Of a stretch of DNA of 29,281 nt, positions 1 through 29,281 are shown in pieces. Below the pieces are notes generated by a model. It had not been told where the DNA came from, did not search any database, and saw only the letters and a list, made by a program, of their open reading frames with translations. Source of the DNA: Nanobdellati archaeon (lineage in GTDB: Archaea > EX4484-52 > GLR71); NCBI GenBank assembly GCA_019429125.1, contig JAHYJO010000016.1:1-29281 (forward strand). The letters are read 5' to 3'. The number at the start of each line of letters is the position of its first letter. Positions within the stretch are counted from its first letter, which is position 1. The position numbers and the translations under genes are program-made.

Positions 1-126
1 AAGATAAACGAAGATTTGGTTGGCGAATTCCTCAAAAATTACCGAATCGCGCAGATCTATCTTATTTCACAATAATTGCTTGGCATAATCTATTCTGGAT
101 GGGACAATGAATTTTGTCCCACAGCC
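1..126 (+). mobile_element. 3' end of ISNCY-like insertion sequence (transposase C-terminus plus terminal inverted repeat), truncated by window start
   Basis: Encodes ...DKRRFGWRIPQKLPNRADLSYFTIIAWHNLFWMGQ* (stop 108-110), then TIR ATTTTGTCCCACAGCC at 111-126. About 9 differences in 126 nt from the reverse complement of 5553-5678. Confidence 0.9.
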
Positions 127-171
127 TTAATAATCAACAGACTTATATATTTGGTTTTAAGATATATTTTT

Positions 172-1149
172 ATGTCCTTAAATATCTCTATAATCATATC
201 TACATATAACCGTGTCAATGATTTAGATATAACCATAGATAGCATTTGTGCTCAATCATTATTGCCATATGAATTAATTATTGTAGATGATTCTACTGAT
301 GAAAAAATAAAAGAATTAATGGATTTTAAAAAAATACCTTTCAAAAAGCAGTATATCTGGAATAAGTCAAATATAAAATCATCTGCAATATCTAGAAATA
401 TTGGTTTGGCAAAGATGGGAGGGGATATAGCCTTATTTTTAGATGATGATGTAACCTTGGACAAAAATTACATTAAACTGTTACAAGAAACATATTCCGA
501 CAATAATATAATGGCATTACAAGGATATATAAAAAATATATCAGTAAGCAAGTTTTATTTATATTGCGATAGGATAATTCAGACCATTTTTTTAAATGCA
601 GATATGCATTTTGATTCCTGCAACATCAAAAAAGGTGTTTTTGGCAATACATACCCAATAAAAAGACCAAAACACATGATTGTATCACAATGGTTGGCAG
701 GATGTAACATGTCTTGTAGAAAAGAGTTTTTAGATAAGCATTCTCTAAGATTTGATGAAAATTTACTAAGATATGCATTTAAAGAAGATGCAGATTTAAG
801 CTATAGGGCGTACAAAATATGTAAAGATAAAAAATTAAAGATTGTCTTGAACCCCAAGATGTTATTGGATCATAGAATCTCAAAGATATCAAGGATACCA
901 GACAGGACATATACAAAAATAAAATATGTATATGCAGAATATTTCTTTTTCAAAAATACAAATTCTAATATATTTATATTTTACTGGTCTCTTCTTGGTC
1001 AAATCGTCCAAAGATTAATATTATCTTTAATTCATAGAGATGGCGGTATCATTGGGAATATTTCTGGTTGTTTATATTCGCTTAAACATATAAATAGAAT
1101 AAAGGAAAAAGATTTATCTCAGATAAATAAAGAGCTTTTTAATTTTTGA
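172..1149 (+). CDS. Glycosyltransferase family 2 protein
   Basis: ISIIISTYNR, IIVDDS, SRNIGL, FLDDD (DxD) and KEDADLSYR motifs. Start moved to ATG 172 because the ORF extension from 76 lies within the IS end. Confidence 0.9.
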   Translation: MSLNISIIISTYNRVNDLDITIDSICAQSLLPYELIIVDDSTDEKIKELMDFKKIPFKKQYIWNKSNIKSSAISRNIGLAKMGGDIALFLDDDVTLDKNYIKLLQETYSDNNIMALQGYIKNISVSKFYLYCDRIIQTIFLNADMHFDSCNIKKGVFGNTYPIKRPKHMIVSQWLAGCNMSCRKEFLDKHSLRFDENLLRYAFKEDADLSYRAYKICKDKKLKIVLNPKMLLDHRISKISRIPDRTYTKIKYVYAEYFFFKNTNSNIFIFYWSLLGQIVQRLILSLIHRDGGIIGNISGCLYSLKHINRIKEKDLSQINKELFNF

Positions 1150-1167
1150 ATACGGGTATTTGATGAT

Positions 1168-2259
1168 TTATAATCCTTTTTTTGCTTTTTTAAAGACAGT
1201 TTCAATTTGTATTGCAATAGAATCCCAATCATATTCATTTTTTACCCTCTCAAAAGCTTGTTCAGATAAGTCCCGCCTTAATGTTTCATCATTTATGACC
1301 TTTGTCAGTGCATCCCTCAGTTGTTTAACATCTCCTGCCTCGACAAGAATCAAAACATTTTTAAATCGTTCTTTTATGTCTGCAATATCTGTTGAGATGC
1401 ACGCATTTTTAGATCCCATAGCCTCAAGAAGTGAGATAGGCATTCCTTCAAAGAACGAAGGCAGCACAAACATATCACTATATTTGAAAAAAGGATTTGT
1501 GTCGCAGACATAACCAACAAAGCATATATTCTTATTATTTTTACATTTTTCTTGCAATTCAACCTTATCAGGACCATCCCCAACAATAATCAATATTGAT
1601 TTTTTCATAATCTCTGCATCAAGATTATTAAATGCATCAATCAATACAGAAACACCTTTAGTTGGGATTAACCTACTTACGCTCAATATTTTAATTTTTG
1701 AAGTATCCATTATCTTTGGTTTTTTACAATTTGTTTTATATTTATTCACATCAATTCCATTTGGAATCAGTTTAACATTTTTTTTCCTTTTTTTCCAAAA
1801 CACATAAGTATCTTTATCAACAGCAATTACAGTTTTTGCTTTTGATACTGCAGTAGTTTCATATAATTTCAAAAGTGCACGAATATATACTGCCCAATCT
1901 TTTCTATTAAATCCAACACCATGAGATGTATAAACAAATGGTTTTTTAATAAATCTTGCACACAAAAACCCATGTGTGGGATCATTTGCATATATTAAAT
2001 CTGGATTTATTTTTTTAATAAGTGAAATAGACTTCAATGCAAGAACGTTTTTTGAAAACAACCGGCTTTTTACAGTTGGCACTTTGTGTACTATTACTCC
2101 ATTTATTTTAAAAAATCCATACTTCTCAGATTCTGCAGAAACAATTACTTCAACAGAATGTCCTTTTTTAACCAACCTTTTAGAGACCTCATAAACATGC
2201 TGTTCAATACCCCCAATCATTGGGGGATATGTTCTTGCACCAAGTATTAATATTTTCAT
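1168..2259 (-). CDS. Glycosyltransferase family 4 (GT-B) protein
   Basis: YPPMIGGIEQHV, IPNGID, RLIPTKG and PSFFEGMPISLLEAM (EX7E) motifs. ATG overlaps the upstream epimerase stop (TGATG). Confidence 0.93.
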   Translation of the reverse strand: MKILILGARTYPPMIGGIEQHVYEVSKRLVKKGHSVEVIVSAESEKYGFFKINGVIVHKVPTVKSRLFSKNVLALKSISLIKKINPDLIYANDPTHGFLCARFIKKPFVYTSHGVGFNRKDWAVYIRALLKLYETTAVSKAKTVIAVDKDTYVFWKKRKKNVKLIPNGIDVNKYKTNCKKPKIMDTSKIKILSVSRLIPTKGVSVLIDAFNNLDAEIMKKSILIIVGDGPDKVELQEKCKNNKNICFVGYVCDTNPFFKYSDMFVLPSFFEGMPISLLEAMGSKNACISTDIADIKERFKNVLILVEAGDVKQLRDALTKVINDETLRRDLSEQAFERVKNEYDWDSIAIQIETVFKKAKKGL

Positions 2260-3128
2260 CAAATCATCTCTTTAAGCCCATCTTTAAGCGCAATCTCAGC
2301 TCCCCACCCAACAGACCGCAATTTAGAAACATCTGCGCAAGAATGCAATATATCACCCTCACGGGCATCAACATATACAACTTTTGATTTCAGACCAAAC
2401 AGCCCATTAACAGTCTCTGCAAGTTCATTTATAGATACAGATTTACCGCAACCGACATTGAATGTTCCAGATATTCCAGTAACCTTTATCACTGCGCGAC
2501 ATAAATCTCCAACATTCACAAAATCTCTTGTCTGTTTACCATCACCAAATATTATCAAGTCTTGTCCGTTCCTAGCCATATCAATAAATTTAGATATCAC
2601 ACCTGAATATGAATTAGCAGGATCTTGCCCCTTGCCATATACATTAAACGGTCGCACAAAAGTAACATCTTTTTTGATATATCCTATATACTTTTCAGCA
2701 AAAAGTTTATTGTCACCATAAGGACTTAATGGTTTTGTCTCTGCATCTTCAGAAAGTGGAACATTAGGATTATCGCCAAACACTGCAGCTGAACTAAAAA
2801 CTACAAGATTTTTAACCTTATTTTTAACACAAGCCTCAGCAACATTGATTGAACCAAGCGCATTTACTGAAAAATCATAATAAGGCTCTACAAACGATTT
2901 AGGCACGCTTATCTGTGCAGCAAGATGATAGACTGTATCTGCTAAAGACAATACGTCTTCTAAAATTGCTAAATCTCTAATGTCTCCTTTAACAAACTTG
3001 ACCTTACCCTTAAGTTTTGCAGGAAGTGATGCCTTATCAAAGACAGTAACATCATTATCTTTACAAAGCATAAGCGATAGATGAGAACCAATAAATCCAC
3101 ACCCACCAACAACCACAACATTACTCAT
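2259..3128 (-). CDS. NAD-dependent epimerase/dehydratase (UDP-glucose 4-epimerase-like extended SDR)
   Basis: GGCGFIG Rossmann motif, HLAA, SSAAVFG, YGDNK (YxxxK), RPFNVYG and DGKQTRDFV. Confidence 0.92.
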   Translation of the reverse strand: MSNVVVVGGCGFIGSHLSLMLCKDNDVTVFDKASLPAKLKGKVKFVKGDIRDLAILEDVLSLADTVYHLAAQISVPKSFVEPYYDFSVNALGSINVAEACVKNKVKNLVVFSSAAVFGDNPNVPLSEDAETKPLSPYGDNKLFAEKYIGYIKKDVTFVRPFNVYGKGQDPANSYSGVISKFIDMARNGQDLIIFGDGKQTRDFVNVGDLCRAVIKVTGISGTFNVGCGKSVSINELAETVNGLFGLKSKVVYVDAREGDILHSCADVSKLRSVGWGAEIALKDGLKEMI

Positions 3129-3208
3129 AATACAATCTTTAATGACAATGCTTAAATATTATTATGTATTGTATCTCTATCATTCTTCATCTTTAATCTT
3201 TAGCTTTT

Positions 3209-3310
3209 CATTATTTTTCATTATCTCTCATTATTTTTCATTATCTCTCATTATTTCTCATTCTCTCTCCATCTCATTCTCTCTCTCTCTCTTTATCTCT
3301 TTCTTTCTCT
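3209..3310 (+). repeat. Pyrimidine-rich low-complexity tract: about six 10-bp units (TTATYTYTCA) running into (CT)n
   Basis: ttatttttca/ttatctctca/ttatttttca/ttatctctca/ttatttctca/ttctctctcc at 3211-3270, then CT dinucleotides. Confidence 0.8.
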
Positions 3311-3374
3311 ATCGCATCCCCCCTTCCACATTAATTATCCCCTCATCCCTCCACACCCGAACACCCATTCACAC

Positions 3375-3437
3375 AAAGTCACCCACCAAGGTGTTAACGC
3401 ATCTATATGCCAGACATTCAGCCAATAAAGTATCAAC
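3375..3437 (+). repeat. 63-bp perfect direct repeat, copy 1 (copy 2 at 4556-4618)
   Basis: AAAGTCACCCACCAAGGTGTTAACGCATCTATATGCCAGACATTCAGCCAATAAAGTATCAAC occurs on both sides of the YhcG gene. Confidence 0.95.
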
Positions 3438-3525
3438 AGACAATCAAAATCCAACCAAACGCGCATACAACAACATATATCTACAACCTAAACCTTCAAA
3501 CAATTCAACAACGAGAGGCAATATT

Positions 3526-4506
3526 ATGAAATCTCATAAAGAAATACCCAAAAACAATAACAATTTAGACACAACAGATTACAATCAAATATTAACCGAT
3601 ATAAAATCCATACTTCAAAAAGGAATATCAAAGGTATACAAAGCCGTAGATAACCTTAGGGTGCAGACCTACTGGCAAATAGGCGAACGGATAGTCCGAG
3701 ATGAATTAGAACACAAAGAACGAGCGGATTATGGGCAAGGATTAATAAAAAAACTTGTTAGTGATATGGATATTTCAGAGAGAAATCTGCACAATTCTGT
3801 AAGAGTTTATAGAGTTTATCCAATTTTGCAGACAGTGTCTGCACAATTAAGTTGGTCACATCTTGTTGAGTTGATGTATATCGAAAACAATGACGAACGC
3901 AAATTTTATGAACAGCAGACAATTCAGAATACATGGAGTGTCCGTGTATTAAGAGAACAAATAAAAAATGATTTATACGGGTCTGCAAAAAAAGAAGGAA
4001 AATTAATTATTACTCAACCTCTACCAATAAAACAAATCACACCAGAAGACATCTTCAAAGACACCTACAACTTTGATTTCCTGAAATTAGACGAGAACCA
4101 CACCGAAACCGACCTGGAAACAGAACTGATGAAACACACAGAAAAACTATTACTTGAATTCGGCTCAGATTTCTCAATATCCGGCAGGCAGAAAAAGATA
4201 ATAATTGACGACCAGCTCCATAAAATAGACCTTGAATTTTATCACAGAGGACTTCCTTGTATCATTCTTGTAGACCTAAAAATCGGACGGTTCAAAAGCG
4301 AACACATAGGACAGATGAACAAATACCTAAATTGGTACAAAGAACACAAAAGATACCACTGGGAAAAAGACCCGATAGGTATCATCATCTGCAGATATAA
4401 AGGCATTGAAGAGATACATTATGCATTGGGTGGTATTAAAAACTCAATCTTTATCGCAGAATACAAGACAAGACTTCCAAAAGAGGACAAAATAAAGATA
4501 TTATAA
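3526..4506 (+). CDS. YhcG/DUF1016 family PD-(D/E)XK nuclease-domain protein
   Basis: YWQIGERIV, RADYG, LSWSHLVEL, ERKFYE, WSVRVL, KDTYNFDFL, IDLEFYHR, VDLKIG, GQMNKY and PIGIIIC. Start set at ATG 3526 after GAGG; the upstream ORF extension is low-complexity sequence. Confidence 0.92.
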   Translation: MKSHKEIPKNNNNLDTTDYNQILTDIKSILQKGISKVYKAVDNLRVQTYWQIGERIVRDELEHKERADYGQGLIKKLVSDMDISERNLHNSVRVYRVYPILQTVSAQLSWSHLVELMYIENNDERKFYEQQTIQNTWSVRVLREQIKNDLYGSAKKEGKLIITQPLPIKQITPEDIFKDTYNFDFLKLDENHTETDLETELMKHTEKLLLEFGSDFSISGRQKKIIIDDQLHKIDLEFYHRGLPCIILVDLKIGRFKSEHIGQMNKYLNWYKEHKRYHWEKDPIGIIICRYKGIEEIHYALGGIKNSIFIAEYKTRLPKEDKIKIL

Positions 4507-4555
4507 CTTCTGTAAATCTTGTTATTTGGAATTTCAAACGAATCAAAAACCCCCA

Positions 4556-4618
4556 AAAGTCACCCACCAAGGTGTTAACGCATCTATATGCCAGACATTC
4601 AGCCAATAAAGTATCAAC
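4556..4618 (+). repeat. 63-bp perfect direct repeat, copy 2
   Basis: Identical to 3375-3437. Confidence 0.95.
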
Positions 4619-5552
4619 CGACAGAAATTAAACCAATCTTTAATATGGCAGATGCAGTTGATAACATTGATACGCAAGACTTTTTATCCCTCATAAAAAC
4701 AGGCGAACACGAAACAATAGAGTTCAAAAAATCAACAGCGCAATTGGAAAAATCCCTAAGAACAATATGTGGTTTCCTAAACCACAAAGGTGGTATAGTT
4801 TACTTCGGCATCTCAGACAAAAATGAAATTGTAGGTCAAGAAGTATCAGATTCAACCTTAAAATCAATATCGCAGAAAATCAGGCAGAAGATAAAGCCTG
4901 AAATTCACCCAGAAATAAGAGTTATAGAGCTAGACAACAAAAAGATTATAGAAGTCAAGATAAAAGAAGGAACAAACAAACCTTATTATCTTGATTCAAT
5001 CGCATACAAACGAGTTGGTTCTGAAAGTCTATCAATACCTCCAGACGAACTGGAAATAATTATTCTTAAAAAGAATAGACGTCAGTGGGATTCTGAAGTC
5101 TGTGAAGATGCAACTTTAGAAGACATTGATGACAAAAAAGTAAAATGGTTCTTGAGAAAGGCTAAATATGAGCGTAAATTTGATGTTGATCTAGAAATAC
5201 TCATTAAAGAAGTTTTGATAAGATTGAAATTCCTGAAATATAATAAACTGACCAATTCAGCAGTTCTGCTCTTTGGAAAAAATCCGCAAAAGTTTGTTTT
5301 GCAATCCGTAATCAGATGTGCCCGATTTAAGGGGTTTACTCCAACAGACTTTATTGATCTGAAAATAATCGACGGGAATTTTTTTGATTTATTGAAAAAA
5401 ACTAAAGAATTTATTCTTTCACATATTAAAAAAGCTGCAAAAGTTGTAATGTTTAATCGTGAAGAGGTATGGGAGTATCCTCCAGATGCGATAAGAGAAG
5501 CAGTTGTAAATGCCATTGTCCATAGAGATTATTTAATTCAGGGCAATATTAG
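4588..5552 (+). pseudogene. AlbA_2 (Schlafen-like) domain plus RecG-C/HATPase_c_4-type protein, 3'-truncated by IS insertion
   Basis: GEHETIEFKKS, ICGFLNHKGGIVYFG, AVLLFGKNP and EYPPDAIREAVVNAIVHRDY. The reading frame runs into the IS TIR at 5553, so the C-terminal part is missing. The start may be ATG 4645. Confidence 0.85.
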
Positions 5553-5568
5553 GGCTGTGGGACAAAAT

Positions 5569-6840
5569 TCATTGTCCTATCCAGAATAGATTGTGCCATG
5601 CAATTATTACGAAATAAGATATATCTGACCGATTCGGTAATTTTTGAGGAATTCGCCAACCGAATCTTCGTTTATCTTCAGAAAAACCGCTCTCAGACTG
5701 ATTTCTCTTGAAATATTCACCTAAATAATTTTGTGTGTCATTAATAAACTGTTCCAACATTCGTTTCCAATCAAAATTTCCTTTAACGGTAACATTTTTT
5801 TTAGGTATTAAATAACATTTTATGTCTTCGAATTGTTCTGTAAAGAACTTTACTGTACTTTGTCTGCTGTAATATCTATCTAAACGAATAGAGTTTAAGT
5901 CAATATCCAAATGATTAAGCATTTCAATTGCTTGATTATATGCATCTTTTTCACTTTTGAAGCTGGTTCCGTATGCGATATATAATCTTTTTTCAACATC
6001 CATTAAAGCAAATGTAAAAAATACTTTTCGTTTTTTTGTAGTTTTTTTACCATCTTCTTTTAACTTTTGTGCCGATGAAGCATAATGTTCTTTAATTGTT
6101 AGAAGATACCCTGTCCCATCTCCGCATGTATCTGGTTTTTTGATATTTAAATCATTAAGTAATATTGAATGAAGATTGAATAAAACAAGTTTAACTTGTT
6201 CGTCATCATATATCCGTTCCACAGTTTTATAACTTATATCTACATCATTAAGACTTGAAAAAATAAGAAGCAATATAGACATTTCTCTATTGCTTTTTTG
6301 AATTAATTTTTGAATCAATAGTATTTAAACTTTTTGATTTAAATTAAGTTTAGGCGGTCTTCCTGCTGTTTTCTTGTCTGAAATATTTAATGGTTTTATT
6401 GCTTGTTTTATATATGATTGAAAAAAGGTTATTGCTTTTCTCAAACGTTGATTATATTGTTGTTCATAAGTCTTCCAATCTCTTTTTGTTTCAGGATTAT
6501 TTAGTTTATACAGGTCAATAAGTTGATCGTATTTGTTTAGCTAATTTTTGTCTTGCTTAATTTTGATTTTTTAAGAGATAACTACTATTTTTTGAAATAA
6601 TTATATTTATACTTTTTTAAGTTGGGTGCAAGCTATCGATTTTATAAGAATAAGATTAAATAATTTTTAAGATTTTTTAACAACACATTTTTAAGCGTTA
6701 GCTATTGATTTTGTAACAATTATAACTTATTGAGAATCACACCATAACGGCTGAAGCATATTGATTATTTTTTTGCTAAACAAGTACAGTTGATCTAATT
6801 CCTTGACTTTTTCTCGAACATCTTTCGTTTTTACTCGCAT
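5569..6840 (-). pseudogene. DDE transposase (ISNCY-like), disrupted by a MITE and a nonsense codon
   Basis: Starts MRVKTKDVREKVKELDQL at 6840. Removing the 259-bp MITE and one 8-bp TSD gives 1005 nt in frame (…RDWKTYE…GRPPKL…GDGTGY…RLDRYY…RNQSESGFS…), with one in-frame TAA at 6325-6327. Confidence 0.9.
6529..6787. mobile_element. Non-autonomous MITE with IS66-type ends
   Basis: Ends GTATTTGTTTAGCTAA…TTTGCTAAACAAGTAC match the IS66 element at 8156-9576. 8-bp TSD AGTTGATC at 6521-6528 and 6788-6795. No transposase inside. Confidence 0.93.
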
Positions 6841-6891
6841 AATATAATATATACCGAAAGATATATAAAGATATATATAGATATCTATAAG

Positions 6892-7050
6892 ATGCGAGAA
6901 ATTGAAGTAAAAAATCAAGAATTTCATCTAAAAGACAAAGTTTTAGAGGTGTTAGAAAGAACAGTAAAACCTTTTGGAACTTCTGCAAAATTAGATGTGC
7001 CTAAAAGATATTTAGGCAAAAGGACGTATGTTGTAATTTTGGAGGAGTAA
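6892..7050 (+). CDS. DUF2080 family transposase-associated small protein (52 aa; not in the ORF track)
   Basis: MREIEVKNQEFHLKDKVLEVLERTVKPFGTSAKLDVPKRYLGKRTYVVILEE*. Preceded by BRE/TATA-like ACCGAAAGATATATAA and ends in hairpin GGAGGA-GTAA-TCCTCC (7041-7056). Confidence 0.85.
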   Translation: MREIEVKNQEFHLKDKVLEVLERTVKPFGTSAKLDVPKRYLGKRTYVVILEE

Positions 7051-7073
7051 TCCTCCTATTTTGTCCCACAGCC

Positions 7074-7844
7074 GCCCTTGATGCAAGTTCTATTCCAAAA
7101 AGATATTGATTTGACCTTAAATTAAAACTCTCTTTAGAAGGTTTTGAACCGTACGAAAAAATCGTACAGTTGAAATTAATTGCAGAAGATGGGAAATTAA
7201 GATTAACTGATTGTGTAAATACAAAAAATGCATTTCGTATAATCCAATCTATTCCATCAAAAAAGGCAGAACCTTTCAAACTATGGCTGGCACAAGTAGG
7301 TTATGAACGAGTACAAGAGATTCAAGATCCGGAACTTGCTCAAAAACGGATGAAAGAATTATACATACAAAAAGGATATTCAAACGAATGGATTGAGAAA
7401 AGAGTCAGAGGTATTGCTATAAGGGATGAGTTGACAGGGGAATGGACTGATAGGGGTGTAAATACCAACAAAGAATTTTCAATTTTGACGGCAGAAATTA
7501 GTAAAGCTACATTTGATATGACACCTTCAGAATATAAACAACATAAAGGTTTGAAAAATGAGAATTTAAGAGACCATATGAATGATTTAGAACTTATATT
7601 CACCATGTTAGGAGAAGGAGCAACTACACACATAGCAAGAGCAACAGACGCACAGGGATTTAAGATCAACAAAATCGCCGCAAAAGAAGGTGGCACTGTT
7701 GCAGGAAATGCACGAAAAGAATTATAATTAAAATCAAACGAAAAAATAAGTACGTCTGATAATTATCTTGAAGTTCCTGAGAAAATAAAGAAATTGAAAA
7801 AATCAGAAAACACAAAAGATACAGTTGGGAAAAAGATTAGATAG
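7074..7844 (+). pseudogene. Bro-N domain protein, 5'-truncated by IS with two nonsense codons
   Basis: ALDASSIPKRY*FDLKLKL…EPYEKIVQLKL…FRIIQSIPSKKAEPFKLWLA…NLRDHM…NARKEL*LKSNEKISTSDNYL. Paralogous to 9998-10846. Stops at 7107-7109 and 7725-7727. Confidence 0.88.
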
Positions 7845-8004
7845 GTATCATCATCTGCAGATAAAAAGGCATTGAAGAGATACATTATGCATTGGGTGGT
7901 ATCACCAATTCAATCTTTATCGCCGAATACAAGACAAGACTTCCAAAAGAGGACAAAATAAAGATATTATAACGTCTGTAAATCTTGTTATTTAGAATTT
8001 CAAA
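7809..8004 (+). repeat. 196-bp near-identical duplicate of the YhcG 3' end and downstream sequence (4343-4538)
   Basis: Colinear high-identity match, including GATAGGTATCATCATCTGCAGATA…AAGATATTATAAC…GAATTTCAAA. This copy carries a TAT>TAA change. Confidence 0.92.
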
Positions 8005-8120
8005 TACAATGTCCAGAAGTATCACGAGAAACTTTAAGGAACGATTTGAAAGAACTTATAAAACAAAAAATAATGTTTAGGAAAGGTACAAAAAGGGGCA
8101 CATATTACAAACTTACATAA
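7995..8120 (+). pseudogene. Orphan C-terminal winged-helix fragment (RecG-C/AlbA- or Fic-type tail)
   Basis: EFQIQCPEVSRETLRNDLKELIKQKIMFRKGTKRGTYYKLT*. The in-frame sequence lacks its N-terminal part and is joined to the YhcG duplicate at GAATTTCAAA. Confidence 0.7.
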
Positions 8121-8155
8121 ATATGCCAACTTTATGCCAATCAAATAAAATAATT

Positions 8156-9576
8156 GTACTTGTTTAGCTAATTCATCTAAATCTCTGTAAATTTATATAG
8201 TACATAACCGAAAAACAAAAATACTACTACTAATAATCATTATAATATATGGATCTAATATCAAATATAGATAATATGGAAAAAGAAGAATTGAAAACAA
8301 TTATCTTTAAGTTAATGAATGATATTGAACAATTAAAAAATGAGCTTGCAAAATACAAAAATCCAAACACCCCGCCTTCTGCAAACAAGCACCTTAAACC
8401 AAATACTCAGGGTCTTAAATCTGAAGATAAAAAACGTGGTGCCCCTAAAGGACATAAAGGCACCACAAGAATACAAATACCAATTAGAAAAGAAGTTATT
8501 AATTCTCATATTTGTCCAAACTGTAAAAGTTCGCATGTTGTCGATAAACAAATATTAAAACGAGTTGTTGAGGATGTTTCAGATGAAGTAAAACCCGAAA
8601 TTGTAGAATCCGAAATTCACAAAAAGGAATGCAAAAATTGCGGTCATGTGTTCATACCTGAACACAACACAACTCCTTTAATCGGTAAATTTGGTATAAA
8701 CATAATGGTTCTTGTTGTTTTTATAAAATTCATGTTGCGAGGTGTTTTAAGGAAATCTTCAACATTTTTTGATAAAAATTTTACACTAAAAATGACACCT
8801 GCAACAATCAATACGATAATAAAAAGAGTTGCAGATGCATCTGAAATTGAATATAATGCAATTAAATATAGAATAAAGATTGCAAAGATTGTTTATATTG
8901 ATGAAACGAGTTTTTCAGTTCTTGGAAAAAAATGGTGGGTCTGGGTTTTTAGGACAGAACATGACATTTTACTAGTAATTAGACCTAGCCGAGGCAATAA
9001 TGTGCTTGAAGAGATACTTGGAAAAGATTATACAGGGACAGTTATCTGTGACTGTTGGAGAGCATATAATTATCTATCAAATGCCCAGCTTCAGCGTTGC
9101 TGGGCACATTTGATTAGAAAATCTAAATTGCTAGAAACGATTGCAGGTAAAAATTTTCATAAAAAATTGAAACGATTGTTCAAAGAGATAAAACAATTCA
9201 ATTCATCAAAACATACTGAATTGGAAAGAACTGAAAAATATGAAATTATGACAAAGGAACTCAATAAACTGATAAAATATTATTCAAAATATGATGATTT
9301 GATGCCGGTTGTAAAATATATTAACTTCAATCTTGAAAATTGGTTTACTTGCATCAAAATTGAAGGTGTTGAACCCACAAATAATTTTGCAGAGCAAGCA
9401 ATAAGAGAAACGGTTGTGGTTCGAAAAATCATTGGTGCGTTCAGGTCAGAATCAGGAAAAGACAATTATGAAATCCTAGCATCATTGATGGCAACATGGC
9501 AATTGAAAGATGTAGATATAAAAGCAGAACTTAAGCAGATGCTGATAAAGAATTTATGTTTTTGCTAAACAAGTAC
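8156..9576 (+). mobile_element. IS66-family element, single-ORF (TnpC-only, ISBst12-like organisation)
   Basis: TIRs GTACTTGTTTAGC / GCTAAACAAGTAC. 8-bp TSD AAATAATT at 8148-8155 and 9577-9584. Confidence 0.95.
8249..9568 (+). CDS. IS66-family DDE transposase
   Basis: NPNTPPS, GAPKGHKG, CPNC…CKNC zinc ribbon, YIDETS, VICDCW, QRCWAHLIR and PTNNFAEQAIR. Stop lies inside the right TIR. Confidence 0.95.
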   Translation: MDLISNIDNMEKEELKTIIFKLMNDIEQLKNELAKYKNPNTPPSANKHLKPNTQGLKSEDKKRGAPKGHKGTTRIQIPIRKEVINSHICPNCKSSHVVDKQILKRVVEDVSDEVKPEIVESEIHKKECKNCGHVFIPEHNTTPLIGKFGINIMVLVVFIKFMLRGVLRKSSTFFDKNFTLKMTPATINTIIKRVADASEIEYNAIKYRIKIAKIVYIDETSFSVLGKKWWVWVFRTEHDILLVIRPSRGNNVLEEILGKDYTGTVICDCWRAYNYLSNAQLQRCWAHLIRKSKLLETIAGKNFHKKLKRLFKEIKQFNSSKHTELERTEKYEIMTKELNKLIKYYSKYDDLMPVVKYINFNLENWFTCIKIEGVEPTNNFAEQAIRETVVVRKIIGAFRSESGKDNYEILASLMATWQLKDVDIKAELKQMLIKNLCFC

Positions 9577-9681
9577 AAATAATTTAGTTTTTTTACAAAA
9601 ATATTATTTTAGTTATTGATAGGTTTAATACCTCTAGAGCTTTGCTCCGTGGGATAGTGGATTTTAGGCAATTCCTTAATA

Positions 9682-9849
9682 TTTTATAGAACCTATCCAA
9701 TAGTCCAAACACAGTCTGAACAATTAAGTTGGTCGCATCTTGTTGAGTTGATGTATATCGAAAACAATGATGAACGCAAGTTTTATGAACAACAATCAAT
9801 CCAAAATATGTTGAGTGTCAGGCAATTACAAAAACAGACATTACTCTAA
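9682..9849 (+). pseudogene. Fragment of a second YhcG/DUF1016 N-terminal domain
   Basis: FYRTYPIVQTQSEQLSWSHLVELMYIENNDERKFYEQQSIQNMLSVRQLQKQ, with high DNA similarity to about 3805-3960. Confidence 0.88.
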
Positions 9850-9997
9850 GCACAACATACAATTATCAAATTATAACAGATAACAAGCGCACCCTATACC
9901 TCCTCAAGCTCACACCGATTCTGCTGGCATACCGGCACATCACCTAAGACAGACATATAAACAAAAAAAGAAAAATCATCCTATCGGGATGATTAAC

Positions 9998-10846
9998 ATG
10001 GATAAAAATAATGCTTTAGTTTTGTTTGAAGACAAAGATATCAGAAGAGTGTGGTATAACAATCAATGGTATTTTTCAGTTATTGATATTATCGATGCAT
10101 TGACAGATAGTTCTATACCTAGGAGATACTGGTCTGATTTAAAAATAAAACTTGGTGAAGAAGGATTCCAGTTGTACGAAATTATCGTACAACTTAAACT
10201 ACAATCTGTTGACGGCAAATCATACAATACTGATTGTGCCAACACAAAGTCATTATTTAGGATAATTCAGTCAATACCATCTAAAAAGGCAGAACCATTC
10301 AAACTATGGCTCGCACAAGTAGGGTATGAAAGAGTTAAAGAGATTGAAAACCCCGAAATCGGACAAGACAGAATAAGGAATTATTATGAACTTAAAGGTT
10401 ATCCAAAAGACTGGATAGATAAAAGATTAAGAGGAATTGCAATACGTCAAGACCTAACATCAGAATGGAAAAATAGAGACATTGAAGAAGGAAAAGAATT
10501 TGCAATACTAACAAACGAAATTAGTACTGCAACTTTTGGAAAAACCATAAACGAATATAAACAATTCAAAAGTCTGCAAAAGCCAAATCAAAATTTAAGG
10601 GATCATATGAATGACTGGGAATTGATTCTAACTATGATAGGTGAAAAAGCAACAACTGACATAATAATATCAAAAGATTCAATAGGTCTTGAAAAATGTA
10701 AAGATTCTGCAAAAAAAGGTGGCACAATTGCAAAAAATACAAGGGTTGCATTAGAACAAGAAATAGGCAAATCATTGATATCTGATACAAATTATCTACA
10801 CTTGTCGGGAAAAAAGAAAAAATCGTTTATTGAAAATAAAAAATAA
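9998..10846 (+). CDS. Bro-N domain-containing protein (phage antirepressor-like)
   Basis: LFEDKDIRRVW, WYFSVIDII, PRRYWSDLK, LFRIIQSIPSKKAEPFKLWLA and NLRDHM. Alternative start at 9989. Confidence 0.9.
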   Translation: MDKNNALVLFEDKDIRRVWYNNQWYFSVIDIIDALTDSSIPRRYWSDLKIKLGEEGFQLYEIIVQLKLQSVDGKSYNTDCANTKSLFRIIQSIPSKKAEPFKLWLAQVGYERVKEIENPEIGQDRIRNYYELKGYPKDWIDKRLRGIAIRQDLTSEWKNRDIEEGKEFAILTNEISTATFGKTINEYKQFKSLQKPNQNLRDHMNDWELILTMIGEKATTDIIISKDSIGLEKCKDSAKKGGTIAKNTRVALEQEIGKSLISDTNYLHLSGKKKKSFIENKK

Positions 10847-10858
10847 AGATTTCAGAAT

Positions 10859-10954
10859 CATACAACAACAAATGTCTACAATATAAATCTTCAAACAATT
10901 CAATAACAAGAGGCAATATTATGACAGACCTGAAAAAAATACCCAAAATCAATA
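10859..10954 (+). repeat. Diverged 96-bp copy of the YhcG leader and first codons (3464-3559)
   Basis: CATACAACAAC…CTTCAAACAATTCAAYAACRAGAGGCAATATTATGA…AAATACCCAAAA is present at both loci. Confidence 0.85.
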
Positions 10955-10990
10955 GTTACATTTATATAACTATTGTTACATAAATATAAC
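10955..10990 (+). promoter_or_regulatory. Tandem imperfect palindromes (putative operator) overlapping the TATA box of the MNT gene
   Basis: GTTACATTTATATAAC (10955-10970) and GTTACATAAATATAAC (10975-10990), 20 bp apart, directly before ATG 10993 of an HTH-containing gene. Confidence 0.6.
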
Positions 10991-10992
10991 AT

Positions 10993-11514
10993 ATGTTCAT
11001 TGAAAGTAACAATCAAAAGATGTTAGAATTATTTTTCAATTATCCAAAAGAGCAATTTACAATAAGGGAAATTGCAAGACGGTTAAACATAGCCCCACCA
11101 ACATCATTACGACTTGTGACCAACTTAACTGAAAAAGGATATATCCAAACAAAAAAACATAGGCATTATACAGATGTGACTGCAAACATAGAAAATACAG
11201 AATTTATTGATTTTAAAAAGATATACAACCTCTATAGCTTATCAAAATTAAAGACATATCTTGTTAAACAATTAAACTATCCGCAAGCGATAATATTGTA
11301 TGGTAGTTATTCGCGTGGAGAAGACACAGAAGAATCCTACATAGACATTTTTATCGTGTCTTCAACAAAAAAAGAAATTGACGTAAATACTTATGAAACC
11401 GAGCTTAAACGAAAGATACACATAATAAAAAAATCAGATTTTAGCATATTGCCTAAAGAGCTTAAGACTAACATAATAAATGGTATTGTACTTTATGGAG
11501 GGATTGAATGTTAA
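10993..11514 (+). CDS. wHTH plus minimal nucleotidyltransferase (MNT) antitoxin-like protein
   Basis: N-terminal FTIREIARRLNIAPPT HTH; C-terminal LYGSYSRGEDTEESYIDI (GSX10DXD with the first Asp replaced by Tyr) and NIINGIVLYG. Confidence 0.88.
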   Translation: MFIESNNQKMLELFFNYPKEQFTIREIARRLNIAPPTSLRLVTNLTEKGYIQTKKHRHYTDVTANIENTEFIDFKKIYNLYSLSKLKTYLVKQLNYPQAIILYGSYSRGEDTEESYIDIFIVSSTKKEIDVNTYETELKRKIHIIKKSDFSILPKELKTNIINGIVLYGGIEC

Positions 11515-11591
11515 CATTTTCGCATTATATTGATAAGAAAAAGTTTTGGTAAGAAAAAAAGACATATCTTTAGCAAGAAGTTTGATTAATA
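11508..11591 (+). pseudogene. N-terminal remnant of probable HEPN toxin partner
   Basis: ATG overlaps the MNT 3' end. MLTFSHYIDKK, then a frameshift to VRKKDISLARSLIN, cut by IS630. HEPN identity is inferred from position and N-terminal pattern only. Confidence 0.5.
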
Positions 11592-12708
11592 TAGCAAACC
11601 AAGAAAGTAATTCCTGTTTTAATCAACTAATCTTTGTATAGATTCAGTACTACAAATACTCATAATTTGTTCTGGTTGTGTTCTTTTAGTAAAACTACTT
11701 ATTGTCGTTGCTAATTGATGCGTACTTTTAAAATTAGTGTTGTTTAACAATTTACTACGTGAATATAACCACCAATGTTCTTGTGGGTTCAGATCTGGCG
11801 AATAGGGTGGCAAAAATTCCAATTTTATATTCGGGTGCTTGTTAAGGTATTTTTTTACTATTATTGACTTATGTACTTTACAATTATCTAACATAATTAT
11901 TACTTTTTTATTTGGATATTTTTTGTTTATCTTATTTAAGAATTTAATGAATATTGGTGCTTTTGAATCTTTTGATGTCATTTGAATAATATCTCCTGTT
12001 TTTGGACATACTGCACCAAAACTATTTAATCGTTTTCGATTTTTTTGTGGTGCTTTAATTTCAAGTCTTTTTTCAAATGTCCAACCATACCCTTTTCTTG
12101 CAGCTGTTTTTGCAGACATTTCATCTTCGAAAAGTATAATTACATCTTTTATTTTATTTGTTTCAATAAATTGTTTTGCGAATTCTTTTTGTTTTTCTAC
12201 GTCTGCTTCTGGGAACTTTATTACTGCTTTCACATATCTTGCACCCATCTGCTTTAGATATTTTCTTAATGTTTCTCTAGAAATCATAATCTTTTTTTTA
12301 TTGAAATAGATCTTGAGTTCTTTTGTGTCCCAGAAAGAGGCATTGACTCCATGTTTTTTTGGATTGTTCTCTTTCAGCAATTGCTTTAATTTATCTTTAT
12401 CTTCTTTTGTGAATTTAGAAGGACGACCTGATTTTGGGTTGTCCTGAACAGTTTTATCATTTATCCATTTCTTAATCCAATTACGGATTGTGGATTCATC
12501 AACACAAAAAAGTTCAGACATTAATTTTATGGAATGACCTTTACTGATTCCATGTAATGCAAAATATCTTTTGTTTTCGTTTGCATCCTTACAATTGCGA
12601 GCCAAGTCTCGCAACAATTGTTCATCCTCTTCAAACATGAATTATAATTAGTAATAAGTTATATTTTTGTTTTTCGGTTATTTATTGAAAAACTTTCGAG
12701 GACTGCTA
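11592..12708 (-). mobile_element. IS630-family element
   Basis: Imperfect TIRs TAGCAAACCAAGAAAGT / TAGCAGTCCTCGAAAGT, flanked by TA at 11590-11591 and 12709-12710. Confidence 0.88.
11619..12638 (-). CDS. IS630-family transposase
   Basis: HTH, KSGRPSK, LFEDEM, MLDNCKVH and LPPYSPDLNPQE (DDE). Confidence 0.95.
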   Translation of the reverse strand: MFEEDEQLLRDLARNCKDANENKRYFALHGISKGHSIKLMSELFCVDESTIRNWIKKWINDKTVQDNPKSGRPSKFTKEDKDKLKQLLKENNPKKHGVNASFWDTKELKIYFNKKKIMISRETLRKYLKQMGARYVKAVIKFPEADVEKQKEFAKQFIETNKIKDVIILFEDEMSAKTAARKGYGWTFEKRLEIKAPQKNRKRLNSFGAVCPKTGDIIQMTSKDSKAPIFIKFLNKINKKYPNKKVIIMLDNCKVHKSIIVKKYLNKHPNIKLEFLPPYSPDLNPQEHWWLYSRSKLLNNTNFKSTHQLATTISSFTKRTQPEQIMSICSTESIQRLVD

Positions 12709-12710
12709 TA

Positions 12711-12820
12711 ATTGAGTTGTCCACATTTTGTGTATAACTGAAATTAATATCAACTGATTATGAACCTTATACAACAAATTACCTAAACAAAAACTAAATA
12801 TTCTAACACATCAAAAATAT
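12711..12820 (+). pseudogene. Degenerate third Bro-N fragment
   Basis: IELSTFCV*LKLISTDYEPYTTNYLN aligns with FQLYEIIVQLKLQSVDGKSYNTDCAN of 9998-10846. Confidence 0.65.
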
Positions 12821-12914
12821 CATTTTTAATATGTATCTTCAATCAAAATATTTTTAAATCCACCAATCAACCAAATCCCAAACTAATTTAAATATACATA
12901 ATCAACATAGTTGC

Positions 12915-15900
12915 ATGTCAGACTCAAAACCATTAAAAAACAAGCAAGTAACGACAGACTTTTTCATAACTGACGCCGACTACACAACATTTGAAGAAAA
13001 ACCAGCCATCCGCCTCTACGGAAGAACAAAAACAGGAAAGTCCGCAATAGTCTTGACCACCGATTTTGAACCTTATTTCTATATAATACCAAAAACAGAC
13101 CCAAAAGCCACCCAAAAAACAATAAAAGAACTCATTCTCAAAGACGACCAAGACAACACAATCATAATCAAGCGCACAGATATCCAACAAAAAACAGTTG
13201 ACGGCAAAGACATACAAGTTCTAAAGATAATAACTAACAATCCAAAAGACGTGCCCAAACTAAAAGATGCGCTAAAGCACATGAATTTTGTCAGTGACAA
13301 ACGCGAGTACGACATCCCATTCTCAAAAAGATACCTTTTTGACAAAGACATAAGACCTATGTCCTGGCTAAAAATCAAGGGCCAAGAAATAGCAAGCAAC
13401 TACAACTGCGACACCACAATCCTTGCAGAAACAATTGATAAAGACGAAAAAACCCAAGATTTTCCCAAACTAAACATATTAGCCTTTGACATAGAGACAA
13501 TACCCTTACCCAATAACAAACAACAAATAATAATGGCCTCTCTTGCCTCAAGTAGTGGTCTAAAAAAAGTAATCACCTACCAAAAAGCCACACAAAAAGA
13601 CACAATAATCAAAGCCTCGGAAAAGGAACTCATAGAAGAACTAATAGTGCAAATCCAAAAAGAAAAACCAGATTTCATAGTAACTTATAACGGTGACCAA
13701 TTTGATTTCACAGTCTTAAAAGATCGCGCAGACATAAACAAACTAACTCTCAACCTAGGTTTCAACACAAGACCTATGGAATTTTCAAGGCGTGGCATGA
13801 CAAGTGCGGCAATCATCAAGGGCTCTGCGCACATAGACCTCTACCAGTTCATATTCAAGGTCATGCGAACCACATTAAAATCCGAAACCTTAACCTTAGA
13901 CAATGTCGCAAATGAGCTAATCAACGAAAAAAAATTGGACATGGACTTTGAAGAGATGCAACGGATATGGAAAAACAAAGAAGACTTAAAAACAATAGCT
14001 GAATACAACCTTCACGACTCTATAATCACCTTAAAACTTGCCGAATACATCTTGCCTAACATATTTGCTATGTGCCACCTGACAAACCAGATTCCTTCTG
14101 ATGCTGGCAGATCAACTTACGGTCAACTCGTAGAATCATTTGCAATGAAAAATGCTACAAAACTTAACACTATAGTCCCGAACCGTCCATCAAGCGAAAC
14201 TGTATCTGACCGTAAACAGATAGCACCAATTGAGGGCGCATTCGTCGTAGAACCAACCCCAGGACTCTATAAAGACATTGCAGTATTTGATTTCAAATCC
14301 TTGTACCCGTCAATAATTGTATCTCATAACATATCTCCTGAGACTTTAAACTGTGCCTGCTGCAAACACTCAAATAAGAACAGAGTGCCGGGCTTCCCCT
14401 ATTACTTCTGCGAAAAAGAAAAGGGCTTTATCCCTGAAATTCTTGAAGAACTGCTCAAGGGAAGGGCAAAGGTCAAGGCAGAGATGAAAAAATATGACAG
14501 AAAAAGCCAGGAACACATACTTCTTGACAAGAAGCAGTATGCTTTCAAGACAGTGGCAAACGCATTCTATGGCTATCTCGGCTTTGCCGGATCCAGATGG
14601 TATAAGAGAGAGTGTGCAGAATCAGTCACAGCATTTGGAAGAAGCTACATCCACCACACAATAGACACTGCAAAGGATTTTGGATTAAAAACTATATATG
14701 GGGATAGCATCACTAAAAATCGTTTTGTGACTATTCTTGATAATGAAAGAAAATTACAGATAAAAAACATAGAAGACCTTTTTTACGAAAATTCCGACCA
14801 TATTTTTGAAAGAGATGATAAGGAAGTTGTTTTTCCAGTTAATCTGAAAGCTCTCAGCTTAGATACAAACACAGGAAAAGCGAAATTTAATAAGATCAAT
14901 GAAATTATAAGGCACAAATGCAGAAAAAATGTATTTAGAGTAAATCAAAAATTTGGAGAAACCTGTGTAACAGAAGATCATTCATTGATTGCAAAAGATA
15001 AAAACAATAATTTTTTGCCTGCAACAGTACATGAACTGAAAAATATGCAGATTGCAAAGATAATTGATATTCCCAAGTTAAAGCCGTTAACTAGAATAGA
15101 CCTCTATGATTATCTAAAATCTTACAAGATTCAATTAGATTATAAGAACCTAAAAAAGATAGCTCAGGTACATTATAACGATAATTTTGTCTGGTTTGGC
15201 TGGACAAGAAGAAAAGACAAGATACTTCTGAAACGTTTTATTGATGTCGGAACTGAAGAATTTGATGCATTATGTCGTATTTTTGGGATTTATATTGCAG
15301 AAGGATCCTCATCTACTCCAGAGACTACAAAAAGCTGTGCGGGTGCATCAATATATTTAGGTAATAAAGAGTATCTAGAAAAAGTAAAAGATGATTATGG
15401 TCTGCTTTTCTCTGGCGCAAAAGCATCAATAATAAGGTCTTGTTTGAAACCAAGAAAAATAAAGATTGCGTCAGGAGATTCATTTTATGAGGGTATAACT
15501 TACAAATTGCAGATGATGAATAATCTCTCTGCAGTATTCTTCAAATGTATGTGTGGTCAGAAAAGCAATGCTAAAAAACTGCCACAATTTATATATCATG
15601 TACCTATAAAATACAAAAAGATTCTTCTAGATGCTATGATTGACGGGGATGGTAGTCGTAATGTAAACAAAAAGTTAGGATACACAAAAGATTATATAAA
15701 AAATAATTTTAGATATAGTACAATTTCTCTTGAACTTATGTGTGGTTTATCCTTTTTGTTATCTCAGATGGAAATAAATTATTCTATGCGACATAGGCCA
15801 TCTAAAGATGAATATATTTTGCAGACATCCTCAAAACATAATTCTCGCATAATTACTAAAATAAAGCCTGTAATCTATGACAATTATGTATATGATTTAT

Positions 15901-16646
15901 CTGTTGAGGGAACAAACACTTTTGTAGATTCATGTGGTCAGATAGTATTGCATAATACAGATTCTCTCTTCCTTCTCCTTGACAGTAAAGAAGAAAAAAC
16001 AGCAAAATCATTCCTCACTCACATAAACAAAAACTTACCTGGTATGATGGAGCTTGAATTTGAAGACCTATTCAAAAGTGGCATCTTCGCAGCAAAAAAG
16101 TCAGGCACAGGTGGCGCAAAAAAGAGATATGCACTCATGAAAGAATCAGGAGAATTAAAAATACGCGGTTTTGAGCGAGTAAGACGCGACTGGTCAAGTC
16201 TTGCAAAAGATACCCAAGAAAAAGTGATGCGCCTCGTCTTAACAGGTAAAAAAGATGAAGCAACAGAATTAGTAAAAAAAGTAATCACAGATTTAAAATT
16301 AGGAAAGACAGATTTGGACATCTTAATCATTCATAACCAATTGACAATGCCAATCGCCAAATACGTGCAGATGGGACCGCACGTTGCAGCTGCAAAAAAA
16401 GCAGAAGCCAAAGGATTAAAGATAGAGCCTGGAACAGTCCTTAAATACATAATAACTAAAGGCACTGGTTCAATAAGTGACCGCGCATACCTATCTCAAT
16501 TTGCAAAAGATTATGACCCAGACTATTACATAAACCATCAAATACTTCCAGCTGCTTTGAGGATACTTTCAGCCGTCGGTGTCACAGAAGACCAGCTATT
16601 GAACAAAGGTACTCAGAAAGGATTATTTTCATTCTCTGGCAAATGA
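12915..16646 (+). CDS. polB: Family B DNA polymerase (PolB3-type) with one intein; about 826 aa after splicing
   Basis: Exo motifs FDIET, TYNGDQFD and YNLHDS; pol motifs DFKSLYPSII, KTVANAFYGY, YGD|TDS, KKRYA and GFERVRRDW. PIP-like QKGLFSF at the C-terminus. Confidence 0.97.
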   Translation: MSDSKPLKNKQVTTDFFITDADYTTFEEKPAIRLYGRTKTGKSAIVLTTDFEPYFYIIPKTDPKATQKTIKELILKDDQDNTIIIKRTDIQQKTVDGKDIQVLKIITNNPKDVPKLKDALKHMNFVSDKREYDIPFSKRYLFDKDIRPMSWLKIKGQEIASNYNCDTTILAETIDKDEKTQDFPKLNILAFDIETIPLPNNKQQIIMASLASSSGLKKVITYQKATQKDTIIKASEKELIEELIVQIQKEKPDFIVTYNGDQFDFTVLKDRADINKLTLNLGFNTRPMEFSRRGMTSAAIIKGSAHIDLYQFIFKVMRTTLKSETLTLDNVANELINEKKLDMDFEEMQRIWKNKEDLKTIAEYNLHDSIITLKLAEYILPNIFAMCHLTNQIPSDAGRSTYGQLVESFAMKNATKLNTIVPNRPSSETVSDRKQIAPIEGAFVVEPTPGLYKDIAVFDFKSLYPSIIVSHNISPETLNCACCKHSNKNRVPGFPYYFCEKEKGFIPEILEELLKGRAKVKAEMKKYDRKSQEHILLDKKQYAFKTVANAFYGYLGFAGSRWYKRECAESVTAFGRSYIHHTIDTAKDFGLKTIYGDSITKNRFVTILDNERKLQIKNIEDLFYENSDHIFERDDKEVVFPVNLKALSLDTNTGKAKFNKINEIIRHKCRKNVFRVNQKFGETCVTEDHSLIAKDKNNNFLPATVHELKNMQIAKIIDIPKLKPLTRIDLYDYLKSYKIQLDYKNLKKIAQVHYNDNFVWFGWTRRKDKILLKRFIDVGTEEFDALCRIFGIYIAEGSSSTPETTKSCAGASIYLGNKEYLEKVKDDYGLLFSGAKASIIRSCLKPRKIKIASGDSFYEGITYKLQMMNNLSAVFFKCMCGQKSNAKKLPQFIYHVPIKYKKILLDAMIDGDGSRNVNKKLGYTKDYIKNNFRYSTISLELMCGLSFLLSQMEINYSMRHRPSKDEYILQTSSKHNSRIITKIKPVIYDNYVYDLSVEGTNTFVDSCGQIVLHNTDSLFLLLDSKEEKTAKSFLTHINKNLPGMMELEFEDLFKSGIFAAKKSGTGGAKKRYALMKESGELKIRGFERVRRDWSSLAKDTQEKVMRLVLTGKKDEATELVKKVITDLKLGKTDLDILIIHNQLTMPIAKYVQMGPHVAAAKKAEAKGLKIEPGTVLKYIITKGTGSISDRAYLSQFAKDYDPDYYINHQILPAALRILSAVGVTEDQLLNKGTQKGLFSFSGK
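14706..15956 (+). mobile_element. Intein (417 aa) with LAGLIDADG homing endonuclease, inserted in the YGD/TDS catalytic motif
   Basis: Begins SITKNRFV, block B VTEDHSL, LAGLIDADG-like FGIYIAEGS and LDAMIDGDGS, ends VYDLSVEGTNTF…VLHN before Thr+1. Confidence 0.95.
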
Positions 16647-16808
16647 TACTATAAATTTATGTTATTGTCTCACTCAACATATTATTTATTTTTGATTCCT
16701 TATTTTTTCAACCGTTTTTTTAAAAGAAAGATAAAACTTTGCAATATTAATCTCATAATCTCTGAAATTAACTGCAATTGATATATGCTAAACAGTTAAT
16801 CTGTACTT

Positions 16809-17182
16809 TTAATCAACGCCTATCACGTTCTTGAGCCCTTTGTGAATCCTTTCAAATAAAACATAATAAGTACCTTTTCCAGTTTTGCCATATCTGATAA
16901 ATATTTTTTTAATCCTCAACGTCAAAGACTTTAATATCTAGACTTATCTCCTGCTTTATCCTTTGCCTAATCTTCTGTGATATTGATTTCAATGTCAGGT
17001 CAGAGACTTCCTGCCTGACAATTAATTTGCTATCAACTCTCAAAATATACCGTGCCATCTTTATTGTTCAAAAAACCACATATTGTCTTCAACGATTTGT
17101 CAAGCTGTGCTGTAGATTTCTTGAATTCAACCCTCTCAGTCTCACCATTTAAAACGATTTCAATAAGACTTTTTTCATCCAT
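16809..17182 (-). pseudogene. Internally deleted, frameshifted AlbA_2/RecG-C-like gene (paralog of 4588-5552); not in the ORF track
   Basis: MDEKSLIEIVLNGETERVEFKKSTAQLDKSLKTICGFLNNKDGTVYF, frameshift, QEVSDLTLKSISQKIRQRIK, then directly the tail RYGKTGKGTYYVL. GAGAGG RBS upstream. Confidence 0.85.
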
Positions 17183-17203
17183 AAAACGTCCTCTCAAAAG
17201 ACA

Positions 17204-18979
17204 TCAACCCTTTCCAAAAAGCCCAAGTATCCACGATATTATTCCAATCTTTTCTCGCCCACCAGAATCACGACTTACGTAACCTGTTATTTCAGGTGTA
17301 CTGCTCTCATTTACTTCAACATTGACATTTTCACGGCTTATATAACACTTATATAAGTCTCGACCGCCACCGATTACGAGAACTGACACATTTTCTGAGA
17401 TAAATGAGAACTCAAAACTTTTGTGAACTTTAGTCTTGACCGTAAACGCATCATAATACCATTTATCTCCATCAATAACATAATATTCTATACCTATGTC
17501 TGCGCTGTCTTTGTTGGTGATTGTCACCTGCCCCAAAGTACCAAGCTTCCCACATTCAACAGATAACGTGTCCAAATCCAAACGTGATTGCACAGATATC
17601 CATCTTGATATATCATACTGTTTACCTGAATAAAACATCCGTGCTCTGAACTGGTAGAGTCCAGAAGATACATTCTCAATCTTGTTAAGAAGAACCACAC
17701 TATAATTAGAATATGGCTCAAGCTCAAATACGACTTTATTCGCATTCCAGTTGTGTGACCATACAGTTCCATTGAGTCCATCAGATATTAGTGTCATGTT
17801 ATCATATACATAAGAATAAATTGTCACGTTTTTACCAACACTATAATTATTAAATATTGCAATCTTTGTCTGAAAAACATCACCAACATATACAGTCTCA
17901 TCAAATTCCAACACTTCATATATCTTATTTTTTGGTGCATCCAAAGCTTGCTCAGTTTTTGTTTTGATATTGTACTCTTTTATGTCCTTATTGCCTAAGG
18001 GACTATTATCTAAACTTTTGCACATATCTGTCTCCTTTGGCTCCTGATACTTTGCACACAATTTATTCTCCTTGACCCAAATATCAATTTTCTTCTTGAG
18101 TTTAGAATCCAAATAATATTCCCAACCCTCATCTCCGTACCTACAAACCCTGACAGTGACAGAATAATTTCCGGGCAAATACTCACTCTCACAATTATTT
18201 TTCAAAAGAAGTGGTAAATTGATATAAAAATCACTATCTTTCCAAACATTACGTATCTCAACACCTGTGTTCACATTGCAGAAATTTCTATATATTGTAT
18301 TCTCATAGAGATCTTGGCTTATCATCTTGGGTCCTGATATGTATCCTATGACTCGCAATTTCCCATGACTATTGGGACCTGACTGATATCTCACACCGAT
18401 TGTGGATATGGCCCCAAAGTCAAGGTTGTCGTAGATACTTATTATCTCAAGTTCCTCTTTTCCGCCCTGTTCACCCTCATCTAAGTCCGCTCCTGTATCT
18501 GTGGTCTCGTTGGTTGTGGGTGTGTCTTCATCTTGCTGTGCTACAATCTCAAACGTTGTGTACCTATTGGTATAAGTTCCATTGTAATCAAAACGCATAT
18601 AGACTTTGTATGTCCCCAAACTTTTAACTTCTGTGCTCCAGTCATATGTCAAAAACCCAGTGCTGTTTGCATCAATCGCAAGCGCAAACAGGTTCTCAAT
18701 CATATTATCTTCAAGATATTCATATGCACCTGATTCTGTCCGATATCCGACCTTTATTGAAAAATTTCCAGTAGTCATATAATCATTAGGATTATATATT
18801 GATACATTGAAGGTCTGGTTATCTCCTAAAGAGACATTCACAGCTCTTATGTCAAGCTGTATCTCCGGTGCAATCATCCAGATAGTGGTGGGCAGGTCTA
18901 CGGCATAGACCTGAGTGCATACGACGACGGCGGTAAGAACTAGACAGATATATAAGCACATTTTAATCTTTCTGTCCAT
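17204..18979 (-). CDS. Secreted/cell-surface glycoprotein with probable Ig-like beta domains
   Basis: Sec-type signal peptide, GAGGTGA RBS, many N-x-S/T sequons, acidic/Thr linker, and C-terminal PEITGYVS…IISWILGLFGKG. Confidence 0.75.
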   Translation of the reverse strand: MDRKIKMCLYICLVLTAVVVCTQVYAVDLPTTIWMIAPEIQLDIRAVNVSLGDNQTFNVSIYNPNDYMTTGNFSIKVGYRTESGAYEYLEDNMIENLFALAIDANSTGFLTYDWSTEVKSLGTYKVYMRFDYNGTYTNRYTTFEIVAQQDEDTPTTNETTDTGADLDEGEQGGKEELEIISIYDNLDFGAISTIGVRYQSGPNSHGKLRVIGYISGPKMISQDLYENTIYRNFCNVNTGVEIRNVWKDSDFYINLPLLLKNNCESEYLPGNYSVTVRVCRYGDEGWEYYLDSKLKKKIDIWVKENKLCAKYQEPKETDMCKSLDNSPLGNKDIKEYNIKTKTEQALDAPKNKIYEVLEFDETVYVGDVFQTKIAIFNNYSVGKNVTIYSYVYDNMTLISDGLNGTVWSHNWNANKVVFELEPYSNYSVVLLNKIENVSSGLYQFRARMFYSGKQYDISRWISVQSRLDLDTLSVECGKLGTLGQVTITNKDSADIGIEYYVIDGDKWYYDAFTVKTKVHKSFEFSFISENVSVLVIGGGRDLYKCYISRENVNVEVNESSTPEITGYVSRDSGGREKIGIISWILGLFGKG

Positions 18980-19151
18980 TTCATCACCTCACATATCTAA
19001 TCTGCGCAGACCTGCCTGCATATAGTTTGGTGACAACTATTGTGGGTAATTTCCTACAACACTGACTATTGTGGTGTTTATGTATCAATTATATTAGTTA
19101 TGGATTCCAAAAAGTCCATACGTTTTTAAATATATATCCTAAAAGACACAC

Positions 19152-20042
19152 ATGGACAACACAACTTATAATAATTATATCAAGGCTGGAGCAATTGCTG
19201 CTCGTGTCTTATCTGATGCAAGAAAAAAGGTTGTGTCAGGTGCCACATATCTTAATATAATACAGCAAACAGAACAGATGATAACTGATGCAGGCGCCCA
19301 ATTAGCATGTCCCTCAACCATCTCTGTAAACGATATTGCTGCGCATTACACCCCTCTTTTAAATGATACTTCAACAATCGGCGACAATGATGTTGTCAAG
19401 TTGGACATTGGTGTCATGATTGATGGCTGCATCGCTGACACGGCTACAACAATCTGTCTGGATTCGAATTACAACGATATGAACAACACAGCCAAGTCAG
19501 CACTTGAAAAAGCACTCAAGCTCGCAATTCCCGGGACAAATGTGGGTAACATTGGTGGTGTGATAGAATCTGAGATTATCTCAAAAGGTTACAATCCTAT
19601 AGTTAACCTGAGCGGTCATGTATTATCCTCTTATGAACTGCATTCTGGTTTCAGTATCCCTAACATAAAAACGAACACAAAAGACACTCTTTCAGAAGAC
19701 ATGGTTTTGGCAATCGAGCCTTTTGTGACTGATGGTCGTGGTCTGATAAAAGAGATTAACAAGGTTCAGATATTCAGGTATATTGCGCAACGCCCCACAC
19801 GATTACCTGCTGCAAGAAAATTATTAGACTTAGCAAAAACAAAATACCATTCTATGCCATTTACTTCTCGTTGGATATCTGATGTAAGTCCTTTGATGCT
19901 TGATTCTGCCTTGCGTCAGCTTTCAGACTCAAAAGCAATCTATCTTTATCCCGTATTGAAAGAGACAGGGTCTGGCATTGTGGCTCAGGCCGAGCACACA
20001 GTCATTGTACGGGACAAACCAATTGTAACTACTAAAATTTGA
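19152..20042 (+). CDS. map: Type II methionine aminopeptidase
   Basis: SVNDIAAHYTP, KLDIGVMIDGCIADTA, NLSGH, LH, AIEPF and VAQAEHTV, plus the type II helical insert. Confidence 0.96.
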   Translation: MDNTTYNNYIKAGAIAARVLSDARKKVVSGATYLNIIQQTEQMITDAGAQLACPSTISVNDIAAHYTPLLNDTSTIGDNDVVKLDIGVMIDGCIADTATTICLDSNYNDMNNTAKSALEKALKLAIPGTNVGNIGGVIESEIISKGYNPIVNLSGHVLSSYELHSGFSIPNIKTNTKDTLSEDMVLAIEPFVTDGRGLIKEINKVQIFRYIAQRPTRLPAARKLLDLAKTKYHSMPFTSRWISDVSPLMLDSALRQLSDSKAIYLYPVLKETGSGIVAQAEHTVIVRDKPIVTTKI

Positions 20043-20129
20043 TTTTTGTTATATTTTTATGCTTTAAATTCTGTGTATTGGTGCAGTTCTTATAATAAGA
20101 TATAAATATCTGCTTTACAAAACAATATT

Positions 20130-20996
20130 ATGTTCTCAAAACTTCTCTCATTTTTTATTCCAAAAGAGGATAATTTTATAAAAAAAGATGAGTTGGACCT
20201 TCTTGTAAATACTGTGTCTAAAGGTTTCCAGACTCATAGGGATAGGTTGGTGTCTGTTGAACAGACCTCTGTCCAGACAAAAGTCCTTATTGATTCATTG
20301 GGTTCGCGCATATCTCAAGTGGAATCTGTCAACAATGATGTTAATGATATCCGTTCGGCCGTCCTTACAACTCAGGGCCGTCAGAGCTCTATTGAGAATT
20401 CAATTGTGCAAATATCAGAAAACATTAATGGTGTCAGAACTTATGCTAAATCTGAAATATCTGAGTTGATGCAACACATATCCTCCTTGAATGCCCGACT
20501 TAAACATATGGAATCTCAATCATTTTTAACCATTACTGATCTTGAATCTTATCATGTCTCTACAAAAGGGTCTCTAGATTCTCGGCTGGATAACTTGGCT
20601 ACAGACATTAAACGTCAGACTGCTGAAACTATAAGTTCTATACCTCAAGAAAAACCACAAGTGTTACAAAAAACAACAACTATTGAGGTTGAGCGTGACA
20701 TTGATGTGTCTAATCTCACTCATCTTGAAAAGAGCATACTTAAAACGCTGGTTGAGCTTAAGGTAAAAAACAATGTGACTTCAATAACAATTACTGATCT
20801 TACAAACATAATATATCCTGAGGGTGCTATGGTTTCTAAGCGCCCGACAGTCTCAGCTTACGTATCTAAGCTGGCGCTCAGTGGTTTCTTGAAGAAGGAG
20901 CGCAAGAACAACAGTGTCTTCATTTCTATACGGAAAGACAAAGTTATAGATTACTTCACTCAGGAGAACTATTCTCATTTAAAGCGCGTCATTTGA
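20130..20996 (+). CDS. Hypothetical protein: long coiled coil with C-terminal winged HTH
   Basis: Heptad-rich residues about 20-165; C-terminus LTHLEKSILKTL…ITDLTNIIY…RPTVSAYVSKLALSGFLKKERK has a wHTH pattern. Confidence 0.7.
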   Translation: MFSKLLSFFIPKEDNFIKKDELDLLVNTVSKGFQTHRDRLVSVEQTSVQTKVLIDSLGSRISQVESVNNDVNDIRSAVLTTQGRQSSIENSIVQISENINGVRTYAKSEISELMQHISSLNARLKHMESQSFLTITDLESYHVSTKGSLDSRLDNLATDIKRQTAETISSIPQEKPQVLQKTTTIEVERDIDVSNLTHLEKSILKTLVELKVKNNVTSITITDLTNIIYPEGAMVSKRPTVSAYVSKLALSGFLKKERKNNSVFISIRKDKVIDYFTQENYSHLKRVI

Positions 20997-22006
20997 TTTT
21001 TAACCCATTTTAGCCGTCTTTTTAGTATATTTATTTGTAGTATTCTATTGTTTTTACCTACTATTTCTTATAATATTGATGAAATTTGTCTATTTAGGGT
21101 CCTACTGTTAGTTAAATTCCTTTATTTTATGTTTTTATTCAACAACATCTTTATTTCTGCCTGTTTTAACTCTCTCATTTTTGCCTGTTTTTTTGCTATT
21201 TTTGTGTATATTTACCTCTTTGTATTCAAAGTGGTGCTGTAAATGGTATGGTTTAATCTTGTGTGTATATTATAATTTTAGCTAGGTGTTTGGTGTAAGT
21301 ATTGGCATTGTGTGTGTATATCCTTGCGTGTCTGTATTTTTTTGATCTTATTATCGTTAGGCATCTCTAACTCTCTCATTTTTGCTCATTTTTTTGCAAT
21401 TCTTGTTATGTTTGTATTCTGGTCTTTGATTTTTCTGTAGTTTTTTGCTGATTTTTGCAAGCATTGTTCATGTGTAGCTACAACGATTATTGTATATTTT
21501 TATCGTTTTTATGGTGTCTTTTTTAGTTTATTGGGGTCTTAAGTCCTGTGTTCAGAAAATGTGTTCTGCGCGCATATATTGTATAATTAAATATTGCGTA
21601 CATAACTCTTGCGCTCTGTGCTATACTATCTTCTTGTCTGTCTGATTCTTTTTGTAATTTTGCGTAGTCTGATGCCGAACTATGTATATTTTGGATTTTT
21701 CATATCTCTCTCTCTCTCGCAGAAATATCATCTGATTACCCTCTCTTATTTGATCAATATATGTCATTTTCCTGTATTTTCATGCTGTTGAATCTGTTTT
21801 TGGTATATTTATGTATTTTTTGTCTCCAAATCTGCTATTTTTTTGTTTTTATTTTCTTTTTTGGGTCTGTGTTTGATGTGTCTATGCTCTTTTGATTTGT
21901 GTAAGTCCTTTTCAATATTTGGTTAGGTCATAGTATACTACTCTTTATAGTTTTCTCAATGTCTTTTTGGCTTGCTGTATGTGTCTAAATATTTTTATGC
22001 TATTTC

Positions 22007-22099
<93 letters not shown>

Positions 22100-22113
22100 T
22101 GTCTTATTTATGA

Positions 22114-22730
22114 TGCTATCGTTTTTATCTTGTTATATAATACTTACGTAAGTCATTTTTCTGATATGTGTTATAGTTTATGTGTGTGTTCTTGTCTGCC
22201 TTTTGTCTTTATATGTTTAGTCTATTGCTATCGTTTTTAGCAGACTTGTATGACTTATATAACTTGTATTGTTTGTATAGTCAGTTTTCTCATTGTCTCA
22301 TTATCTCGATGCTTAATATTTTGTATTTTTTGGCACATGCTATCGTTTTTAATATATCTTTTAGAACTTATATAAGTCATTTTTAGTCTTATGTTGCTCT
22401 AGTATGTGTTTTTTGTTAATCTGTCTAGTGCTTATATAACTCTTACATAACTTATATGATTGCTTACATAATTCTTATATAATACTTATATAACTTGTCT
22501 TAAAACTCCCTAAAACTGCCAAAATTAAGGACTATTTACTGTATTCTAGTTATATAACTCTTATGTAACTATTATATAAGTCTGGTTTACGCTTATATAA
22601 TCCTTATATCTAGCTTATATAACTCAAAAACCAAAGAATAAACATATCCGGTCTGCATATTTTTGTAATTTGTATCTAGACAAACCTTTAAAAGGTTAAT
22701 GATATAAATGCCAATGTTTAAATTATATAA
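22114..22730. repeat. Array of palindromic TTAYRTAA boxes plus three TGCTATCGTTTTTA motifs at 112-bp spacing
   Basis: Exact boxes start at 22133, 22144, 22255, 22368, 22432, 22443, 22464, 22475, 22486, 22550, 22561, 22572, 22593, 22615 and 22723. The 14-mer starts at 22114, 22226 and 22338. Confidence 0.85.
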
Positions 22731-22742
22731 GGTAGATAACAA

Positions 22743-23051
22743 ATGCCAGATGATAGATCAGCGTATACTAGAGGGCACAGTCAGACCTCAGCCCGTGGCC
22801 ACCAGCCTACAGTCTTTTGCAGTTACTGTGGGAGAAAAGTACCAAAACATAAATGTTTTATTCAATACAGTGGATTTCACATTACTGATCCTGTGCTTCG
22901 GAAAGAAATAACAAGAAATCAGGTAAGTGCTGGAACAAACAAGATGTATGCATGTCCTGCATGTGCAAGGCATCGTGGAATTATAATGAAAAGGGATCAG
23001 ACAGGACATATGGTCTCAGTAAAGAAGAAGTCTGGCAAAAGATTAGAATAA
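22743..23051 (+). CDS. rps26e: Ribosomal protein eS26 (S26e)-like
   Basis: RGH…CSYCGRKVPKHK…YACPACARHRGI matches the S26e zinc-binding pattern; small and basic. Confidence 0.8.
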   Translation: MPDDRSAYTRGHSQTSARGHQPTVFCSYCGRKVPKHKCFIQYSGFHITDPVLRKEITRNQVSAGTNKMYACPACARHRGIIMKRDQTGHMVSVKKKSGKRLE

Positions 23052-23083
23052 TCAATAATTTTTTGTGGGACTTTTTAATTTGG

Positions 23084-24919
23084 GTGGTAAGTATACCTTT
23101 GAGAGGTTGGTTGAGACAGAAATTGAGCAAGGCGCATAGTGAGGCTCAACCATATGATTTCTCAAAGGAACTAAATTCTTTTAACATCAGTACTGTTGAT
23201 ACACCCATTTTTCATGACATTCCAGATGACTTGTCAACATTAAACATAAATTATCCCTTAATACCTCCTTTTGCTTTTGCATCAATAAAGTGGAATGTTG
23301 CTTCTAATTCTTTAATCTATTCTGTCATAGAGCCCACTCTTGAACAAAGAGACCGGGAGATATATGCTGAAATAGAGGAGACTCTTTCTGATATGCTTGA
23401 TGTCAAGCTTGGTCAGCTCAAATCAAAAGAGGATCTATTCAATTATCTTAAGGAAAATGTGAGAGCTATTATAGTAAAGAAAGGTATTGTCTTGCGTAAA
23501 GGCGAGATAACAAGGATAATGTATTATATTTTCAGAAATTTTGTAGGATTGAATGAGATAGAACCTGTTCTTCATGATTCTTTTATTGAAGATATTGGTT
23601 GTGATGGCGTTTCAGTGCCTATTTTTGTACTTCATAAGAAATTTGGTTCAATAAAGACAGACATATATTTCAAAAATATGAGTTCTCTTTCATCTTTTGT
23701 AGTAAAGCTTGCAGAACGTTGCGGCAGATACATTAGTTATGCAGAACCTCTACTAGATGGTTCTCTTCCAGATGGTTCAAGAATCCAGGCAACATATTCT
23801 AAAGACGTGACTACAAACGGTCCGACATTTTCTATACGGAAATTTTCATCATCACCCTTCAGCATCATTGATATGATCAATTATGGTACTGGCTCAATTG
23901 ATTTATTTGCTTATCTCTGGTATCTTGTGGAGCATCAGAAAAATTTCCTGATTTGTGGAACTACTGCTGCTGGAAAAACCTCTTTATTGAACTCTCTTGT
24001 GAGTTTTATACCTCCTCAGGAGAAGATAGTTTCTATTGAGGATACAAGAGAACTTCATCTGCTTCATGAGAACTGGATTCCTTCAGTCACAAGACAAAGT
24101 TTCGGTGCCGGCAAAGAAAAGTATGGTGAGGTGACCATGTTTGATCTTCTTAAATCCTCATTTAGGCAGAATCCAGATTATGTGATTGTGGGTGAAGTTC
24201 GTGGTGTTGAGGCATCTGTCCTGTTTCAAGGGATGGCTTCAGGTCACGCTTCCTTAAGTACGATGCACGCAGGTTCAGTTGATGAGATAATCCAGCGTCT
24301 GACAACGCCCCCTATAAGCTTGTCTGCAGGTCTTATCAATGCTCTTGATGTTGTCATATTTGTCCAGCACGCAGGACGGTTTGGTATTAATGCACGGCGT
24401 ATAAGAGAGACTGACGAGATATCAAATGTTGATGTCACAAACCTAAAAGCAGATTCTATAAAGACATTTTTCTGGCAGCCGTCAACTGACGATTTCAAGG
24501 CACAGCACAGTCTTCTTGTAGAAAAGCTTAGTATTGATTATGGTATCTCTATAAAAAAGATAACTGATGAGATGCGCAACCGTTCTATGGTTCTTTTCTG
24601 GCTTTACAAAAATAACATCCACCAGTATGATGATGTCGCTATACATCTTTCAAACTATTATATGGATAAAGATAAGATTCTTTCCATGATATCTGAAAAG
24701 ACATACCATACAAAGCAAGGAATATTTACAAACAAGGCCTATAAAGACCTAAAAGACAAGACATTATTTTCCTCAAAATCATTAAGCGTTAATGCAATGT
24801 CTAGCAGGTCTACATCAGTTGATGTATCTGCTGATATTGCACCTAAAACAGACACTGTTATGAGTGAATATGCAATAGATATTCCTCACGTTGTGTCTCC
24901 TGACACAAAAAAAGATTAA
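23084..24919 (+). CDS. Type IV pilus assembly ATPase (VirB11/TadA/FlaI family)
   Basis: IEDIGCDG, LPDGSRI, FSIRKF, Walker A GTTAAGKT, SIEDTRE, Walker B VIVGEVRG and His box GHASLSTMH. Start GTG 23084 is inferred to avoid overlap with eS26. Confidence 0.93.
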   Translation: MVSIPLRGWLRQKLSKAHSEAQPYDFSKELNSFNISTVDTPIFHDIPDDLSTLNINYPLIPPFAFASIKWNVASNSLIYSVIEPTLEQRDREIYAEIEETLSDMLDVKLGQLKSKEDLFNYLKENVRAIIVKKGIVLRKGEITRIMYYIFRNFVGLNEIEPVLHDSFIEDIGCDGVSVPIFVLHKKFGSIKTDIYFKNMSSLSSFVVKLAERCGRYISYAEPLLDGSLPDGSRIQATYSKDVTTNGPTFSIRKFSSSPFSIIDMINYGTGSIDLFAYLWYLVEHQKNFLICGTTAAGKTSLLNSLVSFIPPQEKIVSIEDTRELHLLHENWIPSVTRQSFGAGKEKYGEVTMFDLLKSSFRQNPDYVIVGEVRGVEASVLFQGMASGHASLSTMHAGSVDEIIQRLTTPPISLSAGLINALDVVIFVQHAGRFGINARRIRETDEISNVDVTNLKADSIKTFFWQPSTDDFKAQHSLLVEKLSIDYGISIKKITDEMRNRSMVLFWLYKNNIHQYDDVAIHLSNYYMDKDKILSMISEKTYHTKQGIFTNKAYKDLKDKTLFSSKSLSVNAMSSRSTSVDVSADIAPKTDTVMSEYAIDIPHVVSPDTKKD

Positions 24920-24978
24920 ACCTTCTAAGTGAAAATCATATCTTACGATTTAAAAATTAAATTTTATTTTTGTGTATA

Positions 24979-25547
24979 TTTGACATTCTTTCTTTTAACT
25001 CAACTTTGACATTTCGGACTTTTTTTTAATACGTTTTTTTAATACCTGAATTTGACAGATATTAGTATGTTAATTGATTGCGTTTTTTATGTTTTTTCAC
25101 CTATTTTTTAATACCTCATTTGACATTTTGTATTCAGAAATCAAAATATAGTATTATGGTTTGATCTATATTGAAATTCAGATTTAATCTAGAATAAAAA
25201 TTAAGAAAATTCACCAAAATTAGCCAAATGAATTTGACAGTTAGGCTAAAATTTACAAAAATTAGGAAAAAAATAGACATTTAACTTTATTTTTCTCCAG
25301 AAATTAACTTATTTTTAGTCAAAAATCAAGAAATTTTTAAGTCTTTTGTGGATTTCAAGCTTTTTTATTGCGGTCAATACAATAAAAAATCAAGAAATTA
25401 AATGAAAAATTGAAGTAAATGTACTAAAAATAGCCAACTGTCAAATAGATATTCTGAATGAAATAGTTAACAAACTGTCAAACTTGGGTTTTAACTATAA
25501 AAACATCTTTGACAAAAAGAATGTTAGTGTATATAATGTCTGTCAAA
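24979..25547. promoter_or_regulatory. Cluster of nine TTTGACA boxes between the ATPase and platform genes
   Basis: Forward at 24979, 25005, 25051, 25119, 25233 and 25508; reverse (TGTCAAA) at 25439, 25476 and 25541. The regulatory role is inferred. Confidence 0.6.
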
Positions 25548-26582
25548 AGCAAATCATATGAATCCTCAAAAAAAGAGACAACTTTAGAGGATGAAGAAAA
25601 CCATCTTGAGCTATTGAGGCAACATCTTAACGAGCTTGGGCTATCAACTAAAAAGACAGACATATCACACAATGAAACAAGCATACATCTTTTATTAAAA
25701 GAGATTATTGCCTCAAGAAACACAGAAAATCTATATACTGCATTTGGTAAATATCTTTATGCAAAAACTCCCAAAATTTTTAAAAAGTTAAATTCTGCAT
25801 TGGTATCATCTGATTATAATTCTGTTATAGAGATTTATATTGGGAAGATGTTTTTATTTTCATTTGTATCCTTGTTATTTTCCACACTCTTTTTTGGCAC
25901 TGCAATATATTTTAGAGTTCCTGGTTTTGATATGACTTATATGTTCTATCCTATAATTGTGTCCATATTGATTTTTGTCATGATGTTCTATATTCCTTTT
26001 GAAAAGACCTATTCAAAAAAGAAAAGTATAAATACAAATCTGCCCTTCGCATTGACGCATCTTTCAGCTATAGCTTCATCTGGCACACCACCTGAAGAAG
26101 CATTCCGCATAATGTCGGAATTCAGTGAATTTGGTGATATATCAGCTGAGATGTCAAACATAACAGGTAGGATAGATGTCTTCGGTGAAGACATAACAAT
26201 CGCCCTAAAACATGTAATCTCAACTACTCCATCAGAATCCATGCGCGAGATATTAGGTGGTATCTTAACAATTACTCAGACTGGCGGCAATCTTGATGCA
26301 TATCTTACTGAAATGGCAGACATAGCTATGTTTGATTATAGGTTGTCTCGAGAAAAATATCTTTCAGCTCTTTCTACCTATGCAGACATGTATACTGCAC
26401 TTTTGATTGCCGCACCATTATTTTTAGTATCTATACTTGTTGTTATGAACATAATTCCTGACACTTCATTGCCAGGCGGTATAGGTATAATGACTGCCTT
26501 GTCAATAGGTGTCTATGGTTTAATACCTCTGTTGAATCTGTTATTTTTAGCCTTCATAACCTTTACTGCGCCGGAGATGTAA
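25536..26582 (+). CDS. Type II secretion system F domain (TadC/FlaJ-like) pilus platform protein
   Basis: TM helices; INTNLPFALTHLSAIASSG, FGEDITIAL, TTPS and TGGNL. Confidence 0.9.
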   Translation: MSVKSKSYESSKKETTLEDEENHLELLRQHLNELGLSTKKTDISHNETSIHLLLKEIIASRNTENLYTAFGKYLYAKTPKIFKKLNSALVSSDYNSVIEIYIGKMFLFSFVSLLFSTLFFGTAIYFRVPGFDMTYMFYPIIVSILIFVMMFYIPFEKTYSKKKSINTNLPFALTHLSAIASSGTPPEEAFRIMSEFSEFGDISAEMSNITGRIDVFGEDITIALKHVISTTPSESMREILGGILTITQTGGNLDAYLTEMADIAMFDYRLSREKYLSALSTYADMYTALLIAAPLFLVSILVVMNIIPDTSLPGGIGIMTALSIGVYGLIPLLNLLFLAFITFTAPEM

Positions 26583-26585
26583 TTT

Positions 26586-27485
26586 ATGGGACAATCAAAT
26601 AAAGAACAAGCAGGTACCATCAAGGGTATAACGAATAGAGCTAATAAAATCCTAAAAATATATGATAAAAAAACATTGAACTCTGCACTAACAATATCTG
26701 TCATAGGTTTTATACTCTTTATTTTTAATCAGTTTGTATTATCTTTATTTTTATTGCCACCCATAAGCCTGATTATAATGCTTTTTTCAATAGTTAGTAT
26801 GGTTGTACCTCTTATATCATTACAATATAAACATTTCCAGAAAATGAAAAACATAGAATCAAACTTTCCTAATTTTATAAAAGCCATATCTGAAGGACTA
26901 TCAAGTAATATGTCTCTTCCGCAGTCCGTTAAATATGCCGCTAAAAGCAATTTTGGTGAGCTGTCACCTTACATAAATATGATGGTCTCTCAGATGTCCT
27001 GGGGTATATCTTTTGAGAAAGCCTTCCATGGCATGGCTGAATCAATAAACAACCGTCTTATAACTCGAGCAACATCAACAATCATCGAGGCACATACATA
27101 CGGTGGTAAAATCTCGACCGCAATGGCTGCAATAGGTGAATCTATAACTGATATTGAAAAATTAAGACGTGAGCGGATCTCAAGCATATCGAGCCAGATG
27201 ATGCAAGGTTACATCATATTTTTTGTATTTATAGGTGTCATGATAGGTCTTGTTGTATTTTTACTGCCTATCTTGGGGTCTGATACATTAGGCGGTACTG
27301 GTGTAGCTAATGCCAATCTAGTTTCTGAATATACAACAAAATTCAGGCACTTATCTGTCATCCAAGGATTCTTTTCAGGTATTGCGATAGGAAAACTTTC
27401 AGAAGGCTCAATATCTGCAGGTTTTAAGCATGCTGCAATAATGTCATTTATCGGTTATGCTGCATTATTGCTTACGACTCTTTAA
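26586..27485 (+). CDS. Second T2SS-F domain (TadB/TadC-like) pilus platform protein
   Basis: IESNFPNFI, SNMSLPQS, FGELS, SWGISFEKA and QGFFSGIAIGKLSEGSISAGFKH. Confidence 0.9.
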   Translation: MGQSNKEQAGTIKGITNRANKILKIYDKKTLNSALTISVIGFILFIFNQFVLSLFLLPPISLIIMLFSIVSMVVPLISLQYKHFQKMKNIESNFPNFIKAISEGLSSNMSLPQSVKYAAKSNFGELSPYINMMVSQMSWGISFEKAFHGMAESINNRLITRATSTIIEAHTYGGKISTAMAAIGESITDIEKLRRERISSISSQMMQGYIIFFVFIGVMIGLVVFLLPILGSDTLGGTGVANANLVSEYTTKFRHLSVIQGFFSGIAIGKLSEGSISAGFKHAAIMSFIGYAALLLTTL

Positions 27486-27545
27486 AAACTATTTATATAC
27501 ATCTTGCATAAAATATATTAAGTGATATTGGTGTCAATTATTAAA

Positions 27546-28013
27546 ATGTCAAAAAAGAAAGGGCTTTCCCCCTTAATAGCTACCATTCTATTAATTGTAT
27601 TTACAATAGGCATCGCAACAATAATAATCTCTTGGATGAACACATATACAAAAGATGCAACTCTTGACGCAAACACTAATACACAAAGTATGCTGGATTG
27701 TACTAATACGAATATTGATATCGATAAGGTCTACATCCTTTCAGAGAACAGTGTAAAGGTGATTGCGCGAAACACAGGCCACAAAACATTGATGTTGAAA
27801 GAGGCATTTGTCTGGGATGTGAATGGTACAAGATGCAATCTTAACATAACTGAGGAGATTTTAGGTAAAAGTGAATCAATTGAACTGGTAAACGATTCAT
27901 GCTTGACGACATTCACAACAGGTTGCCCTGAATTTGGAATGGCTACCGTATCAACAACATGCAGTATGACTTCCAAAGTGGTAGAACTCTCAAATATTGT
28001 ATGTAATGTTTAA
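27546..28013 (+). CDS. Archaeal type IV pilin (class III signal peptide)
   Basis: MSKKKG|LSPLIATILLIVFTI. Confidence 0.9.
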   Translation: MSKKKGLSPLIATILLIVFTIGIATIIISWMNTYTKDATLDANTNTQSMLDCTNTNIDIDKVYILSENSVKVIARNTGHKTLMLKEAFVWDVNGTRCNLNITEEILGKSESIELVNDSCLTTFTTGCPEFGMATVSTTCSMTSKVVELSNIVCNV

Positions 28014-28095
28014 AGTAAAAAAACAAGAAAAGATATATATATAATTTATGCTTGAAATAATATATAGCATGTTAAATATGGATTAATTGATTTTT

Positions 28096-28593
28096 ATGGA
28101 ACGGAAAGGTGTATCACCACTTATTGCAGCAGTTTTACTGATAGCTTTCACTATGGCCTTGACAGCACTTCTTACTGCATGGGTTACTCAGTTTACAAAA
28201 ACACAGCAGGATGACACCGTAAAATACCAGAAAAAGATAGAATGTTCAGGTTCAAATTTTATAATTAATAATGATTTCACGCGCATATTCCATAATGAGA
28301 CAGGTGACTATATTTCAGTTAGGCTTGAAAACATAGGTTTCAACGATGTCTGGATTGAAAAGATTGTTGTTTGGTATAGTAATAGGACTTTGCCAGAATA
28401 TCTTGATATCGAGCAATTCAGCATTCCTGAAGATAAAGATATAGTTCAATCTATAGATATTTATAAATCTGAAACTGGCTTAAACCTTGAATCTAATGTA
28501 GGTGATTTAAAAAAGATACAATTCATGTCTAGCTGTGATGGTGTCTGGTTTATTTTAGAACGTCCAGTAATTGGTTGGAACACAAAATTATAA
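28096..28593 (+). CDS. Archaeal type IV pilin (class III signal peptide)
   Basis: MERKG|VSPLIAAVLLIAFTM. Confidence 0.9.
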   Translation: MERKGVSPLIAAVLLIAFTMALTALLTAWVTQFTKTQQDDTVKYQKKIECSGSNFIINNDFTRIFHNETGDYISVRLENIGFNDVWIEKIVVWYSNRTLPEYLDIEQFSIPEDKDIVQSIDIYKSETGLNLESNVGDLKKIQFMSSCDGVWFILERPVIGWNTKL

Positions 28594-28627
28594 TATTTAA
28601 TTTGATATGATTACTTGGCGTATATAT

Positions 28628-29095
28628 ATGATATTTAACAAAAAACGAAAAGGCATAAGTCCTCTGATTGCAGTAGTCCTTTTAATAGTGTTTACTGTTG
28701 CGATTTCAACAATCATAATCAGTTGGATGAATGACTACACAAAAAAAATAACATCTGATGCGTCTGAAAATACTGCTGTTGTAGTTTCTTGTGCAAAACA
28801 GGTAATCAATATCCCGACATCAATTGGTATTCAGACAAATTCATCAGGATATGTAACTGTATTGGTTGAAAACATAGGACAGGCAGAGACCACAATAAAG
28901 CAGATACTGGCTATTGATAATGCTTCAAATATGTGTTCAATTAATATCACAAACGCAACAATTGCAATTGGCGACATCGGTGTTTTCGGACCTATGGATT
29001 GTTCCAGTACATTTGGTACTATCACTCCAACATTGACAACAGTAAGGGCAACAACTACTTGTGGCGGTATTGCTGACGAATGGACAGGCAACTAA
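28628..29095 (+). CDS. Archaeal type IV pilin (class III signal peptide)
   Basis: MIFNKKRKG|ISPLIAVVLLIVFTV. Confidence 0.9.
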   Translation: MIFNKKRKGISPLIAVVLLIVFTVAISTIIISWMNDYTKKITSDASENTAVVVSCAKQVINIPTSIGIQTNSSGYVTVLVENIGQAETTIKQILAIDNASNMCSINITNATIAIGDIGVFGPMDCSSTFGTITPTLTTVRATTTCGGIADEWTGN

Positions 29096-29154
29096 CATTT
29101 TTTTATATTTTAATTTTATCTCTAATTAGTTTTACATGATTTTATAGAACTATC

Positions 29155-29281
29155 GTATTTGTTTAGCAAATTCTCCTACATTTTTATATATTTATAGTCT
29201 ACATAACCGAAAAACAAAAATTCAAGTAGATTTTATTATAATATATGGATTGTTTACAAAATATAGATAATATGGAACGAT
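29155..29281 (+). mobile_element. Left end of another IS66-family element, truncated by window end
   Basis: GTATTTGTTTAGCAAA TIR, the shared ATAACCGAAAAACAAAAAT motif, and ATG 29245 encoding MDCLQNIDNMER, homologous to MDLISNIDNMEK at 8249. Confidence 0.9.

Follow-up and report, generated by a model that had tools for sequence, protein, structure and literature searches.

The question raised by this locus is why the coding sequence of an archaeal yhcG-like gene contains a short, almost perfect palindrome, and whether it is the protein or the DNA that imposes the symmetry. An earlier note on the same DNA, a stretch of 29,281 nucleotides from a Nanobdellati archaeon (contig JAHYJO010000016.1; hereafter the window), had described the palindrome as a variable cassette shared with a second, non-homologous gene family, and had proposed a common diversification or autoregulation mechanism.

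A 27-nt dyad within the yhcG-like gene

The gene occupies positions 3526–4506 of the + strand and encodes 326 residues, with a DUF1016_N domain and a YhcG_C nuclease domain of the PD-(D/E)XK type. Pfam recovers both: PF17761 at 4.2e-33 (114.8 bits vs a cut-off of 32.8; residues 153–279 of the long ORF) and PF06250 at 2.1e-46 (158.1 bits vs 32.5). The gene corresponds to PADLOC PDC-S02 (4.9e-97) and belongs to the family YhcG/DUF1016, COG4804. The start given here is the probable one, judged from a leader and a start codon that are common with another cassette.

About one third into the gene, positions 3822–3848 read AATTTTGCAGACAGTGTCTGCACAATT. This 27-nt dyad, which has no strand of its own, forms 12 of 13 complementary pairs about a single central G. 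It covers the third base of the P99 codon, the codons of I-L-Q-T-V-S-A-Q and the first two bases of the L108 codon, and the resulting P-ILQTVSAQL directly precedes SWSH; both the pairing and the peptide context are as the earlier note had given them. The portion that covaries across the family is a perfect 8+1+8 core (3827–3843, likewise strandless). As single-stranded DNA the dyad is predicted to fold at −7.7 kcal/mol on the + strand and −8.3 kcal/mol on the − strand (z −4.3 and −4.7 respectively). The sequence downstream, AAGTTGGTCAC, is devoid of a T-run, and an intrinsic terminator, i.e. a GC-rich hairpin followed by a T-run, was rejected for this reason.

With spacers of 0 to 5, no other dyad of at least 12/13 pairs is present in the window. 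Chance predicts ~0.06 such dyads per window at spacer 1, and among 400 Markov windows 6% contained such a dyad at spacer 1 and 25% when all spacers from 0 to 5 were allowed. The whole genome has 29 of them for ~12 expected, and one in 20,000 synonymous recodings of the dyad peptide reached 12/13. Because the Markov and chance counts are weak, the lone dyad of the window is not significant by itself. It is the comparative data only, i.e. the conservation of the axis in homologs, that lead us to reject chance.

The dyad is conserved as DNA across the YhcG/DUF1016 family

Among relatives of the gene, 22 distinct segments retain 9 to 12 of the 13 pairs on the same axis. A further 80 loci were fetched by peptide patterns lying outside the dyad, and the homolog set comprises 101 unique contexts, with 59 distinct 17-nt cores and 70 distinct 27-mers. 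The palindrome is found at the same codons in all 70 distinct segments: 68 have it at the anchor, the core being paired at 5/8 or more, and in the remaining two it is shifted by indels. Its carriers are Nanohaloarchaeota-like relatives, members of many bacterial phyla and E. coli K-12, whose yhcG has three cassettes; in-frame tandem copies also occur in loci L019 and L041/L043/L088. In every family member examined the dyad lies 5 nt 5' of the Trp codon of SWSH and has the same format, i.e. two ~9-bp arms, a single central base and, frequently, an outer AATT extension.

We then compared pairing within and between sequences. Two of the 70 rows, poorly paired at the anchor, were dropped from the covariation, synonymous resampling, innermost-pair and imperfect-core analyses. 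The core arms pair at 6.98/8 within a molecule vs 3.93/8 between molecules. When the axis is moved from −45 to +45, at least 7/8 pairs are obtained in 78% of the sequences at offset 0 and in at most 2% at any other offset. In the covariation test 85.5% of the cells are paired vs 61.7% after shuffling (0 of 500 shuffles as high) and 28–39% in slid controls, and 190 cells are double changes vs 67.7 in shuffled sets, these shuffle statistics overstating independence because the sequences are related.

The arms vary by compensatory substitutions that alter amino acids; the codon of Ser106, for example, tracks codon 102, being TCA with AAC and AGC with TAC. Synonymous resampling leaves 3.3/8 pairs vs 7.2/8 observed, the maximum of 200 runs being 3.6. 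A symmetry residing in the peptide is ruled out since synonymous resampling destroys the pairing, and also since the centre of the dyad falls on codon position 1 in YhcG and on position 2 in the Bro-N genes described below. Thus the dyad symmetry is kept while letters and amino acids change, which indicates that the DNA itself is preserved. Imperfect cores represent 36 of the 59 distinct cores, and the same 7/8 or 6/8 core can be common to genes whose flanks are only 64–68% identical; this persistence despite flank divergence points to purifying selection on the specific core sequence. The covariation across DUF1016_N genes suggested as a check by the earlier note therefore establishes the dyad as a covarying element of fixed position, selected at the nucleotide level and spread through the whole family.

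A palindrome of the same kind in Bro-N genes

The Bro-N gene at 9989–10846 (+ strand, 285 aa; PF02498 at 8.8e-11, 42.7 bits vs a cut-off of 25.6; PADLOC PDC-S13, 1.8e-113) contains a strandless coding palindrome at 10170–10194, with 11/12 pairs about a single central base, which is the second base of codon 65. It encodes QLYEIIVQL and folds at −9.6 kcal/mol (z −6.0). A broken Bro-N paralog with two stop codons (7074–7793, + strand) retains the homologous palindrome at 7147–7171, with 9/10 pairs and a 5-nt centre. Bro-N genes have a covarying palindrome at their own fixed codon, equivalent to that of YhcG. There is no detectable homology between the two families (hhalign probability 0.4%) and their shared ancestry was rejected; the claim that two co-clustered, non-homologous families both carry an intragenic palindrome thus holds, and the palindrome covaries in each.

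As a negative control we used a dyad of comparable strength in the neighbouring AlbA_2 gene (4766–4788). It is not kept in 25 homologs, where 2–7 of 10 pairs are found without any axis peak. Dyads with 11-nt arms are rare in the genome: of 19 in total, 13 lie in ORFs and 3 of those in YhcG or Bro-N. The YhcG dyad is thus not missing from most homologs, nor are such dyads equally frequent in housekeeping genes, the two outcomes that would have spoken against it. Copies of an IS5-like transposase also carry a palindrome with 11-bp arms; only near-identical copies of this gene exist.

Paralog fragments and genomic surroundings

A fragment of a second yhcG paralog (9664–9837, + strand, residues 88–145) adjoins an IS66-family insertion sequence (8131–9601, + strand; PF03050, 2e-32) with a transposase at 8249–9568 and terminal inverted repeats of 46 nt. 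On the other side of this element lies a paralog fragment with C-terminal residues 262–326 and three stop codons (7775–7969, + strand). The dyad of the former (9699–9725, IVQTQSEQL) has decayed to 9/13 pairs, and third positions of left-arm codons are involved in all four mismatches, as first noticed. Its core retains 5/8 pairs vs 7/8 in the nearest intact type, and it has no stable fold (−0.4 kcal/mol). Gene and fragment are identical at 23/30 positions in the 30 nt 5' of the dyad, at 20/27 inside it and at 62/65 in the 65 nt 3' of it, which bears out the observation that the paralogs are almost identical after the palindrome but differ within it.

The yhcG cassette is flanked on both sides by 68-nt direct repeats (3375–3442 and 4556–4623, + strand) that are 99% identical; the second overlaps the start of the AlbA_2 gene (4588), whose 5' end is duplicated by the first. 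The yhcG paralog fragments of the window are direct repeats, not inverted ones. In the 1.16 Mb genome no second copy of the yhcG palindrome exists within 2 substitutions of its 17-mer, and none of the Bro-N palindrome within 4 substitutions of its 23-mer. Among the 21 ORFs scanned in the window there is no reverse transcriptase, integrase or invertase, the only transposases being of the IS66 and IS630 types.

The cassettes are stable

The diversification part of the initial proposal fares less well. The segment called variable is not especially variable in YhcG; it sits in the most conserved motif of the domain, and the identity of the 19-nt core follows that of the flanks. Bro-N cassettes are identical in 6/6 pairs with flank identity of at least 80%, and imperfect YhcG cores persist as described above. 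Since the cassettes are stable and type-specific, we see no active diversification, and an ongoing mechanism of this sort appears unlikely from these comparisons. The recombinase or reverse transcriptase that was to be looked for is not found, the window containing no reverse transcriptase or invertase. Diversity-generating retroelement (DGR), shufflon and programmed inversion were rejected on this absence and on the constancy of the cassettes between close relatives.

Copies of the palindrome in promoter leaders

Two bacterial genes, L087 and L083, have an exact 19–23-nt copy of their internal palindrome in the promoter leader. The copy lies 347 nt upstream, with the TATAAT box before it and the ribosome-binding site after it, and the flanks show no homology. 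The L087 copy is followed by a T-run. These are the only two of the 101 loci with an extra near-identical copy within ~1.5 kb. Six near-identical Clostridia genes have one internal palindrome in common, and their leader palindromes match neither it nor each other. The arms of these leader palindromes are wholly different and their format is the same, two complementary arms with AATT outside each, and they lie where a conserved downstream flank meets a variable upstream flank. Such differences fit shape recognition or palindrome turnover better than a single sequence-specific reader. Cross-regulation between paralogs was rejected in five Clostridia genomes, where no internal palindrome of a paralog matches the leader palindromes.

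Autoregulation through the palindrome, the other role initially envisaged, is possible judging from these layouts. A pair of operators, one intragenic and one at the promoter, was rejected for the archaeal genome, which has no second copy.

A proposed self-site, possibly read by the gene's own product

In our reading, selection maintains the 27-nt dyad as a DNA element within the part of the gene that codes for the N-terminal domain of YhcG. It acts on the nucleotide symmetry, the local peptide taking the residues that the palindrome dictates; in the model this peptide is a surface loop with a one-turn helix. The dyad would act in its double-stranded form, its two-fold symmetry being recognised by a dimeric protein, most likely the YhcG product of the gene itself. 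As an intragenic operator or loading site, it would accompany its mobile gene of the defence island whatever the receiving host or operon. The Bro-N genes, which are unrelated to yhcG, carry an analogous element in this island. To this reading, a portable protein-binding self-site in duplex form, most likely read by the product of its own gene, we give a probability of roughly 0.4. A narrower version, in which each YhcG and, independently, each Bro-N binds as a dimer the palindrome encoding a loop of its own DNA-binding domain, is doubtful.

The form in which the dyad would be read can be approached from its mismatches and from its centre. The 544 core cells divide into 490 Watson-Crick pairs, 25 A.C, 18 G.T and 11 others, which leaves neither strand with an excess of wobble pairs; Bro-N mismatches are 10 A.C vs 6 G.T. 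A hairpin could not accommodate the innermost pair, beside the single central base, and yet 53 of 61 sequences retain it at a four-fold degenerate site, the background use of A being 40%. The balance of mismatches and this conservation favour a duplex dyad over an RNA hairpin, as do the weak ParB/KorB resemblance of the N-domain model and the exact leader copies of L087 and L083.

The predicted YhcG structure makes a protein reader of the dyad plausible. Residues 44–158 of the model align over 89–102 residues with ParB/Spo0J/KorB DNA-binding domains (6s6h_B, Z 7.4; 1vz0, 7.0; 8qa8, 6.7; 1r71, 6.5), but helical domains commonly give Z below about 13, and such middling values may arise from a shared helix arrangement. 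According to their titles, the four entries are complexes with parS or operator DNA. Residues 75–157 weakly match the LmbU family of regulators (E 5e-4). The C-domain model resembles NucS (2vld, Z 11.4), and D235 and K252, invariant in a 30-sequence YhcG alignment, probably belong to the catalytic motif. A sequence search of the PDB with the YhcG family profile gave chance-level matches only. A sequence-specific reader, whatever its identity, would need a new specificity at every arm change, the distinct cores being 59.

Alternative explanations

The dyad might instead be a functionless quasipalindrome that perpetuates itself, template switching during replication copying one arm onto the other so that both evolve in concert wherever the protein tolerates the residues. 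Such switching generates and homogenises inverted repeats, coding DNA included, according to the available text of PMC8794818 and PMC8604942. A symmetry that reaches the central base, mismatch types that favour neither strand and the in-frame tandem cassettes of L019, L041/L043/L088 and E. coli yhcG all agree with it. Broken copies give a mixed picture and favour no model over another: in relatives, most copies that are truncated or bear stop codons retain the palindrome (7–8/8 pairs), whereas the fragment of the window has lost pairs relative to its nearest intact type. Homogenisation is not fast, because imperfect cores (36/59) are stable, the same 7/8 or 6/8 core being found despite flanks at 64–68%. 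A by-product of replication also fits poorly with a single codon position in 70/70 distinct bacterial and archaeal sequences, with the feature being present in an unrelated family of the same island and absent from the equally multi-copy AlbA_2 neighbour, and with the exact copy between the −10 box and the ribosome-binding site of L087 and L083. We consider this explanation unlikely. Unlikely in our view is also an extruded form, i.e. a single-stranded hairpin or a cruciform, which a protein such as a host repair enzyme or the NucS-like nuclease domain would recognise by its shape. It would suit arms that vary freely provided they pair (59 distinct cores), as well as the Clostridia leader palindromes with their different arms and same format. 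The two strands are equal in folding strength, and the C-domain resembles NucS/EndoMS, which acts on non-standard DNA; the AT-rich outer AATT could ease extrusion. But the innermost pair, unformable in the loop of a hairpin or cruciform, is conserved at a synonymous site (53/61), imperfect cores are conserved as specific sequences, and arms of 8–9 bp are short for cruciform extrusion.

An mRNA hairpin governing transcript stability, translation or processing is improbable. Its predicted stem of 7 bp + 4 bp with a 3-nt loop (DNA parameters) is stable, and free copies do occur in some bacterial 5' leaders between the −10 box and the ribosome-binding site, that of L087 with its T-run. However, G.U is not above A.C (18 vs 25 in the YhcG core, 6 vs 10 in Bro-N), wobble pairs prevail on neither strand (11 A.C at pair 3, 15 U.G at pair 9), an innermost pair that RNA could not form is conserved, and the same element is found in bacteria and archaea despite their differing RNA machinery. 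Rfam 15 covariance models run on 3400–4600 with E up to 10 gave no match over the dyad and three chance-level matches elsewhere. A site of recombination or cassette exchange, comparable to attC or a shufflon, that would move or reshuffle segments of defence-island genes is hardly probable. The 68-nt direct repeats around the yhcG cassette, the surrounding paralog fragments and insertion sequences, and the Clostridia leader palindromes at the boundary between conserved and variable flanks are in line with it, and Table 2 of PMC9881135 has DUF1016 and RhuM genes enriched beside targets of programmed inversion. The fragment ends (9664, 9837 and 7775) nevertheless do not match the position of the dyad, the window has only IS66 and IS630-type transposases and no integrase or invertase, and the cassettes are stable within lineages. 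Since the arms of paralogs differ, there is no shared core for site-specific exchange.

Significance

Few uncharacterised genes are as common as YhcG/DUF1016 and Bro-N in defence islands, restriction-modification operons, phages and giant viruses, and a compensatorily conserved coding DNA element hints at a concrete molecular partner for these two families of unknown function. It indicates that protein sequence can be subordinate to DNA symmetry over very long evolutionary times. It also calls for caution with alignments, where "variable" residues of YhcG and Bro-N are dictated by DNA pairing and not by protein function alone. If self-binding were true, the gene would bring its private address along at every transfer. 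The same 27 bases would encode both site and protein, new specificities would arise in them by paired mutations, and paralogs in one genome would be insulated by their different arms. E. coli K-12, a standard strain whose yhcG has three cassettes, makes the question accessible to direct test.

Comparison with known systems

No published description of the YhcG/Bro-N coding palindrome was found in the literature, supplements aside; the accessible part of PMC5941160 considers only non-coding repeats. Perfect inverted repeats of which both arms encode functional protein were reported in 2019 in protein-coding genes of hairworm mitochondria and, as far as the available text goes, sequence and structure are preserved jointly there as in YhcG genes (PMC6649704). 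The hairworm repeats described in it reach 284 bp, are numerous per genome and concern the mitochondria of one animal phylum, unlike the YhcG element, a single short dyad at one homologous codon of a prokaryotic family with type-specific arms.

Like the REP/REPIN sequences associated with RAYT transposases, the YhcG dyad is a short palindrome able to form hairpins. REPs lie outside genes and number tens to hundreds of copies; this identity is ruled out for the YhcG palindrome, which is intragenic and single in the 1.16 Mb genome (at up to 2 substitutions). With integron attC sites the dyad shares a conserved structure, a variable sequence and an association with mobile gene cassettes. An attC site is found at the end of a cassette, pairs imperfectly with extrahelical bases left over and depends on the IntI integrase, whereas the dyad is gene-internal and symmetric to its centre. 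They were ruled out given a position ~1/3 into the gene and the lack of an integrase among the 21 ORFs.

Auxiliary operators also occur in coding sequence, as lacO2 in lacZ and galOI in galE. There a dyad site in an ORF is paired with a promoter-proximal copy, a layout encountered in L087 and L083; in contrast, 99 of the 101 YhcG loci have no second copy nearby. Moreover lacO2 and galOI lie in a downstream structural gene and show no family-wide conservation with compensatory changes, whereas the YhcG dyad is in the putative DNA-binding domain of its own gene.

A parallel in the reader may be ParB/Spo0J with parS and KorB with OB, i.e. dimeric HTH proteins acting on short palindromes, to which the YhcG N-domain model aligns with Z of 6.5–7.4, middling values with no sequence-level homology to YhcG found in the PDB. 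Unlike parS, one near-invariant sequence present in several copies near the replication origin, the YhcG dyad has lineage-specific arms, is usually in single copy at a fixed codon, and belongs to a protein that bears a nuclease domain. Work by Lin and Grossman in 1998 is said to have placed one parS of B. subtilis within the spo0J gene itself.

The palindrome of the yhcG-like gene

The long ORF at 3142-4506 matches DUF1016_N (4.2e-33) and the YhcG_C PD-(D/E)XK domain (2.1e-46); judging from a leader and start codon common to another gene cassette of the island, its true start is probably at 3526. The 27 nt at 3822-3848 (AATTTTGCAGACAGTGTCTGCACAATT) are complementary at 12 of 13 pairs about a single central G, as the earlier note had counted, and include a perfect 8+1+8 core at 3827-3843. 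Starting at the third base of Pro99 and ending at the second of Leu108, this dyad codes for ILQTVSAQL, which SWSH follows. The structure model (pLDDT 80.6) predicts, between helices 85-97 and 110-116, a loop with a one-turn helix for residues 98-109. The remnant of a yhcG paralog has 9 of 13 pairs left in its dyad (9699-9725, IVQTQSEQL), and its four mismatches each touch a third codon position of the left arm, in agreement with the first reading. Gene and fragment are identical at 20/27 positions of the dyad, 62/65 of the following nucleotides and 23/30 of the preceding ones.

No other dyad of the window has at least 12/13 pairs (spacers 0-5). First-order Markov modelling of the window predicts 0.06 dyads of this quality at spacer 1; among 400 simulated windows, 6% contained one at spacer 1 and 25% at any spacer from 0 to 5. 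The whole genome (1.16 Mb, 34% G+C) has 29 such dyads for about 12 expected. On these window and genome figures the dyad is thus unconvincing on its own. One in 20,000 synonymous recodings of its peptide reaches 12/13 pairs.

A genome scan for 11-nt arms around a 1-nt centre (at least 10/11 pairs) returned 19 dyads, 13 of them inside ORFs of at least 80 aa. Three of these 13 are in YhcG or Bro-N genes (contig positions C32:3835, C32:10182 and C23:15378), two belong to copies of the same IS5-like transposase and one to another DDE transposase (DUF772/DDE_Tnp_1); a ParE toxin, a DUF234 ATPase, BaxI_1, DUF5658 and unassigned ORFs account for the remaining ones. The IS5-like copies (weak NCBIfam hit; loci L177 and L187, G000 C12:892-914 and C31:2203-2225) have an 11-bp-arm palindrome coding for RTPTHCVG in the N-terminal region; all copies are near-identical, too alike to reveal covariation. 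Next to yhcG, the AlbA_2 gene (AlbA_2/Schlafen, a family present in many copies in relatives, which have as many as 15 matches per genome) contains a dyad of 9/10 pairs about a 3-nt centre at 4766-4788. In 25 homologs this position keeps 2-7/10 pairs without an axis peak, so conservation is not a property of every dyad in these islands.

Conservation and covariation in YhcG

Matches were found in 20 of the 61 related genomes searched, and 22 distinct homologous segments have 9-12 of 13 pairs at the same 27 nt, with differing arms. We added 80 loci from contigs, one genome per species, retrieved with peptide patterns lying outside the dyad, near the N-terminus and in the nuclease domain. Represented among them are Bacteroidota, Clostridia, Bacilli, Thermoleophilia, Acidobacteria, Cyanobacteria, Omnitrophota, Nitrospirae, a Gallionella, and Nanohaloarchaeota and Nanoarchaeota MAGs. 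With the Trp codon of [ST]W[ST]H as anchor (alignments with a non-W anchor residue were left out of the counts), the YhcG set contains 101 unique contexts, with 59 different 17-nt cores and 70 different 27-mers. Of these 27-mers, 68 have 5/8 or more of the core pairs at the anchor; in the other two (L016 and L019) the palindrome is displaced by an insertion of 3-4 residues. Core pairing is 6.98/8 within a molecule versus 3.93/8 with left and right arms from different genes. When the axis is moved from -45 to +45, offset 0 alone stands out (mean 6.98, 78% of sequences at 7/8 or more), the other offsets giving means of 0.9-3.5 and at most 2% of sequences reaching 7/8.

In the alignment of 68 rows, without the two shifted ones, 85.5% of cells are paired versus 61.7% after shuffling (0/500 as high), slid controls giving 28-39%; cells changed on both sides number 190 versus 67.7 and the covariation score is 0.562 versus 0.151, figures in which kinship among the sequences overstates independence. 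Three or four Watson-Crick pair types occur at each of pairs 3-9. The covariation that the earlier note proposed to look for across DUF1016_N genes is thus present.

Synonymous resampling of codons with the peptides fixed gives 3.3/8 pairs versus 7.2/8 observed (maximum of 200 runs 3.6). The codon of Ser106 follows codon 102: TCA with AAC, AGC with TAC. Some genes have several palindromes. The yhcG of E. coli K-12 (NC_000913.3 3367827-3368954) has three in-frame cassettes, i.e. palindromic segments, spaced by 39 nt (gene positions about 307-403; EIHQTMSGEL, GIPQTPSAEF and KIWQTLSAKS) with 8-9/9 pairs each; L019 has two in-frame copies 39 nt apart, and in three further loci (L041, L043 and L088) another in-frame cassette precedes the anchored dyad by 30 nt; in all four loci the second cassette differs in its outer arms.

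The palindrome of Bro-N genes

The Bro-N gene at 9989-10846 (Bro-N 8.8e-11) contains AGTTGTACGAAATTATCGTACAACT at 10170-10194 (11/12 pairs), and its broken paralog at 7074-7793 retains the homologous dyad at 7147-7171. With the axis on the second base of codon 65, 30 homologs from relatives have a mean of 8.1/10 pairs versus 1.5-4.3/10 off-axis, with arms highly unlike one another; in their MAFFT alignment 87.2% of cells are paired versus 58.5% shuffled (0/500), for a covariation score of 0.715 versus 0.207. Comparison of the YhcG and Bro-N profiles detected no similarity (hhalign probability 0.4%), and the codon position of the dyad centre differs between them. The central proposal of the first reading, a palindrome shared by two unrelated, co-clustered families, therefore holds, and the comparative data show that this common feature is real and selected at the nucleotide level.

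Genes of the two types adjoin on several contigs of relatives, and Bro-N-type palindromes lie within 1-1.6 kb of bacterial yhcG genes at three loci (L057, L081 and L107). Bro-N paralogs reach 7-11 matches per ~1.5 Mb genome in relatives (G013, G014, G016 and others) and fall into discrete cassette types common to different genera.

Age of the cassettes

The identity of the YhcG 19-nt core follows that of its flanks: from 0.97 with flanks of at least 0.9, it falls to 0.80 (flanks 0.7-0.8) and 0.51 (flanks 0.5-0.6). Imperfect YhcG cores are common to genes whose flanks are just 64-68% identical. Paralog lineages of Bro-N differ most in the cassette, where identity is 0.38 for flank identities of 0.6-0.7; in 6 of 6 pairs whose flanks reach 0.8 or more the cassette is identical. 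The earlier note also suggested searching for a co-occurring recombinase or reverse transcriptase; the window contains neither a reverse transcriptase nor an invertase. On these results the cassettes are old, type-specific and under purifying selection. We see no sign of active diversification, and the common diversification mechanism put forward at first is not supported by the sequences.

Protein-binding site, hairpin or arm copying

The best-supported mechanism, to which we give at most moderate confidence, is a duplex dyad-symmetric protein-binding site inside the gene: the duplex within the coding sequence would be bound by a protein, probably the product of the gene itself. The palindrome could instead act as an RNA hairpin. 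Among 544 YhcG core cells, 490 are Watson-Crick, 25 A.C, 18 G.T and 11 other, and Bro-N mismatches include 10 A.C and 6 G.T; the G.U excess expected on one strand for an RNA stem is seen on neither. The innermost pair, beside the single central base, is unable to form in a hairpin, and the third base of codon 103 (four-fold degenerate) complements the second base of codon 104 in 53/61 cases versus a 40% background of A. As single-stranded DNA both strands fold equally well (-7.7 and -8.3 kcal/mol); the decayed dyad of the fragment gives no fold in this form. The lack of wobble excess, the maintenance of the innermost pair and the folding of both strands thus favour a duplex dyad, or arm copying, over a simple hairpin.

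Arm copying by template switching, documented in PMC8794818 and PMC8604942 as creating and maintaining inverted repeats, would make and keep the arms symmetric, and would account for symmetry reaching the centre and for in-frame tandem copies. As the sole cause it seems insufficient, however: 36 of the 59 distinct YhcG cores are imperfect, identical imperfect cores persist across deep divergence, and the fragment of the window has lost two more pairs than the nearest intact type. Moreover the position is fixed in two functionally linked families and not in AlbA_2, a pattern that would be difficult to account for if there were no selection. Most of the broken copies in relatives retain the palindrome, which fits all models alike. 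Another alternative is a recombination site; in PMC9881135, DUF1016 and RhuM genes are listed as neighbours of inversion targets. Lastly, the palindrome could be recognised by its shape.

Organisation of the island

The yhcG cassette is flanked by 68-nt direct repeats, 99% identical (3375-3442 and 4556-4623), which are a duplication of the 5' end of the AlbA_2 gene. Its leader and first codons share 84% identity with those before the HTH-nucleotidyltransferase gene (3464-3559 versus 10859-10954), and the island looks assembled from cassettes with common leaders. Between a pair of 149-nt inverted repeats, 89% complementary (1-149 and 5530-5678), lie the glycosyltransferase, epimerase, yhcG and AlbA_2 genes. 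An intein (Intein_splicing, residues 610-1014) splits the gene for family B DNA polymerase (12915-16646). Two segments upstream of the type IV pilus/archaellum-like ATPase operon, 21984-22127 and 22421-22631, contain a long (CTAT)n microsatellite and, beyond it, clustered repeats of CTTATATAAC-like motifs in direct and inverted orientation.

Possible reader and known systems

In two Lachnospiraceae loci (L087 and L083) the internal palindrome recurs 347 nt upstream as an exact copy of 19-23 nt with unrelated flanks, placed after a TATAAT box and before the ribosome-binding site; by its placement this is an operator-like layout. Six near-identical Clostridia yhcG genes (L094, L098, L101, L102, L104 and L110) have free-standing palindromes built like the internal dyad and placed ~320 nt upstream of it, between a -10 box and the ribosome-binding site; in their arms these are unlike each other, unlike the internal palindrome that the six genes share and unlike paralogs of the same genomes. 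These six differing leaders, together with the 99 of 101 loci devoid of such an upstream copy and the absence of a second copy in the present genome, count against a single sequence-specific reader.

The model of the YhcG C-domain matches NucS/EndoMS (Foldseek E 1.7e-5; Z 11.4). A match to LmbU-family regulators over residues 75-157 is weak (E 5e-4, far below the cut-off). Residues 44-158 of the model align with the DNA-binding domains of ParB, Spo0J and KorB with Z of 7.4, 7.0, 6.7 and 6.5, values common for helical domains; the structures of these proteins were solved on palindromic sites. The literature searched yielded no description of the intragenic palindrome of YhcG and Bro-N, and the nearest published analogue found is the coding palindromes of hairworm mitochondria (PMC6649704).

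Follow-up and report, generated by a model that had tools for sequence, protein, structure and literature searches.

A dyad conserved inside Bro-N/DinD-type genes points to a DNA-level signal hidden within coding sequence

Sites that act in cis can lie inside the gene of the protein that uses them, as is the case for the pT181 origin in repC, the phiX174 origin in gene A, and the P22 pac site in gene 3. The origin of pT181 is a cruciform-forming inverted repeat, and the sites of all three systems contain conserved recognition or nick sequences and belong to replication or packaging enzymes. Pairing is conserved over sequence in integron attC sites and in the ends of IS200/IS605 elements, which are mainly noncoding, have a cognate recombinase, and contain core boxes or extrahelical bases that are conserved. 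The E. coli thyA hotspot is an example of a template-switch quasi-palindrome. DinD of E. coli has been reported as a RecA inhibitor, and to our knowledge, the function of dinD is still poorly understood. Inverted repeats within coding sequences have been described in Nematomorpha, where, according to the account in PMC6649704, they measure up to 284 bp, are essentially perfect ("binary"), occur in many genes, and are gained and lost between species.

The window analyzed here is a stretch of 29,281 nucleotides from a Nanobdellati archaeon (contig JAHYJO010000016.1), and it holds an intact Bro-N gene together with a paralogous pseudogene and the remnant of a third copy (Table 1). Bro-N (PF02498) is the only Pfam domain of the intact gene product (42.7 bits, cut-off of 25.6, residues 18-110). 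The protein also matched the PADLOC profile PDC-S13 (PDLC04920), a candidate single-gene phage-defense family, over its full length (E = 1.8e-113; residues 4-279 on profile positions 1-276 of 286) and phrog_15286 (E = 3e-87); a search against NCBIfam gave no match. The gene is, judged by its sequence, a member of a sister subfamily to DinD. Similarity to E. coli DinD did not extend over the whole protein, BLASTP returning only a 66-residue C-terminal match (E = 0.003).

Table 1. Bro-N gene copies, their palindromes, and neighboring transposase genes in the window
Feature	Position	Strand	Basis or detail
Paralogous pseudogene	7074..7793	+	59% identity, query residues 37-278
Palindrome of pseudogene, TTTGAACCGTACGA-AAAAA-TCGTACAGTTGAAA	7143..7175	.	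12/14 pairs
IS66-family transposase gene, between pseudogene and intact copy	8249..9568	+	Pfam DDE_Tnp_IS66, E = 2e-32
Intact Bro-N/PDC-S13-type gene, 285 aa	9989..10846	+	ORF, Pfam, PADLOC, phrog_15286, AF2 model
Palindrome of intact gene, 25 bp, AGTTGTACGA-AATTA-TCGTACAACT	10170..10194	.	Perfect 10-bp arms (all 10 arm pairs matched), spacer AATTA
IS630/DDE_3 transposase gene abutting remnant	11619..12638	-	Pfam DDE_3, E = 1.8e-31; HTH_Tnp_IS630
Third-copy remnant, short, ~residues 50-85	12681..12790	+	Adjoins IS630-type transposase gene
Palindrome of remnant, decayed, AGTTGTCCACA-TTT-TGTGTATAACT	12715..12739	.	9/11 arm pairs

A preliminary description of this DNA had reported a palindrome in each of the three gene copies, and we found all of them as described, with their sequences, their pairing, and, in 3 of 3, an axis on the middle base of a codon. 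In the intact gene, the palindrome codes for (Q)LYEIIVQ(L) and the axis falls on codon 65. The pseudogene has lost its N-terminus and has in-frame stops (one TGA and one TAA); its positions 7147-7171 share the core of the intact palindrome (9/10 pairs), and the dyad widens from there to the limits given in Table 1. The remnant encodes the peptide LKKLSRTAIIELSTFCV*LKLISTD, whose likeness to the family block was judged by eye and has no score, and its dyad counts 9/12 pairs when the center pair is included. Furthermore, a G8/C7 stem occupies the equivalent place in a fourth paralog, which lies on another contig. Folded as single-stranded DNA, the intact site reaches −9.6 kcal/mol on either strand (z = −6.0 and −5.8) and the pseudogene dyad −6.5 kcal/mol (z = −3.2), values matched by 0/200 shuffles each, whereas the remnant dyad folded alone is not significant (−3.5 kcal/mol, z = −1.3, 19/200 shuffles). 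The 1.16-Mb genome contains 37 perfect dyads with arms of at least 10 bp and spacers of 0-7 nt, compared to 16-23 in five block shuffles, and therefore, such a dyad is rare at any given site.

The remnant has a core that differs from that of the other copies and is nevertheless symmetric, which had been taken as a sign of compensating changes in both arms. Its peptide, ELSTFCV*L, falls into a class already present in the family, ELSTFCVQL (found, for example, in homologs L052 and L065), and therefore, arm compensation holds as a family-wide pattern but not as an event within the window. For the same reason, the remnant did not arise by drift from the intact paralog.

The dyad is widespread among homologs. 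With a site score of at least 7 taken as a strong dyad, and with independence overstated in this and every other homolog count, since all rest on kin sequences, 62 of the 66 copies in a first set had a strong dyad, and the best hairpin was at the same place in all 66. An enlarged set of unique homologs from archaea, bacteria, and plasmids gave a score of at least 7 in 253/280, with 120 distinct pairs of arm sequences. A single-protein scan of viral contigs yielded no matches; viral copies came from a profile scan of these contigs, and 53 of 59 unique ones had a strong dyad. Cultured bacteria with the dyad include Haliscomenobacter (12/12), Arcobacter (13/13), and Parabacteroides (11/11). Two intact copies in Chlorohelix have no dyad, and thus, the protein can exist without it. 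We know of no quasi-palindrome whose position is conserved throughout a family at such a depth of divergence.

It had been claimed from the window alone that protein-level selection does not explain the symmetry. The mean site score was 8.09 compared to 3.93 after synonymous-codon resampling (p ≤ 0.05 in 57/66 copies), and a hairpin scan along the gene showed one peak, of ~8.1, versus 2.7-4.5 at other positions. Double changes were observed at 14 of 15 pairs. The covariation score was 0.516, a value reached by 0/500 shuffles (0.179), and slid partners gave at most 0.144. Covariation also includes synonymous positions: at distance 11 from the center, 155 G-C and 101 A-T pairs stand against 9 non-Watson-Crick combinations, and the codons that covary are GAG/CAG..CTN versus GAA/CAA..TTG. 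The excess over synonymous controls, the sole gene-wide peak, and the covariation at synonymous positions thus bear out a constraint at the nucleic acid level beyond selection on the protein; the claim had been staked on the comparison of homologs with codon-shuffled controls, and it survived (8.1 versus 3.9). What is conserved is the complementarity within the strand and not the letters, and position and codon register are fixed. The encoded peptide is forced to follow the dyad, paired codons being reverse complements of each other (for example, T/C, L/Q, Y/V, V/N, V/H, G/P, W/P, and F/K).

Structured RNAs are classically recognized by covariation, and the stem would fold as RNA too, but an mRNA hairpin acting on translation, stability, or cotranslational folding is quite improbable. 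G·T and T·G mismatches are no commoner than A·C and C·A mismatches (51 versus 62 in the enlarged set; 55 versus 47 in the DinD type described below), which argues against a hairpin in the sense-strand RNA. In the inner seven pairs, G·U occupies 5 of 441 cells compared to 39 with other mismatches. Furthermore, spacers of 0-3 nt make poor RNA loops, and Rfam gave 0 matches at E ≤ 1. The RNA structure considered in the preliminary description is therefore not supported.

A second subfamily, the true DinD type, which includes dinD of E. coli K-12, has a palindrome of 28-32 bp at the structurally homologous spot. It sits on one codon boundary in 85/85 copies and scores at least 7 in 82/85, with a mean of 11.65 compared to 5.25 in controls and 4.8 at the next-best position in the gene. 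Asp codons (GAC/GAT) track Val GTC/Ile ATC with 1 exception in 85 copies. The dyad of E. coli K-12 dinD has 14/15 pairs and folds as single-stranded DNA with −12.2 kcal/mol (z = −5.2). In the DinD type, the center is often complementary as well (Watson-Crick in 66% at distance 1 and 73% at distance 2), and this counts against a hairpin, because a hairpin loop needs no such pairing. The DinD-type genes of related genomes (L306, L309, and L314) are distinct from the subfamily of the window gene; several homologs carry the JGI label "DNA-damage-inducible protein D."

No other block of the Bro-N domain varies as much as the peptide encoded by the dyad, which comes in discrete classes; in the AF2 model of the window protein (pLDDT of 86.7), this peptide forms the helix at residues 62-65 and the start of the strand at residues 67-72. 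Such variability would suit a diversification device in which hairpin-driven multinucleotide mutation alters several residues of a specificity peptide at once, and one template switch can indeed replace several neighboring residues, as reported in PMC8604942. However, copies with identical arms (22 nt) have flanks that are only 57-76% identical, and the arms thus evolve more slowly than their surroundings. The outer arms of the DinD type are nearly invariant, and a palindrome halves the sequence space instead of enlarging it. We therefore regard the peptide-diversifying hairpin, which had been put forward from the window sequence, as very improbable. Inversion of the spacer between near-identical copies was also considered and dropped, since the flanks of arm-identical copies are at most 76% identical, and an inversion is therefore indistinguishable from stepwise change.

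The main rival to the explanation that we favor is a quasi-palindrome without function, which perpetuates itself by molecular drive: after a palindrome had arisen in a tolerant part of the Bro-N domain, intrastrand template switching or arm conversion would keep recopying one arm from the other, and the protein would tolerate the outcome. Template switching is a plausible route to joint changes in both arms; by itself, it can give rise to perfect stems and preserve them with no wobble intermediates (PMC8794818, PMC8604942), in coding DNA it is documented to invert spacers and to make arms alike (PMC8604942), and the same idea has been put forward for the coding palindromes of Nematomorpha (PMC6649704). 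Consistent with it, the pairs are almost purely Watson-Crick, without wobble intermediates, reverse-complement spacers are near parity, as spacer inversion predicts (AAA 69/TTT 46; AAT 54/ATT 72), and the two intact genes mentioned above do without the dyad. However, ~90% or more of the copies keep the dyad at one position, and they do so in two subfamilies, across many phyla of both domains, and in viruses; nothing similar is found elsewhere in these genes. By the argument made in PMC6649704, fast conversion predicts "binary" arms, perfect or lost, whereas the mismatches among 11 pairs are unimodal at 1-2 (0, 1, 2, 3, and 4 mismatches in 40, 120, 99, 12, and 1 copies, respectively). Most copies have a spacer of only 0-5 nt, and AAA, AAT, ATT, or TTT is present in 241/266, with ATA, TAT, and TTA nearly absent; neither this limit to A(n)T(m) nor the missing triplets is predicted by template switching. 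In line with the spacer limit, Ile at the center of the dyad is encoded by ATA in 1/77 compared to 28% gene-wide. Broken copies retain the dyad somewhat less (82% of 17 and 69% of 26, compared to 94% of 232 intact copies), a gap that is modest and confounded, some "truncated" rows being contig ends or other architectures. On balance, the dyad is probably under selection, and the functionless quasi-palindrome is rather unlikely. A hairpin at the start codon was considered as a second feature of the family and is not conserved (mean score of 4.5 in 184 unique upstream regions).

In sum, the pattern points to a previously undescribed DNA-level signal hidden within coding sequence. The explanation that we tentatively favor is a selected DNA cis element that forms a hairpin or cruciform and is read by its shape, possibly by the product of its own gene. 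From the sequence patterns, we infer that the dyad acts as a hairpin or cruciform, and the properties of the encoded protein suggest a candidate for its reader. In a Foldseek search with the model, DdrC chains were the sole significant fold matches (E = 3.7e-6, probability of 1.0), with a TM score of 0.40/0.50, an rmsd of 13.8 Å, and 12% identity, that is, a link by fold only. The window protein is predicted to be a two-fold symmetric dimer: the homodimer model scored 0.68 compared to 0.00 for the best of three controls, a mark reached by 20/30 proteins solved as pairs and 1/23 solved as single chains, although the pass may reflect likeness, because DdrC, from Deinococcus radiodurans, is a solved dimer. 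At least 57% of the contacts agree between runs, and the pLDDT of the partner is at least 78. According to PMC11347143, the DdrC dimer binds nicks, double-strand breaks, and supercoiled plasmid and senses DNA breaks, and in the model of its authors, two duplexes are held crossed.

In our model, the dyad would extrude from the coding DNA as a hairpin or cruciform, and its reader would recognize the shape and not the letters, with template switching making the arm changes concerted. The most economical reader would be the gene's own product, the predicted symmetric and possibly DdrC-like dimer, although this step is speculative and its truth doubtful. The outcome would be an autoregulatory or damage-sensing site that is independent of a promoter and moves with the gene between hosts. 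The complete scheme, a gene-protein module in which the dimer recognizes the hairpin or cruciform in its own coding DNA by shape and thereby forms a portable damage or supercoiling switch on its own expression, is more doubtful still. If true, this switch would depend on neither promoter nor host, would function the same way in bacteria, archaea, and phages, and would shape the protein sequence via reverse-complement codon pairing.

Two traits could also fit a sequence-specific dyad operator that coevolves with the encoded peptide, as had been proposed from the window: the predicted symmetric dimer, which has a DNA-binding domain, and the spacer, which resembles a duplex A-tract. We consider this highly improbable, since the genome holds no second dyad copy of any of its four palindromes, the homologs have 120 different arm pairs, and no stereochemical rule ties a peptide to its coding DNA; neither a conserved half-site nor further copies in the genome were found.

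It is likewise improbable that the dyad is a structured single-stranded-DNA site for another factor, be it a hairpin for replication, transfer, or recombination of the mobile elements on which these genes reside or the target of a structure-specific nuclease of host or phage. Sites of this type, such as integron attC sites and IS200/IS605 ends, conserve structure and not sequence, and Bro-N/DinD-type genes are multicopy, patchily distributed, and present on plasmids and viral contigs, with transposases and toxin-antitoxin-like genes in their neighborhoods. However, the loci inspected show no recombinase or nuclease gene as a constant neighbor, and there is no sign of a recombination breakpoint; nearest-neighbor concordance across the dyad is 0.162, within the range of 0.088-0.204 at six control split points, and a recombination hotspot was therefore dismissed. 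In dinD of E. coli N3, an IS200/IS605 insertion is located ~30 nt downstream of the dyad and not at the hairpin, and hairpin targeting of this element was rejected on that ground.

No earlier description of the dyad was found in the literature on Bro-N, PDC-S13, dinD, and coding palindromes, and PDC-S13 is not mentioned in the literature searched. The gene dinD is absent from the main text of an E. coli inverted-repeat map (PMC6060812), although the supplementary tables or web map of that work may list the repeat. The dyad touches a classic SOS gene, E. coli dinD, and the candidate phage-defense family PDC-S13. If the favored explanation is true, it would be a clear case of a DNA structural constraint, conserved by covariation, inside a protein domain in both prokaryotic domains and viruses, and one strong enough to set which amino acids face each other in the peptide. 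It is also a warning, in annotation as in evolutionary studies, that covariation of several residues and seemingly parallel amino acid changes in these proteins are driven by DNA and not by protein function. Since E. coli K-12 carries the dyad, laboratory experiments can directly address the choice between a selected structure and a self-perpetuating palindrome.

Compared with known systems, the dyad is like the coding palindromes of Nematomorpha in being an inverted repeat within a coding sequence with both arms coding, and in those repeats, too, degenerate codon positions optimize the pairing, with arm conversion or template switching put forward to explain their upkeep (PMC6649704). In contrast to them, the Bro-N/DinD dyad is 25-32 bp long, usually has 1-2 stable mismatches, and sits at a single position in each subfamily, in archaea and bacteria as well as in viruses; "binary" arms with scattered gain and loss were not found, the mismatches being unimodal and the position fixed. 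With template-switch quasi-palindromes, the dyad may share concerted arm changes, perfect Watson-Crick stems, and possible spacer inversion in coding DNA, but these are described as sporadic mutational events (PMC8794818, PMC8604942). Like the sites of pT181, phiX174, and P22, it is a putative DNA signal that lies within the coding sequence of the gene to which it is linked; unlike them, it is free in sequence, and the protein has Bro-N as its only Pfam domain and a predicted fold that may be DdrC-like. A rolling-circle Rep origin or nick site does not apply, Pfam showing no Rep/HUH-type domain and the loop varying between AAA, AAT, ATT, and TTT. With attC sites and IS200/IS605 ends, the dyad shares a putative structure at the DNA and not at the RNA level, whereas core boxes, extrahelical bases, and a cognate recombinase were not seen here. 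The DinD-type genes, finally, have the N-terminal domain of Bro-N type in common with the window gene and bear the dyad at the homologous position.

The three palindromes that the preliminary description placed in the Bro-N paralogs of the window are present there with the sequences described, and that observation is here confirmed and generalised: the palindrome is a family-wide feature. The intact gene encodes a Bro-N protein (Pfam 42.7 bits; cut-off 25.6), and its palindrome folds as single-stranded DNA at −9.6 kcal/mol on both strands (z ~ −6; 0/200 shuffles equal); the palindrome of the remnant by itself gives no significant single-stranded fold. A fourth paralog, on contig C23 of the same genome, carries eight G, C, AAATT and GCCACCCCCCC at the homologous place, encoding GGGKLPPPL, and its stem consists of G and C only, although the genome is AT-rich (G+C = 34%). 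Perfect dyads with arms of at least 10 bp number 37 in this 1.16-Mb genome, versus 16-23 in block shuffles. A separate palindrome with 10-bp arms (CATTATTGAT-GC/TGC-ATCAATAATG) recurs in near-identical copies on at least six contigs, several of them near contig ends, and probably marks one end of a mobile element present in repeated copies. Both the intact gene and the C23 paralog have the hairpin AATCATCC-tatcg-GGATGATT across their start codon region; in the family, this region shows no conserved hairpin (mean best score of 4.5 over 184 unique upstream regions).

Coordinates of palindromes and neighbouring features (window positions unless a contig or gene copy is named; L003 is the C23 paralog)
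Feature	Position	Description
Palindrome, intact gene	10170-10194	Perfect 10-bp arms, spacer AATTA; inside gene 9989-10846
Palindrome, pseudogene	7147-7171	Core as in intact gene, 9/10 pairs; pseudogene has in-frame TGA and TAA
Palindrome, remnant	12715-12739	9/11 arm pairs; short remnant adjoining IS630-type transposase gene
Start-codon-region hairpin, intact gene	9975-9995	
Start-codon-region hairpin, C23 paralog	L003 ~1485-1507	
AT-rich imperfect inverted repeats	22464-22631	Cluster made of TTATATAA-like words; includes 40-nt arms at 22541-22580 and 22592-22631 (73% complementarity)
Recurrent CATTATTGAT/ATCAATAATG palindrome	C1:3144, C6:105, C18:15, C23:52826, C7:12307, C12:67270	Contigs of the window's genome, 0-based starts
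Nucleotidyltransferase gene	10993-11514	Polbeta/NTP_transf_2 and HTH
Two ORFs upstream of C23 paralog	L003 298-870, 860-1375	
Nucleotidyltransferase gene, Parabacteroides	L087 1-210	
Putative DNA polymerase ORF	12915-16646	1,243 aa
Long matches	L126 601-1765, L139 601-1742, L217 601-1725	
Bro-N gene copy, plasmid pACLO	NZ_CP053834.1 58385-59281	L084

Homologous DNA was taken from species genomes, related genomes, metagenomes, plasmids, phage records and viral contigs. In the first set, the best hairpin falls at one codon block (reference residues 60-70) in 66/66 copies, with a score of at least 7, here a strong dyad, in 62/66, and the stems are wholly unlike one another (GTACGA/TCGTAC, GTCCCCA/TGGGTAC, TGGTGACA/TGTCACCA, GGGTGGGGGCA/TGCCACCCCCC). 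The same score is reached in 253/280 unique copies of the enlarged set and in 53/59 unique copies from viral contigs. Most of the remaining 27 of the 280 keep a shorter or mismatched form of the usual core; the exceptions are two Chlorohelix genes (L088 and L089), L092, with a dyad of different make at the site, and L285, with ACA/TGT only. Cultured bacteria with the dyad include Haliscomenobacter (12/12), Arcobacter cloacae (13/13), Parabacteroides (11/11) and Paracaedimonas (10/10), and two of three Chondrinema genes annotated as "BRO family protein" have it (10/11 and 11/11), the query match being confined to their Bro-N part. Archaeal and bacterial copies are 50-60% identical, and transfers are frequent in the family.

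The Arcobacter cloacae copy (L084, on plasmid pACLO), whose palindrome has perfect 13-bp arms, is flanked by cas4 and cas1b in a type I-B CRISPR adaptation module. A nucleotidyltransferase gene adjoins the Bro-N gene in the window and, per record annotation, in Parabacteroides; the two ORFs upstream of the C23 paralog are, judged by eye, a putative similar pair, and the Bro-N neighbour in Megaera is annotated as a RelE toxin. Three copies (L126, L139 and L217; two come from genome records of Methanoperedens and Aenigmatarchaeota, the third from a metagenome contig) match over ~1,125-1,165 nt for a ~280-aa protein, and the first alignment piece ends near residues 91-104; an insertion of ~330 nt therefore interrupts the gene on the downstream side of the palindrome. 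The putative polymerase ORF of the window, its translation read by eye, looks family-B-like with a long insert, the ends of which look like candidate intein boundaries.

Symmetry in excess of synonymous-codon controls and covariation between the arms, which the preliminary description had proposed as checks, are both found. The mean site score is 8.09 versus 3.93 with synonymous codons resampled and each protein kept (66 copies; p ≤ 0.05 in 57/66, p ≤ 0.005 in 35/66), and a sliding scan along the full gene gives a single peak of ~8.1 at residues 62-67 and 2.7-4.5 at all other positions. In the segment alignment (66 sequences, 63 distinct), 76.7% of cells are paired versus 56.6% in shuffles, and the covariation score is 0.516 versus 0.179 (0/500 shuffles reach either value), or at most 0.144 with partners slid by 1-3 columns; like all dyad and covariation counts here, these come from related sequences, whose kinship is ignored, and overstate independence. 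Both sides change in 14 of 15 pairs, one example being CG 26, GC 21, UA 13, AU 1 and other 2. The strongest single piece of evidence is that synonymous choices covary: 11 nt out from the centre, Glu/Gln codons contribute their third base (GAG/CAG or GAA/CAA) and Leu codons their first (CTN or TTG), and the two combine as G-C in 155 cases, as A-T in 101 and in non-Watson-Crick fashion in 9.

In 243/267 copies the dyad is centred on the second base of a codon, and the spacer is 3 nt long in 204 of the 267 and 5 nt in 50; whole codons therefore stand opposite their reverse complements, and the peptide follows with pairs such as T(ACA)/C(TGT), L(TTG)/Q(CAA), Y(TAC)/V(GTA), V/N, V/H, G/P, W/P and F(TTT)/K(AAA). 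Pairing amounts to ~96-99% at distances 3-5, 11 and 12 and ~95% at distance 7; distances 6 and 8-10 pair less often and retain class-specific mismatches. Four codons, ATT (72), AAA (69), AAT (54) and TTT (46), fill the centre in 241/266 copies. ATA, TAT and TTA together occupy the centre in 3/244, compared with a gene-wide share of 26.5% among sense codons made of A and T only. A central Ile is encoded by ATA in 1/77 versus 28% gene-wide, and TpA-containing codons are nearly absent even for synonymous Ile; the spacer is therefore held to A(n)T(m) at the nucleotide level.

True DinD-type Bro-N genes, a second subfamily that includes E. coli K-12 dinD, were found in related genomes and carry a palindrome of 28-32 bp that immediately precedes the same β-hairpin and has its centre at a codon boundary (for example, ACCATTTTCCCGAC/GTCGGGAAAATGGT, encoding NHFPDVGKMV). 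The dyad lies on one shared codon boundary in 85/85 such genes from many phyla, with a score of at least 7 in 82/85; the site mean is 11.65 versus 5.25 under synonymous resampling (p ≤ 0.05 in 79/85), and the next-best position scores 4.8. The inner pairs covary (distance 5, TA 28, GC 18, CG 24; distance 6, GC 43, CG 31), and the third base of Asp (GAC/GAT) tracks the partner Val/Ile (GTC/ATC), 55 and 29 times, with one exception. In E. coli K-12 dinD, TGACCATTTCGAGGA-ga-TCCTCGATATGGTCA (nt 174-205) is paired at 14/15 (−12.2 kcal/mol, z = −5.2). A 121-nt dinD stretch that includes the palindrome is present in 1,898 of 5,426 complete E. coli genomes, and a divergent allele has differences just upstream and an unchanged palindrome. 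The dinD gene of E. coli N3 (NZ_CP031609.1) is split by an IS200/IS605-family element (partial tnpA and a TnpB/InsQ gene) inserted ~30 nt downstream from the palindrome, and the broken copy has a T-to-A change beside the spacer.

A sense-strand RNA stem is expected to tolerate wobble pairs, and spacers of 0-3 nt fit DNA better than RNA loops. Sense-strand G·T and T·G mismatches number 51 versus 62 for A·C and C·A in the first, window-type subfamily and 55 versus 47 in the DinD type, and G·U fills 5/441 cells of the inner seven pairs versus 39 other mismatches. Since wobble mismatches are not commoner, spacers are this short and an Rfam search gave zero matches at E ≤ 1, we conclude that the constraint acts at the DNA level, with both strands equivalent. 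The "DNA/RNA structure or binding site" proposed earlier is partly supported, as a nucleic-acid-level element and as DNA, and its RNA version is not supported. The sequence-specific operator suggested at the same time is not supported, given 120 distinct arm pairs among 267 copies, and the slow evolution of the arms argues against a peptide-diversifying device (flanks are 57-76% identical between copies that share the same 22-nt arms). No recombination breakpoint was detectable at the dyad.

We tentatively favor a selected hairpin or cruciform element at the DNA level, as a possible rather than a probable reading; a non-functional palindrome due to template switching is the somewhat less likely main rival, and further readings together take up the remaining odds. 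In the portions of the studies covered here, template switching can make and maintain perfect stems and invert spacers (PMC8794818, PMC8604942), and it is proposed for the coding palindromes of Nematomorpha, which the authors call dynamic and possibly parasitic (PMC6649704). Pure drive of this kind would agree with pairs that are Watson-Crick only, with reverse-complement spacers near parity and with the lack of the dyad in two intact genes, but not with retention at one position in ~90% or more of copies, which spans two subfamilies, both domains and viruses, nor with mismatches that are unimodal, not binary (0: 40, 1: 120, 2: 99, 3: 12, 4: 1 in the first subfamily, n = 272; 0: 40, 1: 29, 2: 14, 3: 2 in the DinD type). 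Furthermore, the dyad is somewhat weaker in broken copies (a score of at least 7 is reached by 94% of the 232 intact copies, 82% of the 17 that contain stops and 69% of the 26 truncated ones), and template switching does not account for the A(n)T(m) constraint on the spacer.

A possible reader of such an element is the encoded protein, which PADLOC assigns to the candidate defence family PDC-S13. In the AF2 model (pLDDT 86.7), the dyad-encoded peptide is a short helix (62-65) running into a strand (67-72) of the Bro-N domain, after which the C-terminal half is helical. The sole significant fold matches are Deinococcus DdrC chains (E = 3.7e-6, prob 1.0, TM 0.40/0.50). DdrC is described, in the part of the source used here, as dimeric and as binding to nicks, double-strand breaks and supercoiled plasmid, and its authors' model has two nicked duplexes held crossed, writhe-point-like (PMC11347143). 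A homodimer model of the Bro-N protein scored 0.68 (best of 3 controls, 0.00), a mark reached by 20/30 proteins solved as pairs and 1/23 solved as single chains; since DdrC has itself been solved as a dimer, this pass may reflect likeness. Agreement between runs covers at least 57% of contacts, the partner pLDDT is at least 78 and the interface includes residues 57-60. A hairpin or cruciform in the gene would most economically be read by the symmetric, shape-reading dimer that the gene itself encodes, and such a site would remain linked to the gene through the family's transfers. We consider it unlikely that the product reads its own gene in this way.

A full-text literature search turned up no account of a palindrome within Bro-N or dinD genes, and dinD is unmentioned in the main text, the part covered, of an E. 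coli inverted-repeat map (PMC6060812). In sum, what endures of the earlier interpretation is an element of nucleic acid that is DNA, not RNA, stripped of the roles of sequence-specific operator and diversifier. The Bro-N/DinD dyad comes closest to three known systems, the full defining features of none of which it has: the coding palindromes of Nematomorpha, template-switch quasi-palindromes, and cis sites that lie within the very gene whose protein acts on them, such as pT181 repC/ori and phiX174 gene A/ori.
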